Part shown: one piece after another, positions 1 to 64,000 of the stretch
How the letters are laid out: each line of letters begins with the position of its first letter
Numbering within the stretch: the first letter of the stretch is position 1
Source of the DNA: Ostreococcus lucimarinus
Taxonomy: Eukaryota
Assembly: GCA_000092065.1 (NCBI GenBank)
Contig: CP000595.1
Strand: one strand, 5' to 3'
DNA length: 64,000 nucleotides
Notes under the pieces: model-generated
Database searches by the model: none
Told to the model about the DNA's origin: nothing
Seen by the model: only the letters and a program-made list of their open reading frames with translations
Translations under genes and position numbers: made by a program

Positions 1-163
1 TTCGCCTTGTCCCGCGGGTCGTACCCGCACGCCGTCGCGTACTCGTCCGCGCTCGAAGACGCTCGCGCGCGGCGACGCCTTCGCGCGCCGCGCGGCGCGA
101 CGACGACGCGCGCGGCGGCGGTGGACGCCATTCGCGCGCGCGTCGAAGAGTGTCGTCGCGCGC

Positions 164-976
164 ATGTCCCGCGCGTGCGCGTCGTCGCGCGTCGCGCTCG
201 CGCGCGCGTCGCGCGCACCGACGCGCAAACGCGCGCTCGACCGCTCGACGCGGTCGCGCGCCGTCGCGACGCGCGACGACGCGCGCGCGGACGTCGAGAG
301 CGACGCGTCGGCGTTGTCCCGCGCGCTGGAATCGATTCGCGACGCCGACGTCAACGTCGTCGTCGTCGAGCGCGACGACGCGCGGAAGCGGTTCGTCGAG
401 CGCGAGTCGCTGGTCGAGGCGCTGCGCGCGTCGGCGGCGTTCGAGCGCGCGGTGACGTTTCGAAAAGCGCCGACGGTGGAGGAGACGGCGCGCGCGCTCG
501 CCGTCGCGGATAACGCGCTGGCGAGGGACATCGCGACGTGCGTGAGAGCGTTCGTGAACGTGGTGCCGGGCGCGGATCGGGGGGTGAAGGTGACACTGAG
601 TCTGTTGCGCTCGACGCTGTGCTCGCGATTACACGTCGACCACACGAGCGCTCGAATGATGGTGACGTTTTACGGCCGAGGGACGGAAATTTGCGACGCG
701 CGAACGAGCGCCGCGATCGCGAAGGCGAACGCGGATGGTGGAAATTTTGTGACCGATGCGTTGAAGACGTTGGCGGAGAAGTTTGCACCTCCGAGAGAGA
801 TAAGTACTTGCGACGTGGCGCTGTTGAAGGGCGAGCGATGGACGTACGCAGACGGCTCGACGTCAAAAGGTAAAGCCATCGTGCATCGTTCGCCGCTCAT
901 CGACGAGAACGAGTGGCGATTGACTTTGAAAGTTGACGTGGTAAACTTTGGATGTGAATGCGAAGAGGAGCACTAG
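164..976 (+). CDS. hypothetical protein, 270 aa; the conserved-looking C-terminal half (…LHVDHTSARMMVTFYGRGTEICDA…AIVHRSPL…) resembles a small DUF-type domain found in bacteria and algae, family not named with confidence
   Basis: ATG at 164; the uninterrupted frame has non-repetitive composition in its C-terminal half; AT-richer 3' end then stop; next gene converges from the minus strand. The N-terminal part may be spurious, or the gene may start upstream of the window. Confidence 0.45.
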   Translation: MSRACASSRVALARASRAPTRKRALDRSTRSRAVATRDDARADVESDASALSRALESIRDADVNVVVVERDDARKRFVERESLVEALRASAAFERAVTFRKAPTVEETARALAVADNALARDIATCVRAFVNVVPGADRGVKVTLSLLRSTLCSRLHVDHTSARMMVTFYGRGTEICDARTSAAIAKANADGGNFVTDALKTLAEKFAPPREISTCDVALLKGERWTYADGSTSKGKAIVHRSPLIDENEWRLTLKVDVVNFGCECEEEH

Positions 977-1020
977 AATAGGACTAGAAAGAATTTGATG
1001 TACAACAAACGCGGAGAGCT

Positions 1021-2073
1021 TCAGAAGAATTGCGGCGCCGTGAATCGCAACGCGGCGCTTCGAAACACGTCGACGTGCGCGTCTAGACTCGGCTCGATGG
1101 GCTTAGAGTACCCACCTCCCATGGTGATCACGAGAGGGACCTCACGGGCGATGCACATCGAATACACGGCGTTGTTTCGTCGTAGTAACCCTTCGCGGCT
1201 CATCGCGAGTCGCCCGAACGAATCCTCCTTCAAAGCGTCGATACCAGCTTGGAAAAACACGATCGCTGGGTCGTAATCATCGAATAACTTCGGCAGCCAC
1301 TGCTCGAGAAGGCTTAAATATTCCTCATCCTCGCAATCGTCCGGCAATTCGACGTCGTGCGTCGATTTCTCCCGCGTCTTGATGGGGTAGTTCTTTTCGC
1401 CGTGCATGGAAAACGTCACCACCTGCGCGTCGCCCTCGAAAATTTTTGCCGTGCCGTTCCCTTGATGCACGTCAAGATCGATGACTAATATTTTACGATC
1501 TCGCAGCGAGTCCGCGAACTCGCGTCTGGCGACGTTGATGGCGACCGCGACGTCGTTGAACACGCAAAAGCCTTCGCCTCTGTCCCTGTACGCGTGGTGC
1601 GTCCCCCCCGCGATCTGCGCGCTCGCTCGCGCACCGCTCATCACCTCTCGCATGCACGCCACCGTTCCTCCGGTGCTCGCCAACGAGCGTTCGACGTTCT
1701 GCTGAGCCATGGGGAAGCCAATCTTTCGCACCTCGTCCTCTCGCAGCGTGAGCGTCAGCACCCGCTGCACGTACTCCGGGCAGTGCGTCAACAGCAGCTC
1801 GCTCTCGATGTCCACTTTCGGAGACTCCAGAAGTGTGATCTTGTTCACCAACGCCGCGTCGCGGCGCAGAGCTTCGCGCGTGCGCGCGTACTTGTCCATC
1901 GGAAAGCGATGTCCGTCTGGGAGGTCCACCCGCGCCCAGTCCGCGAAAAACACCGAGAGCGGTCTGGGCGGCGACGCGCGCGTCGACGGAGACGCGGAAG
2001 CCGCGGTAGACACCGCGCGGTGCAGGCTCGCCGCCAGCGCTTGACCGCGCGGGAAAAGAGGGGCGGGACGCAT
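1021..2073 (-). CDS. histone deacetylase / acetoin-utilization (arginase-deacetylase fold) family protein with N-terminal presequence
   Basis: 350-aa ORF with HDAC-family motifs (…GGTHHAYRDRGEGFCVFNDVAVA…, …VIDLDVHQGNGT…, …FSMHGEKNYP…, …ITMGGGYS…); Ala/Ser/Arg-rich N-terminal extension typical of an organellar targeting peptide. Confidence 0.85.
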   Translation of the reverse strand: MRPAPLFPRGQALAASLHRAVSTAASASPSTRASPPRPLSVFFADWARVDLPDGHRFPMDKYARTREALRRDAALVNKITLLESPKVDIESELLLTHCPEYVQRVLTLTLREDEVRKIGFPMAQQNVERSLASTGGTVACMREVMSGARASAQIAGGTHHAYRDRGEGFCVFNDVAVAINVARREFADSLRDRKILVIDLDVHQGNGTAKIFEGDAQVVTFSMHGEKNYPIKTREKSTHDVELPDDCEDEEYLSLLEQWLPKLFDDYDPAIVFFQAGIDALKEDSFGRLAMSREGLLRRNNAVYSMCIAREVPLVITMGGGYSKPIEPSLDAHVDVFRSAALRFTAPQFF

Positions 2074-2118
2074 GCCGCGAGGCGGCGTGTGCGGCGCGAC
2101 GACTCCGAGTCTTGGATT

Positions 2119-3783
2119 TCAATCCACGTCGGTGACGTGACTCGCGTGTAATAAATCCGGTAAATTCGTGAGTGAGTGCTTTTTGGCGTATTCCCGGCGT
2201 ACGGCGTCGATCGCGGCTCGGGCTGATGGGGAATCCTCGCCGAGGACGCACACGACGCCGCCGGAACCGCCGCCGGTGATTTTGGCGCCGAATAACGCGT
2301 TTCTTTCCACGTCGACTTCGCGAACGAGTCGCACTAAATCATCAGTAGCGGTTGAACCTAAGCCGACGGAGCTGTAGGAGCTGTGGCTGGCGAACATGAG
2401 ATCCCCGAGTCGTCGGCCAAGTTGTCGAACGTCGTCGTCGGCGCAAACGTCGTCGCTCGGCCAATCTTCTAAAATACTCAAAAATTCGCGCACGCGTGCG
2501 TGCTCGCGTACAGCGTGACTCACGGTTGCACGCAAGGTATACGTTGAGTCGGCGTCGATGGTGGTGTTCGGCTCGTCGTCGTGGCTGATGTATCGCGCGA
2601 GGAACGATTTGCCCGTCATTTCCTCGTCTACGTGCTGCGACCACGACATCGGACTTCCAGCGCTGCCCTCGTCCCACTGCCGAGCTGTGATGACACCACA
2701 CAGATCCACTTTACTCGGCACGACGTCTCTGTTCAATCGCGCGTTCATTTCGTTGATGAGGATCTTTTTGCCCATGAACGTGCCGCATCGCACGCGCGCG
2801 TAATCTGAACCGCCCGAGTTCGAGTGTCGCACGCCAGAATCGATGCCCCACACCCGCAGCTTTCGCGGCAATGGCACCAGTCGATATATGTCTTCAGCCC
2901 CGTCGTGTGACGTGTTGGCCAAATCGCAATCGATGGCGATGAAATTTCCGCGCGACGCCGAATCGACGGAGTGAAAGCACGCGTACTGATCCATGAATCC
3001 GCAAGGCGCCCCGACGACGTCATTTTCCGCGGTTTGACAATACAGAGGAATCATCGCCACATGCGCGCTAAACCTTCGAGCGGCGTCGTCTTCGGAAACC
3101 ACGCCAGCGCGCAGCGCGCTCGCCGCCACGGCTCTCGCCACGGCGATTTCCACCGCCGCCGAACTCGCCACGCCTTTCCCTTGCGGCACGTCCGAGCGAA
3201 TCTCAATCTCGCAATCGCATCGCGCGAGCTTCTTCACCCACGCTCGCGCGCGTTTATTCGACGCGTCCGCATCGCTCGATATCGCTCGCAAAAACTCCCC
3301 CATCGCGCCGGCGACGTACGCCGCCCATCGCTCGTTCGCCGCGCTCGGCGTCCTCTCAAAATATTCCCTCGTCTTCCCCGCATCGAACGTCTCCGCGTCG
3401 AACACCTCATCGAATCGCGCTTCAAAACATCGCGCGTCCTCTTCCTCCGCGCCGCGCGTCCCGATCGTCACCGTTCGCGCTCGAAACGTCCCGCTCGTCC
3501 CGCTCGCCGCGTCTCGAAACCGCGCGCGACACTCCGTTCGCCGCCCTCCGAGCCCCAACTGCGCGACCGTCGCGCCGGAGTAATCCGCGATCCCTCCCAT
3601 GACGTCCACGCGTCCGCGTCCGACGCCGACGCCCGCGCTCGCGCCGTCGTCGTCGCCACCGTCCTCGAAAAATCGCGCGATGTCCCCGTCACCAACGAAC
3701 TCGCGCGACGTTTTCGTCGTCGTCCGCGTCGACGCGCGCGCGAGCGCCGCTCGAAGCGCTCGCGCGATCGCGTCGCTACGCAT
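2119..3783 (-). CDS. GHMP-family sugar-1-kinase, L-arabinokinase/galactokinase-like
   Basis: 554 aa; the motif GRVDVMGGIADYSGATV matches the L-arabinokinase-type GHMP N-terminal motif (PGRLDVMGGIADYSG); the phosphate-binding loop KITGGGSGGVVCVLG is the GHMP signature. Only 46 bp separate its stop from the start of the downstream HDAC gene. Confidence 0.8.
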   Translation of the reverse strand: MRSDAIARALRAALARASTRTTTKTSREFVGDGDIARFFEDGGDDDGASAGVGVGRGRVDVMGGIADYSGATVAQLGLGGRRTECRARFRDAASGTSGTFRARTVTIGTRGAEEEDARCFEARFDEVFDAETFDAGKTREYFERTPSAANERWAAYVAGAMGEFLRAISSDADASNKRARAWVKKLARCDCEIEIRSDVPQGKGVASSAAVEIAVARAVAASALRAGVVSEDDAARRFSAHVAMIPLYCQTAENDVVGAPCGFMDQYACFHSVDSASRGNFIAIDCDLANTSHDGAEDIYRLVPLPRKLRVWGIDSGVRHSNSGGSDYARVRCGTFMGKKILINEMNARLNRDVVPSKVDLCGVITARQWDEGSAGSPMSWSQHVDEEMTGKSFLARYISHDDEPNTTIDADSTYTLRATVSHAVREHARVREFLSILEDWPSDDVCADDDVRQLGRRLGDLMFASHSSYSSVGLGSTATDDLVRLVREVDVERNALFGAKITGGGSGGVVCVLGEDSPSARAAIDAVRREYAKKHSLTNLPDLLHASHVTDVD

Positions 3784-3868
3784 CGCGTCACCGGCCGTCG
3801 CGCGCGTCGTCGTCGTCGTCGTCTGACGCGCTCGACGTCGCGATTCGCGTCGCGAGCGCGCCTTTGCG

Positions 3869-5509
3869 GTGCACTTTTTGAGCGCTCGATCGGCATCTTA
3901 TCCGTCGCCCGCACACGCGCGCGCGTCGCCACGGCGCCCGAATCGCGCTCGATCGACGCCCGAGATGTCGACGCGCGTCCGCGACGCGCCGCGCGTCGCG
4001 ACGCGCGCGCACGCGCGGCGCGTCGGGCGTAAAACTCGAAAGAGTGGGACGTCATCGTCCGCGGGACGGCGACGTCGCGACGGCGTCGCGCGGTCGACGG
4101 CGGACGACGGCGAACGATCGACGGCGCGCGAGGCGCGCGGCGCGCAGTCGCGTCGCGAGGCGCTGCTGCGCGCGGCGAGCGCGACGGTGATGGCGACGAC
4201 GACGACGACGGCGGACGCGGCGCGCGCGGCGGCGGGCGCGGCGCGGCGACTGCAGGAGACGTACTTCGCGGCGACGTCGAAAGCGATCGCGCCCGAGCGG
4301 TGGTACCCGTACTGGTGGGCGCTGCCGCTCGCGCCGTACGGGAGCAAAGCGACGGCGCTCGCGGAGGCGGTGCCGGGGGAGGTGTGGACGTTCGATCAGT
4401 TGCAAGGATTGCTCGACGTGCTCGTCAACGTGCGAATGACGGTGGCGCGACTGGAGGGGGGGGGGTTGTGGGTGCACAACCCGGTGGCGCCGACGAAGGA
4501 GCTGGTGGGGATGGTGAAGGAGCTGGAGAAACGATACGGCGCCGTGAAACACATCGTCGTCGGGAGCGCGGCGATCGAGCATAAGATTTACAGCGGGCCG
4601 TTCAGCAAGGCGTTTCCGAACGCCGACGTGTGGTTGCCGCCGAAGAATTGGACGTTTCCGGTGGACGTGCCTCTGGAGACGTACGTGCCGTTTTACCCGC
4701 AAGGGTCGCCGAAGACGCTTCCGATGCAATCGATCGGAGGCGAACAAAACGTGCCGTGGGCGAACGAGATTGAACACGCCGTGCTGCAAGTCGGCGGCTC
4801 GTCCCTGCGCGGATTCAAGGATCCTTGGTTCGTCGACACCGCGTTTTATTTGAAGCGCACGAAAACGGTCGTGCTCACGGATGTCATGGAAAAGGTGAGC
4901 CAACAAGCGCCGCCGGTGTGTCAAATCAACCCGCAGCCGCTCTTGGTGCGCGCGATGGATGAGCCGGACAAGGTGCCGGCGAACACATCGCAGGCGAGAA
5001 GCGACGGGTGGGGGAAAACCGTCTTGTTTGGTTTGCTCTTCAACCCGAACGCGGTGGAGTTTGAATTTAGCGGAGACATCGCCAACGATTTGCTCGATGG
5101 GTTCAAGTGGGATCCGAGCTGGCGCGCCGATTTCGACGCCCTCGTCGCCAAGCCGATGTTTGTGCCGCCCATTTTAGCCGTCTTGGCGTTCCCGCGTCGC
5201 CGCGACGAAGTCAAGCGTTGGTCGAACATCGTCACCTCGTGGGATTTCACGTCCATCATCCCGAGCCACCTCGACGGTCCCTTCAACGCGACGCCGGATG
5301 AATTCACCGCCGCCATGGACTTTGCCTTGACGGCGACGCCGTACGAGCAATTCGGCGCCAACGCGCAGAGCTTAATCGACGTCGACAAATTGAGCGTCGA
5401 TCTCAAGTCTCTCGAAGTGCCCAAGCCGTTGAGTCCGGAGCTCATCACTCCTCCCAAACCAGCGCAGGAAGCGGTGGAAATCGTCCTCGACGCCGCGTCG
5501 GAGCAATAA
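3869..5509 (+). CDS. DUF4336-family protein (conserved plastid/cyanobacterial protein of unknown function) with N-terminal targeting sequence
   Basis: Conserved block WYPYWWALPLAPYG…EVWTFDQLQGLLDVLVNVRMTV…LWVHNPVAPT…HIVVGSAAIEHK… typical of DUF4336. The true start is probably an internal Met (around 3965 or later); it diverges from the GHMP kinase gene across about 90 bp of shared promoter. Confidence 0.7.
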   Translation: MHFLSARSASYPSPAHARASPRRPNRARSTPEMSTRVRDAPRVATRAHARRVGRKTRKSGTSSSAGRRRRDGVARSTADDGERSTAREARGAQSRREALLRAASATVMATTTTTADAARAAAGAARRLQETYFAATSKAIAPERWYPYWWALPLAPYGSKATALAEAVPGEVWTFDQLQGLLDVLVNVRMTVARLEGGGLWVHNPVAPTKELVGMVKELEKRYGAVKHIVVGSAAIEHKIYSGPFSKAFPNADVWLPPKNWTFPVDVPLETYVPFYPQGSPKTLPMQSIGGEQNVPWANEIEHAVLQVGGSSLRGFKDPWFVDTAFYLKRTKTVVLTDVMEKVSQQAPPVCQINPQPLLVRAMDEPDKVPANTSQARSDGWGKTVLFGLLFNPNAVEFEFSGDIANDLLDGFKWDPSWRADFDALVAKPMFVPPILAVLAFPRRRDEVKRWSNIVTSWDFTSIIPSHLDGPFNATPDEFTAAMDFALTATPYEQFGANAQSLIDVDKLSVDLKSLEVPKPLSPELITPPKPAQEAVEIVLDAASEQ

Positions 5510-5590
5510 CTAGCGAGTCTCGCGTTTTAATCAAACCGTCGCGAACTACGGATAAGACCTCAAACCTCACCGCGCGCTCCCATCGACGCG

Positions 5591-6664
5591 ATGCTCGCCC
5601 TCGCGAGCGCATCGCGCGCGAGCGCGTCACACGCGATGTCGCGCACCGCGCGCGCGCCGCTCGACCGCTCTCGCGCGCGAGCGCCGTCGTCGTCGTCGGT
5701 TTTCACGCGTCGATCGAGCGCGTCCCGCTCGACCACGCACGTCGTCCGCGCCGCGTCGGACGAGCGCGTGGAGACGCACGCGTTCTTCTCCCCGTCCAAA
5801 ATCAACCTGTTCTTACGAATCACCGCGCGAAGACCCGATGGATTCCACGACCTCGCGTCGCTGTTCCACGTCATCGACCTCGGGGACGACATGACGTTTG
5901 CGAAGTCGTCGAGCGAGACGAAGGACACGCTGATCTGTAACGACCCCACGATCCCGACGGATTCGTCGAATTTAGTGATCAAGGCGTTGGATTTGTTCCG
6001 CGCGAAGACGGGCGTGCGACAGTACTTTTGGATCGAGCTGGATAAAAAGGTGCCGCACGGCGCCGGACTCGGCGGCGGGAGCGGAAACGCGGCGACGACG
6101 CTCTTCGCCGCGAATAAGTTGTGTGGATCGCCGGCGACGGAGGCGGAACTGTTGGAGTGGAGTGGGGAAATAGGAAGCGATATTTCGGTGTTCTTTTCTA
6201 AGGGCGCGGCGTATTGCACGGGGAGAGGGGAGATTGTGGAGGACGTGGAGCCGCCGTTGGATTTAGCCACGAAGATGTTGCTCGTGAAGCCGCCGATGGG
6301 GTGCTCGACGCCGGCTATATTTAAGGCGCTCGATCTCGATGGACGCTCGAAGGCGGACCCGTTAGAGTTGTTGAAACGCATCGGCGTCGATGGATGCTCG
6401 GAGACGGTGTGCATCAACGATCTCGAGGCGCCCGCGTTTACGGTGTTGCCCGAACTCGCCGAGCTCAAGGAACGGCTCAAGGCGGCGACGGCGGATAAAA
6501 AGACGGTGGTTTTCATGTCTGGTAGCGGTAGCACGATCGTCATCGTCGGCGACGATGACGTTCCCGCGTTCGTGGCGCGAGACGACGCCCTGTTCAAGGC
6601 GCCCACGCGATTAATCACGAGAAAGCCCGGCGAGTGGTACGCGCCGACGCTTCGCCGAGCGTAA
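5591..6664 (+). CDS. ispE: 4-diphosphocytidyl-2-C-methyl-D-erythritol kinase (MEP pathway), plastid-targeted
   Basis: …FFSPSKINLFLRITARRPDGFHDLASLFHVIDLGDDMTF… and the GHMP motif PHGAGLGGGSGNAATTL are canonical CMK/IspE sequences; Ser/Arg/Ala-rich transit peptide; AATAAA-like motif just after the stop. Confidence 0.92.
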   Translation: MLALASASRASASHAMSRTARAPLDRSRARAPSSSSVFTRRSSASRSTTHVVRAASDERVETHAFFSPSKINLFLRITARRPDGFHDLASLFHVIDLGDDMTFAKSSSETKDTLICNDPTIPTDSSNLVIKALDLFRAKTGVRQYFWIELDKKVPHGAGLGGGSGNAATTLFAANKLCGSPATEAELLEWSGEIGSDISVFFSKGAAYCTGRGEIVEDVEPPLDLATKMLLVKPPMGCSTPAIFKALDLDGRSKADPLELLKRIGVDGCSETVCINDLEAPAFTVLPELAELKERLKAATADKKTVVFMSGSGSTIVIVGDDDVPAFVARDDALFKAPTRLITRKPGEWYAPTLRRA

Positions 6665-6713
6665 ACGTGAATGGTAATAAAATCTCTACGGCATAGCGAC
6701 AACTACTGAACGA

Positions 6714-7529
6714 CTACTGGCCGATTCTCAGCCCGATATAACTGCTCACACTCGGCGTATCCGCTTCGAACTGCCTGAACGAATCCACCATGACGTCGAA
6801 TATCTTGGAATTCTTTTCGTACGAAGCCGTCGGCGACTGCAACCGCAATTCGTACAGCTTCCCGTTCTCCGTCCCGAGCGCGCTTCGCAGCGTCCGATCC
6901 CACTCCAACGTCTGCGGTCGATCCTCCGCCGTCAACCCGTACTGATTCCTCGCGCTATAACTCGAAATCCTCACCTCCACGTCGTAATACACTTTCCCAT
7001 CGCTCTTCGTCCTTCGCCTCGCGTTTAAAATCTCCTTCTCTCGCCGCACCCCCAGCCGCGTCGACATCAGCTCGCCGACGTACTGTTCCAGCACCCTCTT
7101 CGCCGCGTCCTCCGCCGTTCCCAGATCTTCCACGCTCTCGTACGCGCTGCTCGACGGCGAGCTCACCGCGACGAACGCGTTCGTCTCGACCTCGCTCGCG
7201 TCTCGAAAAAACACGTCGTTCCCGCTCCCCCTGACCTCGACCCACGCGCTCGGTCGATCGAATCCGTACCCATCGATCGCGTCCGTGTACCGCGCGAATC
7301 CGATCGGCGGTCGTTCGAACGCGCGCGCGGGCGTCGCGATCGCGACGCGCGCCAGCGCCACCGCGCTCAGCGCCGCGCGCATCGCGTCGCGCCGCGTCGT
7401 CGTCGTCGTCGTCGTCGATCGCGATCGCGCGTCGCATCGCGCGACGACGGCGCGTTGGATCGCCGGCGCGCGTCGCGGCGTCGACGCGGGCGTCGCGCGA
7501 TGCGTCGCGATCGACGACGCGCGCGCCAT
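6714..7529 (-). CDS. PsbP-domain protein (thylakoid-lumen PsbP-like/PPD family)
   Basis: PsbP-family blocks YTDAIDGYGFDRPSAWVEV…, …DGKVYYDVEV…, …ENGKLYELRLQ…; N-terminal presequence with a poly-Thr run; the start could be the internal Met near 7380. The 3' end converges with ispE with a 50-bp gap. Confidence 0.75.
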   Translation of the reverse strand: MARASSIATHRATPASTPRRAPAIQRAVVARCDARSRSTTTTTTTRRDAMRAALSAVALARVAIATPARAFERPPIGFARYTDAIDGYGFDRPSAWVEVRGSGNDVFFRDASEVETNAFVAVSSPSSSAYESVEDLGTAEDAAKRVLEQYVGELMSTRLGVRREKEILNARRRTKSDGKVYYDVEVRISSYSARNQYGLTAEDRPQTLEWDRTLRSALGTENGKLYELRLQSPTASYEKNSKIFDVMVDSFRQFEADTPSVSSYIGLRIGQ

Positions 7530-7585
7530 GGCGCGCGAACGACGACGACGATCGTTCGCGCGTCGAGGATTGCCGACGACGATCG

Positions 7586-9001
7586 ATGCGTCGATCGCGC
7601 GCGACGCGCGCGCGACACTCGCGCGCGCTCGATCGCGCGATCGCGCGACGCGCGCGCATGTCGCGCGCCGGCGCGGACGCCGCGCGCGCGTCGCCGACGC
7701 GCGGGACGCACCGCGGCGACGCGATGGCGGTCGGTGACGACGCCGCGCGCGCGCTCTTCGCGTGGGGGTGCGGCGAGGACGGGCAGCTCGGGCTCGACGA
7801 CGCGCGGTCGACGGCGCGCGAACGATGCGCGGCGTCGCCGCGGCGCGTGGCGCTGGAGGCGACGACGCCGGCGTCGGCGTCGCGGCGGGGCGAGGCGACG
7901 CCGCGCGCGCCGGCGTGCGGGTCGAGAAACTCGATGTGCGCGACGACGACGGGGGAGCTGTACGCGTGGGGGTGGAATTCGCACCGAGCGCTGTCGTTCG
8001 GGTGGCAGGAGTGCGACGCGCTGTTCGTGGACGCGCCGAGGCGAAGTCGACTCGAGGTGGGCGAGGGGGGGAGGCGGTTGGAGGTCGCGGCGGCGGCGAG
8101 CGGCGGATGGCACGCGCTGTGCGTGGACGCGGACGGCGCGGTTTGGGGGTGGGGTGGGAATGAGTACGCGCAAGCGGGGCGCGCGGACGCGGAGGCGGAG
8201 GCGCGGAGCGCGGCGATTCCGGATCGAGACTGGGCGCCGGCGCGGGCGTTGATTTCGCCGGCGCGGATGATTCCGCTCCCGTTCGCGGTGTCCGCGGTGT
8301 CGTGCGGAGGGATGAGCTCGTTCGCGCTCTTGCGCGACGGAAGGGTGTTCGAGTGGGGTCTGACGAGCGAAGAGGAGGAACCGCGAGAGGAACCCGCGCA
8401 CTTGCCGACGCTCGATAAACACGTCGTGGAGATCGCGGCGGGGAGCTTTCATTTGCTCATGCGCACGCGTAACGGCGAGGTACTGTCGTACGGGAACGGA
8501 ATGTACGGTCAGCTCGGACTCGGGGCGTTCAGCGCCGCGGATAAGCCTCGCGTGATTGAGACTTTCGGCCGCGTCGGCGTGGCGAAAATCGCGGCCGGCG
8601 GTTGGCACTCCGCCGCCGTCACCGCCGGCGGCTTACTGTACACTTGGGGACGCGGTGAGTACGGTCGACTCGGGCACGGCGACGACTGCAAGGACAAGGT
8701 CGTCCCGCAACTCGTCGACTTGGGCGAAGACGAATCAAACTTCATCGCCGACGTCGCCCTCGGCGGTTCGCACTCCTGCGCAATCACGTGCGAAGGTCAC
8801 GTCCTCAGTTGGGGGCGCAACACCTTAGGACGTCTCGGTCGAGTCGTTTCCGATCCATCCCCATCGTGCGGCCACCCCGGTCGCGTCGTTTTCCCGCCCC
8901 TCCCCGGCGGTAGATTTTGGCGCGTCGACAAAATTTCCTGCGGCGGCAGGCACACCCTCGCCGTCGCCGTCGCCGAAAACCTCCCATCCGCCGCCGCGTG
9001 A
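7586..9001 (+). CDS. RCC1-repeat (regulator of chromosome condensation-like, 7-bladed propeller) protein
   Basis: Seven RCC1 blade signatures (AWGCGEDGQLGL, YAWGWNSHRAL, WGWGGNEYAQAG, FEWGLTSEE, LSYGNGMYGQLGLG, YTWGRGEYGRLGHG, LSWGRNTLGRLG). A more likely start is the ATG at 7724 (MAVGDD…). Confidence 0.85.
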   Translation: MRRSRATRARHSRALDRAIARRARMSRAGADAARASPTRGTHRGDAMAVGDDAARALFAWGCGEDGQLGLDDARSTARERCAASPRRVALEATTPASASRRGEATPRAPACGSRNSMCATTTGELYAWGWNSHRALSFGWQECDALFVDAPRRSRLEVGEGGRRLEVAAAASGGWHALCVDADGAVWGWGGNEYAQAGRADAEAEARSAAIPDRDWAPARALISPARMIPLPFAVSAVSCGGMSSFALLRDGRVFEWGLTSEEEEPREEPAHLPTLDKHVVEIAAGSFHLLMRTRNGEVLSYGNGMYGQLGLGAFSAADKPRVIETFGRVGVAKIAAGGWHSAAVTAGGLLYTWGRGEYGRLGHGDDCKDKVVPQLVDLGEDESNFIADVALGGSHSCAITCEGHVLSWGRNTLGRLGRVVSDPSPSCGHPGRVVFPPLPGGRFWRVDKISCGGRHTLAVAVAENLPSAAA

Positions 9002-9060
9002 TCGCGCGCGCTTCTCTTCTCCGTGTAATCACACGCGCGCGCACAATTTAGCCCTCTTTT

Positions 9061-11910
9061 TTGCTCGCCGTCGCGCTTCTCCGCGCCGCGAGCGTCCCGC
9101 GCCCTCCGTCGCGTCGGCGTCGCCGTCTCCGGCGCGATCCACCGCCTCACCTAAGAAGGTCGACGTCACGGCGTCAAAAAGCGCCGCCTTCGTCGCCCCT
9201 TCGTCGCGCGACGCGCGCGATCGCGGTCGAAACGCTCGAATCGAGCGAAACGCGCGCGATGGCGTTCGACGACGCGTCGCGCGTCGCGCCGCAGCCGCAG
9301 CGCGCCGAGCGCGACGGCGACGACGCTTCGGTCGTCGGTCCGGGACGAAAAGCGCAATCGCTCCAAACGAAGGATTCGTCGAGCGAACGGACGCGAACGG
9401 GCGTCGCGAACCGAGTGAATGGGTACTTTGGCGCGAAGTTTCATCGCCTCGGGCGATTGAGCGCGTCGAGACCTTGGACGGTGATGCTGTGCTCGATGTT
9501 GTTTTGCATCTTGTGCGCCGTCGGCTTGGGGGCGCCGGGATTGAAGAATGAAAAGCGCGGCGATAAGCTTTGGGTGCCGACCGATACGCCGGCGCAGGGG
9601 GATAAGAATTACGTCGATGCGAATTTTGGCTCGGAGACGCGCTTCGCGCAGGTGATTTTACGATCGACGACGAACGGGGCGAACGTGCTCACGCCGACGG
9701 GGTTGGCGGCGCTGGAGAACGTCGCGGCGCGAGTGCGGAACGCGAATATCGCGTGGGAAGGTGCGACGTATACTTATGCGCAACACTGTTACAAAATGGG
9801 GGCGACGTGCTACGAAAAGAGCGTGCTGAACGCGTTTGCGAACGCCACGGCGTACGGGTCGCAGTCGCTAATCGACGCGGCGCTGAGCGCGTCCCCGTTG
9901 ACCAGCGAGAACCCCAACGATGGATCTACGGTGTTGTTGAAGAACGTCGCCGGTGGAATAACCATGACTGGTGCCGTGCCGAGCGCCTCGGCGATTTCTC
10001 TGACGTACTTGTTCAAGAATAACGACGTGCTGAGGAACGGAGATTACGTCGATGAAAAGGGCGACGCGTTTGATAGCGTCGTGCTCGATATTTTCGCCAA
10101 TCCTCCGTCCGGTTTCAGCGCTTCATACGTCACCGAACGATCATTTTCCGACGAATTTGGCAGCACAATTCAAAGTGATTTGCAAAAGCTTCAAATCGCG
10201 CTGTTTTTGATTCTCGCCTACGCCGCGCTCACGCTCAGCAAATGGAACATGGGATGCGTCGGCTCTCGAGTGGGCGTCACTCTCGCGGGTATCGTCTCCA
10301 TCGGCATGGCCATCGCATCTGCGTACGGCATCGGTGCTTATTGTGGTCTCTTCTTCTCGCCGTTGATGAATGTTCTGCCGTTCTTATTGCTCGGCATCGG
10401 CGTCGACGACATGTTTGTCATCGTAAACTCGTACGACAACACGGAGGCGCGCGTCGACCCGGTCGAACGCATGGGGCGGTCTTTGCGAGTCGCCGGGATG
10501 AGCATCACGGTCACATCGGCCACGGATGTCATCGCCTTTCTCATCGGTTCGTCCACGTCGTTGCCAGCGTTGAAGAACTTTTGCTTCTACGCGGCGCTCG
10601 GCATCTTCTTTGACTATCTCTACCAAATCACCTTCTTCACCGCTTTCTTGTCCATCGACGAGCGAAGAAAGAGCGAAAACAAAGCCGACTGCTTCTTTTG
10701 CTTGGACTGCCCTCCCGAGGCGTGCTGCGTGTGCTGTACGCCGAAAAAAATGCCGAAGTCATTGCTGCAAATCGCTTTGGGCGATGGTCTCGGTAAGCAA
10801 CTCGGAAAGAAGCCCGTCAAAATTTTTGTCCTCGCGTTCTTCTCCGCCATCACCGTCGGCGGCATCATCGGTTCGACGAAGATGCAAGTCGATGCGGACG
10901 TGAACAATTTCATCCCAGATGGATCATACTTGAAGAACTGGTTCGCCGACACAGACGCGTACTTTACCGAGTACGGTGACGCGGTCGAGATCTACTCCAA
11001 GAGCACGCTCGATTTGACGACGGAAGATTCCATCTTGCGCGCCGCCACGGCGGCGTTTACGGCGAATCCGTACGTCATCAACGAATCCGTTCGTTCTTGG
11101 GTTGACGACTTTTACACATATCACACCACTACCAATGGCGTGACCGTGACGTCGCTCAACTATATCCCATCGCTCAAGACCTGGCTCAGCACCGCTGCTG
11201 GGTCTCAGTACAAAAACGACGTCGTGTTTGACGACGAGACGTCGCCGACGGCCATCGTCAGCACGCGAATTCACGGCAACCACATAAAGACGGACAAGTC
11301 GAACGTCAACGTGCAGGCGATGGATACGTTGCGCGCCGCGATTAACGCTGTCAGTGGTAACAACGGTCGAATTTTCGCCTTTGGTAGTCAGTGGTTGAAT
11401 TACGAGCAGTACAAGTCGATCACGAGCGAAGCCATCAGGAATATTTCCATCACTCTCGCGGCGTGCTTCGTCATCATCGCCATGCTCGTCATCGAGATTA
11501 AAACCGTCGTGAGCGTGTCCTTGGCGCTGACGATGATTTTTGTCAACATCGTCGGTTACATGCACTTCTGGGGTCTCACCATCGATTCCGTGACCGTCAT
11601 CATGCTCGTCATCGCTCTCGGACTCGCCGTCGATTACTCGGCGCACATCGGTCGCGCGTACTTGGAAAAGACTGGCACCCCGGACGAACGCATCGTTCGC
11701 ACGCTCCAGGACATGGGTGTCGCCGTCTGGAACGGTGCGATGTCCACCTTCATGGCTGTTCTCATCCTCGGCTCCTCCGATTCGTACGTCTTCCAAACCT
11801 TTTTCAAGCAGCTCTTCCTGTGCATCGTCCTCGGCTTGATGCACGGCTTGATCTTCCTTCCGGTGGTGCTCTCCATGTTGCGTCCCGCCGCGTACGCCGA
11901 GGCCACGTGA
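9061..11910 (+). CDS. Patched/Dispatched/NPC1-family RND-type membrane protein with sterol-sensing-domain-like transmembrane bundles
   Basis: 949 aa; two 6-helix transmembrane bundles carrying the RND/Patched GxxxD motifs (LLGIGVDDMFVIVNSY and ALGLAVDYSAHIGRAYLE) separated by large extracytoplasmic loops; Patched-like N-terminus (RVNGYFGAKFHRLGRL…). The start is probably the internal ATG near 9256. Confidence 0.85.
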   Translation: MLAVALLRAASVPRPPSRRRRRLRRDPPPHLRRSTSRRQKAPPSSPLRRATRAIAVETLESSETRAMAFDDASRVAPQPQRAERDGDDASVVGPGRKAQSLQTKDSSSERTRTGVANRVNGYFGAKFHRLGRLSASRPWTVMLCSMLFCILCAVGLGAPGLKNEKRGDKLWVPTDTPAQGDKNYVDANFGSETRFAQVILRSTTNGANVLTPTGLAALENVAARVRNANIAWEGATYTYAQHCYKMGATCYEKSVLNAFANATAYGSQSLIDAALSASPLTSENPNDGSTVLLKNVAGGITMTGAVPSASAISLTYLFKNNDVLRNGDYVDEKGDAFDSVVLDIFANPPSGFSASYVTERSFSDEFGSTIQSDLQKLQIALFLILAYAALTLSKWNMGCVGSRVGVTLAGIVSIGMAIASAYGIGAYCGLFFSPLMNVLPFLLLGIGVDDMFVIVNSYDNTEARVDPVERMGRSLRVAGMSITVTSATDVIAFLIGSSTSLPALKNFCFYAALGIFFDYLYQITFFTAFLSIDERRKSENKADCFFCLDCPPEACCVCCTPKKMPKSLLQIALGDGLGKQLGKKPVKIFVLAFFSAITVGGIIGSTKMQVDADVNNFIPDGSYLKNWFADTDAYFTEYGDAVEIYSKSTLDLTTEDSILRAATAAFTANPYVINESVRSWVDDFYTYHTTTNGVTVTSLNYIPSLKTWLSTAAGSQYKNDVVFDDETSPTAIVSTRIHGNHIKTDKSNVNVQAMDTLRAAINAVSGNNGRIFAFGSQWLNYEQYKSITSEAIRNISITLAACFVIIAMLVIEIKTVVSVSLALTMIFVNIVGYMHFWGLTIDSVTVIMLVIALGLAVDYSAHIGRAYLEKTGTPDERIVRTLQDMGVAVWNGAMSTFMAVLILGSSDSYVFQTFFKQLFLCIVLGLMHGLIFLPVVLSMLRPAAYAEAT

Positions 11911-12022
11911 CCGAGCTCACCGAAATAATCTTATTCTTTCGCATGCTTTCGTGCAATTTGTTCCGTTATCTCCGTGTAAAATCACTCCGACATATAGAAC
12001 GACCTCACCACTCGCGCTCGCT

Positions 12023-12059
12023 CGACGACCGACCGACCGACCGACCGACCGACCGACCG
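12023..12059. repeat. (CGAC)n tetranucleotide microsatellite, about 9 units
   Basis: cgacgaccgaccgaccgaccgaccgaccgaccgaccgc read directly from the sequence in the spacer upstream of the DUF726 gene. Confidence 0.9.
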
Positions 12060-12105
12060 CGTCACTTCGCGCCCCACGGCGTCGGCTTCGTCGCCGGCGC
12101 GCGCG

Positions 12106-14169
12106 ATGCGCACGGCTTCGTCGACTTCGTCGGCGTCGCGCCGCGCGTCCCTGTCTCTCTCGCGCGCGTCGTCGGCGACGGTTCGCGCGGCGAACCGACG
12201 TTGCGATCGTCATAACGGTGTCGTTCGTTCGCTCGAACGCGCGCGCGGAAGCGCGCACGCGACGCGCGCGACGCCGCGATCGGGCGATCGGGCGACGTTT
12301 ACGGATGCGTACGCGGTGGACGCGAGCTTCGGTGGCTCGCTGGACGCGTCGTCGGATCGATGGGACGGAACGGCGCTGTCGTGGAGCTCTGAGATGGATT
12401 ACGACGAGGAGTTCGGCGCGCCGTGGTGGACGCCCGAACGCGTCGCGCGCGTGGGACGAACGATAGAAAGCGCGGTGAATGACACGATGCGAGAGTGGCC
12501 GGACGAAGGGTTGACGGTCGAGAGATTGGTGGAGACGCTCGTGTCGAGAGGGGCGCTTCGCGCGGATGAGCGCGCGGCGCTCAGGCAGCGCGCGAAACGC
12601 GTCGGCGAGGATTGGACGCGGTATGCGCAAGCCGAGGATCGCGCGGTCTTAAAGCTACGAAGGAAGTTGGTAAAGGGCGAGGACATTCGCGCGAATGCGT
12701 TGAAGCTGCCGAAAATCGACTCGACGTCGATAAAAGATTGGACCAAGTCGGATTGGGAACGCTTCTTCAAGGTGGTTTTGGCGTCCGTCATCGGCGGTGC
12801 CGCGTTATTTGCGAGCGGAGGGACCGCGACACCGGCGCTAGTGGCGGCAATGCACGGACTCGGGCTCGGTGCTGAAGCGTTTTCAGCGTTCGGTGGTTTG
12901 CAATGTATGCTCGGCGTCACCGGCGCGTCGCTGTGCGCGCAAAAGATGGCGAATCGCACCAAGACTGAGCTTGAAAACTTCGACCTCATACCGCTTCGCG
13001 GCGCGCATAAATCGTATGCCATGCATATATTCGTTCCTGGGTTTACGCGCGACGACCATGACTTATTAGGCGCTTGGGGTGCGACGAACAACCAATACGT
13101 CTCCGTCGTGCCGGAATCCCGTTCCGTCGTCCCCGACCTGGGCATCGAGTTCACGAGTGGCGCAGATGGATCGATCATCGTACAGGCGAAAGACGATTCA
13201 ATCGCCAAGCGTCATGGTGTTGTTTCTGGAAGCACTCTGCTGTCTTATCGATCGGTTAAAAAACCTGGCGAGCCGAGTGTCGTGCTCTCCGAACTCGTCG
13301 ACATGCCGACGTCTGACGAATTGTCGCGAGTGCCGCGCCCAATCGAGATTCGACTGCAGCTCCCCGATCGCGATGATGAGCTGAAGAAAGAAATGAGCGA
13401 GCTCGCGAACGAAATCAAGTCTCAAGTCGGTAATCATAGCAAGGAAGAACACTTGCCGACCGCTGAAGCGGCTATTCGACCCGAGCAACGGCGCTGGGGC
13501 AATCGCACGGGCGAGCAACTCGTGTTGAATTGGGAGCCGTCTACACTCAATGAACTCGGCGCGTGCATGACATCCTGGAACGAGACGTGCACCGTCAACT
13601 TTTACTTAACGCCCGCAGCGTTGGCTAAGACTGCGCTCGGAGGGATCGCTGACGCTATCGCTTGGCCGGCGACGCTTCTCTCGAGCGCGGGTTTCATCGA
13701 CGATCCTTGGGCTTTGGTCAAACTGCGCGGAAAAATCGCGGGCGAAGAACTCGCGCAGAGCTTGTTAGATGGCCAGCATGGTCATCGACCGGTGACGTTC
13801 GTCGCGTACAGCGCCGGTGCTTACGTCGTTCAGAGCTGCTTGCAAAAGTTGTACGAAGCCGGCGACAGAGGCAAGAACATCGTCGACCGCGCAATCTTCA
13901 TCTCGGCGCCGATTTCTACGTCCAAGGACGTTTGGCAGCCGATGCGTGAGGTCGTCTCCGGTCGTCTCGTTAACGTCCACTGCCACACGGATTGGATTTT
14001 GCTTCTCATGTGGCGCTTCAACATGCTCGATCCCATGACCAGACTCGCGGGCTTGTCCATCGTCAAGCGCGTGCCGAGCGTGGAAAACTACAACATTAAA
14101 AATCTCCGTCACGCGCATCTCCCCGACGAAATCTCGCGCGTGCTCGAGGAAATCGACCTTCAAGAGTAA
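12106..14169 (+). CDS. DUF726 / TMCO4-like alpha/beta-hydrolase-fold membrane protein
   Basis: C-terminal block IDDPWALVKLRGKIAGEELAQSLLDGQHGHRPVTFVAYSAGAYVV…VDRAIFISAPIS…VVSGRLVNVHCHTDWILLLMWRF…ENYNIKNLRHAHLPD matches the DUF726 signature (GxSxG-like nucleophile elbow, conserved His/Asp). A central hydrophobic segment is present; two TGTAA motifs follow the stop. Confidence 0.8.
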   Translation: MRTASSTSSASRRASLSLSRASSATVRAANRRCDRHNGVVRSLERARGSAHATRATPRSGDRATFTDAYAVDASFGGSLDASSDRWDGTALSWSSEMDYDEEFGAPWWTPERVARVGRTIESAVNDTMREWPDEGLTVERLVETLVSRGALRADERAALRQRAKRVGEDWTRYAQAEDRAVLKLRRKLVKGEDIRANALKLPKIDSTSIKDWTKSDWERFFKVVLASVIGGAALFASGGTATPALVAAMHGLGLGAEAFSAFGGLQCMLGVTGASLCAQKMANRTKTELENFDLIPLRGAHKSYAMHIFVPGFTRDDHDLLGAWGATNNQYVSVVPESRSVVPDLGIEFTSGADGSIIVQAKDDSIAKRHGVVSGSTLLSYRSVKKPGEPSVVLSELVDMPTSDELSRVPRPIEIRLQLPDRDDELKKEMSELANEIKSQVGNHSKEEHLPTAEAAIRPEQRRWGNRTGEQLVLNWEPSTLNELGACMTSWNETCTVNFYLTPAALAKTALGGIADAIAWPATLLSSAGFIDDPWALVKLRGKIAGEELAQSLLDGQHGHRPVTFVAYSAGAYVVQSCLQKLYEAGDRGKNIVDRAIFISAPISTSKDVWQPMREVVSGRLVNVHCHTDWILLLMWRFNMLDPMTRLAGLSIVKRVPSVENYNIKNLRHAHLPDEISRVLEEIDLQE

Positions 14170-14176
14170 ATATTCC

Positions 14177-14190
14177 TGTAATTCCTGTAA
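14177..14190 (+). terminator. two TGTAA putative polyadenylation signals downstream of the DUF726 gene
   Basis: cctgtaattcctgtaataacg lies 8–20 nt after the stop at 14169; TGTAA is the established chlorophyte poly(A) signal. Confidence 0.45.
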
Positions 14191-14264
14191 TAACGATGCA
14201 CTGACCCTCGCCGCCGCGCGTTTCGCTTTGCCTCGAGTCGGCGTCCGCGGCGAGCCCACACTTC

Positions 14265-15485
14265 GTGCGGCGTCCCCACACTTCGTGCCGTCGCGCCATG
14301 CCGCGAATCGTCGGGCTCGGCGACCCCGTGACTGATGTGGTGTATCACGCATCTCGCGACGCGATCGTCGCGCTGTTGCGCGACGCGCACGACGCACACG
14401 ACGCGGATGAAGTTGAAATCGGCGGCTGCGTCCCAGTGTCCGCGCGCGAGCTGCGCGCGCTCGTGCGCGCGATTCCCGAGCGCGACGCCGTCGTGAGCCC
14501 CGGCGGAAGCGCGGCGAACGTTCTCAAAGGCATCGCACAGTGCGCGGCCGACGATGCGAGCTCGACGACGTCGTGCGTGTTCGTAGGGACCGTGGACGGG
14601 CGGGACGACGTCGGCGCGGCGTACGGGGACGCGCTGCGACGCGCGAGAGTTGAATCGGCGCTCATGGCGTACGAAGGCGATGATGCGAGCGATGCAGAGG
14701 GAGAAAATGGAATAATTGGAAGCGCGCGATGCGTGTGCTTGGTGGACGATCGAGGGCAGAGAACGATGCGGACGTATTTGGGGGCGTCGGCGAAGACGCG
14801 AGCGGACGATTTGCCGAGCGAGGCGTTGCGCTCGGCGGATGTGTTGCACGCGGAGGGGTACGCGCTGTATAAACCGGATGTTTTAGCGCGCGCGTGCGCG
14901 CTGGCCAAGGAAAACGGCGCGCTCGTGAGCTTAGATTTGGCGTCGTTTGAGGTTGTGAGGCACTGTCGAGACGCGCTGCGCGAGACGCTCGAGTCGGGCG
15001 TCGTCGACGTGATATTTTGCAACGAAGACGAGGCGCGCGAACTCGTGCGTGGAATCGACGACGACGGCTGCGCGCGCGCGCAGGAGTCGCATCCGCAGTT
15101 GAACGGGCGCGACGTCGAGCGACCGAGCGAGGAAACCGAGTTGGCGGCTTTGGCGTATTTATTGCGTTACGTCAAACTGGCCGTGTGTTCTCGCGGCAAG
15201 CGCGGGTGCGTCGCGATGAACGCTGAAGGCGAGCGAAGCGAATCTCGCGCCGAAGGCGTGGAAGCGATCGACACCACGGGCGCGGGAGACACGTTCACGA
15301 GCGGGTTCTTGCACGCCTATCTCGCCGGTGGATCGTTGCGACAGTGCGGCGACGCCGGTTGCGCCGCGGGGGCAGAGGTCGTTCAAGTTCGCGGCGCGGA
15401 GATGGACGACGATCGCTGGCGTCGCGTGCGCGAAAAGATTGCGATAATTTTAGGCAAGGAGCGCTCACCGAGCGCGACGATGTAG
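14265..15485 (+). CDS. pfkB-family carbohydrate/nucleoside kinase (ribokinase/adenosine-kinase-like)
   Basis: The pfkB signature DTTGAGDTFTSGFLHAYLAGG sits near the C-terminus; an N-terminal glycine-rich motif (SPGGSAANVL) is also present. Confidence 0.85.
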   Translation: MRRPHTSCRRAMPRIVGLGDPVTDVVYHASRDAIVALLRDAHDAHDADEVEIGGCVPVSARELRALVRAIPERDAVVSPGGSAANVLKGIAQCAADDASSTTSCVFVGTVDGRDDVGAAYGDALRRARVESALMAYEGDDASDAEGENGIIGSARCVCLVDDRGQRTMRTYLGASAKTRADDLPSEALRSADVLHAEGYALYKPDVLARACALAKENGALVSLDLASFEVVRHCRDALRETLESGVVDVIFCNEDEARELVRGIDDDGCARAQESHPQLNGRDVERPSEETELAALAYLLRYVKLAVCSRGKRGCVAMNAEGERSESRAEGVEAIDTTGAGDTFTSGFLHAYLAGGSLRQCGDAGCAAGAEVVQVRGAEMDDDRWRRVREKIAIILGKERSPSATM

Positions 15486-15571
15486 CGTTAGCGATAAAAA
15501 TCTGGTTGTCGTGTTGTTATTGATTCATCATCACGAAATTCGGCCCCAAAGTACTTCACGCGTTCTCTCGT

Positions 15572-16879
15572 TCAGATCGCGAAGGTGCCGACGGGTTCTC
15601 GTTGTCGATATTTGCGCGCTCGAAGGTGCCTCTGGTAGCACGCCGTGCACACGGTGTGTTCGCCAGACTTGCGCCACTGCGATGATTGCTTCGTGCGGTC
15701 GCACGACGGACAGTGCCGCGGCGGCGCGGAGCTCGGCTTTTGCGCCTTTTTCCCGCCGTTTTTGTGCGGCGGCATGCGCTTGCGAGGCGCGCCGGCGGCG
15801 TTCAAATCCGGGTGATTCGCGCGGTCGCTGAAACACTGGTGACACGTCCACACGGGTTCGCCCTCGGGCCCGGTTTCTTTCGATCGGTACCATCGCACGT
15901 CGGGCTCGGTGCGCTTCGCCTTTCGGCAATCCGCGCACGTTCGTTCGTCGCGCAGTTTCCGCATGCGATTCTTCGTTCGGTGATAGCACTTGTGGCAGCA
16001 CTTCCCCCCCGCCGCCGCGTCCTCCGACGGGTCGCTCACCAACAGCATCCCGTTCGCGGAATTCCCGCACTTTTCGCACCGCGTCAGCGCGCCCTCGTTC
16101 TTTCTCCGCTCCTTCCGCGCGCGCTCGTAGCACTTCGCGCACCGCGTCCCGAGCGCGCCGCCCTCGCGCCCCGTCGCCGCGGTCCCCCGCGCGGGATCGT
16201 CCGCCGCCACGCGCACCCACTCCCCCCTGCACTTCGTCTCCCCGCACTCCACGCACGCCCGCACGACGCCGTCGACGACGTGCTCCGTCGTCGCGTTCCT
16301 CTTTCTCCGCTCTCTCTGAAAGCACGCCTTGCACCGAAACCGCGTCGCGTCGCCCCCCCCGTCATCCATCCTTCGCCATCTCGACGTCTTCTCCGCCCCG
16401 CACGTCTCGCACGCCCGCCCATCCGTCGCCGGTGGTGCGCGCTTCTCCGTCCTCTGCCCCGGCGTCCCTCGCGCGCCCTCCGCGGTCGCCGCCGGTCGTT
16501 TCCGCGGCGTCCCGGTCGCGCGTCCCGGTCGCGCGTCGAGCGACCCGAGTCTCGCCGTCGTCTCGCGCGTCGTCGCCTGCACGCGCGCGCGATCGTCGCT
16601 CGGCGCGCGCACCGAAGCGACGAGCGAGCGCTCGCGCGTCGCGCGGCGCGACATCGTTGTCGACGGATCGCGCGCCGGGGCGTCGAGAGTCGCGCGCGTC
16701 CGTGTGTGGATCGCGCAACGGTCGAATGCGATCGATGGATGCGATCGATGCGATCGATCGATCGATCGACGCGAGGCGACGGCGCGATGCGGATGATTCG
16801 GACGCGCGAATCCCATCGTTCGCGCGCGCGCGCGTTCGCGCGTTCGCGCGTTCGCGCATTCGCGCGCATGCACTCGCAT
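15572..16879 (-). CDS. multi-zinc-finger protein with about five GATA-like C-x2-C-x17-24-C-x2-C fingers
   Basis: Repeated modules such as CPSCDRTKQSSQWRKSGEHTVCTACYQRHLR (exact C-x2-C-x17-C-x2-C spacing with T…W-R, as in GATA fingers), CETCGAEKTSRWRR…CKACF, CEKCGN…CHKCY, CADCRKAK…WY…CHQCF. The N-terminal part is low-complexity, so the start is uncertain. Confidence 0.55.
   Translation of the reverse strand: MRVHARECANARTRERARARTMGFARPNHPHRAVASRRSIDRSHRSHPSIAFDRCAIHTRTRATLDAPARDPSTTMSRRATRERSLVASVRAPSDDRARVQATTRETTARLGSLDARPGRATGTPRKRPAATAEGARGTPGQRTEKRAPPATDGRACETCGAEKTSRWRRMDDGGGDATRFRCKACFQRERRKRNATTEHVVDGVVRACVECGETKCRGEWVRVAADDPARGTAATGREGGALGTRCAKCYERARKERRKNEGALTRCEKCGNSANGMLLVSDPSEDAAAGGKCCHKCYHRTKNRMRKLRDERTCADCRKAKRTEPDVRWYRSKETGPEGEPVWTCHQCFSDRANHPDLNAAGAPRKRMPPHKNGGKKAQKPSSAPPRHCPSCDRTKQSSQWRKSGEHTVCTACYQRHLRARKYRQREPVGTFAI
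16728..16772. repeat. (GATC/CGAT)-based microsatellite; a (CGCGTTCG)x3 run follows at about 16838–16872
   Basis: gcgatcgatggatgcgatcgatgcgatcgatcgatcgatcgacg, read directly from the sequence. Confidence 0.8.
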
Positions 16880-16926
16880 TCATCCGAGGGGGACGACGAC
16901 GGACGACTGTGTCGTTGTATCATCGG

Positions 16927-17097
16927 GTACGAAGCCCTTGGTATATGACCCAGTGCGTCGTATACGGTCACGGTTTTCGCTATGTATCGAAAATCAGGGT
17001 TACGAAGCCCTCGGTATGTGACCCAGTGCGTCGTATACGGGCACGAATATCGCTGTGTATACGGACACGAAAATCAGGGTTTAGGGTTTAGAAGATG
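16927..17097. repeat. two tandem copies of a roughly 75–80-bp AT-richer element, terminating in a (TTTAGGG)2 plant-type telomere-like motif
   Basis: Copy 1 (16927–17001) and copy 2 (17001–17085) both read acgaagccc[t/c][t/c]ggtat[a/g]tgacccagtgcgtcgtatacgg…gaaaatcagggtt; copy 2 is followed by tagggtttag. The element sits in the spacer between the divergent GATA-like (minus) and Sel1 (plus) genes. Confidence 0.8.
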
Positions 17098-17183
17098 CCG
17101 CCGACGCGCGACCGCGGCGACGCCGACCGTCGCGCGCATCGCGACGCGCGACGCGCGACGATCGCGCCGTCGCGCGACGCGCG

Positions 17184-19385
17184 ATGGCGCGGGCGTCGAC
17201 GCGCGACGCGCGCGACGCGCGCGACGCGCGACGGCGCGACGGCGCGGTGCGTCGACGCGGGAGACGCGCGGTGACGGCGATGACGACGCTCGCGATGATG
17301 ACGCTCGCGGTGACGCGCGCGCGCGCGGACGGCGCGACGACGACGACGACGACGACGACGACGGATCGCGCGAGTCGCGAGAGCGCGATGGGCGACGCGG
17401 GAGGGCCGAGGGATGGGATTCCGCACCCGGCGGCGGCGGCGGCGCGCGAACGCGAACGCGAACGCGAGGACGAGGACGCGGCGCGGACGACGGGCGCGAA
17501 AACATCGCGAGTGGACGACGAACGGAAAAAGTACGTCGATGATTTGCTCGAGGAGGAGTCGGTGGACGATCGAAGGCGGGCGCGGTCGGCGAGCGCGTCG
17601 AGGGCGTCGAGGGCGCGAGCGAGACGCGCGGCGGCGGAGTGGATCGAGGCGTACGTCGAGGGCACGGCGACGAGAGACGCGAGCGGGTGGGACGACGGCG
17701 AGGCGTGGTTCGCGCTCGGGCACGCGCGCAGGTACGGGTTGATCGAGGGACGGGAGATGGACGAGGGGGGGGCGATGGAGTGCTTGCGGCGCGCGGCGGA
17801 GCTGGGGGACGCGGCGGCGCACGACGAGTTGGGGTTCACGTACGCGAGTGGATGGGACGGCACGCCGCGCGATGGCGCGAAGAGCGTGCTGCACTATTAC
17901 TTCGCCGCGAACGCGGGGAGCGTGCGAGCGATGATGGCGCTGGGGTATCGACACAAGCACGGCATCGACGTTCCCGAGTCGTGCGAGACGGCGGTGTTGT
18001 ACTATCACGAGGCGGCGAAAATCGTCGTGGAAGAGGCGGCCAAACGCACGCCGGGGGTGCTGCCGTTTCAGATTGAAAAACACCGTCTCAGCGCGGAGAT
18101 GAGCGGGAGTAATCTCGCGGCGAGGCGCGAGCGGGATTTGGTGCAGTATTATCGTTACAGCGCCGACATGGGCAACGTGGACGCGCAGGTGACGATGGGT
18201 CGGTTGTACTCGCTCGGCGCCCGCGGGTTGCGCAAAGACGTCGGCGCCGCGCGTAAATACTTGACGGACGCCGCGAACGCGGGAGACGCGACGGCGATGG
18301 CAAATTTAGGAAACATGTACGCCAACGGGTTCGGCGTCGACGTCGACAACGCCACGGCGTTGCACTGGTTTCGCAAGGCGGCGAAGAAAGGCAACGCCAT
18401 GGGGCGGTACGGGCTCGGGTACATGACGCTCGCCGGTCACGGCGTGGCTCAAGATCACGCGTTGGCGGTGCAGTACCTGAACCAAGCCGCTGAGCAAGGG
18501 CTTTCCGACGCGCGATACTTTCTCGGCGTCTTGCACTTGCGAGGCATCGGCGTCAAGCAAGATTTCACAAAGGCGTATCATCACTTCAACATCGCTTCGC
18601 ACGTCGGGCACGAGGTTGCGACGTATAATTTGGCGATGATGCAGTTGAACGGCATGGGGTTTCCGTCGTCGTGCGCGTCCGCGAGCGCGTTACTGAAACA
18701 ACTCGCCGAACGAGGACACTGGGCGACGCCGATGGAGCACGCGTACGCGGCGTACATGCGTCGTGACTACCGCGGCGCGCTCTTGCGTTACATGAAAATG
18801 GCAGAGATGGGAATCGAGATCGCTCAAGCCAACGCCGCGTTCTTGCTCGAACAAAGACTCGGTGACGAAGGTCGATTCCGCGAGGACACTCAGGTGAACC
18901 CAGAGGCGCCGAGCACGGCGACGCGCGCGCTCCACTACCATCGACTCGCGGCGACGCAAGGTAACGTCAAGTCGCTTCTTCGCATCGGTGACGCGTATTA
19001 CTGCGGCAAAGGCGCGAACGTCTCGCTCACGAAATCTATCGCCGCCTATCGCCAAGCGAGCGAACAGAGAAATCCGCACGCGATGTTCAATCTCGCGCAC
19101 ATGCACGAGCACGGCATCGGCATGCAAAAAGACTTGCACCTCGCCAAGCGTTACTACGACATGATCCTCAACAACGCCCCAGACGCCACCATCATCGTGC
19201 ACCTGGCCCTCAAAAAGCTCGTGCTCCATCAGTGGATCATCGACAACAAGGACACCATCTTGCGCGTCGCCAAAGAAATCCACGCGAGTCCGACGGCGCA
19301 ATTCGTCGACTTCGTCGTCGTCGTCGGCGCCGCGGCGTTGCTTTGTTTCGTCCTTCTCCTTCGCGTCGGACTCGCTCGCGGGTGA
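17184..19385 (+). CDS. Sel1-repeat protein, SEL1L/Hrd3-like ERAD component (multiple Sel1 repeats plus a C-terminal transmembrane anchor)
   Basis: Many Sel1 (TPR-like) repeats (…AMMALGYRHKHGIDVPESCETAVLYYHEAA…, …MANLGNMYANGFGVDVDNATALHWFRKAAKKGN…, …AMFNLAHMHEHGIGMQKDLHLAKRYY…) and a C-terminal hydrophobic helix (FVDFVVVVGAAALLCFVLLL). The start is probably at the internal MTTLAMMTLAV signal peptide near 17280. Confidence 0.8.
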   Translation: MARASTRDARDARDARRRDGAVRRRGRRAVTAMTTLAMMTLAVTRARADGATTTTTTTTTDRASRESAMGDAGGPRDGIPHPAAAAAREREREREDEDAARTTGAKTSRVDDERKKYVDDLLEEESVDDRRRARSASASRASRARARRAAAEWIEAYVEGTATRDASGWDDGEAWFALGHARRYGLIEGREMDEGGAMECLRRAAELGDAAAHDELGFTYASGWDGTPRDGAKSVLHYYFAANAGSVRAMMALGYRHKHGIDVPESCETAVLYYHEAAKIVVEEAAKRTPGVLPFQIEKHRLSAEMSGSNLAARRERDLVQYYRYSADMGNVDAQVTMGRLYSLGARGLRKDVGAARKYLTDAANAGDATAMANLGNMYANGFGVDVDNATALHWFRKAAKKGNAMGRYGLGYMTLAGHGVAQDHALAVQYLNQAAEQGLSDARYFLGVLHLRGIGVKQDFTKAYHHFNIASHVGHEVATYNLAMMQLNGMGFPSSCASASALLKQLAERGHWATPMEHAYAAYMRRDYRGALLRYMKMAEMGIEIAQANAAFLLEQRLGDEGRFREDTQVNPEAPSTATRALHYHRLAATQGNVKSLLRIGDAYYCGKGANVSLTKSIAAYRQASEQRNPHAMFNLAHMHEHGIGMQKDLHLAKRYYDMILNNAPDATIIVHLALKKLVLHQWIIDNKDTILRVAKEIHASPTAQFVDFVVVVGAAALLCFVLLLRVGLARG

Positions 19386-19431
19386 AAACGACCGTCGCTC
19401 GCTTTGTAAACCATTCGTACGACTAGCCATT

Positions 19432-19470
19432 CCGCCTTCGCCTCGCCTTCGCCTTCGCCTTCGCCGTTCG
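19432..19470. repeat. (CGCCTT)n hexanucleotide microsatellite
   Basis: ccgccttcgcctcgccttcgccttcgccttcgcc in the 3' UTR of the Sel1 gene; a TGTAA lies at 19405–19409. Confidence 0.85.
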
Positions 19471-19531
19471 CGCCGTCCCCACACCGAGTCGCGACCGATC
19501 GCGCGCGCGCTCGTCCGCGGCCGATCGTTCG

Positions 19532-19750
19532 ATGTCCGCGCTCTTCGACTTCAAGTCCTTCCTCACCACGCTCCTGCTCTTCATCTGCGCGTGCACGTAC
19601 GTCAAACTTCGCGCGCCCGGGTTGTTGGATTCTCACCGCACCGGGTTTCGAGGTGTTTTCTGGAAAGCCGCGCGCGTGGGCGAGCGTCTATCGCCGTGGG
19701 TCAGCGTCGCGTGCGCGTACATGTCAGTGCAAACGCTGTTCGGGTGGTAG
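19532..19750 (+). CDS. protein Kish (TMEM167-family small Golgi/secretory-pathway membrane protein), 72 aa
   Basis: MSALFDFKSFLTTLLLFICACTYVKLRAPGLLDSHRTGFRGVFWKAARVGERLSPWVSVACAYMSV aligns residue-for-residue with conserved Kish/TMEM167 sequences ([25 protein letters not shown]…GERKSPYVA…). It is a short gene easily lost to ORF length cut-offs. Confidence 0.85.
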   Translation: MSALFDFKSFLTTLLLFICACTYVKLRAPGLLDSHRTGFRGVFWKAARVGERLSPWVSVACAYMSVQTLFGW

Positions 19751-19786
19751 TCGTCGAGAGAGGCGGCGCTGAGGCACGCGGGACGG

Positions 19787-22700
19787 TTGAGCGGGGACGA
19801 GCGGGACGGACGAGCGCGCGCGGAACGACGCGCGGCGAGGCGAAGGACGATGAGCGCCAAGGCGAGCTTGATGAAGACGCTCAAGGCGGCGAACGAGGCG
19901 TTGAAAGCCGGGGACGCCGCGAGCGCGCGAGGTTTGGCGAAGGAGGCGATCGAGGCGGACGGGGACGCGTACGAAGCGTGGGTCATGGATGGAAAGGCGG
20001 CGAACGCGCTCGGGGCGCTCGATGACGCGGTGAAATCGTACGAGCGTGCGATTGAGATCAGAAGCGAGCATCCAGCGGCGTATCAAGGGTTGAATGAGAC
20101 GTTCGCGGCGAAAGGTGATGTCGTGGGGCGGTTGCGCGCGTTGCGAGCGCTCGTCGACGCGCATCGAGCGAGCGGGAAGGTGGACAAACTCGTCGAGTTT
20201 TTGAAACAAGCGTGCGCGTGCGCGTGGGAAAACGCGCAATGGTCGCGCGTGATTGAGTTCTGCGGTGAGATGGGCGAGTTTCGCACGGGAGAGGTGGACG
20301 AAGTGACGCGCGTTGAGTCGGTCAAACGCGCGTGCGACGGCGCGTTGGCTTTGCGCGACGCGCGCGCCGCCGAGGCGGGAGAGGCGGCGGTGCAAATGCT
20401 TCGTTCGAAGACTATTGCGAGTAAGGCTGAAGAAGAAGCTGTGCGCAAGTTGGGTGCGCGAGCGTCGCACGCCGTGGACGACGAAGACTTGGCGACGACC
20501 CTGCGAGCTTGGCTGAGCGAAGACGTCGCCAACGCGTCGTACGATTCACGGACGCACGCCGCGGAATTGGATCGACTCGACGCCCGTCTGGCTGCTGCGC
20601 TTTCGGGATCGGTCGACTGCGACTTCGATGTCAGAGCGTGCGCACGTGAGGCGCTGACTGAGGCTACTGTACTCATCGATCGATGGGGCGAAGTCGTCAT
20701 TGATCTCGTCGAGCCGCTGTGCGTGGAAATCGTCGCCGCGCTCGAACTCGGTTTAGATTGCGAAGAAGAGGGATGGGATGATAACGAGGTCGAGGATGAA
20801 GATGAGGCGAAAGTCATACGTTTGCTCGAGCGCGTGCTCGCTTTACGGGCGAACACGATCGCGTCAGGCTGGCTCGCGCTCAGGGACTCGCGTCGAAGCG
20901 GCGCATTTACGCATTCATGCCGTCCCGCGACTCCTCCTCGAGAAGACGCCAGAGGTTTGCTGACGCCGGAGCTTCGGGACGAAATTGTAACCACGCTCAA
21001 TCGCGATGACGAGTCGAAAGTGAGCCATGCGTCCGCCGCAATCGGCTGGCTTGCGTTGGCGGAGTCCATGCTCGTCGGCGGCGAGCGTGCGGACGTGCAC
21101 GCGCTTCAGGCCGCGACCACGGCGATGAAAATCATGCGCGAAGACATCACAACAGATGCATTACCGAAAATGTCCCGACGGGTTTTGATGGTGCACGCTG
21201 AGGCTATGCTTCGCGTAGGGATGTTTCAAGAGGCGAGGGCTGCGTTTGTCGTGCTTGAAGGTCCGCGAGCGGCGCGAGGATTGGCGACGTACGCGTTCAA
21301 CGCGCACCCTCCCGATTACGAGCGCGCTTTGCAGTTACTCTCCGACGCCGCCGAGACTTACCCTAACGTGCGACGCGTGGGCGTTGAGCTCGGATGGCTC
21401 ATGACCATTGCTGGATCTTCAGAGCGTCGAGCCGAGGGGTTGGAGACGCTCGAGCGAGCGTGCGGCGTAAAGTCAGGTGAGCCGTTGTCGACGACGACGC
21501 CCGCTGATGCAAGTGCGCGACTCGGAATCGCTAGATGGCGCGCTCAAGTCTCAGCGGCGAAGGGGCCAGGGAGCGCGCACGAGGCGTTACTCATCGGCGC
21601 CGCGGGCGATTCGGCGCATCGCGCGGCGGCTTTCGCGCATCTCGGTCTTTCGTGCGGTGCAAGCGGCGATGACGCGCGCGCGCAAAAGTGTCACGCGCGT
21701 GCGCTGGCACTCGACGCTGCGGACCCGACATCTGGGCCTGTGGCGTTTACGAACGCGTTGGACGCGAACGACGACGCCAAGGCGACGTCCATTTGCCGCG
21801 CTGCGCTCGCCGTGGATTCGCGGTGCTCCTGGGCGGCGAACAGACTCGCGCCAATGTGCGCTCGTATCGGTGATCACAGCGGTGCCATTGGCGCCTTACA
21901 AGTAGTCTTGCGTGTTTCTCCTCGAAACGCCAGCGCCTGGGAAGCTTTAGGTGCGTCGTACAACAGTCTCGGTAGGCATTCCGCCGCGCTCAAAGCATTC
22001 GAGCGAGCGATGGAGTTGAGCGATGAAGCGGGCGAGGGAGTTCGCTCATACGCGGCTTCGCAAACAGGACACATTTATTTGGCGCTAGGATCCTCCGCAG
22101 ACGCTATTGAGGCTTACGACAAAGCACTAAGCGATGGCGTCGATCATTTAGCCGCCTTGTTTGGTTCGGCGAGCGCTCACTCGTATTACGCCAAAGGCGC
22201 GTTGCGCTGGGGCGCTCCGGGACGCGCCGCGGTATCACTAAAAGCCGCAACAAAAGCAGGGAAACGCGCGGTAGAAATCATGGGCGACGGCGCCACCGCA
22301 ACGGTTTGGAAGTTGCTAGGGGACATTCATCACCTCGCAGCGCAAGTCAATGATCCAGCGCTCGGGAAGGACTTCACATCCATGCTTGCCGCGCGAACGA
22401 CCGAAGCTCGCAGCGCGGTCGAGGCGTACGGAAAGGCATTGAACCTAAAACCCGACCGTCCCGGTCGATGGCGTGACGTCGTTGCTGCGCTGCGATTGCA
22501 AACCGAGATTCACAAACTTTCAGGCGACGTCGCAGCTGCGGAGGCGAGCGCGGCAAAGGCGTGGGAACGCGCCGCGGGCTACCTTCGAGTCGCCCCAGGC
22601 GACCCGTTCGCCTGGTTCGCCGCGGCAGCGATCGATGATCCTGCCGTAATTTCAGACGCTGTGCGCACTGAGCGAAAAATCACCGCTTTATCTCGCGCCG

Positions 22701-23911
22701 TCGCACTCAATCCCACGTTTGCTCAAGCGTGGTGCGCGCTGGGCCGTTTGTATCTATCATCGGGCGACGTCGGCGAGGCGACTTTATCGCTTGACAGCGC
22801 GCGTATCGCCGACCCAAGCAGTGGTGATGCGTGGACAGCGACTGCAGCTTTGCACATAGCCACTGGTAAATTAGCTGAAGGACGCGGCGCGTTCCGTATG
22901 GCGGCGGCGCTTGGCGCCGGCGCGGAGGCAGATTTGGGATGTGCGCTCACGGCGTGCGCTTCTGGGTTGACTTATGCCAAAGATGCTTACGCGGCTGCTC
23001 GTCGGGCGAGTGAAAGTTTACCCGTTGATTCTACAGCGGCGATCGCACTCGCCCTTTGCGCCGAATGCCGAGGGTTGTTTGAGGAAGCCGAAGATGCAGC
23101 GGCGCACGCAGTGGCGTCGCTCGAAAACGTCCCTGCGCTGGGCGGCGATCCAAACGTCATACGAACCGTCGCAGAAGAATGCCGCGCTCGAGTGTCGCAA
23201 AGACGGTTGGACGATTCCGACTCAACCGCATCCACGAGTGTTGATGGAGACTTTGAGAACACGCTTGAACGCGCCAAACTTTTGGTGCATGCGCGACCCG
23301 GAGATTTGAAGATGCAGGACGCTTTGACGCGCGTGGCGTCGTGCGCCCCAGATCACCAAACAGTCGTTTCGGCCCTCTCTGCATGCCCACCATCTTCACC
23401 AAACGGTGACTATCGCGTTCAATCTTCGCTCGCGCGCGCTGCGGCGGCGTGCGCCTTGAACGCGTCGACCGTTGTCGGCGACGCCGAGGGCTCGGCTCGA
23501 GCCAATCGATTCGTTGCGCGCGCGACGATGCTCGATCCATCCTCTACAGAGTCCCTCGAACTGCTCAACATCGTTCTCGATCGACGTAAGGGCATCGTTC
23601 GAGAAGCCACGCAATCGGAAGCACACGAGCTCCACGCCGCGCTCAAGTCTGCCTTGACGCAGAGCGCCGCCGGCGATTCAGCCTCCGCCGAAGCCGCCGC
23701 GCGCGCCGTCGTCAATCGCGAGCCCATCACCGACGCCGCGCAAGCCGCCGCTCGTCTCATCCTCGCTTCGTTTCTCATCGAACGCTCTCGACGCGACGGC
23801 GACGCCAAACCGGCGAAGGAGGCGATCAAGGTATTGGCGAAGATTCCATCCGAAGCCGGCGCTCGAGTCGCCGATCTCGCGGCGGCGCTGGCCGACGCCG
23901 TGTCGGGATGA
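19787..23911 (+). CDS. large TPR-repeat protein, Ski3/TTC37 (SKI-complex scaffold)-like
   Basis: 1374-aa uninterrupted frame made almost entirely of TPR-like helical repeats (…AYQGLNETFAAKGD…, …AWEALGASYNSLGRHSAALKAFERAMEL…, …AQAWCALGRLYLSSGDVGEA…). The likely start is the ATG near 19850 (MSAKASL…). The Ski3 assignment rests on size and repeat architecture and is tentative. Confidence 0.75.
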   Translation: MSGDERDGRARAERRAARRRTMSAKASLMKTLKAANEALKAGDAASARGLAKEAIEADGDAYEAWVMDGKAANALGALDDAVKSYERAIEIRSEHPAAYQGLNETFAAKGDVVGRLRALRALVDAHRASGKVDKLVEFLKQACACAWENAQWSRVIEFCGEMGEFRTGEVDEVTRVESVKRACDGALALRDARAAEAGEAAVQMLRSKTIASKAEEEAVRKLGARASHAVDDEDLATTLRAWLSEDVANASYDSRTHAAELDRLDARLAAALSGSVDCDFDVRACAREALTEATVLIDRWGEVVIDLVEPLCVEIVAALELGLDCEEEGWDDNEVEDEDEAKVIRLLERVLALRANTIASGWLALRDSRRSGAFTHSCRPATPPREDARGLLTPELRDEIVTTLNRDDESKVSHASAAIGWLALAESMLVGGERADVHALQAATTAMKIMREDITTDALPKMSRRVLMVHAEAMLRVGMFQEARAAFVVLEGPRAARGLATYAFNAHPPDYERALQLLSDAAETYPNVRRVGVELGWLMTIAGSSERRAEGLETLERACGVKSGEPLSTTTPADASARLGIARWRAQVSAAKGPGSAHEALLIGAAGDSAHRAAAFAHLGLSCGASGDDARAQKCHARALALDAADPTSGPVAFTNALDANDDAKATSICRAALAVDSRCSWAANRLAPMCARIGDHSGAIGALQVVLRVSPRNASAWEALGASYNSLGRHSAALKAFERAMELSDEAGEGVRSYAASQTGHIYLALGSSADAIEAYDKALSDGVDHLAALFGSASAHSYYAKGALRWGAPGRAAVSLKAATKAGKRAVEIMGDGATATVWKLLGDIHHLAAQVNDPALGKDFTSMLAARTTEARSAVEAYGKALNLKPDRPGRWRDVVAALRLQTEIHKLSGDVAAAEASAAKAWERAAGYLRVAPGDPFAWFAAAAIDDPAVISDAVRTERKITALSRAVALNPTFAQAWCALGRLYLSSGDVGEATLSLDSARIADPSSGDAWTATAALHIATGKLAEGRGAFRMAAALGAGAEADLGCALTACASGLTYAKDAYAAARRASESLPVDSTAAIALALCAECRGLFEEAEDAAAHAVASLENVPALGGDPNVIRTVAEECRARVSQRRLDDSDSTASTSVDGDFENTLERAKLLVHARPGDLKMQDALTRVASCAPDHQTVVSALSACPPSSPNGDYRVQSSLARAAAACALNASTVVGDAEGSARANRFVARATMLDPSSTESLELLNIVLDRRKGIVREATQSEAHELHAALKSALTQSAAGDSASAEAAARAVVNREPITDAAQAAARLILASFLIERSRRDGDAKPAKEAIKVLAKIPSEAGARVADLAAALADAVSG

Positions 23912-23951
23912 TGCTGCGTCACCGTCGCACTTCCGCGCGCGCGTTCGTCAG

Positions 23952-25172
23952 ATGTCGAGAACGACGCACGTATGTCTCGCGCTCTCACCGCTCGCGGTGC
24001 GATCGCACGGTCGACACCGCGTGCCGACGGTGCATACCGCGCGCTCGCGCGTCGGGACGCCGCGGCTTTGGCTTCGGGACGCGCGACGTCTCGCCTCGCT
24101 CGCATCGCGCGATGAAGACGACGTCGTTCTCATTGAGTCACAGAACGTGAATGATGAACGTGACGAGAGCGCCGCGCGCGTCGCGGCGACGCCGGTACCG
24201 CCGCGGTGGGATGTCGCCGTCAACGCGGAGACGCTCAAAGAAATCGTAAACTTTGGCTTTGAGCGATTTGGATTTGAAGATGACTCGGATGCGTTGAACG
24301 CTTTGGCGCGGGCGTTGAACTCCAACTGCGACCGCGGTTTAGAAACGATGGGTGACGTGGAAACGAACCGACGCGTATGGGGCGCGAACACGACGCGACC
24401 ATACCCGACAAAGTCGATTTGGGATTTTGCGTTCGAGGCGCTCGAGGACGTCACGTTGCGCGTACTCGTAATCAGCGGTGCGTTGTCGCTCGTGTTGGAA
24501 ACGTCCATCGGGGGCGATGATTCAGAGTATAGTTGGGCGAATGGAGCTGCGATACTTCTCGCGGTGTGCATCATCGTCGTCGTGGAGTGCGTGAACAACA
24601 ACGAAAAACAGAGATCGTTTGTCAATCTCAACGCACGAAGCGAACAGACAAACGTCGCGAGCATTTTACGCGGTGGGAATCGTGAGCTTTTGAGGAAGAG
24701 TGAAGTCGTCGTTGGAGACGTCGTGGAGCTGCAAGCGGGAGACGTTGCACCGTGTGATGGCTTAGTGATCGAGAGTGCGGCGTTTTTGGTCGATCAAAGT
24801 CACATTACCGGCGAGAGCGATGATATTGAAAAGAATCGTCAATCGATAATTTTCGCTGGAAGCAAAGTCACGTCTGGACGCGGATCGATCCTGTCGATCG
24901 GCGTCGGTGAGAATTCGTCTAGTGGACAAATTGCAGAGATGATCAATGTCGGTGCCGAAGAGTTCACGCCGCTGCAGTTGCAACTGCAGGCGCTTGCCGT
25001 CAAAATTGGTCGCTGGGGCATCAGCGCCGCATTGGTCGTCGGTTTCATTTTAAGCTTTACGCTCGTATTTGACGCAATTCAAGGGACTGGTCCGCCCATC
25101 GAGGCGCTCGGTTTGGATTTCTTGCATATCGTCATCATCGCCATCACCATCGTCGTCGTATCGGTGCCCGAG
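23952..25172 (+). CDS. plasma-membrane-type Ca2+-transporting P-type ATPase (type IIB), exon 1
   Basis: PMCA-like N-terminus (…ETNRRVWGANTTRPYPTKSIWDFAFEALEDVTLRVLVISGALSLVLE…, TGES motif HITGESDD); the exon ends …VSVPE directly before a GTGCGT donor at 25173. Confidence 0.9.
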
Positions 25173-25482
25173 GTGCGTGGGAAAGCGTTTTTCTTTTTTT
25201 CGTGCTCGAGCGCCGGTGGTGTTCTGTGATGATTGAGTAAATTTCTCTGAATTCGTTGACGAAACTACTCTGTCTGCCGACTTCCCTCTGAGAACGCCAC
25301 CGAAAAGCTTTGAGCGCGCGACTTCCATTCATTTCTGTGATGATTGAGTAAAGTTCTCTGAATTCATTGACGAAACTACTCTGTCTGCCGACTTCCCTCT
25401 GAGATTTGAATGGTCGTGACGCGGATTGACTTTTTCACGCGCAACCTCGACTGACAATACCTCGTTTCCTTTCGCAACACAG
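25173..25482 (+). other. spliceosomal intron (GT…AG, 310 nt, phase 0) of the Ca-ATPase gene; contains an internal 109-bp tandem duplication
   Basis: Donor gag|GTGCGT at 25173, a polypyrimidine tract, and acceptor tttcgcaacacAG| at 25482. Splicing restores the invariant P-type ATPase PEGLPLAVT motif (…VPE|GLPLAVTLALA…). The unspliced frame runs into a stop at 25229. Confidence 0.85.
25224..25404. repeat. about 1.7 copies of a 109-bp direct repeat inside the intron (two near-identical 72-bp cores)
   Basis: ttctgtgatgattgagtaaa[t/g]ttctctgaattc[g/a]ttgacgaaactactctgtctgccgacttccctctgaga occurs at 25224–25295 and 25333–25404, about 97% identical. Confidence 0.85.
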
Positions 25483-27438
25483 GGCTTACCACTCGCCGTG
25501 ACGCTCGCTCTGGCATTTTCCGTCAGGCGCATGCTCGAGTTGTCCATGCTCGTCCGCGTCCTAGGCTCCGCCGAAACCACAGGCGAAGTCACGGCTTTGC
25601 TCATCGACAAGACTGGGACGGTGACTGAAAACGACCAACGCGTTAATCGCGCGTGGATCGCGGGTGTAGATATCGGACCTCTAACGAGCAAAAGCGTGAC
25701 GTGGGCGAGTGAAATTGCAAACAAGACGCGAAACGAGCCAACGCTCGATCCTCGCGTGGTGAAACTCCTGTCGATTTTGCTCGCAATGAACTCGACCATA
25801 ACCTACGATGCCAAAGGGCAAATTTTGCGAGGAGCAAAGGCGGAAATCGCGCTGTTACGATTCGTTAACTCAATGAACAACGACGAATTGTTCGTCGCTA
25901 CGATTCGTAAGTACTTCCCTTTGGTCAAGCTCTTTCCATTCAACACTTCCAGAAAGCGCATGTGCACGCTCTTCACACTTCGCGACGGCATCAACGACGA
26001 CGAAATGGGAGACGTGATCGTTCGTGCGGTCACGAAGGGCGCATCTCAAGACATGTTGAACTTGTGTTCATCTGTCATGGACGAAAACGGCGCCCATCAT
26101 CCACTCGACGCCGCTACGAAGGATCAGCTGTCGAAAAAGTTTCTCGAATGGCAAGATGACGCGGAAAGGGTATTACTCGTCGCGTATAAGGACATCGAAC
26201 GCGATCTCATCACAACGCATGAAGCGACGAATATTTGCAGTCGAATGAGCGCCAGCGACGCTGAATCCGACCTCACGCTCGTCGCAGCAATCGGGATGTG
26301 CGACCCTTTGAGGCCAGAATCCACGAAGAGCGTGCGTTTATGTCGCCGCTCTGGCGTCGCAGTGAAGATGGTCACTGGGGATTCGTTGTCCACCGCTACC
26401 GCGGTGGCAAGGAGATGCGGAATACTCGATGAAAAAGACATGAGCACCGAAGCAACGATGACGGGTGAAGCGTTTCGAGAAGCAATTCGTGGAGAAGAGG
26501 GTCAAGAAATCGATCAATCGAAACTCGATGCCATTTGGCCGAATTTGCGAGTGCTCGCTCGCGCGTCGCCACAAGACAAATTCATCCTTACCGATGGTAT
26601 ACGCAACACAAAGCTATCGGGACGAAAAGAAGTTGTAGGGGTTGTAGGCGACGGCACAAACGACGCGCCCGCACTTCGACGCGCCAATGTCGGTTTCGCT
26701 TTAGGCTCGGGGACGGAGTGCGCCAGAGATGCAAGCGATATTGTTCTTCTGCAGGACGATTTTTCTTCCGTCGTCGACGCCATTCGTTACGGCAGGAACG
26801 TGTTTGAATCAATCGAAAAGTTTATCACGTTCCAACTGACGGCGAATTGTACGACAATCATTCTGTCCACCGGCTGCGCACTTGTGTATGCGAAGAGCCC
26901 GCTGAACGCCATCGAGCTATTGTTTGTCAATCTTGTCATCGATTCGTTGGCAAGCTTAGCGCTCGCGACGGATGAGCCGAGCGACGACGTGATGCGACAG
27001 CCTCCGTCAGATGCGAGCAACCTCATCACGTCAACCATGCGGCTCAATATCTTCACCCAAGTTTCGTATCAGCTCGCCGTCATGGCGTACTTGCTCAACG
27101 AATTCGGCCCGGAAGACACCCAAATCTACTGTTGCTTCGTCTTGCTTCAGCTCGCGAATCAAATCAACTGTCGCAAAGTTACCACGGAGGTCAACGTTTT
27201 CAAGGGTGCGACGAAGAACAAGCTCTTCGTGAGCCTCTTGACGAGCGAGATTTTGCTCCATGTCGCCATCGTGCAAGCGGGCGGCGCGGTGTTTCACACC
27301 TCTCCGCTCAATGCGGGAGAGTGGCTGCGATGCACCGCGTTCGCGCTCGGGGCGATTCCTCTGCGCGCATTGTTCGTGACATTTTTTGTTTCACTCTTCG
27401 CCGCGTTTCGGGAAGAGGACGCGTTGCACCATCACTAG
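25483..27438 (+). CDS. plasma-membrane-type Ca2+-transporting P-type ATPase, exon 2
   Basis: PEGLPLAVT (TM4), phosphorylation motif IDKTGTVTEN, VTGDSLSTA (TGD), GDGTNDAPAL hinge, and C-terminal transmembrane helices. Confidence 0.9.
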   Translation, partial: GLPLAVTLALAFSVRRMLELSMLVRVLGSAETTGEVTALLIDKTGTVTENDQRVNRAWIAGVDIGPLTSKSVTWASEIANKTRNEPTLDPRVVKLLSILLAMNSTITYDAKGQILRGAKAEIALLRFVNSMNNDELFVATIRKYFPLVKLFPFNTSRKRMCTLFTLRDGINDDEMGDVIVRAVTKGASQDMLNLCSSVMDENGAHHPLDAATKDQLSKKFLEWQDDAERVLLVAYKDIERDLITTHEATNICSRMSASDAESDLTLVAAIGMCDPLRPESTKSVRLCRRSGVAVKMVTGDSLSTATAVARRCGILDEKDMSTEATMTGEAFREAIRGEEGQEIDQSKLDAIWPNLRVLARASPQDKFILTDGIRNTKLSGRKEVVGVVGDGTNDAPALRRANVGFALGSGTECARDASDIVLLQDDFSSVVDAIRYGRNVFESIEKFITFQLTANCTTIILSTGCALVYAKSPLNAIELLFVNLVIDSLASLALATDEPSDDVMRQPPSDASNLITSTMRLNIFTQVSYQLAVMAYLLNEFGPEDTQIYCCFVLLQLANQINCRKVTTEVNVFKGATKNKLFVSLLTSEILLHVAIVQAGGAVFHTSPLNAGEWLRCTAFALGAIPLRALFVTFFVSLFAAFREEDALHHH

Positions 27439-27462
27439 AATTTTTAGATTACATCAGAACTT

Positions 27463-28785
27463 TCACGCCGCGTCGGCGAACACAGGTAACGCACAGCGCT
27501 TCCAATGATCGTCCCACGTTTGCTCTCCCCATTTCGCCGCGCCGTGTTTCAACGCTCTGAGCGTGAGGCGTTCGTCGCCACGGAGAAGTTTCGCGAACAT
27601 CGCCGCGAGTTCGGTGGCGTCGGCAAAGAGCACGCCGTTGACGCCCTCTTGCACGAGCTCTCCGATGACAGCGTACCGCATCGCGGCGACGGGTAACGAT
27701 GCCCCAAACATATCCACAATTTTCATCGGTAAATCTAAACCGCTGCTCGAGGTGTGCAGGGAGACGCCCAGGTGCGCGTTCGCGAGCGCGCGCGGATAGT
27801 CAGCGGCGTCGAGCCAGACGGTTCGAAACGCCACGTGCTCGAGCGCGAGTTCGTTAATCTTCTTCTCGTACATCGTCTTTCGTGGGCCTTGACCGGTGAT
27901 AATTATGACGATGTCAGGGTACGACTTTGACGCATGATCGCCCTTCGCGCGCTTGCGCGCGTCGTACGCGACGGCGGCGTCAAGCAAAACGCCAAAGTCT
28001 TCATCCGGCGTCCACGACGTCGAACTCACGATGAACCTCGGCTTATTCTTCGTCATATTCTCGTGCGTGCCCCGCAAAAACCGATCGAGCGCGTCCTCAC
28101 TCCGCGCGACGGGCGAAGCCTCCAGCGCCGAGCGCGCGGGTTCGCTTCTCCAAAATTCCAACGGCGTCGTCGCCTCGCGCGCCGCCTCTCGAAATCGCTC
28201 CGCCGCGCGGTCTTCCACGACGCGCGCGCCCTCAATCTTCCATTCTTTCTCCAAAAAGTTTCCCATCGCCTTCGTCACGCACACGTGCGCGTCTCCCCAC
28301 ATCTTTCCCTGCGTCCGTTCGTACCATTTCAACATTCGCGTCGTCGCGCTCGCGTCGCCGCGCTTCATCCCGAACAGCGTGTACGCGAAATTATGCCAGT
28401 CCACCACCAACCGCGTCCGTCGCGCGCGACACACGATTCCGCACACCAAAAACGTCGGCACGCACGGCGGGTTCTGTATCAGCATCTCTTCGCACCGCTG
28501 CATCGTCATCAGGATCCAAAACAAGTGCGCGCACTGCGCCGCGACGCGCGTCCCGAGCGCGAGCGCGAGCGGGACGCGCGTCAACCACCGCCACCGACAT
28601 CCCACGACGTAACGCATCGTCACCGCGTCTTCGCGAGACAGCGCATCGATCGGAGGCGTGCCCGAGTAACACACGACGTCGACGGCGCGATCCGCGTCGC
28701 GCGCGAGCGACAGCGCGTGGTATTGCATTCGAGGCGAACGACCAAAGTCGCCCAAAACCACGAGCGCGGTGCGTCGTTTCGTCAT
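27463..28785 (-). CDS. ALG1: chitobiosyldiphosphodolichol beta-1,4-mannosyltransferase (ALG1-like, GT1 fold)
   Basis: The N-terminal ALG1 hallmark …ALVVLGDFGRSPRMQYHALSLA… plus a glycosyltransferase group-1 C-terminal domain. The track ORF extends to 29142 through low-complexity sequence; the ATG at 28785 (MTKRRTALVV…) gives a typical 441-aa ALG1. Confidence 0.85.
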   Translation of the reverse strand: MTKRRTALVVLGDFGRSPRMQYHALSLARDADRAVDVVCYSGTPPIDALSREDAVTMRYVVGCRWRWLTRVPLALALGTRVAAQCAHLFWILMTMQRCEEMLIQNPPCVPTFLVCGIVCRARRTRLVVDWHNFAYTLFGMKRGDASATTRMLKWYERTQGKMWGDAHVCVTKAMGNFLEKEWKIEGARVVEDRAAERFREAAREATTPLEFWRSEPARSALEASPVARSEDALDRFLRGTHENMTKNKPRFIVSSTSWTPDEDFGVLLDAAVAYDARKRAKGDHASKSYPDIVIIITGQGPRKTMYEKKINELALEHVAFRTVWLDAADYPRALANAHLGVSLHTSSSGLDLPMKIVDMFGASLPVAAMRYAVIGELVQEGVNGVLFADATELAAMFAKLLRGDERLTLRALKHGAAKWGEQTWDDHWKRCALPVFADAA

Positions 28786-28951
28786 CGCGGCGCGCGCGCG
28801 GGCGCGAGCGGGCGCGTCGAGGTCGCGCGCGCGCGCGGGCCGCGTCGGGACGCGGCGAAGACGCGCGGTCGCGCGCGGCGAGAAGTGCGGCGCCGCGCTC
28901 GCCAGTGGGCGAGATATTATTGATAATCTTTCGCATCGTCGCGCGCTCTGG

Positions 28952-29764
28952 TCATCGACGGGCGAACTTACCCTTACCGCGTCCGCCGCCGCGTCCGCCG
29001 CCGCGTCCGCCGCCGCGTCCGCCGCGACGGGCGTCTCGCGCGTCTTCAAATTTGGCCTCCTTGGCGTTCGCCTTGCGCTTGGACCCTGGCAACGCGTCGC
29101 TGTCGTCGCTGCTGTCGTCGCTGCTATCGTCGTCCGACGCATCGTCGGATTCAGATTCTTCTTCGTCTGAATCGTCCTGTTCGGAATCCTCGCTCTCGCT
29201 CTCGCTCTCGCTCTCGCTCTCGTCTTCGCCTTCGTCTTCGTCTTCGTCGCTCGCCTCGGCTCGTCTCGCCGCCGCCGCCGCCTTCGCCATCGCCTTCGCC
29301 TTCACCATCATGTCCTCCTCACCGTCGCTCTCACTCTCGCTATCATCGCTCTCGCCGTCTTCTTCGCCGTTACTTTCGCTGTTCTCTTCGCTCTCATCGC
29401 TCGAATCGTCGCCGCCGAGCGACGCCGTCGTCGCCTCGACCCGCCCCGTGAGGCACACCTCCGCCTCGCGTCCGTTGTGCGACACCACCACTCGTTCGCC
29501 GTCGCCGAAGCACAGCCCGGAGCCTCCGATGGCGAACTGTTCGCGTCCGGGCGCGTCGCTCACGCTGCCGAGCGCGATGGCGTCGGTTTTCCCGTCGCCG
29601 CCGCCACCTCTGGTCGCGACTTGGACGGTGATTCTTTCGTCTTTACTCGCGCGTTTCGGGCCCTCGCACGTCAGGGCGACGTGGGTGAGGACGACCATGG
29701 ACCCGCGCGACGGGGTGAAGGCGCGGCCGGCGCCGGCGGGGACGCGGAGTTGGAAGAGTTCCAT
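28952..29764 (-). CDS. nucleoplasmin-like (HD2/HDT-type or FKBP-nucleoplasmin-like) acidic nucleolar protein with C-terminal RGG/GAR repeats
   Basis: N-terminal approx. 110 aa (MELFQLRVPAGAGRAFTP…MVVLTHVALTCEG…KDERITVQVATRG…VVVSHNGREAEVCLTGRVE) follow the pattern of the plant HD2/nucleoplasmin-like N-domain (MEFWG.EV.PG…). Long Asp/Glu/Ser acidic tracts (encoded by (CTCGCT)n-type DNA) and then (RGGG)n follow. Confidence 0.65.
   Translation of the reverse strand: MELFQLRVPAGAGRAFTPSRGSMVVLTHVALTCEGPKRASKDERITVQVATRGGGGDGKTDAIALGSVSDAPGREQFAIGGSGLCFGDGERVVVSHNGREAEVCLTGRVEATTASLGGDDSSDESEENSESNGEEDGESDDSESESDGEEDMMVKAKAMAKAAAAARRAEASDEDEDEGEDESESESESESEDSEQDDSDEEESESDDASDDDSSDDSSDDSDALPGSKRKANAKEAKFEDARDARRGGRGGGRGGGRGGGRGKGKFARR
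28979..29027. repeat. (GCGTCCGCC)n 9-bp tandem repeat, about 5 units
   Basis: gcgtccgccgccgcgtccgccgccgcgtccgccgccgcgtccgccgcg; on the minus strand it encodes the (GGRGG)n glycine-arginine-rich tail of the next gene. Confidence 0.85.
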
Positions 29765-29820
29765 CGCGGCGGCGTGTGCGGCGCGAGGGCGAGCGCGAGG
29801 CGGAGACGCGCGTTACATAA

Positions 29821-30837
29821 TTATGCAAATTTAGTGCGCGCGACGGCGCCGGCGAGGAAGGCGGCGACGACGGTGGCGATGCGCTTGATTTTATCGTCTT
29901 TGCCCGCGCGTTTGGACGATGAGGCGTCGATGGCGTAACGCATGGACCATTGGACGCCGTACGCGTCGAGCATGACGGCTTGCGTGAGACGAAACAAGTC
30001 GCGGGCGGCTTCTTTTTCGTTTTTGAAGATGCTCACCGACTCCACGGAGACGCCGAGGGGAACTTTGGATTGTTTCGTTTCGGCGATGATGCGCTCGCAC
30101 ATGGCGACGAGGATTTCCACGGACTTTTGCGCCGGGTTGTCGGCGCCGAGAATTTCGGCTTCGACGGCTTCCGGGACGGAGCACCCGAGCCACTTGATGA
30201 ATTTCATCGTTTTTTCGCGCCCACACGGGGCAAACGTGAGCACGATGCGCTTGGGTTGGATCCCCCGCCTCTCACACTCCGCACCGTAATCGTTCACGAG
30301 CTTGATCGTCATATCAGCGTCGTAAATGGCTTGAGAAATAAACCACTCCGCGCCCGCATCCGTCTTGGCGCACAGCGTCTCGTGCTCGTTTCCCTTCTTC
30401 GCGTGTCTCTCCGCGATCGTCACCCCACCGAACGCGCATCCCCTCTTAGTCTTCCTCAACATTTCCGCCGCGCGCTGAATCGTCGGTCCGGCGTACTCCT
30501 GACTCGAACTCGCGCCTCCGACGAGATTATACGCGCTCGTCTCTCGCGTGGCTTCGTCGAGCCACGACTGAAATTCGCCCTCGCTCTTCGTCTCCGCCAC
30601 GCACTTGTACACCACGCTCTCCGTCCCACCGCTCGCCTTTCGCAGCGCCGCGGCGAACGCGCCCGGATCATCGAGCTTTCGAAACGGAAACGGTCTCGCG
30701 TCCGCCGTGCGTCCGGCTTCTTCTTGAATATCGTACACGATGTACCCGTCGCACGCCAACCCGCGCGACTTTTGCACAAAGTTATCCGCCGCGTCCGCGA
30801 TGGCGTCCGCGGACGATCCTTCCAGCGGCGGCGTCAC
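29821..30837 (-). CDS. methylenetetrahydrofolate-reductase-family (MetF-like TIM-barrel) protein, tentative
   Basis: The central block GAEWFISQAIYDADMTIKLVNDYGAECERRGIQPKRIVLTFAPCG…VPEAV follows the MTHFR family pattern (GA…ITQ.FFD……GI…PI.PGI.P…..IP). The MetF N-terminal FEFFPP motif is not evident, so the function is uncertain. Confidence 0.55.
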   Translation of the reverse strand: MTPPLEGSSADAIADAADNFVQKSRGLACDGYIVYDIQEEAGRTADARPFPFRKLDDPGAFAAALRKASGGTESVVYKCVAETKSEGEFQSWLDEATRETSAYNLVGGASSSQEYAGPTIQRAAEMLRKTKRGCAFGGVTIAERHAKKGNEHETLCAKTDAGAEWFISQAIYDADMTIKLVNDYGAECERRGIQPKRIVLTFAPCGREKTMKFIKWLGCSVPEAVEAEILGADNPAQKSVEILVAMCERIIAETKQSKVPLGVSVESVSIFKNEKEAARDLFRLTQAVMLDAYGVQWSMRYAIDASSSKRAGKDDKIKRIATVVAAFLAGAVARTKFA

Positions 30838-31165
30838 CCCTGACGGCGCGAGCGCGCGTGGCGATGCGCGTCAGTCGCCGCGACGCGCGTTTCGCGTTTC
30901 GCGGTCGATCGCGCCGATGTCGAACGTCGACGCGCGTCCCGCGCGCGGTTGAAAAAGTGATCATCCACGGCGGCGACGCGAATCGCGTCGCGCTTCGCGA
31001 GCGGCGCGACGCGACGGCGAGCGCGACGCACCGAACAGGAACACGGGTCGCGAGGTGTCTTTTAAGGCGTCGACGAGGGTCATGGTGCGGGAAGGCGCGA
31101 GTGGGGCGGTGGACGGCGCGTCCCAGTGTGAGGTTTGGCTTCGGGACGGGACGAGGCGACGCGCG

Positions 31166-31243
31166 GCGAGCGAGCGAGCGAGCGAGCGAGCGAAAGGAAG
31201 AAATGCGTCATTTGATTGAAATGCGATGCGATGCGATGCGATG
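31166..31243. repeat. adjacent microsatellites (GAGC)n and (GCGAT)n
   Basis: gcgagcgagcgagcgagcgagcgagcga (31166–31193) and atgcgatgcgatgcgatgcgatg (31221–31243) in the spacer between the MTHFR-like gene start and the ABC1K 3' end. Confidence 0.85.
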
Positions 31244-31249
31244 TACGAA

Positions 31250-33649
31250 TTATGCGGGCGCGAGAGGAGGGAAGGCGTCGTCGTCGGCGCGCGCGGGTCG
31301 GCGGGTGAAGGTGGCGGCGAACCTGGCGCGGAGGGCGTCGAGGGCGCCGGCGAGCGCGGCCCAGGCGAGCAAGCCGACGATGGAGAGGAAACCGAAGACG
31401 CCGCTGGGGGCGGAGAGCTTGGATCGGAGGAGTAAAACGGCGATGCGTCGTCGTCGACGGTCCATTTGGGCGTTGCAAGCGGCACGCTCGGATCCTTCGT
31501 AGATCTCGCACGCCACGTTCTCGGGGCCGGCGCCGCTGAGCGCGGCGCGAGCGAAGGCGAACGAGGCGGCGAAGAAAGCTCGGAAGGAAAAGTTTGCCAT
31601 AGAGCGGGCGAAAGATGCTCGAGCGACCTTGACGAGCTGTGTGCGAATGCTCGGCGGAGGCAGCATACCTTCCGGACGCGCCTTCATCGCCAAACGTCGC
31701 AACGCGCTCCCGGCGGACGAGTCCACTAAGTCGTTCATCAAGCGATTGATGGCGTCCTTGGCGTGTTCGTCGGCCGTGGACGCCGCGGCGCCGCTTTCAC
31801 CTTGCTCCGCCGCCGTGTTGGCCTGCGCGCTCAACGCCACAAGCTTGGACCAATTCACGTCCCCATCTTTATCCAATAGCATTTGTTCCAACGCCTTCTT
31901 ACCGCGATCCGTTCGCGGCGACAAGGCGCGGAAAATAGCCGTCGGCGCGGCGACTTCGTACATGTTACAGTTGGTGCGCGCGGCGGCGAAATCCAACGTC
32001 GTGAGCGATCGAATGACGAAAACCATGTACGGCGGAAGATTGAACCGATAGGCCGTGGAAATCTTCGTCAAATCCAACACGAGCTCGGTGAAGTTGGCTC
32101 GCACTTTCGGGTTACCCTCTTCGCCGTCCATGCACACTTCAAACGCGCGCCGGAACTCGTCGTCGGAGATGACTTTCCACGACCCCGGACCGCCTTGCGT
32201 GTAATCCGCCTGGTTGCCGTTTTCATCTATCCACATCTGCGGTTCTTGAGGTAACATATCCATTATTCTCAAGTTATCGATCAACTCCCCCCACTGACTG
32301 TTCAAAATGTTCAAAATACAATTCGCCATGGCCTCTTGCTGGTCGTCGTCGACGCGGCAAATGAGGCCAAAGTCGAGCAACGCGAGCTTACCGTCGTCGG
32401 TGAACAACATGTTCCCTTCGTGCGGGTCAGCGTGCACGAGTCCGGTGCGAAACAACTGCGCGGAAGAACACTCCACTCCCATCTGCACCATGAGCTTTTG
32501 CTCTTCCAAGCTGAGCGACTTCATCGGTCGACCTTGAATCCACTGTTGCGTGAGCACCTTCTTCGTCGTCATGTTCGCGTGGTGCCTCGGGACGAAGAGG
32601 TAGTCCAAAAATCGCAAAGACTTTCTAAACTCATCCGCGTTGCGCGCCTCGATTGTGTAATCGAGCTCCTGAAAGATCCCGGCGCCTACTTGGTCGACAA
32701 TCTTGTCCAAATCCTCCGAGCCGTTGAGCCCGGATTCCTCCACCCAACCGAACCCGAGGCGAATGATGTGCAAATCCAACGCGATCCTCCTCGCCATCCC
32801 CGGTCGCTGCACCTTCACCGCCACCTTACTACCATCATGCAACCGTCCAGCGTACACTTGCCCGATGCTCGCCGCCGCGATGGGCTCCGGGCTCAATTCC
32901 TTGTACAAACTATACGCCGGTCCCGGCTTGCTCGCGTCTCGCTCGCAAACCGCGCCGTCCCAACTCAACTCTCTCTTAATGATCGCGTGCGCCTCTTCCG
33001 TAGAAAACGGCCCGACTTGATCTTGCAACACCATTAAATTATCCGCCGCCTCCTCACCGATTATATCCGGTCTCGTGCTCAGCGTCTGCGCCATCTTTAT
33101 AAACACCGGTCCCAACCGCGCGATGCCGTCCCGCAGCTTCTTCCCTCGCGTTCGCCGCTCCAAAGGAATCCCCATCCGTTCCTCGTACTGCCACGTCGCG
33201 TACACCCTTCCGATCACCGACAACACCTCCGCCATGCGTCCCGCGAGTTCGGTCGGGCTCTTCGAAAAGTACGCTCCGATATCCAGCATCTTTCGCGTGA
33301 ACGAGTAGTCGCCGCGAAAGTCGAGCACGACGCGCTCCAGCTCGTCTCGCCCCTTCGCGCTCGTCGCCTCCACCGCCGCTCGCGCCTCGCGCTCGAGCGG
33401 TAACAGGGCATCGTTCGCGGCGTCTTCCGACTCCGCGCGCGGGTCCGCGATCGTCCGCGCGCGCGTTTTATCGCCGCGTTTCGTCGCGAACGACGGGCTC
33501 GAGGTTATCCTCTTCGGCGCGCGCGTTCGAGGCGCGCGCGCGCTGACGCGGACGTCTCGAGGGCGCGACGCGGGCGCGCGGGCGCGCGCGTGACGCGCGC
33601 CGGGCTGGGGCGGCGCGCGCGCGCGCGCCGGAGGGACGTGCGCGCGCAT
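31250..33649 (-). CDS. ABC1/ADCK (aarF-domain) atypical protein kinase, ABC1K-like, with N-terminal presequence and C-terminal hydrophobic segments
   Basis: ABC1 domain motifs (…PIAAASIGQVYAGRLHDGSKVAVKVQRPG…, …GLVHADPHEGNMLFTDDGKLALLDFGL…). The start within the Arg-rich N-terminus is uncertain. Confidence 0.85.
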   Translation of the reverse strand: MRAHVPPARARAPPQPGARHARARAPASRPRDVRVSARAPRTRAPKRITSSPSFATKRGDKTRARTIADPRAESEDAANDALLPLEREARAAVEATSAKGRDELERVVLDFRGDYSFTRKMLDIGAYFSKSPTELAGRMAEVLSVIGRVYATWQYEERMGIPLERRTRGKKLRDGIARLGPVFIKMAQTLSTRPDIIGEEAADNLMVLQDQVGPFSTEEAHAIIKRELSWDGAVCERDASKPGPAYSLYKELSPEPIAAASIGQVYAGRLHDGSKVAVKVQRPGMARRIALDLHIIRLGFGWVEESGLNGSEDLDKIVDQVGAGIFQELDYTIEARNADEFRKSLRFLDYLFVPRHHANMTTKKVLTQQWIQGRPMKSLSLEEQKLMVQMGVECSSAQLFRTGLVHADPHEGNMLFTDDGKLALLDFGLICRVDDDQQEAMANCILNILNSQWGELIDNLRIMDMLPQEPQMWIDENGNQADYTQGGPGSWKVISDDEFRRAFEVCMDGEEGNPKVRANFTELVLDLTKISTAYRFNLPPYMVFVIRSLTTLDFAAARTNCNMYEVAAPTAIFRALSPRTDRGKKALEQMLLDKDGDVNWSKLVALSAQANTAAEQGESGAAASTADEHAKDAINRLMNDLVDSSAGSALRRLAMKARPEGMLPPPSIRTQLVKVARASFARSMANFSFRAFFAASFAFARAALSGAGPENVACEIYEGSERAACNAQMDRRRRRIAVLLLRSKLSAPSGVFGFLSIVGLLAWAALAGALDALRARFAATFTRRPARADDDAFPPLAPA

Positions 33650-33764
33650 CCGTCGCGGTCTGACGAAATGTGCAACGTCACGCGCGGTGCGAGGACGAAT
33701 TGGAGGCGAAATCGACGCGAGCGCCGACGGCGGGCGCGATCGATGCGATGCGACGATACAACGG

Positions 33765-35009
33765 CTAAGGATCGATCTTAAGTTTTTTTGGGGTGTCGAA
33801 GACGGCGTCTGATTCGGCGTCGACGCCGGCGGCGGCTTCGCGGGCGGTTTTGGAAGACGGCTTCGACGCGTTTGGTTTCGATTTCGGCGTCGAGCGAGGG
33901 GTGGCGACGCGCTTTGGCGTGCGGAGCTCTGCGGGCAGGGCGTCTCTGACGTGCTTGAGCTCGGCGATGAAGAGAGCGTTGTGGGCCCAGCCGCAGTAAG
34001 GGCCGAAAATTTCCTTCATCTTGACCTCGATCGAGCGCATGACGCGAGGGGTGACGGATTTGGCGTCGCGTAATTCTGGCATGTAGTGCTCGACGGCGAA
34101 TTGCCACACGTGCGTGTCCACTGGGATCGCCTCGTGCTTGTTCAGGGAGAACAAGCACACGCAAGCGGATACTTTGGGACCGATCCCCGGGAGCGTCATC
34201 AGCGCGGCGTGGGCGTCGACGTACGGCGTTTCGTCGCGAAGCGCGCGCAAGAATTCGTCTGGAGAAGAGCCGACGGCGTCGCCCGCCTCCCCCAAAGCCG
34301 CCGCGGAGCCGACGATGAATTTGGCGCGATAACCAAAACCCAACGCTCGTAATTCCTCCTCCGTCGCGCCGTCAAGAATCTGCGCAACGCTCGGAAACGC
34401 ATAAAATTTCTCCGCCTCGGCCGCCGCCGCGGTCTCTTCGCCGCCGTTCTCGTCTCCATCATCATCATCCTCTTCTAAATCCCGCGTCGTCACCGGCAAC
34501 GCGTCTCCGTAGTGTACACACATCTTATTCACCATCCCGTGTATCCTCGAGATGTGATTATTGCTCGAACAAATAAAACTAAACAAGCACTCGCTCGGAT
34601 CCTGCCTTAACATCCGAGCGCCGTCCACGTGCGCCGCGAGCGCTCGAAACCTCCCATCCTTCGCCGCAAACTCCTCGTACAGCCTCTCCAGCGACACGTC
34701 CGCGTTAAAATATTCCCTCATCACCCTTCGATCGTCCGTCGCGCTCTCCCATCGCGGTCGACAGTACACTTTATATTCCACCTCGCCTCGCTCGCCGTCG
34801 TCGACTTCCCGCACTCGCACCACGCGTCGTCCGACGACGCCGACGTACTCTCGTCCGTCCTCGCGACCTCGCGCGCGCCAACGGAAGCTCTGTCCCGTGG
34901 GCAGCGTGTGCTTCAGCCGAAGTTCGCGCGTCGCGAGTCCGAGCGGCGTCCAGGTCGCGTCGAGGCACTTCGCCACGTCGCCGCCGCCGTCGCCGTCGCG
35001 CGCGTCCAT
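33765..35009 (-). CDS. OGG1: 8-oxoguanine DNA glycosylase / AP lyase (OGG1, HhH-GPD family)
   Basis: OGG1 N-domain (…LRLKHTLPTGQSFRW…), …MLRQDPSECLFSFICSSNNHISRIHGMVNKMCVHYG…, the HhH-GPD block LPGIGPKVSACVCLFSLNKHEAIPVDTHVWQ with catalytic Lys and Asp. The track ORF runs to 35240; the ATG at 35009 (MDARDGDGGGDV…) is the more plausible start. Confidence 0.9.
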   Translation of the reverse strand: MDARDGDGGGDVAKCLDATWTPLGLATRELRLKHTLPTGQSFRWRARGREDGREYVGVVGRRVVRVREVDDGERGEVEYKVYCRPRWESATDDRRVMREYFNADVSLERLYEEFAAKDGRFRALAAHVDGARMLRQDPSECLFSFICSSNNHISRIHGMVNKMCVHYGDALPVTTRDLEEDDDDGDENGGEETAAAAEAEKFYAFPSVAQILDGATEEELRALGFGYRAKFIVGSAAALGEAGDAVGSSPDEFLRALRDETPYVDAHAALMTLPGIGPKVSACVCLFSLNKHEAIPVDTHVWQFAVEHYMPELRDAKSVTPRVMRSIEVKMKEIFGPYCGWAHNALFIAELKHVRDALPAELRTPKRVATPRSTPKSKPNASKPSSKTAREAAAGVDAESDAVFDTPKKLKIDP

Positions 35010-35551
35010 CGTCGTCGCGCGCTCGGTCGCGCGCGACGCCGCGCGGCGACGCGCGCTCGGTCGCGCGCGCGCGATCGACCGGGCGAGCGCGAGCGGCCGC
35101 GCGCGCATGCGCGTCGGCGTGTGCGACGCACCGCGGTCGCGCGATGAATCGGCAACGGAATCAGCCCGTCGCGACGATCGCGCGCGCGCGTCGTCGTCGT
35201 CGCGCCGACGCGATTCGGAACCGACCGAGACCGCGAACACAAATTTTCGCGAGCCCGACCGCGCGCGCGCGCGCCGACGCGACGCGAGGGCGGTGTTAAC
35301 GCGCGCGCTTTCGCGAGCCTCGCGAAAAGATGGGAAAAACGCACGAAACGGCGCGCTCGAGACGACACACGGCGACGCGCGGTGCGCGACGACGACGAGA
35401 GACGATGCCGGTGGCGCAAATAAAGGTGCGCGCGCGTCGTCGAGCGCGCGTCGTCGAGTGCGCGCGCGTCGTCGTCGACTCGGTGGATTGAACGCGCGTC
35501 GTCTCTGTGCGCCTCGAGACTGACGATTCGTTTCTCGCGAAAATATCGCAG

Positions 35552-35872
35552 ATGATTCACGCCGGACCGTGGGGCAAGAGCGGGTCGATCATTCACGTGA
35601 ACGTGGAACACGACGATTTTAAGTCGGACATCAAGCGCAGGGTGTCGAACGCGACGGGGATTCCGGTGCCGGAGTTGAAATTAATCATGGCTTCTCCCAC
35701 GCAGATCGCGGCGGGGAGCAAGAGATGTCCGGGGTTGGCGTACGGAAACTGCGGCGTCGTCGATAAGGTTGGCTTAGCCGTGGTGCAGGCAGAAAGCGGG
35801 GAGAACCCGTTCGTCCCGAAGTTGTCGCCGAACCGCGTGGACAATAAAGGGAACTGGACGAGCGTTGATTGA
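35552..35872 (+). CDS. possible small protein (about 106 aa) with a ubiquitin-like/beta-grasp-looking segment; very tentative
   Basis: The ORF lies in a GC-poorer pocket between convergent and divergent neighbours; the segment …GSIIHVNVEHDDFKSDIKRRVSNATGIPVPELKLIMASPTQ… has ubiquitin-fold-like periodicity. The track start (35507) is GTG; the first ATG is at 35552. No recognisable family match. Confidence 0.3.
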   Translation: MIHAGPWGKSGSIIHVNVEHDDFKSDIKRRVSNATGIPVPELKLIMASPTQIAAGSKRCPGLAYGNCGVVDKVGLAVVQAESGENPFVPKLSPNRVDNKGNWTSVD

Positions 35873-35934
35873 ACCGAGGCGTCTTATTCGAAAGTAGATT
35901 ACATCTCGTCCGTTTGCGTTCGTTCGTTCATCGT

Positions 35935-37284
35935 CTATTCGTGATCGTACTGGTAATCTTCAAAGTCATTGTACATCAGCTTCCCATCCACGTCGCAATG
36001 CACGGCGTCGAAGCAAAGCTTGCAGAAAAAGCTCGGGCTCTCCGCCGCGAGTTTGTCGCCGTACGTGACGTGAGAGCTATCGAACACGCCGCACACGGAG
36101 CATCCTCGTCTATACACGCGCCCTTCGCGAATGACTAAAGGAAACATTTCGTTCCGCGTTTCGTCGTCCGAATGCGGCATGCGCACGTCTCGAACGCGCC
36201 ATTTGTGCTCGCATTTGCCTTGATGCGTCATCACGTACGGGCGCCCAATCGTCAGCGGCACTTGGCTGAACTTCACCCCTTCCATGTCTCGCGCGGTGAA
36301 CCCCTTGCCCTCGTTGTTCATCTTAACCGGCGCTCCCGGCGCCATGAGCGCGTTTTTCTTTTGAAATTCTATGAGATGCTCGGAGTAATCAGTCGCGCCC
36401 GGCGTCCGCATGTCGTTGTAAAACACGCCTTCGATGAAGAGAAATCCATTCTTCGACGGCGGATGCCCCTCGCGCGCGGCTTGGACGTCTCTGAGGCAGT
36501 ATATCATATCCTTGAACGCCGCCAACGGCGTGGACCCGCGCACGATGACGTCCATCAGCAAGTATCCCTGTTTGACCGGGTGATACAGTTCGATCCAAAT
36601 CATCGCCTCCTCCCCCGTCGGCGTCGCCGCGGCGTCGTGGCGAACACCGCCAACCTCGCAATCAAACAGCTCGCGCGCCTTCCACATCACCTGCGTCACG
36701 TCCACTTCTTTTCGCAACAGCGCCCGTTTGTAATCTCTCGCCTCCAATTGCTTATGTTCCAACTCAACCTCCCGCATCGACGCCAACGGTGCCATGGCCG
36801 TCTGCTCGCTCAGATGCTTCGTCATCAACCGCGCTTTCTCCGCCTTCTGCGCCTCCTCCTGAAACGTCAACTGATGATTCTTCGCCCCCGTCCCTCGATG
36901 ATTCCGCGCGCGGCCCGCGTCCTCCTCCACCGACGGCACGCTCGGCATCAACGACTCGATCGCCCGCTCCAGCGTCACCGCGCGATGCGTTTCCATCTCG
37001 ATATCATCCTCCTCGATCGCCGTTCGACGCTTCCGTCCCTTTCCCGCCTTTTTCGTCCTCGCGCTCGCCTCGCGCGCCGCGCTCGACGCCTCCGCCGCGT
37101 CCCGCAACCGTTTCACCGCCCGATGCGCCTCCTCGCAGAACCGTTTCGCGTCCTTCGTCCGCTCGGCCGCTCGCCCGATCGTCAGTCTTCGCTCGCGTCG
37201 CCTCTCCGCGTCGCTCTCGCGCCCTCGCGCGTCCGCGAGCCGCGTCGAAAGATTCGAATTCGCCGTTCGGTCGTCGCACCTCAA
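35935..37284 (-). CDS. snRNA-activating protein complex subunit 3 (SNAPC3/SNAP50, SRD2-like), tentative
   Basis: C-terminal region …LYHPVKQGYLLMDVIVRGSTPLAAFKDMIYC…GKCEHKWRVRDVRM…RGCSVCGVFDSSHVTYGDKLAAESPSFFCKLCFDAVHCDVDG… has the characteristic SNAP50 zinc-binding C-terminal domain pattern. Confidence 0.55.
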   Translation of the reverse strand: MRCDDRTANSNLSTRLADARGRESDAERRRERRLTIGRAAERTKDAKRFCEEAHRAVKRLRDAAEASSAAREASARTKKAGKGRKRRTAIEEDDIEMETHRAVTLERAIESLMPSVPSVEEDAGRARNHRGTGAKNHQLTFQEEAQKAEKARLMTKHLSEQTAMAPLASMREVELEHKQLEARDYKRALLRKEVDVTQVMWKARELFDCEVGGVRHDAAATPTGEEAMIWIELYHPVKQGYLLMDVIVRGSTPLAAFKDMIYCLRDVQAAREGHPPSKNGFLFIEGVFYNDMRTPGATDYSEHLIEFQKKNALMAPGAPVKMNNEGKGFTARDMEGVKFSQVPLTIGRPYVMTHQGKCEHKWRVRDVRMPHSDDETRNEMFPLVIREGRVYRRGCSVCGVFDSSHVTYGDKLAAESPSFFCKLCFDAVHCDVDGKLMYNDFEDYQYDHE

Positions 37285-37532
37285 TCTCCTCTCCCGGCTT
37301 CGCGTGCGGCGCCTCGGGCGGGCAGTGCCGCGCCAGCCGCGCGCGCGACTCCGCGTGGTGTCGCAGCGCGTCGCTCGGGGTGACGATGGTCGTGTCCGCG
37401 ATCGCGCGCGACATCGAGCGCGTCGAGGCGTGACGATCGATGGTCGACGCGGCGCCGATCGTCACCTCGCGACGCGAACTCCCGTCGACGACGCGCGAGC
37501 GACGCGCGACGCGACGCGCGACGACGGCGCGG

Positions 37533-38315
37533 ATGGACGCGAGCGTCGTGCGCCTGGACGCGGCGATCCGCGCGTGGGTGCTGCTGCCGATCACGCTCGC
37601 GATGTTCCTCGTCGGCGCGCTGCGACACCACGCGATGCGACTGACGCGCGACGGCGGCGCGGCGGACGTCGTCGCGCTTCGCGAGGCGAACGTCGCGCGA
37701 CGCGCGGAGCGGTGCCGGCAGTTCGCGGGATACCTGCGACCGGGGGCGTTCGCGGCGAGGCGGACGTTTTACTGCGCGGCGGACGGCGGCGCGCTGCGAA
37801 AGAAGAGCGAAAAAGCGTCGCCGCACGCGGCGATGCTGAGCGATCCGACGGTGATGACGAAAATGATGACGAAGAATGCGATGATGATGGCGCCGAACAT
37901 GCTGACGGCGGCGTGGGTGAATTTTTTCTTCGCGGGATTCGTGGTGGGGCGGACGCCGTTTCCGCTGACGCAGCGGTTTCGGGGGATGCTGCAGCGAGGG
38001 GTGGCGCTGCAGAGCCTGGACGTGACGTACGTGTCGAGCTTGTCGTGGTATTTCTTGAATTTTTTTGGGTTGGGGGGGGTGTTTCAGTTGGTTTTGGGGG
38101 ATAACGAGTTGGACGACGCGGCGGCGATGCAAAACGCGTTCGCGAGCGGGCTCAACGCGGACAAGGCGTTCGCGCACGCGTTGGAGGGGTTGGAGGCGTT
38201 GAAACACGAGTACATGATGCACATCGCCGACGCGCGCGCGACGGCGATGCTGCGCGCGCTGAACGAGGGTAAGAGTCCGCGCGAGGCGAGACTGGCGGCG
38301 GCGGCGGCGCGATGA
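37533..38315 (+). CDS. EMC3: ER membrane protein complex subunit 3 (EMC3 / TMEM111, DUF850)
   Basis: MDASVVRLDAAIRAWVLLPITLAMFLVGALRHH…MLTAAWVNFFFAGFVVGRTPFPLTQRFRGMLQRGVALQSLDVTYVSSLSWYFLNFFGLGGVF… is the conserved EMC3 layout; about 260 aa from the ATG at 37533 (the track ORF begins at 37440); TGTAA at 38368–38372. Confidence 0.8.
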   Translation: MDASVVRLDAAIRAWVLLPITLAMFLVGALRHHAMRLTRDGGAADVVALREANVARRAERCRQFAGYLRPGAFAARRTFYCAADGGALRKKSEKASPHAAMLSDPTVMTKMMTKNAMMMAPNMLTAAWVNFFFAGFVVGRTPFPLTQRFRGMLQRGVALQSLDVTYVSSLSWYFLNFFGLGGVFQLVLGDNELDDAAAMQNAFASGLNADKAFAHALEGLEALKHEYMMHIADARATAMLRALNEGKSPREARLAAAAAR

Positions 38316-38555
38316 AAATCCCAAAGGCTACACTCGCGTCTCCGACGCGCGCGCGCGGCGCGATCGCGAGTAATCGATGTAACTTAGTTTAACTCCATCC
38401 ATCGCGCGTCCGTCGATCGTTCGTTTGGAATCTGTCGCGTCGCGCTCCGCGTCCGCGCCTCGCGCCGTCGCTCGCGCCGCAGTCATCGACGCGCGGCGTC
38501 CGCGCGCGCGCGACGGTCGTCCGCCGTCGTCCGGCGACGCACCGTCGCGGCGTCG

Positions 38556-41270
38556 ATGTCCGACAACCCCGACGGCGCGTCCGACGACGAGAGCGCGCGC
38601 TGTCCGCACTTTTCTTACGCCAGAGCCAATCCATCGCTCGCGCAACAATCCGCGTCGACGAGCGCGAAAGACGCGTCCGTGACGCTCGTCGTCGCGCGAA
38701 ACGATCGCTGCGTCATCGCGTACGACGATGGGTGCGTGCTCGTCGCGAGCGCGCGAGACGCGCGACGGGTGATCTGGAGGACGCGAACGCGGCGCGCGGC
38801 GTCGGCGTTGGCGACGGACGGCGCGAGCGCGCACGTGCTCGTCGCCGACGCTCGAGGCGAGATCGCGGTGCACGAGCTGCCGATAGACGATGGAATGGAC
38901 GCGAGCGAACGCGCGGGCGGGGCGCGCGGGCTGGGGGACGGGTGCGAGGTGATGCGGACGACGCACGCGCGCGGCGTGACATGCGCGGCGCTCGAGCGCG
39001 ACTACGGCGCGCGCGGACGCGGAAGAGGCGGCGTGGCGTACGGAGACGATCGCGGTGGGGTGTACGTGCGCGTGAGCACGCTCTTGGGACATAAAACGTT
39101 GACGCTGAGCGCGGCCGGAGGGAGCGATCGCGGGGCGGCGCGCGCGATGGAATGGAGCTCGCGCGGCGTCTTGGCGTGGGCGTGCGACGAAGGCGTGAAG
39201 CTGTACGACGTGGGACGGGATGAAAAGGTGGCGCTCGTCGAGCGACCGCGAGGAAGTCCGGCGGCGGGGATGTACGCGCCGCACTTGACGTGGAACGAGA
39301 CGTCGGACATGGGGAAGACGTTGCTCGTGGGATGGGCGGATTGCGTCAAGGTTGTTAGGATTCAGAAGCAGGACGCGCCGGATTCGAGCGTCGCGGCGAA
39401 ACTTTTGCGAGATAAGCCGACTCGCGGCGCAACGCGCGAAATTACTCGGGCGGATTCGTTTGCGAATGGGGGCTCGAGCGAGGGAGATAACGCGTCGGCG
39501 AGCGAGGCGTCGTCGGCGAGAGTTTACGTCGCGCGCGTGACGTCGATGTTTCAGACGGAGTATTACGTCGCGGGCATTCAACCGTTCGGGGATTTATTGG
39601 CGATTTTAGGTTGGTCCACGGATGGCGATCGCAAAACCGGGGCGCATCCGGAGTTGCACCTCGTCACGCACGCGAATGTCACGCAAAATATCGACGTCAT
39701 CGCGACGCGAGACGATCCGACAACGCTCGGATGCAACGCGTACGGGTTGGCGTGCGCGCAACCTATGCTCGATAACGGGAGCTTTGATCGATGTAAACAC
39801 GTCGGCGATCATAGATGGTGGAAGATCGGACTCGAGCCACGATTTTACGTGTACTCTCCGAAAGATCTCATCGTGGCCAAGGCGACGGGCGCGAGAGAGT
39901 CCATCGATTGGTTGTCGAAACAGGAAGACTACGTCAAGCTGCTCGACGTGTGCGAGTTGGCGTCGCGATACGGCCACATCGATGGGAGTGTGCGGGATAT
40001 TGGACATAGTGTTTTGCAGCGCACGTTTGACGAGCGAGATTACGCGCAAACGGCAGCTTTGTGCTCGAAATTGTTGCGCAAAGACGCCGCCGCGTGGGAA
40101 ACGTGGATTGAAAAGTTCATGCTGGCTCGCAAGCTCGCGGAGTTACAGCCGTATATTCCCACGGATGACCCGACGCTGAGCGTGCACACGTACGAAGTGG
40201 TGTTGAACGCGTTTCTAGCGGAAGCAGAGCATCATTCGCGCTTTCTCGCCTCCGTCAAGGCGTGGCCGGCGCGTTTGTATTCGCCTCAGTTTCTCATACC
40301 CGTCGTTAAGAGCAAGCTCGCGTCGTTGAACACCAACGCGGGAAGCCCGTCGGTGGCGTCATCGGTGTCATCGGTGGTACTGAAAGAAGCGCTCGCGGAG
40401 CTGTATCTCAACGATGGTCAACGCGAACGGGCGTTGAACTTGTACCTGGACATCGGTCGGCCGTCTGTGTTGAGCTTCATCGCTCGTCACGACTTGCTCT
40501 CTTTCGTCGCTCGCAACAAGCTTTCTCTCTTGGCGCAACTCGATATTGACGCGGCGATGTCGCTTTTCGTGCAGAAGCGAGAAAGCTTGCCGCCGCGAGT
40601 CGTGATTCCCGAGCTTTTGGGTCAAGGCGGCTTCGGCGCTCGAGAGTTGACGCACGCGTACATGTCGGCTCTCTTCGACGAAGACCCGACGTGCTTCGAA
40701 GAGTTCCACGACAAACTGTACGAGTTACACCTGGAGTTCAACCCAAAGGCACTGATGAACTTTTTGAAGAAGAGCGCGTCGTATGACGTCGCGCGCGCGT
40801 GCGCCTTACTCACGGGCAACAAAGCGCTCATCTTCGAGCGCGTGTTTCTGCTCTCCAAACTTGGTTCGCACGAAGAAGCCGTGCGCGTGCTCGTGACGGA
40901 CGCCAAGGACCTATCGGGCGCCATAAAGCTTGCGAGTGAGCTGGACAACCCCGTCGAGCTCTGGAACGTCATCATCAAAGTCTCAACCGACTCGAAGGAT
41001 TTCATGGCGACGCTTCTCGCGCACGCCAAAAATCTCGCCGGCGACCCCAACGCCATCGCCCTCATCCACGCCCTGCGCGAAGGCGTCTCCATCGACAACC
41101 TCAAATCTCGCCTCGTCGATCTCATGGACGAAAACATCGCCCTCACGCGTTCGCTGCGAACGTCGTACGCATCTGAATCCAAGCGCGCTCGGGAATCGTA
41201 CGAGCGCAAAACCAAAGTCGAAACGCGCGCGCTCCGCCGCCATCAAATCCACGTCAGCCGCAAGCGATGA
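38556..41270 (+). CDS. HOPS/CORVET-type vacuolar sorting subunit, Vps41-like (N-terminal WD40 propeller plus C-terminal clathrin-heavy-chain-repeat solenoid)
   Basis: WD-like blades (…GVLAWACDEGVKLYDVGRDEKVALVERP…, typical of Vps41) and C-terminal CHCR-like helical repeats (…LAELYLNDGQRERALNLYLDIGRP…, …SHEEAVRVLVTDAKDLSGAIKLASELDNPVELWNVII…). No C-terminal RING, so Vps41 versus Vps39/Vps16 cannot be separated by eye. Confidence 0.6.
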   Translation: MSDNPDGASDDESARCPHFSYARANPSLAQQSASTSAKDASVTLVVARNDRCVIAYDDGCVLVASARDARRVIWRTRTRRAASALATDGASAHVLVADARGEIAVHELPIDDGMDASERAGGARGLGDGCEVMRTTHARGVTCAALERDYGARGRGRGGVAYGDDRGGVYVRVSTLLGHKTLTLSAAGGSDRGAARAMEWSSRGVLAWACDEGVKLYDVGRDEKVALVERPRGSPAAGMYAPHLTWNETSDMGKTLLVGWADCVKVVRIQKQDAPDSSVAAKLLRDKPTRGATREITRADSFANGGSSEGDNASASEASSARVYVARVTSMFQTEYYVAGIQPFGDLLAILGWSTDGDRKTGAHPELHLVTHANVTQNIDVIATRDDPTTLGCNAYGLACAQPMLDNGSFDRCKHVGDHRWWKIGLEPRFYVYSPKDLIVAKATGARESIDWLSKQEDYVKLLDVCELASRYGHIDGSVRDIGHSVLQRTFDERDYAQTAALCSKLLRKDAAAWETWIEKFMLARKLAELQPYIPTDDPTLSVHTYEVVLNAFLAEAEHHSRFLASVKAWPARLYSPQFLIPVVKSKLASLNTNAGSPSVASSVSSVVLKEALAELYLNDGQRERALNLYLDIGRPSVLSFIARHDLLSFVARNKLSLLAQLDIDAAMSLFVQKRESLPPRVVIPELLGQGGFGARELTHAYMSALFDEDPTCFEEFHDKLYELHLEFNPKALMNFLKKSASYDVARACALLTGNKALIFERVFLLSKLGSHEEAVRVLVTDAKDLSGAIKLASELDNPVELWNVIIKVSTDSKDFMATLLAHAKNLAGDPNAIALIHALREGVSIDNLKSRLVDLMDENIALTRSLRTSYASESKRARESYERKTKVETRALRRHQIHVSRKR

Positions 41271-41848
41271 GCGCGCGCGTCGAGTCAAATCCATCGTTCG
41301 TGTCTTTCAATAGCCGTAGCCATAGTTTCTAGCCGTAGCGTGTAGATCGAATTCCGAATTCGAGAACGCGTCTCGCCGCGCGTCTCTCGGTCGCCTCTCG
41401 ACCTCCAGTCACGTCGCTTTCACCACTCGCCCGCGCGTCGCGCGCGCGTCACGCTCGCGCCGACCCGCGCGCGCGACGCACCGTCGAACTCCGCGCCCCT
41501 GGCCGCGTTCTCACGCGCGCGCACCCTCACCGCGCGCGAAAATCCGCCGTTCGTTCGAGTCCAATTCGCGCGGTCGAATCGAGTTTCAAAATGGTTGATA
41601 ACGGCGCGATAAAAACCATCGGCGACGTCGAGACGGTCGTCCTGAGCGCGCTGGAACTCATGGAAGATAAAGTCACGCGATCGTAGCGCGCGCTGGAGAA
41701 AAAACTGGAGGAATTAGAGCGGGAATGCGCGAGGAGACACGAGGAGTTGAAGCAGTTGTTGACGGGGAAGCGCGCGAACGACGCGACGGCGACGAAGAGC
41801 GCGAAGAGAACGTCGAGAGACGACGACGCGGTGGCGACGATAATATCG

Positions 41849-42664
41849 ATGGATTTATCGCGACCGACGCCGGCGACGGCGGAGAAGCAGGCGACGCGTG
41901 AGGGGGTACGTGAGATGAACGCGCGCGCGCCGCAAAAGAAACTAAAGGCGAGCCCGTTGGCGACGGCGTCGATGAACGCGAGCCTGCAAAAGTCGGTGAA
42001 GAAGAAACCGTCCGCGGCGTCGCCGGAAAAATCGAAGCGGAGTAAGAATAGCGCGGATCTCTGCGCGCACATCACGGATTTGACCGCGGACGAACGGTTG
42101 CTCGTGGAGACGGGCAAGGGGCGGCGAGGCGAGCCCATGCCCACGCCTCTCGGCTGGGCGTATTGGACGGCGACGAGCCACGAGACGCTGCGCACGATCG
42201 GCAACAAAATTGGCCTCGAACCGTTGACGTTATACAGCATGAATCGTTGGCACCATAAGCTCAAGAATTACGACATCGATCAAGAGTTCACCGCGAACTC
42301 CAAGCTCAGTCTCCCGGTGCCGCCGTTTGAGGACTGGGAGACGGAGTACATCGCGGCCGACCGCACAAAGATTTTCACGCGCCTGCTCGACCGCATCGAC
42401 GAAGTCTGGCCCGAGGTTTTGAGAAACGCCGAACCTCTGCGTTCGCTGAAGAGGGAGCAGTTGAAAACGTACCCCGACTCGGGCACGTTGTATCGCCAGT
42501 TGCGCGAGACGTTGGACAACGCCGAAGCCGCCGCGAAAAAATTCAACGACGGCGACGAGACTCTCCGGGACGTCCAGCAGTGTCGAAAGCAGCTCGTAAC
42601 GCGTTGGCATCGCGACGGGTTCTTGCTCCCGGACGAGATCGCGTTCAAAGCCGACGACCAGTAG
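41849..42664 (+). CDS. LysM-domain-containing protein (hypothetical)
   Basis: The segment TSHETLRTIGNKIGLEPLTLYSMNRWHHKLKNYDIDQEFTANSKLSLP fits the LysM fold pattern. The track ORF begins at a TTG (41747); the first in-frame ATG is 41849. An upstream same-frame ATG at 41582 is closed by TAG at 41684. TGTAA at 42670–42674. Confidence 0.5.
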   Translation: MDLSRPTPATAEKQATREGVREMNARAPQKKLKASPLATASMNASLQKSVKKKPSAASPEKSKRSKNSADLCAHITDLTADERLLVETGKGRRGEPMPTPLGWAYWTATSHETLRTIGNKIGLEPLTLYSMNRWHHKLKNYDIDQEFTANSKLSLPVPPFEDWETEYIAADRTKIFTRLLDRIDEVWPEVLRNAEPLRSLKREQLKTYPDSGTLYRQLRETLDNAEAAAKKFNDGDETLRDVQQCRKQLVTRWHRDGFLLPDEIAFKADDQ

Positions 42665-42743
42665 CCGGATGTAAACGCAACGAGCGAACGCGACGACGGT
42701 CGTCGCGCGACGCGACCCCCAACCGTCCCGCACACTCGGACGC

Positions 42744-44312
42744 ATGCTCGCCGCCGCCCTCCGCGCGTCGTCCCGCCGCGCGCGCGTCCCGTCAACGTCG
42801 ACGTCGACGTCGCTCGCGCGCGCGCTCTCGTCCGCGTCCGAGGCGTCGGACGCGAGAAAACCAAAGACGAATGCAGAAATCGCCGTGCTCGCCGTCGGTT
42901 TCGCCGGTCTCGCGCTCGGCGCGTACACCGCGGACGACGCCCTGCGCGCGCGCGGCGGCGAAGCGCGCGCGCGAGATCCCGCCGCGGACGCGTGCGCGCG
43001 GGACGACGCGAACGCGCGCGGGAGACGGTTGCGGCGGTGGGCGGAGACGCACGGCGCGACGTTCGCGAGGAGCGACGTTCGGGACGGCGGCGCGCGCGAG
43101 GGCGCGGGCGCGTTCCACAGGGAAAACGATGGCGAGAGCATCGCGCCGAGAGGATTGCGATTGCGAAAGCGCGAGAGGGCGCTGATGACGATACCGGACG
43201 CGGCGGTGGTGAACTGGAACACGGCGGCGGCGCACCCGACGCTCGGATCGACGTTCGAGTCGCTGTTGCGGCGAGGCGTCGTCGACGAAAGGTTGGCGGT
43301 GATGTGTTTCTTCATGATTGAGCGGAGACGCGGGGAGGAGAGCGCGTGGAAAGAGTACATAGACTCGTTGCCGCGCGCGTACGACGCGCCGCTGAGCTTT
43401 AGCGATGAAGAGTTGGAGAGGGAGTTGTCGGGGACGACGGTGTACGCGCCGGTGAAGGCGCAAAAGGCACACGTGAAGAAGATGTTTGAAGAGTGCGTGC
43501 GTCCGGCGATGCGAGAGTTGACGCAGGCGGATAACGCCGCGGGATCGTCGTTGCACATGCTGCCGGACGTGAGCGAGAAGGAGTTTGCGTGGGCGTTTCA
43601 GACGTTTTGGTCTCGCGCGCTGGCGATTCCGGTCGGCGCCGGCGGTTCTGTGACCGTCGATAGCGTGGTGCCGGGCGTGGACATGGTCAATCATGCGCCG
43701 CGCGCGCGTGCGAACGCGAGATGGGAACACGTGGAAGATTCATCGCGTCCGGATGGTGGTTACGTCGCGCTCGTGTCGGCGCCGCCGAATCGCACTATGA
43801 AAGATGGCGAAGAAATTTTCATCAATTACGGCGACAAGTCCAACGAGGAGCTGTTGTTCACCTACGGCTTCGCGTTGAAAGATAACGCCGTTGAAGAACG
43901 AATGGTATTCTTTCCGCCCTGGGCGGGCGACGCAGAGCATTCGGAAGACGTCACGCGCCGGATCGAACTCCTTCGTGCGAAGGGACTGCCGCAGCACGTC
44001 GTCTTGCCCACGACACCACCGAAGCGGGGCTTCAGAGACATGGATGCTACGGTCCAAGAAACGTTACGAATTTGGTGCGCAGACGTTAAAGATTTAGACT
44101 CTCGTCGCCGCGTCGACGACGCGACGCGACGAAAGATTCACAACGTCTTACGCGCGTCCATCGGCGCGCAATCGCACGCACTACGCGATGTCGAACGCGA
44201 GGTTGATCACTCCATCGCGAGCGCGAGAGAGATCGCGTGCGATGTCTACCGACGAGACATTCGCCGTTTGTACGACAATTACATCGAAGCCGCCGCGCGC
44301 TGGGAGTCGTGA
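42744..44312 (+). CDS. SET-domain protein-lysine methyltransferase, Rubisco-LSMT-like, with N-terminal targeting sequence
   Basis: SET-domain elements (…ALMTIPDAAVVNWNT…, …EEIFINYGDKSNEELLFTYGFALKDN…) and an LSMT-type C-terminal substrate-binding region; N-terminal presequence. Confidence 0.8.
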   Translation: MLAAALRASSRRARVPSTSTSTSLARALSSASEASDARKPKTNAEIAVLAVGFAGLALGAYTADDALRARGGEARARDPAADACARDDANARGRRLRRWAETHGATFARSDVRDGGAREGAGAFHRENDGESIAPRGLRLRKRERALMTIPDAAVVNWNTAAAHPTLGSTFESLLRRGVVDERLAVMCFFMIERRRGEESAWKEYIDSLPRAYDAPLSFSDEELERELSGTTVYAPVKAQKAHVKKMFEECVRPAMRELTQADNAAGSSLHMLPDVSEKEFAWAFQTFWSRALAIPVGAGGSVTVDSVVPGVDMVNHAPRARANARWEHVEDSSRPDGGYVALVSAPPNRTMKDGEEIFINYGDKSNEELLFTYGFALKDNAVEERMVFFPPWAGDAEHSEDVTRRIELLRAKGLPQHVVLPTTPPKRGFRDMDATVQETLRIWCADVKDLDSRRRVDDATRRKIHNVLRASIGAQSHALRDVEREVDHSIASAREIACDVYRRDIRRLYDNYIEAAARWES

Positions 44313-44439
44313 ACGTCAGCTAGCAACTTGTATTATATACATCGTCGAGCAATCGACGAGCGAGACTAAATTTGATCGTAAATTTTATCGCGGTGGTATT
44401 AAAATAACTCTACACTGGCGGATTACCCCTTTAAATACG

Positions 44440-44530
44440 TTATGATCCACGCACTAAATATACGATATAGTGCTAAAGTACCCTAGAATATGATAAATTA
44501 TAAAACCCTAGGAACAAAAACAGCCTGGCG
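44440..44530 (+). promoter_or_regulatory. AT-rich promoter island upstream of ALS with two direct telo-box-like motifs (ACCCTAGAA and AAACCCTAGG)
   Basis: …gtaccctagaatatgataaattataaaaccctaggaac…; the AT-rich island (about 44330–44520) contrasts with the 68% GC background. Confidence 0.4.
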
Positions 44531-44636
44531 AAAGCCCTGGCTGGCGACGCGACCGACGTCACTCGCGCGCGCACGCGTGCGGCGCGCGCCTCACTCGCAC
44601 GCGCATCGCACGCGACGCGACGCTCAGACGCCCACG

Positions 44637-46670
44637 ATGCGACGCACCGCCGTCGCGAGCGCGCCCGCGCGCGCCCCCGCGTCGCGCGCGGCGCCGCGGA
44701 CACACGCCGCCAATCGCAGCGCCGCGTCGACGAAATTCGCGCGCGCGCGCCGCGCGCCGCGCGCGGTTCGCCAGCCCGACGCGTCGGAGTACGTCGATCC
44801 GTCGCAGTTCACCGAACTCGAGCTGTCCACGGCGCAGATGACGGCGTACGCGAGCAAACGACCGAGAGGGCAGTTCGCGTCGAGGTTCGCGGACGACGAG
44901 CCGCGCAAGGGGTCGGACATCCTGGTCGAGGCGCTCGAGCGCGAGGGCGTGGACTGCGTGTTCGCGTACCCGGGAGGGGCGTCGATGGAGATTCATCAAA
45001 GCCTGACGAAGAGCGCGACGGGGATACGGAACGTGCTGTGCCGACACGAACAAGGGGAGGTTTTCGCGGCGGAGGGATACGCGAAGGCGACGGGTAAGGT
45101 GGGCGTGTGCATCGCGACCAGCGGACCGGGGGCGACGAATTTGGTCACGGGGTTGGCAGATGCGCTGTTGGACTCGGTGCCGATGGTGGCGATCACGGGA
45201 CAGGTGCCGCGACCGATGATCGGGACGGACGCGTTTCAAGAGACGCCCATCGTGGAGATCACGAGACAGATCACGAAGCACAACTATTTGGTGATGAACG
45301 TCGAGGAAATTCCGCGAATCGTGCGCGAAGCGTTCTTTTTGGCCGCTTCAGGACGTCCGGGCCCGGTTTTGATCGATATTCCAAAGGATGTGCAGCAGCA
45401 GTTGGCGGTTCCGTATTGGGAGCCCAAGGTTTCGCTCAACGGTTACTTGAGCCGTCTGCCCGCGCCGCCGACGTCGCCGCAGCTCCAACAAGTTTTGGAT
45501 TTGATTAAGGACTCAAAGCGTCCGGTGGTGTACGCCGGCGGTGGATGCTTGGACGCCGACTTAGAGCTGGTTGAATTCTGCCGCGCGACGGGGATTCCCG
45601 TGACGAACACGCTCATGGGTCTCGGTACGTTCCCGCAGAGCGACGATTTGAGCCTGAGCATGCTTGGCATGCACGGTGCGGTGTATGCCAACTATGCGAT
45701 CGACAGCGCTGATTTGTTGCTCGCTTTTGGCGTGCGATTCGACGATCGTGTGACCGGTAAGTTGGCGGAATTCGCCAAGCGCGCCGCCATTGTGCACATC
45801 GACATTGATCCGGCGGAGCTCGGTAAGAACAAGAAGCCGTTCTGCTCCATCTTTAGCAACATCAAGCCCGCGTTGAAGACTTTGAACAAGTTGATCGCGC
45901 TCGAGAAGGATATGCCCGATTTCTCGGAGTGGCGCGCGGCTATTGACGTGCAGCGCAAAAAGTTCCCGTTTCCGATTCCCGAGCAAGTCGGCGACGTCAT
46001 CGCTCCGCAGGCGGCGATCGAGCTGTTGTGCAAGATGACCGAAGGTAAGGCGATCATCTCCACTGGTGTCGGTCAGCACCAAATGTGGGCGGCTCAGCAC
46101 TACAAGTTTGACGAGCCTCGCAACTGGCTCACGTCTGGTGGTTTGGGTTCGATGGGCTTCGGCTTGCCCGCCGCCATCGGCGCCGCCGCGGCGCGTCCTG
46201 GCGATCTGGTCGTCGACATCGACGGCGATGGCTCGTTCGTCATGAATATTCAAGAACTCGCGACCTTGCACGCGGAAAACTTGCCGGTGAAGTGCTTCAT
46301 CTTGAACAACCAGTACCTCGGCATGGTCGTGCAGTGGGAGGATCGATTTTACAAGGCGAATCGCGGTCACACGTACCTCGGCTCCCCGAATGACGATTTC
46401 CAAGTCTCCAAGGAAGAGGCGCACATTTTCCCCGATTTTGTCACCATCTCACAGGGCTTCCGCGTCCCCGCCGAACGCGTGATGCGCATGAGCGATCTCG
46501 AAGGCGCGATCAAGCGCATGATTGAAGCCGACGGTCCGTACTTGCTCGACGTCATGGTGCCGCACGTCGAGCACGTGTTGCCCATGGTCCCCGGCGGCGG
46601 TACGTTCGCCGACACCATCACCACGGGTGACGGGAGAAGCCCGGAAGAGAAGGACATGAAAACCTTGTAA
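44637..46670 (+). CDS. ALS: acetolactate synthase (acetohydroxyacid synthase) catalytic subunit, plant-type, plastid-targeted
   Basis: Near-identity to plant ALS blocks (…[18 protein letters not shown]…, …[17 protein letters not shown]…, …[19 protein letters not shown]…, TPP-binding GDGSF…N motif). The start is the ATG at 44637 after the AT-rich leader (track ORF from 44490). TGTAA overlaps the stop at 46666–46670. Confidence 0.95.
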
Positions 46671-46804
46671 GATGTTTATGTTACGACGTATTAGCAACGG
46701 GCGCAAATATTTTAATGGATGGCTAAATTCTCAACAACAAAATTCTGAACAACGCGCGAAAACTTAACCAAAGAAGACAACTAAAGATTCATCAAACACA
46801 AACA

Positions 46805-48115
46805 TCAAGGAGCGGTTTCTTCTCCTCGCTCGATCACCTCCTCGTCGACCACCTTCCGCTTCGCCGCCTCGGCCGCCGCGTACCGACCCGTCATCCACGA
46901 CAGGACGCCGTTCCAGGCGATGCCGATGGCGTTCATCCACGGAATGGTCAAATGCTTCGGTACTACGGCAAAGTTGATCGCCTGCGCGGGCACCCACACC
47001 AACCAAAGCGCAGTCATCGTTTCCGGCCCAGTTTGTTTCCACTTGGCGAATATTTCGCTCGGAAGATCTAACAGACGCGTCCCGCCTTCGCTCACGACGC
47101 GAATGCCGAGAAACGTGGGCAGGTAGAGAAACGGCTGCACGAAGGCTTGGTCGATGGCGACGACGGCGCCCGTGGAGAGCGCCAAGCCGTATTTTGGCCG
47201 CCAAACATCATTCAACGGTTTCAACCAATGATTATACAAACGATATTGAAACGCCCCCACGTACGTTACGCCGAGGACGAAGAAGGACGCCACGCGATTC
47301 CAATCCAACTCAAAGAAACTCTTCTCCTCCAGCACCATCTGGACGAAAATATCCGAGCTCACGCACTTGGTGACGGACGAAAACATCGCCGTCGAGAACG
47401 GATGCCGCACCACCGTGCGCACGTACGCGGCAACGACGCGCGCCCAGTAATACTCGCGCACCTTTTCGTGCGTCAACGCCGCGAATCGACTCGCCCCCGC
47501 GTGTCGCAGCGACCCAAACGGATCGATGACGTCCCTCGCCTTCGCCTTCGCTCTCGCCTCCGCCGCATCGATCGCGCCTTGCCTCAACCACACCGGCTGA
47601 AACGGCCTCGCCAGCGTCTTCCCGAGCTGCGTCTTAAACTCCGGATGCGTCAACACGTCCAACCACGACCCTCCGGCGTGTCGCAGCGCCGCGCTCGGCG
47701 TCACCGGCGCCTCTCGCCGCCACCGCTTCAGCGTCGCCCACGCCCGTCGCGCCGCCCGTCCCGGCGCCCGAGGAAACCGCGTTCCTATCTTCGCGCCCGC
47801 CACGAACGCGCTCGCGATCTCGTCTCGCGCCTCGCGCTGTTTAAACACCTCGTACCACGTCGCGCCCGCGTGTCGAAGCGCGTCCACCCTCGACACCCCG
47901 CGCGGCGCCTCCTCCCGCGCCGTCCCGCCCTCTCGCGCGCGCGCCTGTCGTCGACACGCGCCGAGGGGTTTTTGCCGCGCGTACGACCGCGCGTGTCGCG
48001 CCACGGCGCCCGTCGCGCTCCCGCGGCGTCGCATTTCTCGTCGAATCGCGCGTCCCGTCGCGGCGACCCACATCGCCGCGCGTCGCGTCTCGGTCGCGCG
48101 CGCGTCGACGCTCAC
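46805..48115 (-). CDS. Mpv17/PMP22-family membrane protein with an unusual ~240-aa N-terminal extension carrying three LRHAG[AG][ST]W… repeats
   Basis: C-terminal 190 aa have the Mpv17/PMP22 signature (…LWLVWVPAQAINFAVVPKHLTIPWMNAIGIAWNGVLSW…). The N-terminal extension repeats (ALRHAGATWYEVFKQREA / ALRHAGGSWLDVLTHPEF / SLRHAGASRFAALTHEKV) about 45 aa apart. Confidence 0.8.
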   Translation of the reverse strand: MSVDARATETRRAAMWVAATGRAIRREMRRRGSATGAVARHARSYARQKPLGACRRQARAREGGTAREEAPRGVSRVDALRHAGATWYEVFKQREARDEIASAFVAGAKIGTRFPRAPGRAARRAWATLKRWRREAPVTPSAALRHAGGSWLDVLTHPEFKTQLGKTLARPFQPVWLRQGAIDAAEARAKAKARDVIDPFGSLRHAGASRFAALTHEKVREYYWARVVAAYVRTVVRHPFSTAMFSSVTKCVSSDIFVQMVLEEKSFFELDWNRVASFFVLGVTYVGAFQYRLYNHWLKPLNDVWRPKYGLALSTGAVVAIDQAFVQPFLYLPTFLGIRVVSEGGTRLLDLPSEIFAKWKQTGPETMTALWLVWVPAQAINFAVVPKHLTIPWMNAIGIAWNGVLSWMTGRYAAAEAAKRKVVDEEVIERGEETAP

Positions 48116-48241
48116 CGCGCGCGCGCGTCTCGCATCGTCGTCGCGCCTCGGTCGCGTCGGGATGTGCGCGCAACGATTCGTGGGTGTTACAGTGTAGTCG
48201 TACTTTGGAGGAGCGAGAAAATTCGAAAGACGCGCGCGGAC

Positions 48242-50338
48242 TCAAGCGGCGACGCACGTGCGACCGGTGAACCAATTCCTCTCCGTTTTGACCGCGCCGC
48301 TTATTTCGGACGCCACCGCGCCGCCTTCCGCCCAGCCGCCGGTTTTAGAGACTTGGAGCGCTTTGAAGCGTCCCATGTTCGCGCCTTCGACGCCGAAAGC
48401 CGCGGGGAGATTACCGGTGAAATCGGCGGCGCGAGTGGGCTCGCCGTGCGTTTTCAAGGAGTGACCGATCCATAACGATGTGTCGCCGGTTCGCCTGACG
48501 CGAAGGGTGAAGGTGACGTTGCGCCAAGCGTATCGTCCGTACGGCGATCCAGCGCTACCGAGCCACGAGTTGGCGTTCATCCACTGCCCGTTCGCGCTTC
48601 TGTAGCCAACTTGTGTTCTGAACCCCGCATTAGCGACGAGATCCGCCGCTTCGGGGCTACTGCTGTCTTCCACGACGATGGAAATATACACCGTTTTACC
48701 GTAGGCCGTGCAACAGCTACCGGCGCCATCCCCATTCACACGGTCGAAGGTGCAGTATCTGCCCGCCGAATATCTGTCGAGTTGACATCTATCGTCCATA
48801 GTGGCGCCTATCCAAGCCTCGTTCCAATCATTGGCGTCGTCCAATGCAGGGTGAAAGACATCCTCCGCGGCGGCGGTGCCGGTGACTCCATACCCGTGTC
48901 CAAAATAGATCATGGGGTAGCCATTTTCAAATACTGGTTGCGAGTACCTCGACAGCGCGTCCTCTGACGTGTCGAACTCATCAAAGTCACTCGGCTGCAC
49001 GTTCACCAGACGTTTCGAGCCCCCAGACCGAAATCCACTCGGGCACGCGGCGAGACACTCGCCATTGTGAAGGAATTTCCTGTTGGTACACTCAGTACAC
49101 TGACCGTTCAGACACTTGTTGCAGTTAGTTGGGCACTGCGTGCACCGTCGCGTCGTTGGAGTCGACCCACTACCGCCGTAACCCGGCGGACACGCGAGAG
49201 AACACGTGCCACCCAGATACCAAGAGCCTTCAGGGCACCAAAACTCGGGAATCGGGCACGAAGCAGCGCACCCACCGAAGACGTACGAAATGTCTTTCGC
49301 GTTGCGTTCGAGCGTCACGATTCTGTTCCAGAACGCGCCGAACTGTTGGGTATCGTGACATTTTCTTTCAAAAAGTGGAGCGCCGTTACCGCCGATTTCG
49401 TACAGCGCCTTTCCATTTTCACTCTTCACAACGAATCCAAACTCATAGTTGAGACCCCTCGTAGTGACTTCGAAGATGCCATCTGAAGTCGGGCAGACGA
49501 GTCCCAGCTTCGTAGAAACACATTTCAAGAAATTCACGGCGCCGTTGATCATCTCTTCACCTTCGTGAAGTTCAAAGAATCCGTGGTTCGGATCGTTATC
49601 GTGCATATTGTGGTGAACGACGTACGCGTGCGTCAGCGTCTCGTCGGGGCCAAAAATTTCGGGCCACTTGTTCCTGATTTTGGCGTCGATGCAGCTCGTG
49701 TGCAGCGTGAACCTCCGCTCCTCGCGTCTCTCGCGTCTGCTCGGCAATCTCGCGACCGAATAGTCCCACTTCCCGAGGCGACCGACCCCGGGCGAACGGT
49801 ACGCGCTCCGATTCACTGGATTCAACGCGGCGGTTTCCTCGCTCCGCGCGACGCGGCGCGGCGCGAGACGGTACGTCCCCAGAGACGTCGGCCCCGGCTC
49901 GACGACGTTTTCTCGCCCCAACGCCGCCGAGCTCGCGGACGCCGGATCTGCTTCCAACGCATCCGGGCAGTGATGTTGTATCGCCTCCACCACGCGCGTG
50001 TCCCCCGGCCCGCACGCCGGTTCCGTGAACACGCACTGCTGTTCCTCCGTCGTCTGAATCGCCGCGCAATCCATCGGCTCCGCCTCGAGCGCGCTCACGA
50101 GCGTCGGCGTGGCGTTCCGACACGCCTCCAGGCACGCCACGGGAACGTCCGTGAACGCCCCGAGCGCGGCGCGCCCCGTCGCGCCGTCGCCGCCGACCAG
50201 CGCGAGCGCCGCGACGCCGAACGCGACGCCAACACCCATCGCGAGCCACAGCTTCGACTTCGCGCCGCCGCGCGCGCGCGCGCCGTCGCCGTCGAGCAAC
50301 CGCGCGCGCTCGGCGTCGCGCATCGCGCCTCGATCCAT
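48242..50338 (-). CDS. type-II-anchored or secreted cysteine-rich protein with furin-like/EGF-like repeats and uncharacterised flanking domains
   Basis: N-terminal hydrophobic anchor (MGVGVAFGVAALALVGG), then a Cys-rich cluster (…CPPGYGGSGSTPTTRRCTQCPTNCNKCLNGQCTECTNRKFLHNGECLAACPSGF…) and a Gly/Trp-rich C-terminal domain. The start is probably the internal Met near 50239. Confidence 0.6.
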   Translation of the reverse strand: MDRGAMRDAERARLLDGDGARARGGAKSKLWLAMGVGVAFGVAALALVGGDGATGRAALGAFTDVPVACLEACRNATPTLVSALEAEPMDCAAIQTTEEQQCVFTEPACGPGDTRVVEAIQHHCPDALEADPASASSAALGRENVVEPGPTSLGTYRLAPRRVARSEETAALNPVNRSAYRSPGVGRLGKWDYSVARLPSRRERREERRFTLHTSCIDAKIRNKWPEIFGPDETLTHAYVVHHNMHDNDPNHGFFELHEGEEMINGAVNFLKCVSTKLGLVCPTSDGIFEVTTRGLNYEFGFVVKSENGKALYEIGGNGAPLFERKCHDTQQFGAFWNRIVTLERNAKDISYVFGGCAASCPIPEFWCPEGSWYLGGTCSLACPPGYGGSGSTPTTRRCTQCPTNCNKCLNGQCTECTNRKFLHNGECLAACPSGFRSGGSKRLVNVQPSDFDEFDTSEDALSRYSQPVFENGYPMIYFGHGYGVTGTAAAEDVFHPALDDANDWNEAWIGATMDDRCQLDRYSAGRYCTFDRVNGDGAGSCCTAYGKTVYISIVVEDSSSPEAADLVANAGFRTQVGYRSANGQWMNANSWLGSAGSPYGRYAWRNVTFTLRVRRTGDTSLWIGHSLKTHGEPTRAADFTGNLPAAFGVEGANMGRFKALQVSKTGGWAEGGAVASEISGAVKTERNWFTGRTCVAA

Positions 50339-50403
50339 CGCGCGCGCGCTCGAACGCGCCGCGCGCGTCGCAGTCGCGTCGCCGCGCGCGCGAAGGATGG
50401 CAC

Positions 50404-50533
50404 GATCGATCGACGCGCGTCGACCCTCGCGCCGTCGATCGATCGACGCGCGTCGACCCTCGCGCCGTCGATCGATCGCGCGCGTCGACCCTCGCGCCGT
50501 CGATCGACCGATCGATCGATCGACCGATCGACG
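50404..50533. repeat. three copies of a 33-bp tandem repeat followed by a (CGATCGAC)-type microsatellite
   Basis: atcgatcgacgcgcgtcgaccctcgcgccgtcg x3 (50405–50502) then atcgaccgatcgatcgatcgaccgatcgacg; it lies in the 5' leader of the retinoblastoma-like gene about 70 bp from the divergent gene's start. Confidence 0.85.
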
Positions 50534-50615
50534 AAAAAGCGCGGGAAAAGGCGATTGCGAATCGACGCGACATTCGCGCGCTCCGGGACGCGGCGCGCGC
50601 GCGTCGACGACGGTG

Positions 50616-53600
50616 ATGTCGACGATCGATCCGACGGCGCGCCTGGACGCGCGCGGGACGCACGCGAGAGCGGATGAGGTGCGAGCGCTGGCGAAGGATT
50701 TGACCGAGACGGCGACGCGGACGCGAGGGGCGAGCGCGGACGCGGACGCGGACGCGGTGAATCGCGCGGCGAGGGCGTGCGGGACGTTCGCGGCGCTGGG
50801 ATTGGTGGACGCCGAGGACGTCGTGAGGGACGGGAAGAGAGGCGGGGCGGTGGACGCGGCGGCGCGCGGCGCGGGGGACGTGACGGCGATACTGGAGGAG
50901 CACGAGACGACGTTGGTGGCGGTGTTGGACGCGTTGCCCGAGTTTTTAAACGCGGCGGCGCGCGCGCTCGCGATGCGATTGCGCAGTCACGCGCCCGCGG
51001 GATCGTCGACGGTGGCGGAGGTGGAGCGTGTGTTGAAGATTCGCGAATTGCGCAGCGCGTTTGCGTTTAACAAGGTGATTGCGAAGAAGTTTCACGAGTT
51101 TATGCGCGTGCATTTCGACGCCGACTCCCCCGCGGGCGTGGCGGTGGCCAAGCTCGGGTGGGCGCTTTACGTGTGCGCCAAGTGCGAGTCTTTACCGACG
51201 TTTCCAGATTTGTACTCGTGCTACCACTTGCTCGTCGCCGTGGAGGCGTTTTTGTTAATCAACGCCCCGCGAGAGTCGTTGAGAACGTCGCTGAAGAATA
51301 TGGTGAGCATGACGGCCAAGGACGAGACGACGAAGCTTCCAGATCCGCTTGCCAGTCTCAGTTTGGCGTCGAAAGCCAAGAAGGATACCGTGCGCGCGAT
51401 GTCAGACGCCGTGCTCAAGGTGGTGAAAGCGTCGTTCCCGGAGGCTACGATGGATGCGTCGAAACACTTTGACGACGTCGCGCCGAGCGACATGTGCGCA
51501 CAAGGCGTCTTCGACGGCGAACGGGACGTGTCTGCATCCGTCGTCGAGCGTTACTCTCGCGTCGCGTCGGAAACGTTTGGCCGTCTCGCCGTTGACGAGA
51601 CGTTGTACTTGTACACGGAGATGACGAGCGCAGAGTCGCGAGGAAGGAAAATCATCGGCGATCTCGCCGATTGCAAGACGACAACGACGTACGGATCGAT
51701 GGCCACGCCCGCTCGTCGCAAGCGCGTGGCGCCTTTCTCGCCAATCAGACCGAAGAAAATTCCCATACACGGCGTCCCGCCGAGTCCGATGCACTCGTTG
51801 CGCGGGATCATGGCGAGCGGCGTTGGCGGCGTCGCCGCGACGCCGATTAGTCAAGCCATGGCGAGCGCATCGTGGTTACAAGACGTCGTGTGTGGCAGCT
51901 CAGATCTCGAGACGAAAACTGCAGAGTTACAACGCTTCGTTCCGGACAATCCCGAAATCGTGCAAGCGTTGAAGAAAAAAGTCACAAACTTTGGGCAAAG
52001 AATAGGACAAGCGATCCGCGAGGACGCGCTGGTGACGACTATGCGCACGGACATCAGTCCGCACAGCACGGTGATGGATGAGTTAGTCAAACAGCGAACA
52101 TCCGAGGTGTCGCACGTCTTCTTTTACTTTTTGAATCGCATTTTGAAGGACGAACTCGAGCGAATCGCCGGGGACAAGAAGGATGTCAACTTTACCACCT
52201 TGCTCGCGAGCGACCGCTTCACAAAGTCGTTGGTGACGTGCTGCATGGAAGTCGTCGTTTCCACGTACAAGACGTCCACGTTGGCGTTTCCGGCGACGAC
52301 ACACTTGATGGGAATTCACCCGTTCGATTTAGCGACCATCATCGAACCCTTTGTGCGCGCAGACATGAGCATGCCGCGCGAGATTCAGCGACACTTCAAC
52401 TCGCTCGAGGAAAAGACGCTCGAGCGCCTGGCGTGGTGCAAGGGATCGACGTTGTTTGAGTTTTTGAAAACGTTTCACGAGAGCGCGCGTGGCAGTGGTG
52501 GAGCGTCGACGGCATTGCCGGGACGAACGGCGCCTAGGTCACCGCAAGCGCCCAAACGCGTGAGCACACCCGTCTTGAACGTGGCGTCTGTGGCGGAGGT
52601 CGCGGCGATTGGCGGCACCGAGCGCGAAGGCTCGTCGGGCGATGACGCAGACCTCGTCATGGCGCAGTGTCAATCGCCAGTGCGACGCGCACCGACGAGC
52701 GCGTTTTCAGCGTTTTCGTCTCCTTTGCGTGGTGCGACGACGCCGCGTCGGCGGGTGTCTCGAGGCGAACCGTTGCCCGTGCGTTTCGCCGCCGTTCGAA
52801 ATCACACCGTCGAACAGCCGAGTGGGTGCGACGTGTGTGCGTTCAAGGCGCTCCGAATGTTCTTTGCCAAGGTTATGCATCTTGCGGCGAGACGTTTAGG
52901 GGACTTGGCGTCGAGATTAAACTTGTCAACGGACGTCACGCGCGACATTTACGCATTGATTGAACACGTCGTGTACGAACAGACTAATCTCGTGTACAAC
53001 AGGCACATCGATCAAATCATCTTGGTCTCGGTCTACGGTGTGTGCAAGGCGAGCGCTGGGATTTCCTCGAACTCGCTGCAGTTCAAGGATATCATATACC
53101 AATACTCCAAGCAGCCGCAATCGAGCGAAGAGATATTCTGGGCCGTGGTGTTGGAGCAAAACGACCCCGAGCTCGAAGTCGTCAATCGGGGCGACATCAT
53201 TTCCTTTTACAACAAGGTCTTCGTCGGGCGGGTTAAGGAGTTTTTGTTGACGCTCCGCGAGCGCCCTGCGCGAGATACGACCAATCTAGATACCGATGGT
53301 GGCGAGCAAGGAAATACCGTGAGCGTAGACGACGCGCTTCCGTTTGGGTTGTCGTCGCCTCGGCGGCGTTTACCCATCGACAACCAAAACATTTACGTGT
53401 CGCCAATGCGTCCCGAACGCGTTGCCAGCATGCTCCACGAAGGCGCACCGCCAACGCCACGCACGCGAAGCCTGTTTGCCACTATCGGTGAGAGCGTGTA
53501 CGCATATACATCACCGTCAAGTGACTTTGAAGCAATCAATCGCAAGCTACTGATGGACAAGCCGAAACCGCCGAAGGGACGCTTCGCCCCGAACGTCCCG

Positions 53601-53624
53601 AAATTCGGTGAACACGATCGTTGA
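50616..53624 (+). CDS. RBR: retinoblastoma-related pocket protein (RBR/MAT3-like)
   Basis: Rb N-domain and pocket A/B boxes; pocket B …HIDQIILVSVYGVCKASAGISSNSLQFKDIIYQYSKQPQSSEEIFWAVVL… matches the canonical …HLDQIMMCSMYGICKV…LKFK.II..YK… block. A 1003-aa protein from the ATG at 50616 (track ORF from 50109 through the repeat leader). Confidence 0.9.
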   Translation: MSTIDPTARLDARGTHARADEVRALAKDLTETATRTRGASADADADAVNRAARACGTFAALGLVDAEDVVRDGKRGGAVDAAARGAGDVTAILEEHETTLVAVLDALPEFLNAAARALAMRLRSHAPAGSSTVAEVERVLKIRELRSAFAFNKVIAKKFHEFMRVHFDADSPAGVAVAKLGWALYVCAKCESLPTFPDLYSCYHLLVAVEAFLLINAPRESLRTSLKNMVSMTAKDETTKLPDPLASLSLASKAKKDTVRAMSDAVLKVVKASFPEATMDASKHFDDVAPSDMCAQGVFDGERDVSASVVERYSRVASETFGRLAVDETLYLYTEMTSAESRGRKIIGDLADCKTTTTYGSMATPARRKRVAPFSPIRPKKIPIHGVPPSPMHSLRGIMASGVGGVAATPISQAMASASWLQDVVCGSSDLETKTAELQRFVPDNPEIVQALKKKVTNFGQRIGQAIREDALVTTMRTDISPHSTVMDELVKQRTSEVSHVFFYFLNRILKDELERIAGDKKDVNFTTLLASDRFTKSLVTCCMEVVVSTYKTSTLAFPATTHLMGIHPFDLATIIEPFVRADMSMPREIQRHFNSLEEKTLERLAWCKGSTLFEFLKTFHESARGSGGASTALPGRTAPRSPQAPKRVSTPVLNVASVAEVAAIGGTEREGSSGDDADLVMAQCQSPVRRAPTSAFSAFSSPLRGATTPRRRVSRGEPLPVRFAAVRNHTVEQPSGCDVCAFKALRMFFAKVMHLAARRLGDLASRLNLSTDVTRDIYALIEHVVYEQTNLVYNRHIDQIILVSVYGVCKASAGISSNSLQFKDIIYQYSKQPQSSEEIFWAVVLEQNDPELEVVNRGDIISFYNKVFVGRVKEFLLTLRERPARDTTNLDTDGGEQGNTVSVDDALPFGLSSPRRRLPIDNQNIYVSPMRPERVASMLHEGAPPTPRTRSLFATIGESVYAYTSPSSDFEAINRKLLMDKPKPPKGRFAPNVPKFGEHDR

Positions 53625-53810
53625 GGTTTTGTCTCTTGAATCGGAGTTGTTTTAGAACTGTACAATACACGTCTTCCGTAAACACAATCGCCCTCGAGTC
53701 TTCGCTCTCGAGCGCTTCGTCTCGTCCTCGTGTGACTGTTCACGTTCCTCGGGCGAGGAGAAGTGTCACTCGCCACTTCACCGCGCGCGAGCAGACGCAG
53801 AACGAACACC

Positions 53811-54461
53811 ATGAAGCTTCAAAAAATCGCATTGACGACGTGCGCGACGCTCTTGATGGCCACGAGCGCTATCGGCGCCGAGATGCGTGGTACGACGGCT
53901 TCGAGCGCGCGGCGACTGCTGCAACAAGCAGAGACCAACGACGCCGACGCTGATTCTCAAGCGCGCATCGATCGCATCAATTGGCTCGGTCGCGCTGTGG
54001 TAGAAAATGGCGCGTTCCAGTTTTGGACCAAGAACGCCTCTGGGTACTACACCGCCGTCAACGACTACTATGTCAAATCTTTCGAGCTCGAATCCGACGC
54101 CGACGTCGTCGGCAAGACGGACGTCCAACTGATCGTGCTTGTCGCCGGCGATCGCACGATCGAGGACTTTGAAGACGCCAAACCCGATGAAACACTCGAC
54201 TCCATCGCTTCTGCGTACCGCGAACACGATATGATGGTACAGGAAACCGGAAAAGCGACTCGATTCAACGAGCGCGTGATCGCGGACGACCGCGTGTACG
54301 ACGTCGTCGCCATCAAAGCTCCATTCGAAGGCGGGACGGTCGGGATCGCTATCCCGCGCAACGCCGATGACGACATCAACGTCGTCGTCACGAGCGAATC
54401 CGACGACGACGAATCCGACGACGACGAATCCGACGACGACGAATCCGACGACGACGACTAG
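53811..54461 (+). CDS. secreted hypothetical protein (signal peptide, possible PAS/Cache-like fold) ending in an (ESDDD)4 acidic repeat
   Basis: The ATG at 53811 gives MKLQKIALTTCATLLMATSAIGA, a signal-peptide-like sequence; the C-terminus is encoded by 4 copies of a 15-bp repeat (gaatccgacgacgac) at 54403–54461. Confidence 0.5.
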   Translation: MKLQKIALTTCATLLMATSAIGAEMRGTTASSARRLLQQAETNDADADSQARIDRINWLGRAVVENGAFQFWTKNASGYYTAVNDYYVKSFELESDADVVGKTDVQLIVLVAGDRTIEDFEDAKPDETLDSIASAYREHDMMVQETGKATRFNERVIADDRVYDVVAIKAPFEGGTVGIAIPRNADDDINVVVTSESDDDESDDDESDDDESDDDD

Positions 54462-54645
54462 TCCAGTCGCCGACCGACGCGCCAACCGTCGCGCCGGCTC
54501 GATCGCGCAAGACTCTCGATCGCGCTCGCCGCTCGAACGAATCGAATCGAATCACGACGAAATCAATCCGCGAGATCTCCGCACCGCGCCTCGCGGCGTC
54601 TTCGCTCGTCGTCGCGTCGCCGCGCCGCACACCGCCGCTCGCGTC

Positions 54646-55359
54646 ATGCTCGAAACCCTCGGCGTCGCGCTCGACGCCGACGCGCGCCACCCGGCGCGCG
54701 CGCTCGCCATCGTCGACCACCTGGACGCCCCCGGGACGTGGCTCTTCGCCTCGTTCGTCGCGTACGCGTGCGAACGAAGCCCGGTGGTGGTGCTCTGCGT
54801 GGAGCACCACCCGAGTGAAATCACCGCGCTGGCGCGTAAAATCGCGCGCGGCGCGCGAGATTCGGTGTCAAACGCCCTCTCGCGCGGCTCGTGCGCGTTC
54901 GTGGACGCGTTCACGACGGCGAGGACGACGACGGGGGACGGGTTGACGGGGACGCTGCGGGACGTTCGGGACGCGGCGGCGGCGACGACGCGCGCGGCGG
55001 GATCGGGACGCGTCTGCGTCTGCGTCGATGGGCTCGATGGGCTGGTTATGAGCGAATGCGCGGATGATGCGATGGAGTTGGAGCGGTTCTTGGACGCGGT
55101 CTCGCGCGAGGCGGGGGAGGAGGTTGATTTGGTGACGCTGTCGCACTGGGACGTCGGCGCGGTCGAGGCGTGGTTGGCGGAGAGCGCGGATTGTGAGATT
55201 CGCTTGGAGCCTTTGCGTACGGGGAGCGCGGAAGACGCGCAGGGAATGTGTCAGACGACGCATAGGAATAGCGCGTGGCGTGCGAAAGGGGCGGCGAGAC
55301 GCTCGAGGGCGGGATTCGCGTTGACGGAGCTCGGCGCCAAGTTGGAGCGTCGGCGTTGA
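54646..55359 (+). CDS. hypothetical protein, weak resemblance to Elongator ELP5/ELP6 (RecA-like fold); tentative
   Basis: …ARALAIVDHLDAPGTWLFASFVAYACERSPVVVLCVEHH… resembles the ELP6 N-terminal pattern (…LLCDAKTDGSFLVHHFLSFYL…VCFVAL…). The track ORF starts at 54367 in the repeat DNA; ATG at 54646. Confidence 0.35.
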   Translation: MLETLGVALDADARHPARALAIVDHLDAPGTWLFASFVAYACERSPVVVLCVEHHPSEITALARKIARGARDSVSNALSRGSCAFVDAFTTARTTTGDGLTGTLRDVRDAAAATTRAAGSGRVCVCVDGLDGLVMSECADDAMELERFLDAVSREAGEEVDLVTLSHWDVGAVEAWLAESADCEIRLEPLRTGSAEDAQGMCQTTHRNSAWRAKGAARRSRAGFALTELGAKLERRR

Positions 55360-55410
55360 TGTCGTCGTAGTGTTGTAAAATACAAGCTGTAGGAATTCGT
55401 TTGCTAGTGA

Positions 55411-57576
55411 TTACGCTTCTTCTTCTGCAGCCTCGGGTTCGACGTTTTCGTCCGCAGCAGTCTTCGAGGGCGTCGCCTTGAGCACCGAGGGCGGCGCGTC
55501 GACGTCCATGGGATCGTCGTTCATCTCCAACTCTTGGAGCGGCGTCTCTTCTCGGGCATCCAACTCGACGGGTGCGGCGACGGTGGCCGGTTCTTCGACG
55601 ACCTGCGACGTCGTCGTCGTGGTCGTGGTCGCTTCGGCAGCGTCGTGTACTCTAGTGAAATCCGTGTTCAATTCGACGACGTCCTCGAGCTCGCTCACGT
55701 CGAGCGGCGCCTCTTCGACGACTCGCTCTTCTTCAATGGACCTCGCACCCTCCTCTTCCGCCTCGGCGGCGGCCTCCGCCGCGAGCTCGGCCGCTAATTC
55801 ACGCTCTACTTCCGCCACGGCTTCATCCGCTTCGCGCTCGGCCTGACGTTCCACTTCGTCGTCATCCAATTCTTCCGTGGCGACGACGACCTCCGCCTCG
55901 ATGACATCCTTACTAGCTTGCGCCTCGTCCTCCGCGATTTCTTCTGGCGAGCGGTTGGCGGCGATGACGTTGCTCATGATATTCGCCACCGTTGACGCGA
56001 CGAACGCTTCGTTCGCGGCTCGCTCTTCAGCCTCCTTGATAGCCTTTGGCTTGCGTCCGCGTTTCTTTTGCTTCTTTGCGCCGCCGCGAAGAGCGTCTTC
56101 GTCGACGTCTTCTTCGCGCATCAAAGGCACACCGCGACCAGGGGCAGGAGCAATGCTCGTCGACAGCGGATTGATGCCGTACCTCTCCGCCCACGACGCT
56201 GGTGGCGGCGGCGGCATCAAGCCGTAACGCACGCCGCGACGATCCAAAGGCGAGGGGTCGGGAAGACTGCCGCCGAGATCGCGCAGCGCCTCCGCCGGGC
56301 GAAGTCGCGACACGCGGAACGGTTGCGAAGGACCACCCGGGGTCTTACGCGGCCAAATCGGGTTTGCCGTGCGTCGTTCGATCTGCGTGACCGTGGGCAA
56401 GGAGTTGTGGACTCGTTGGTACACCTTGGTCTCTCCGCGCCAATACTCGAGTGGCTTGGATCGTTGACGCGTCGATCGTCGCACGCCACCCTCGGTTGCT
56501 TGTAAACCGGCCAAGGCGAGCGACTTGCGGCGCTCCATCTCGGCGCGAAGGCGCTTGTGCGGCACACCTGCGGTGGTGCGCTTGCGCGGCGCCGGTGGTT
56601 CGGGAAATCCGTCGTCGTCGTACGCCGCGACGTCGTCGTAGCCGAGATCCATATCCTCCTCGCCGTAAAAGTCCGCGAGCGGCGGTTCGTCGCGCTGCGA
56701 ATTGGCGAAGTGTGACACGCCCTGCATCTCTTCCGGCAACCCCTCGGGGTATTCGGCGTGCATCATCATCGCCAACGCCTCGGCCGCGTTCGGCGTACCC
56801 GCGCTCGACAGCCGTCCCGCCTTTGACTTGGACCCGTTCGGCGTCGCCGCCGCGTCGTGCAAAATGTGCGTCGACGGCCTGAACATCGGTCGCGGGCCGT
56901 CCATCGAACCGGTGTTCACCGTAAACGGATTCACATTCGACCCACCGCTGCCGCTACCGCTCCCCGCGCTCGCGTGCGAATCCTCTCCAATCTCCACGAT
57001 GCTCACGCCGTTCGGCGCCGAAAACGCCTCCCCGCCGCTCCCGTTCGACACGTCCATATCGCTCGAACTTTTCTGCTTCATGATCCCCGGAATGTTCACC
57101 CTGATCACGAACGGTCGCGCGCGCACCTCCCGCCCGGTTCCACGTCGCAACCGCAGCCGTTCCCGTCGACTCGCTCGCGGCGCGTACGCGCCCGCCGGCT
57201 TGCCTCCCGCCGCCGCCGCCGCCGCCGCCGCCGCGCGCGCCGCGCGCAACTGCGCCAACCGCGTCGTCGTGCCTACCGCGCCATCGCCCCGCGCGAGCGT
57301 TTTCGTCAGTCCTCGTTCCTCGCGCTCGTCCCGCCCCGTCGCGTCCGTCGCATCGTTCTCCGCACCATCCTTCGCGCGCGTCTCGCCTCGCGCCGTTTTT
57401 AAATCAACGGTCGGCGCCACCTCGCCCCGGTCATCCATCGTCTTGAACGACACCCGTCGCGGCCGCGACGCGCGTCGCGCGCGCGCGTCGTCGACGTCGG
57501 CGTCGAAACGCTTTTCGCGCGTTCCCGCGTCGTCGCCGCGGGCGTTCGCGTCGCGCGGCGCGAGCGGCGTCGACAT
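55411..57576 (-). CDS. acidic, low-complexity nuclear protein carrying a canonical CENP-C motif (candidate CENP-C/Mif2-like centromere protein)
   Basis: Residues about 365–381 [19 protein letters not shown] (nt 56434–56484) match the CENP-C motif (R-[RK]-S-x-R-x(3-4)-P-x(2)-YW). The protein also has long Asp/Glu-rich tracts, basic patches and an Ala/Glu coiled C-terminal region; no cupin domain is evident. Confidence 0.6.
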
Positions 57577-57890
57577 GAAGTCGGATCGTCGACCGACAGA
57601 CGGGTCGAATTCAAACGTCGCGCGACGTCGCGCGCGCGCGGTGGGAGGCGCGAGGGCGCGCGGGCGCGTCGGAGACGCGCGGCGTGGCGTCGCGGATCGA
57701 TGCGCGACGCGGGACGCGCGACGCGATGGGCGTCGAGGTGTGGGGGGCGACGACGCGACGCGCGGCGCGATGGGAGGGGAACCAACGGAATCGCGGAGGA
57801 CGAAGCGCTCGCGCCGAGGAGGTTGATTTGGATTAAAACTAAGGTGGCTAAGGGCGCGAAACGCGCGATGTGGGCGAGAAATAATGTATT

Positions 57891-60800
57891 TTATTCGCGC
57901 GCGGTCGAGGACGAAGCGCCGCCGAAGCCGAAAAATTTGCCCAGACGGGACGCCGAGGAGGCGGCTTCGGCGCGCTCGCGATCGGCTCGGCTGGGAGCGC
58001 GCGCGAACGCGCGAGGTCGGGCGACGCTTTCGTCGTCGACGACGGTCGTGGTGACCTTGCGGACTCGAGCGATGCGCTCGCGCTCGGGCTTTGGCGGCGG
58101 TGGCGAAGATGGGGTGAAAGCGCGTGGTTTGGCGATGGGCGCGTCGTCGTCGACGCGCCTCTTGGTCACCTTGCGAACGCGAGCGACGCGTTGGCGTTGC
58201 GCCTTCTCAATTTTGGGTTTGGTGAACGCCGGAGCGGACGGGTAGTCCTCATCGTCGATGTCATCGTCGAGTGCTTCGTCGGGGAAGCACTCGGCGCAGT
58301 AGACGTTGCCGTCTGGACCGGGCATGACGTCCTCCGGTTCCATCTCACGCGAGCAGTTCGGACACTCGAAGGGCGCCGGCGCCTTGGACGAAGCTTGTCT
58401 TGGCGCTTCGTCCATCTCAGGTTCTTCCTCGGGTACGCACCGCGGGCAGTAATCCTTCCCGCCTGGACCCGTGATGATATCGTTCAACGTACACGGTGCG
58501 TCGCAATTCGGACACGTGGGGATTGAGCGTTTTCGCTGTGGCGACCAACATTTCGGACAGAATTGCCCACCGTCGACCTTGATGACGTCTTCGGGCTCGC
58601 ACGGCGTCTCGCAGTTCGGGCACACGAACGGCTCCGGCGCGCAACGCGGGCAGTGTTTCTTGCCGTCGACGTCGCTGATCGCGACTTCTTCGGGCTCGCA
58701 CGGCGTCTCGCAGTTCGGGCACACGAACGGCTCCGGCGCGCAACGCGGGCAGTGTTTCTTGCCGTCGACGTCGCTGATCGCGACTTCTTCGGGCTCGCAC
58801 GGCGTCTCGCAGTTCGGGCACACGAACGGCTCCGGCGCGCAACGCGGGCAGTGTTTCTTGCCGTCGACGTCGCTGATCGCGACTTCTTCGGGCTCGCACG
58901 GCGTCTCGCAGTTCGGGCACACGAACGGCTCCGGCGCGCAACGCGGGCAGTGTTTCTTGCCGTCGACGTCGCTGATCGCGACTTCTTCGGGCTCGCACGG
59001 CGTCTCGCAGTTCGGGCACACGAACGGCTCCGGCGCGCAACGCGGGCAGTGTTTCTTGCCGTCGACGTCGCTGATCGCGACTTCTTCGGGCTCGCACGGC
59101 GTCTCGCAGTTCGGGCACACGAACGGCTCCGGCGCGCAACGCGGGCAGTGTTTCTTGCCGTCGACGTCGCTGATCGCGACTTCTTCGGGCTCGCACGGCG
59201 TCTCGCAGTTCGGGCACACGAACGGCTCCGGCGCGCAACGCGGGCAGTGTTTCTTGCCGTCGACGTCGCTGATCGCGACTTCTTCGGGCTCGCACGGCGT
59301 CTCGCAGTTCGGGCACACGAACGGCTCGTCTTCCGGTACATCCTCCCGCAAGCACTCGTTGCAATATTCCAAATCATCCGGACCGATGACGATTTTATTC
59401 GGCGGCTCTACGGTGATTCCGCAATTTGGACAGTTGACATCCTTTTTGCGAGGACAATTTGGCGCTTCATGATCCGTCATACCGCAGATGGAGCAGCGCG
59501 AATCCGGCATGACGAGGTTCTTGCGCGCCAACTCATCGCTCGGCTCTTCGAGCACCGCATGCACACTCGGCGACTCCGCGAGCGGTTTTCTCTCTTGTGC
59601 TTGTTTGAATTGTGCTTGAAGCGCTTCCGATGGCTTTACGGTTGGATTCGCGCGGAAGCAGAAATCGCCAAACGCGAGCATAAACTTCTTCGCGTCCAGC
59701 CGGCTCCCTTGGCAGCACAAGTACCCGTCAGGTTTTTCATCGATGGCGTGCACCCAGCCATGTCGAGCGCCGTGGTACACCCAATCAGGAGTCGACGTTG
59801 AGAAATCGCTGTAGGTTCGGAAGACCAATTCACCAAACTTGTTCAATGGACTCTCGGCACCGACGGCCCACATTGTTGCAGCCTTGAACTCCATCACTCC
59901 CATGCCATCCTTGTCGGTGAAAGCCTTGTACACAGTGCTCACAGCGCGGATGTCCTCGTCAGACGATTTGCCTTGCTTCTTCATAGCCGTCGCAAATCTC
60001 GCTTGTGCTTCGTATGCTTCGACGATATGATGCGCCTTAGGGCGAAGTATGCGTTCAATCAGCCAGCGCGTTGCGCGAGCGACGCCTCTATCTGTCAATG
60101 GCACGCGATGACCGTAGATGATCCAAGCCATGAAGACGAGGGAAGTGAGGAATTCATCCAGGTGCATTCCCCAAGCGTGCTTGATACGCAGCTCCAACCT
60201 CGGACCTTCGCTCGGACATAGCGATCCTTCAACTGAGCCAGTCTCTCGATCGAGTGTGAGACACTTGGCGAGAAGCTCGGGCGCCTTGACGGTATCGAAT
60301 ACCGATCGAACGACGGCTGAGAGCTGATTGTACTGCGAGTTCGGTAGTTTGTCCTCAATCTTGCAACTCGAGATGAGGTACATGAACTGACGGTAAGACA
60401 TGAGCAAGTGATCATCCGCACCGACGCGCGTTTCGTTGTCACTCGGACCAGACGGAATCGACGCGTATGTTTTGAACAAACCCTCCAAAAATGTCCAGTG
60501 ATTGCGAATCTCGCTCCAGACGTAATAGTTGCCATCTTCGGGCTCGAAAGAAGTCAGCACATGGTTCGGTTTGCTGATACCCTTGCGAGTAAGCGGAGCG
60601 GCATCTTGGATGAGCTCCTTACCATTGTTGCGGTAACGCAGAATCGTTCGTTCAAGAGGTTTTGAATTGCTGTCCGCAAGCATTCTGCGCAAGTCGAGCA
60701 CCGTCATTTCCGGATTTTCGTGAACAAGATTAGATTGGAGCACCGGTTGCGCCAACACTGGCCCTTCTTCAATATCCGGTCGAGCGTACATTCGTTCATC

Positions 60801-63800
60801 TTCATCGGGATCCCTTGCCTCTTCTGGGTCATCTTGAAGAATCAACCACGCTGTCGTCTTGGCCAAATTACCGCGGCGGTTCTCGAGCTGCACCTCCGCC
60901 TTCCATTGAAGATTCTCGAGCTTCACTGTGTTGTGAGTGTCGAGCAGCTTGCCTTTGTGCGAGATATCAAATTTACTTCCAGTGACAGCAGGAAGCTCGT
61001 CTTCACCTGCGAACTCGCCCCGATCGCGCATGTCTCGCAATTCTGTGGCGAGCTTGGTGTGAACGCTTGAGACTTCCTCCTTGAGACGAACGGGGACGTA
61101 CACGTTCCATCCTAAATCTCTCGATCGATCCGGGTCTTCTTCCTGAATGATGATGGTTTCTCTCGTACGGAAGTGTCGTTCTCGCTCTTGTTTAATTCGC
61201 GACACCTCTTCGTCGTCTTGCTGGATGACGACGTACAAGTTGCCGTGACGAGCGCAGCGCTCTCCGGGCTCGCATTCGCAGAGGCAACAGAAATCGTCGT
61301 AGACGTCGTCGAGGTCAAGGTGCCACGGCAACACGTCACCGTCTTCATCCTGCGCCTCTGCTTTCGCTTTTGCGAGACTTTCATCGTAAGCATCCCAATC
61401 AGGGTGAATATCACCAAAGTAACCCTGGAACCGAACAAAGTGCGTGCGTCCACTGACTTCGGATGTTTGGAAAAAGAGCTCCTCTTGGTCCAAGTCTGCC
61501 GCGTCGTTCACATCCGTTTGAAAGGCTCTTCGAACGTTGTCAGCTTGTTGAAGTACCTCATACTCAGCGAGTTGCTTCTCTTCGTCCTCCTTCTCTTTCT
61601 CTTGCGTAGCGTGCGACTTCGCACGGGCGAGAGTGGAGTCTCGAAGTAAAAAGCGTTCGACCGACGGGTTGTGAGCGCCTGAGACGCCGCGTAAATCTTT
61701 TTGAGCCTGTCTGTAAAACTTGCGATAGAAGTTGTATCTCTTTTGAATCATCTTATTCTCGATGAAGAGTTGCACTTGTCGATTCATGTCCCGATTGTCC
61801 ACCGCCGCGGCGCGAATCAGGCTTTGACGCACCGGGCGCGAGAGCATCTTGTAGAAAGATTTGGCTCTGTCGTCATGGGTACCCAGAATGGTCTCCACAG
61901 TCTTGTGTCGCCAGAGCGAGCGAATTCCTCGAGCGAATTCCATTCGCAGGTGCATGTCGAAATTACCACTGAAATACAATCCTTGATCACCTTCCGCGGA
62001 CTCAAGCTGAAGAATCGCGCCCGCACTGGGGTTGAGCAGCGAAAGTGTCGGTTTCCATTCGACCCACTTGCGTTCGCGTAGCCACTGCGATGAGCGGTGC
62101 TCACTCACGACAATACTGATGACACGAGCGATAAAATTCTTGTAGGCCCGTCGAAGGTGCCAGTCAGCTCTCTTGAACCATTCCGCGCTGCTATAGGCTT
62201 CGTAAAAAATCCCTGCGCAGAAAACAAAGACAGCCACCGCAATGGTTTGCCACACGGCATTTCTGGCGTTGTCCTTTGTCCTTTGGTTGATGATGTACGA
62301 CACCGGCGCTATTGAAATGACTGAAAGCATCAGTACGAGCACCATGGCGAGCAAATGTAAGCCAAGATACCGTTTTGCTTCGCTCGTTTTAAAAGGTCGC
62401 AAAATGACGGTCGCGAACGACACAGATATTACGAGTAGAGCGGTGAGCGCCTGCACGACACCGTTGCCATTTCTGAGCTCGTAGCCTAGAAGTTGAATCA
62501 AGCACAACGCCAATATTCGTGCCATCTCGTTCACACGATACCAAACGTAGTCATCTGTGAACTGGAACGTTGCAAATCCAATCAAATCTCGTTTCCACAG
62601 CTTTTCCCATCCTCCCATGGCGTACTTTATTACCCAATACATGATGGCAAAGAAACCGATCGGGTACAGAAGCAGGGCGATCAAGGCGAGCGGGAACAGC
62701 TGTTGCCATTTCGTGCTTCCAGTCGTCGATGAGAAATATCCGAATCGCAAGTTCGGCTGCGCACGAATGTACCCAAACTTGTCCGTCACTGAACGATGAA
62801 ATATGAAAAAGTCAAATGTCGCGATGATGACGGCGACATAAGTAATTTGAATGACGTTCAAAATACTTCGAAGCATTAAAACCCATCGCCTTTGACCGTT
62901 GCGAACCACCTCGACACTCGGCTGCGTTTTGATGTAAAATTTACCCCAAATGTAGGCGTACAGCTGTGCGATGCCGTACATCAGCGCAAGTCCAATCGCC
63001 GGCATGGCCATTAATGAGTTCCAGCGTGCCACAAAATCGTATTCAGTCAAACATTCGAGGCCGATGACTTCGGGGTTGAGCTGCAGTATGTAGCATAGCT
63101 GTAGCAGCAAAGTCAAGCCGGGATAATCGTTCCAGCCAAGATTGTATCTCCCAATAATCCCAACTTCTTGCAGAAACACAACGAGCGATAATATACGACA
63201 ATAGACGATGTATCGAAAGCTCTGCTCGTCGATGAGCCAGGGCATCAAAATCGCCGAAAGCATCACCAAGCCGACGCCCGCACCATACAGCGTGTGCCCC
63301 AAAGCAGATCCGCACTTCAAACACTGACCATTGAGACGGTAGTAGCCCGTAACACACGTCTCACACGCGTCGTGAACATATCCCTCTGCGCACTGCACGG
63401 CATCCGCACTCGATCCGCCCGCGGCGATGGCGTCCACTTGCGCCGAGCCAGCGATGCCTTTCACACCGGGACACGCCTTATGGGGGAAGCACTGTCGCAT
63501 GGAGATGGGTTGCTTGTACGAGCGCGTTTCAGGAGACACGACGTAGAAACCAGGCTGCGGATAAGGCACCGTGAGATTCGTCTCAGCACAATACGTCCAA
63601 CGTTCGGGCGCTCCGTAGGAGTCGCTGTACTCTGGGCAAGGAAAGCAATATCCCGGCACGCCGTACCAACCGATGTTGCAGAAACATTGGTCCCTTGACG
63701 TTGCGCCTTGAACAGAGGTACTCCCAGCGGGACATGAAATGCAAGTTTCAAGTCCCGGGGTGTCGGAATAATACCCATTGCTGCATCGGGTACAGAAGCC

Positions 63801-63986
63801 TCGTTGCACGGTTCCGCCAGCCATACCCACCGGGCAGGCACGACAGGTGTGCGAGTTGATGGCGTCGGTGACTTGACCAAGCGGACAAATCGTGCACGTG
63901 CCGTAAGTCTTTGCGTTTGACGCATCACCAACGGCGCTTGCTGACTCTGTTGTGTAACCTAGCGCACAACCAACATGAATATTCAA
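57891..63986 (-). CDS. giant receptor-like multi-pass membrane protein (N-terminus beyond window end): extracellular GCC2/GCC3 (ephrin-receptor-like) Cys repeats, about 10 transmembrane segments, long cytoplasmic region, C-terminal tandem zinc-ribbon array
   Basis: 2031-aa uninterrupted frame, stop at 57891. N-terminal modules C..C..G.Y….C..CP.G…C.C (…[39 protein letters not shown]…), a hydrophobic multi-helix block around 62100–63300, and 7 perfect plus 1 diverged 33-aa CPNC…CPRC repeats; further CxxC…CxxC ribbons flank the array. Confidence 0.8.
58585..59324. repeat. tandem array of 7 essentially identical 99-bp units (plus a diverged 8th) inside the coding sequence of the giant gene
   Basis: The unit …cttcttcgggctcgcacggcgtctcgcagttcgggcacacgaacggctccggcgcgcaacgcgggcagtgtttcttgccgtcgacgtcgctgatcgcga… repeats head-to-tail with no visible mismatches. 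It encodes [33 protein letters not shown] x7 on the minus strand. Confidence 0.9.
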
Positions 63987-64000
63987 TGTTGCCTCCGCAC

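Follow-up and report, generated by a model that had tools for sequence, protein, structure and literature searches.

A small, polymorphic tandem repeat abutting a telomere-like run in a divergent promoter of Ostreococcus lucimarinus

The spacer between a GATA-like gene and a Sel1/Hrd3-like gene, located within a 64,000-nt stretch of O. lucimarinus DNA (hereafter the window), behaves as a small VNTR of a promoter with a short interstitial telomeric sequence (ITS) next to it, which is an ordinary feature. Comparison of conspecific haplotypes and of related lineages leads us to regard the repeat as, more likely than not, a private, fast-evolving minisatellite of this Ostreococcus species, seated in the AT-richer core of a divergent promoter, with the telomere-like run at its end being of local origin.

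Anatomy of the repeat and its spacer

The divergent-promoter spacer comprises 529 bp (16655..17183) and extends from the start codon of the GATA-like gene at 16654 (minus strand) to that of the Sel1-like gene at 17184, as delimited by open reading frames, Pfam matches and alignment to a sister lineage (L001), with which both start codons align. GC content is 50.5% in the 200 bp around the repeat and 66-80% in the flanks, in agreement with an earlier note on this DNA that had described an AT-richer island between two divergent genes of these types. The gene assignments made there fared differently. The Sel1/Hrd3-like repeat protein (17184..19385, plus strand, 733 amino acids) was confirmed by Pfam Sel1 repeats at E=1e-47. 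The GATA-like assignment (15572..16654, minus strand) stands but is weak, as this protein, which carries multiple CX2C zinc fingers, matches the Pfam GATA family below threshold (16.8 bits; cut-off, 26.8), and its orthologues give faint PF00320 matches. The ATG closing the interval that the earlier note had singled out (17095..17097, plus strand) is out of frame with Sel1 and opens a short open reading frame only. Because ACG takes its place in one conspecific haplotype (L018), it is evidently no conserved start, and the true Sel1 start is evidently that at 17184.

Two head-to-tail copies of the element, as previously described, lie within the spacer. Copy 1 (16925..17001, plus strand) is 77 nt long including a GGGT lead and has CGAAAATCAGGGTT at its 3′ end, and copy 2 (16998..17081, plus strand) is 84 nt long including a shared GGTT lead and carries a 7-nt insert, ACGGACA. 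The copies are 87% identical over 63 ungapped nt. Their starts are 73 nt apart, whereas the exact 14-mer CGAAAATCAGGGTT, which terminates both, recurs at a spacing of 80 nt because of the insert in copy 2; the element thus falls among VNTRs with head-to-tail units of ~10-100 bp. A 21-mer of the unit occurs exactly twice in 64 kb, against an expectation of 0. Nested within the unit is a 24-nt sub-repeat beginning with GTATACGGNCACG, found on the plus strand at 16960, 17033 and 17057 (span 16960..17080), the last two being directly adjacent; it reaches 2-2.4 copies and is also present, in a different count, in haplotype L017.

The second copy runs into a telomere-like micro-repeat detected by TRF, (AGGGTTT)2.3, which occupies 16 nt on the plus strand (17076..17091) and reads CTAAACCCTAAACCCT on the minus strand. 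Relative to the two start codons, it is placed 93-108 nt upstream for Sel1 and 422-437 nt upstream for the GATA-like gene; it includes an exact telo-box, AAACCCTA, at 17082-17089 on the minus strand, inside the divergent spacer. The telomere-type end reported in the earlier note is therefore present, together with the telo-box on the other strand, but comprises 2.3 units (16 nt) rather than two. The attribution of TTTAGGG telomeres to Mamiellophyceae made there also agrees with the literature (PMC11106453, PMC5455958). In the 64-kb window, this run is the only place with near-matches to two telomere units, compared to 0.02 expected. Perfect heptamer micro-repeats of at least 2.3 copies number eight in the window, one of which is AGGGTTT.

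Elsewhere in the spacer, two microsatellites, (CGAT)n at 16729-16769 and (CGTTCGCG)6 at 16817-16866, differ in length among conspecific haplotypes. A distant lineage (L014, 270-400) carries expanded CCGA/ATGA-type microsatellites at the equivalent place, and the Sel1/GATA spacer is repeat-prone in several lineages.

Structural polymorphism within one species

Scanning an exact 20-mer of the unit against 241 million metagenome records returned four contigs only (L015-L018), all representing the same Sel1/GATA locus. Since these are 97.7-98.7% identical to the window over 6-14 kb, they are best taken as conspecific haplotypes, and together with the window they provided five haplotypes for comparison. 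In L018, CAGGGTTTAGGGTTTAGAAGA comes immediately after a single unit. Two copies are found in L016, with an 81-nt period, joined where CAGGGTT meets CGTGGGGT; L015 resembles L016, with the same period, as far as the contig reaches, and the window shows the L016-type duplication minus 8 nt at the junction. L017, in turn, carries a different and larger duplication with a period of 117-141 nt. Its unit extends across the telomere-like motif to include AGAAGATGC downstream and GACGGACGACTGTGTCG upstream, resulting in two telo-boxes, and its first copy has one extra 24-nt sub-repeat. The duplication junctions share a few bases only (GGGT/GGGGT, GACG).

Both the copy number and the limits of the duplicated unit thus vary among conspecific haplotypes, as expected from the minisatellite reading, one of those offered in the earlier note. 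At least two independent duplications and several indels have evidently occurred within one species. Given the polymorphic copy number and the differing breakpoints, we therefore assign the element to a private, structurally polymorphic minisatellite. Like promoter minisatellites and VNTRs in general, it consists of head-to-tail units of tens of bases in non-coding DNA, varies within the species in copy number and unit boundaries, and shows short junction microhomology and nested sub-repeats. In contrast to classical minisatellites, which have many copies and often a shared core motif, it has one or two copies here; the large unit does not exceed two in the sampled haplotypes.

No further copy of the unit was found in the 64-kb window or, beyond this locus, in the metagenome scan, and the 20-mer had 0 matches in viral contigs, giving no sign of a prasinovirus origin. 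Within reach of these searches, the unit would therefore be private to one locus of one species. As far as the window and the scan show, it is unique in the genome, an outcome that the earlier note had named as telling against its proposal.

Absence of other copies from the window, the viral contigs and the metagenome scan also makes it highly improbable that a mobile-element fragment or a gene for a small structured RNA accounts for the unit, an idea that could draw on the lower-GC island being unlike its surroundings. A dispersed repeat or transposable element was rejected given the single locus and the lack of evident terminal inverted repeats or target-site duplications at the unit. A structured non-coding RNA was likewise discarded: an Rfam scan of 16300-17700 at permissive E-values gave chance-level matches in the CG-rich flanks and none in the repeat, ARAGORN found no tRNA at the locus, and fold energies compared with shuffled sequences on both strands indicated no significant fold (z = -1.17 and -0.43).

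Judging from the junction sequences, the ancestral state would have been a single ~75-nt unit, still seen in L018, that was tandemly duplicated at least twice independently. One event would have produced the 73-81-nt repeat of the window and of L015/L016, and another the 117-141-nt repeat of L017, with the 24-nt sub-repeat inside the unit also gaining and losing copies. The duplications probably came about by replication slippage or by unequal exchange between very short homologies (GGGT/GGGGT, GACG), as homology of a few bases at the junctions is the signature that would be expected of slippage or microhomology-mediated tandem duplication. The unit would simply happen to end in CAGGGTT and to adjoin the 16-nt run. 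The run itself most likely arose on the spot, through a 7-nt micro-duplication like those behind the seven other heptamer micro-repeats of the window or, alternatively, through a small telomerase-assisted repair insertion, and would not be the remnant of a chromosome end. With respect to the promoter, the duplications would change the number and spacing of proximal blocks, namely the TATA-like GGTATATGA, AAGCCCT and, in L017, the telo-box, and ~100 nt before the Sel1 start the telomere-like run would offer one to two candidate sites to a Myb protein that binds telomere repeats.

Several findings weigh against this explanation. An exact telomere-type run of 16 nt is very unlikely under a random-sequence model, and with about 1 in ~1,000 heptamer classes being telomere-type, slippage alone requires a coincidence, which we estimated at ~1% per window, hence a few per genome. 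Moreover, the 16-mer is present in every sampled haplotype that reaches its position, including both duplication copies of L017. Finally, a telo-box upstream of the acetolactate synthase (ALS) gene recurs across genera, which raises the chance that the Sel1-proximal run is bound and matters.

Taken alone, the repeat is of little consequence, adding a further fast-evolving tandem duplication to those of compact algal promoters. In metagenomes, it is of modest use as a structural marker of strains within Ostreococcus populations, and it provides a natural allelic series at the promoter of an ERAD gene, with alleles of a single copy, of two copies, and of two copies that include two telo-boxes.

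Local duplications are frequent in the window. A 72-nt direct repeat at 25222-25293 and 25333-25404 (97% identical, 111-nt spacing) occupies an AT-richer spacer upstream of a gene starting at 25531. The copy at 25333-25404 is 98.6% identical to L001 14056-14127 and hence common to the sister lineage, and 25222-25404 represents a second local duplication in a promoter spacer. A further tandem array (58485-59378), inside the minus-strand open reading frame 57891-63824, has a 99-nt period and at least 7-9 copies. Five of its 300-nt registers are 100% identical, and it corresponds to a 33-amino-acid repeat in a protein of ~1,977 amino acids; the uniform copies suggest very recent expansion, homogenisation or assembly collapse.

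Comparison with other lineages

Orthologous loci from seven other lineages (L001/2, L003-6, L007-10, L011, L012, L013 and L014) were reached through Sel1 homologues, as the window's own Sel1 protein had no exact entry; these homologues are 73-95% identical and, like those of acetolactate synthase (ALS), mostly derive from marine metagenomes. The 90% clusters have Ostreococcus tauri as named member for L012 (Sel1) and L019 (ALS), and O. lucimarinus / O. mediterraneus are named members of an ALS cluster 92% identical to the window, which places the window in Ostreococcus and probably close to O. lucimarinus. All contigs that extend far enough share the window's gene order (PfkB, GATA-like on the minus strand, Sel1, DUF1242, TPR, P-type ATPase). 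The repeat unit is absent from the orthologous spacers of all seven lineages, and so are TTTAGGG and CCCTAAA from -800 to +100 of their Sel1 start codons.

The earlier note had entertained an ITS left by a chromosome fusion or a healed chromosome end, in which case the unit would derive from a subtelomeric satellite and the telomere units would be what is left of a terminal array. The sole support for such a relic is that a tandem repeat adjoins telomere-type units. A synteny breakpoint, which had been suggested as a check, is lacking: gene order is kept on both sides of the spacer in every related lineage, from the sister to those with 73%-identical Sel1 orthologues, and none of them has telomere units here. 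Further, the unit occurs at no other locus in the window or the metagenome scan, and the single-copy haplotype L018 indicates that the tandem state is recent. Instead of long or head-to-head arrays with subtelomeric repeats, there are 16 nt in one orientation. Intact synteny, the absence of TTTAGGG from the relatives' spacers and the short, single-orientation run therefore led us to reject a fusion or healed-end origin, which we rate as barely conceivable. A telomere-like 16-mer in a gene-dense region need not mark a chromosome rearrangement.

The spacer itself evidently turns over fast. Over 14 kb, the window and the sister lineage (L001/L002) share ~93% identity, and BLAST alignment between them is interrupted only at 16657-17122 of the window, six other spacers being aligned throughout. 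Global alignment of the window with L001 is anchored as far as GAGGGGGACGA and resumes ~40 nt ahead of the Sel1 ATG, with scattered similarity only in between. Across all eight lineages, the 8-10-mers common to the Sel1/GATA spacer are CG-rich low-complexity words only, and the repeat is therefore without a pan-lineage conserved site.

That this spacer core is the sole segment unalignable with a 93%-identical sister would also fit repeated breakage and repair. Under such a scenario, telomerase would have added the run as a short ITS during double-strand-break repair, and the duplications would be by-products of a fragile site. At least three independent rearrangements within one species and the exact telomere-type sequence of the run are in line with this, and the insertion of short ITSs where breaks are repaired has been described (reviewed in PMC6410037). 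As in such ITSs, there are few exact telomere-type units in one orientation, at an internal, gene-rich position with no subtelomeric context; the run here, however, has 2.3 units only. A clean insertion would stand out against an "empty site", but none of the alleles or orthologues aligns closely enough to serve as one: the sister spacer cannot be aligned across 16657-17122, and all conspecific haplotypes already carry the run, so that the event itself is unobserved. In addition, the sequence is accounted for just as well if a AGGGTTTAG already in place slipped by 7 nt. We consequently hold a repair-derived origin of the whole structure to be improbable and keep the local minisatellite as the preferred explanation.

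Telo-box motifs at the Sel1 and ALS promoters

A different possibility is that the run is a recently gained telo-box cis element, in which a TRFL-type Myb would bind CTAAACCCTAAACCCT and tune Sel1, the GATA-like gene or both. The spacer would then be a nucleosome-poor promoter core, and the duplications would be tolerated or selected through site dosage or spacing. From the motif analysis we regard this as possible but rather doubtful, and a cis-regulatory role of the Sel1-proximal run likewise as plausible at best. In its favor, the core motif is present exactly in the run close to the Sel1 start, it has a second copy in the L017 duplication, and O. lucimarinus encodes two TRFL Myb proteins as candidate readers (PMC3400083). 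Arabidopsis telo-boxes lie at -60..+140 of the transcription start site (PMC2576244). The motif is also rare. Its two occurrences in the 64-kb window (0.25 expected) both lie in promoter spacers, and ~220 kb of sequence yielded four independent sites, all in spacers: the Sel1/GATA site and three upstream of ALS orthologues. AAACCCTA is thus not a common promoter motif.

Conservation argues in the opposite direction at the Sel1/GATA promoter. The motif is absent from the orthologous spacer in 7/7 other lineages, including the 93%-identical sister, and neither AAACCCTA nor AACCCTA occurs in ~80 kb of other Sel1-region loci; upstream of ALS, by comparison, 3/5 lineages have it. Within the species, the 16-mer is invariant, but the GC-rich flank is equally so, meaning that the run is conserved no better than its surroundings. 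Only 2 of the ~33 spacers in the window contain AAACCCTA, and the two sites point in opposite directions with respect to Sel1 and ALS. As for readers, the known plant proteins (TRB) reportedly originated in Streptophyta (bioRxiv 10.1101/2022.11.23.517682), and coordination of ribosomal-protein genes through telo-boxes is reported to be land-plant-specific (PMC3212954). Compared with the plant telo-box read by TRB/Myb proteins (PMC2576244, PMC3212954, PMC8788455), the site shares the identical core 8-mer, a promoter-proximal position and derivation from the organism's own telomere repeat, but any reader here would be of another Myb type, for example TRFL.

The second site of the window is at 44503..44510 (plus strand), in an AT-rich spacer and 134 nt upstream of the ALS ATG at 44637 (gene, 44637-46670). 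The same 8-mer, in the same orientation on the ALS coding strand, is found at -159 in O. tauri-type contigs (L019-21; L019 9842, L021 7885) and at -306 in a Bathycoccus-like lineage of 49% GC (L024/25; L024 9695), and is the only one in the L019 (13.7 kb) and L024 (22 kb) loci. The remaining two of the five ALS lineages (L022, L026) have no AAACCCTA upstream of ALS. Taking the window's ALS site as the hypothesis, the chance that the only matches of both relatives fall in ALS spacers is roughly 7e-5 (uniform placement) to 6e-3 (intergenic placement only).

The ALS-upstream AAACCCTA therefore looks like a conserved telo-box-type promoter element in Mamiellales, behaving as such across Ostreococcus and a Bathycoccus-like lineage. 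As the motif recurs in two divergent lineages, telo-box-like sites may be functional, and may be read, in Mamiellophyceae. A more general proposal, that telo-boxes are genuine cis-regulatory sites in this group despite the lack of TRB readers, with the ALS site as an old example and the Sel1/GATA site as a newborn one that varies in copy number, appears unlikely to us. If the ALS-promoter recurrence were confirmed genome-wide, the origin of telo-box regulation could move below the land-plant/streptophyte node, and this observation is the more interesting lead compared with the Sel1/GATA repeat.

Other motifs were noticed in the same promoters. The ALS AAACCCTA of L024 is preceded, 14 nt upstream, by an inverted TTTAGGGT. 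The palindrome (T)GAGTCATGACTC is restricted to promoter spacers: two lineages have it between the Sel1 and GATA-like genes (L003/L004 5775-5787, L014 462-474), and in the O. tauri-type ALS promoter it follows the telo-box at a distance of a few bases (L019 9855-9867). The Sel1 spacer of the window lacks this palindrome, which may be a bZIP/AP-1-like promoter element of these algae. Likewise, ATTGGTGGCGT is found in the Sel1/GATA spacer of two divergent lineages (L003 5814; L013 856 and 885) and bears a loose similarity to ATTGGTCCACGTCATC, the unfolded-protein-response element of plants, as would suit an ERAD gene; the idea was dropped for the window, from which ATTGGTGGCGT is absent. Lastly, of six AAGCCCT occurrences in the window, four (16932, 17005, 25481 on the minus strand, and 44532) lie in intergenic DNA, which makes up 10% of the sequence. 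The repeat units account for two of these and the ALS promoter for one (within AAGCCCTGGC, common to L019), and the fourth is ~50 nt upstream of the ATG at 25531; AAGCCCT may, on this small sample, be a promoter motif.

Follow-up and report, generated by a model that had tools for sequence, protein, structure and literature searches.

The window analysed here is a stretch of 64,000 nucleotides of Ostreococcus lucimarinus DNA from contig CP000595.1 (assembly GCA_000092065.1). On its minus strand, an open reading frame that begins with an ATG (55411..57576, with the stop codon counted within the end coordinate) encodes a protein of 721 aa, just as an earlier note made from the letters of this DNA had claimed. 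The description of the product as acidic also agrees with the composition count, which gives 18.2% E+D, 13.6% R+K and 15% A. Three independent Tara Oceans contigs yield the same 721-aa single-exon gene call at 99% identity; the exact 721-aa sequence is absent from the protein collection that was searched, and 99%-identical versions of it are found there. A convergent gene on the plus strand ends 52 bp past the stop codon at 55411 and, therefore, there is no space for an extra 3' exon. A truncated gene with a cupin encoded in a downstream exon was considered and is ruled out by this 52-bp gap and by the collinear orthologues. The features of the gene and its product are listed in Table 1.

Table 1. 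Features of the CENP-C gene of O. lucimarinus and of the encoded protein (coordinates are those of the 64,000-nucleotide window)
Feature	Residues (aa)	Window coordinates	Strand	Basis and remarks
CENP-C coding sequence, complete, single exon		55411..57576	-	721 aa plus stop; open reading frame list, Tara contigs
RRVSF, conserved short motif; putative RVxF-type PP1-docking or Mis12-complex site	40-44	57445..57459	-	
Met47, start of the published model, probably an internal Met	47	57436..57438	-	OLUC004298 begins MDDRGEV
Conserved N-terminal block	144-168	57073..57147	-	R154, F156, V160, P163 and I165 invariant or nearly so
Extended green-lineage CENP-C block	340-427	56296..56559	-	Conservation peak, BLASTP
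CENP-C motif, Arg anchors and Tyr-Trp pair	364-386	56419..56487	-	phmmer against PDB, regular expression, invariant residues
Arg/Lys cluster, degenerate AT-hook	501-511	56044..56076	-	R506 and G507 invariant, R508 nearly so
Helical region including an acidic helix, where animals and fungi have the cupin	511-620	55717..56046	-	AlphaFold2

CENP-C is the anchor of the chromosome-segregation machinery on centromeric nucleosomes. Residues 47-721 of the protein are identical from end to end to the 675-aa entry Ostreococcus_lucimarinus_OLUC004298_CenpC in the CenpC.fa file of a previously published kinetochore dataset, in which OLUC004298 is listed as the O. lucimarinus CenpC (van Hooff et al., 2017, EMBO Rep 18:1559, Dataset EV1; PMC5579357). 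The DNA is accordingly that of O. lucimarinus, and most likely of strain CCE9901, which is the strain in the dataset. The two models represent the same gene, and its assignment is already known, having been catalogued in 2017; the published model starts at Met47 and lacks the RRVSF motif that lies upstream. OLUC004298 is the only Ostreococcus entry in CenpC.fa, which also includes the CENP-Cs of Bathycoccus, Micromonas RCC299, Chlamydomonas, Coccomyxa and Chlorella. The earlier note had allowed for another gene in the genome being the unambiguous CENP-C, and the curated set contains no further CENP-C from this genome. In a full-text literature search for CENP-C together with Ostreococcus, the main texts contained no relevant mention, and the assignment was found only in the supplementary FASTA file. 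We are highly confident that this gene encodes the CENP-C (Mif2) orthologue of O. lucimarinus, probably the single one, which is a scaffold protein of the inner kinetochore, disordered over most of its length and of the plant and green-algal type. The identity proposed in the earlier note is thus upheld by the exact match to the published entry, the similarity to motif peptides in PDB, the matches to plant proteins in profile searches and the position of the conservation peak.

The peptide on which that proposal was founded corresponds to aa 364-382 (56431-56487 of the window) and is indeed a near-ideal CENP-C motif. We scanned the six-frame translation of the whole 64-kb window with a loose regular expression for the motif, R[RK][ST]xRx(3,4)Pxx[YF]W, and obtained a single match (aa 366-379), compared to a mean of 0.01 in shuffled windows; within a protein of the same composition, the chance expectation is about 2e-6. 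The regular-expression scan revealed no second, 'central region' motif. When all PDB chains were searched with phmmer, the best four matches were CENP-C motif peptides in complex with nucleosomes, namely those of rat (4X23, chain 4x23_V, E 0.003), chicken (7BXT, chain 7bxt_K, and 7BY0, chain 7by0_K) and yeast Mif2 (6QLD, chain 6qld_C). In an alignment of 16 Mamiellophyceae orthologues from Ostreococcus, Bathycoccus and Micromonas-type algae, R366, S368, R370, R372 and the run P375-E382 are invariant, and the conservation peak of the whole protein falls on aa 341-424, the motif included. The smoothed identity across these 16 sequences reaches 0.88-0.91 at aa 341-357, 366-395 and 405-424, and is 0.1-0.6 elsewhere. 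Loss of the motif from orthologues, which the earlier note had named as an observation that would speak against its proposal, was not found: wherever the motif region of an orthologue is intact, the motif is kept.

The reading frame is maintained at full length in orthologues with 35-70% identity. The O. tauri homologue, which is annotated as 'hypothetical protein', is 66% identical and a Bathycoccus-type homologue is 35% identical; Micromonas-type homologues were found as well, and land-plant homologues are detected via the motif region. The similarity to plants extends beyond the 20-aa motif, with an upstream RRKSLAxAG-x(5-8) string and a further downstream block common to both. In BLASTP comparisons, the protein is 65% identical to Arabidopsis CENP-C over 51 aa (E 9e-20) and 56% identical to Chlamydomonas CenpC over 73 aa (E 3e-22). 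A profile of the motif-region block retrieved 523 matches at E<=1e-3 from 1.8 billion representative proteins, and the best 150 of these 523 are mostly proteins of 600-850 aa that match at their extreme C-terminus. Of the five land-plant clusters that were looked up, four (those from Lupinus, Pyrus, Vicia and Flemingia) bear the name 'Centromere protein C' in a source; the plant profile matches carry the precomputed family PF28563.1, and the Mamiellophyceae matches all fall in a single CENP-C family. The 106-aa block alone, used as a query for homologues, returned 21 candidates. The Pfam search with the 721-aa protein gave 0 families at E<=10 and, therefore, the assignment rests on the short motif together with about 50-70 flanking residues; nothing informative was obtained from Pfam scans of 14 homologues either.

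The absence of a C-terminal cupin domain, pointed out in the earlier note, is borne out by both the Pfam search (0 matches at E<=10) and structure prediction. The AlphaFold2 model, which was built from the 16-sequence alignment and is mostly of low confidence (mean pLDDT 49), contains no beta-barrel and only four strands of 4-5 residues each; past aa 430, it consists of helices and disorder. As a positive control, the last 223 aa of human CENP-C match PF11699 (CENP-C_C) at 1.2e-30 and Cupin_2 at 2e-7. In the same Pfam run, no cupin match was obtained for three land-plant CENP-Cs, the C-terminus of the Arabidopsis protein, or the Bathycoccus and Micromonas proteins. It has been noted previously that the C-termini of plant CENP-Cs are not significantly similar to the CENP-Cs of animals and fungi, with the exception of the motif (Talbert et al. 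2004; PMC549713), and 'most animal and fungal' CENP-Cs have been stated to contain the cupin (PMC4359364). A cupin is also lacking from those CENP-Cs of land plants and green algae that were scanned, and its absence is therefore no argument against membership in the CENP-C family: the cupin is not a defining feature of green-lineage CENP-C, being typical of animals and fungi but not universal. Two of the alternatives left side by side in the earlier note, a truncated CENP-C and reuse of the motif by some other protein, are rejected, given that the green CENP-Cs scanned are cupin-less too.

The one other family known to contain a CENP-C-like motif is KNL2/M18BP1 (PMC9210943), and the protein could in principle be a CenH3-loading factor of this type that uses a CENPC-k motif, rather than a kinetochore scaffold. 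In plants and in vertebrates other than mammals, KNL2 binds CenH3 nucleosomes through such a motif (PMC9210943), and the motif of Amborella KNL2, with its similar arginine-rich ...PLxYW arrangement, can be aligned to the O. lucimarinus protein. This alignment is nevertheless limited to 22 aa at 45% identity (E 0.002), against E 9e-20 for Arabidopsis CENP-C, and the RRKSLAxAG and YxRVHxSLPTV strings that flank the motif are specific to CENP-C. Furthermore, the SANTA domain, the defining N-terminal domain of KNL2 that is encoded by KNL2s in all plant clades (PMC9210943), is missing from the protein (Pfam, 0 matches at E<=10). With SANTA absent and the motif match weak, the KNL2 identity was dropped, and we consider it very improbable.

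Acidic-patch-binding peptides with arginine anchors are common among chromatin proteins (PMC7475651), so that an unrelated chromatin or nuclear protein without a kinetochore role might have acquired a peptide that resembles the CENP-C motif. The low complexity of the remainder of the protein, which beyond the block of about 90 aa matches no animal or fungal CENP-C, would be compatible with such an origin. However, the similarity includes the CenH3-specific Tyr-Trp part of the motif as well as the 50-70 flanking residues that are common to the CENP-Cs of plants and Chlamydomonas, and the one such gene listed for the species belongs to a single family conserved from Mamiellophyceae to land plants, which makes this origin highly unlikely. 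As for a chance occurrence of the motif in a non-coding or spurious reading frame, long spurious frames are frequent in the DNA of GC-rich genomes and several overlap the locus in other frames, but only 0.01 matches per window are expected by chance, the frame is conserved over its full length and identical calls were made on independent metagenomic contigs. This explanation is excluded, with a probability that we consider negligible, because of the conservation across genera and the result of the shuffling test.

The open reading frame and the Tara gene calls begin 46 codons upstream of the published start and include RRVSF, and Met47 is probably an internal methionine rather than the true start. 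RRVSF is a conserved island within an otherwise divergent N-terminus. Full-length homologues of the Ostreococcus, Bathycoccus and Micromonas types carry it and almost no plant-type sequences do; in the Ostreococcus models without it, the N-terminus is shorter. When homologues are divided by the position of the CENP-C motif, RRVSF is present in 30 of the 56 sequences with the motif far from the C-terminus, most of which are of the Mamiellophyceae type, and in 7 of the 135 in which the motif is close to the C-terminus; these seven comprise five that are either of the alga type or fragments cut at the C-terminus, and two that are plant-type. Across the 90 species of the kinetochore dataset, Knl1.fa contains 38 occurrences of RRVSF, which serves there as the docking site for PP1, and a single one is found in NAG, apparently by chance; within CenpC.fa, it is limited to Bathycoccus and Micromonas. 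The O. lucimarinus KNL1 itself starts with MGRRVSFADP. As judged from the sequence, RRVSF could be a docking site for PP1, a part of the Mis12-binding site (compare KNGYRRRFCRPS in the N-terminus of human CENP-C) or a phosphorylation site for a basophilic kinase of the Aurora type. A literature search for CENP-C in combination with RVxF or PP1 retrieved no report of a PP1-docking motif in a CENP-C, and RRVSF may be the sole element of the protein that is new.

The long region downstream of the CENP-C motif contains the basic patch and the acidic tail described in the earlier note. The former is the cluster of arginines and lysines at aa 501-511, which is likely to contact DNA and/or to serve as a nuclear localisation signal; the canonical AT-hook core GRP is found at this position in Bathycoccus (KKRGRPRK) and in some Ostreococcus orthologues. 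Yeast Mif2 binds centromere DNA through an AT hook and RK clusters that lie beside its motif (PMC5710141). The acidic tail is helical, coinciding with the last of three helices in the AlphaFold2 model (511-541, 544-564 and 572-620), where the pLDDT within the block reaches 91. This helical region is partly conserved in Ostreococcus and Bathycoccus. A tentative and, in our opinion, rather doubtful extension of these observations is that Mamiellophyceae CENP-C contains two undescribed modules, RRVSF that would dock PP1 at the inner kinetochore and, behind the AT-hook-like cluster, a confidently helical and partly acidic segment of about 110 residues that would substitute for the cupin in self-association or DNA reading. 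Conservation and clade-specificity are what supports the RRVSF and C-terminal modules, and the functions suggested for them are conjectural.

By analogy with the characterized CENP-Cs, the motif would bind CenH3 nucleosomes on their face. Its RRSTRQR arginines are expected to insert into the acidic patch of H2A-H2B, and Tyr378-Trp379 might pack on the hydrophobic tail at the C-terminus of CenH3, a tail that here ends with ...RIRGPIYGVAAY. Such two-way binding of the nucleosome face by CENP-C motifs has been covered in a structural review (PMC7475651). The residues that would make these contacts, R366, R367 and R370 as well as Y378 and W379, are all present, and the O. lucimarinus CenpA/CenH3 in the same dataset possesses a hydrophobic tail, GPIYGVAAY. 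The adjacent Arg/Lys cluster probably touches DNA, and the N-terminal part of the protein, in which RRVSF and GTGR...RPFVIRV are the conserved motifs, would be expected to bring in the Mis12 complex, by way of which KNL1 and NDC80 would be recruited. The Ostreococcus entries in the van Hooff dataset are CenpA, CenpC, CenpS, Mis12, Dsn1, Nnf1, Nsl1, Knl1, Ndc80, Nuf2, Spc24 and Spc25, and there are none in the CenpH, I, K, L, M, N, O, P, Q, R, T, U and W files of this dataset. CENP-S is thus the sole other CCAN subunit listed and, therefore, CENP-C is probably alone in linking centromeric chromatin to the microtubule-binding outer kinetochore (the KMN network).

With land-plant CENP-C (Arabidopsis, maize), the protein shares the motif flanks (RKSLAxAG upstream and YGRxHxSLxTV downstream) and the lack of a cupin/Mif2-homology region; in land plants, as in Ostreococcus, CENP-C is the main CCAN protein retained. 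The two differ in that the land-plant motif is located within about 60-90 aa of the C-terminus whereas in Ostreococcus it is followed by some 340 residues that comprise the RK cluster, the three helices and the acidic tail, and in their N-terminal motifs (DPLxxYSGLSLFPRT in land plants and RRVSF in Ostreococcus). The CenpC proteins of Chlamydomonas, Coccomyxa and Chlorella resemble the Ostreococcus protein around the motif, including a downstream P(N/E)PxWPR string in the 73-aa alignment with Chlamydomonas, but end soon after the motif or have other tails, and contain no RRVSF. With human CENP-C and S. cerevisiae Mif2, the protein shares a near-identical motif and the general organization of a disordered scaffold whose C-terminal half contains the motif for nucleosome binding and, in the case of Mif2, an RK cluster or AT-hook-like element downstream of the motif; outside the motif, there is no similarity to either protein, and the C-terminal cupin is lacking.

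Beyond annotation, these results are of little importance. They confirm for Ostreococcus a plant-type minimal inner kinetochore, composed of CenH3 and a CENP-C devoid of a cupin, in which no further CCAN subunit apart from CENP-S was detected, as was recorded in 2017, and the open reading frame supplies a corrected N-terminus that adds 46 residues to the published model, the conserved RRVSF among them. We found no centromere map for these tiny genomes, and epitope tagging of CENP-C in O. tauri, which can be transformed, would allow centromeres to be mapped directly by ChIP.

Some resemblance to other green-lineage proteins is also seen by eye, as unscored observations, for the conserved N-terminal block at aa 144-168. 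Strings of the form G-[ST]-G-R...F-x-[IL] are present in the CenpC proteins of Coccomyxa, Chlorella and Chlamydomonas as well, and land-plant CENP-C contains an RRPGLDRKRxxFSL string that can be likened to this block.

The CENP-C protein encoded in the window has several conserved elements (Table). The pentapeptide RRVSF, which among CENP-Cs is specific to Mamiellophyceae, lies upstream of Met47 (57436-57438), the start of the published O. lucimarinus model (OLUC004298_CenpC; van Hooff et al., 2017) that accordingly does not include it; RRVSF could function as a PP1 dock, in Mis12 binding or as a phosphosite. By visual comparison, the block at aa 144-168 resembles both the G-[ST]-G-R...F-x-[IL] strings in the CenpC proteins of Coccomyxa, Chlorella and Chlamydomonas and the RRPGLDRKRxxFSL sequence in the N-termini of land-plant CENP-Cs; it may represent an old CENP-C motif of the Viridiplantae.

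The O. lucimarinus protein has an AT-hook-like Arg/Lys cluster of 11 residues, with a canonical GRP at this position in the Bathycoccus orthologue, and after it three predicted helices at the place of the cupin dimerisation domain in animal and fungal CENP-Cs. The cluster and the predicted helices together may form a DNA-reading or self-association module.

Features of the CENP-C gene and its neighbourhood (window coordinates)
Feature	Position	Strand	Remarks
RRVSF, aa 40-44	57445-57459	-	conserved; KNL1-type PP1-docking pentapeptide
CENP-C block, aa 144-168	57073-57147	-	kept across Mamiellophyceae
Arg/Lys cluster	56044-56076	-	RGR invariant or nearly so
Three helices, aa 511-620	55717-56046	-	confident prediction; directly after the cluster
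Retinoblastoma-family protein	50679-53624	+	RB_A 3.7e-50, RB_B 2.1e-37, DUF3452
15-bp tandem repeat	54390-54457		4.5 copies, 98% identity; in ORF 53763-54461 (+)
99-bp tandem repeat	58584-59327		7.5 copies, 99% identity; within ORF 57891-63986 (-)

Among the neighbouring genes, the retinoblastoma-family gene, whose product also shows a below-threshold match to Rb_C, is located two genes downstream of CENP-C. The 15-bp repeat encodes the (DDDES)n acidic tail of a 232-aa protein that has a hydrophobic segment at its N-terminal end and no match in Pfam. On the other side of CENP-C, the 99-bp repeat encodes approximately 8 modules of 33 aa with the pattern CxxC...CxxC, close to the C-terminus of a giant protein (3048 aa as called in one Tara Oceans contig) with weak matches to Big_9, Cadherin_4 and Ephrin_rec_like. 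Because the copies are nearly identical, recent expansion or concerted evolution of this repeat is suggested.

One ENA metagenome gene call (P0019, 744 aa) is a chimeric or frameshifted gene model, in which the Cys-repeat C-terminus of this giant protein is fused to the N-terminal part of CENP-C, and is therefore unusable as a homologue. The G+C content of the window drops to 0.52-0.55, vs a background of about 0.63, at 10001-12000, 24001-28000 and 60001-64000.
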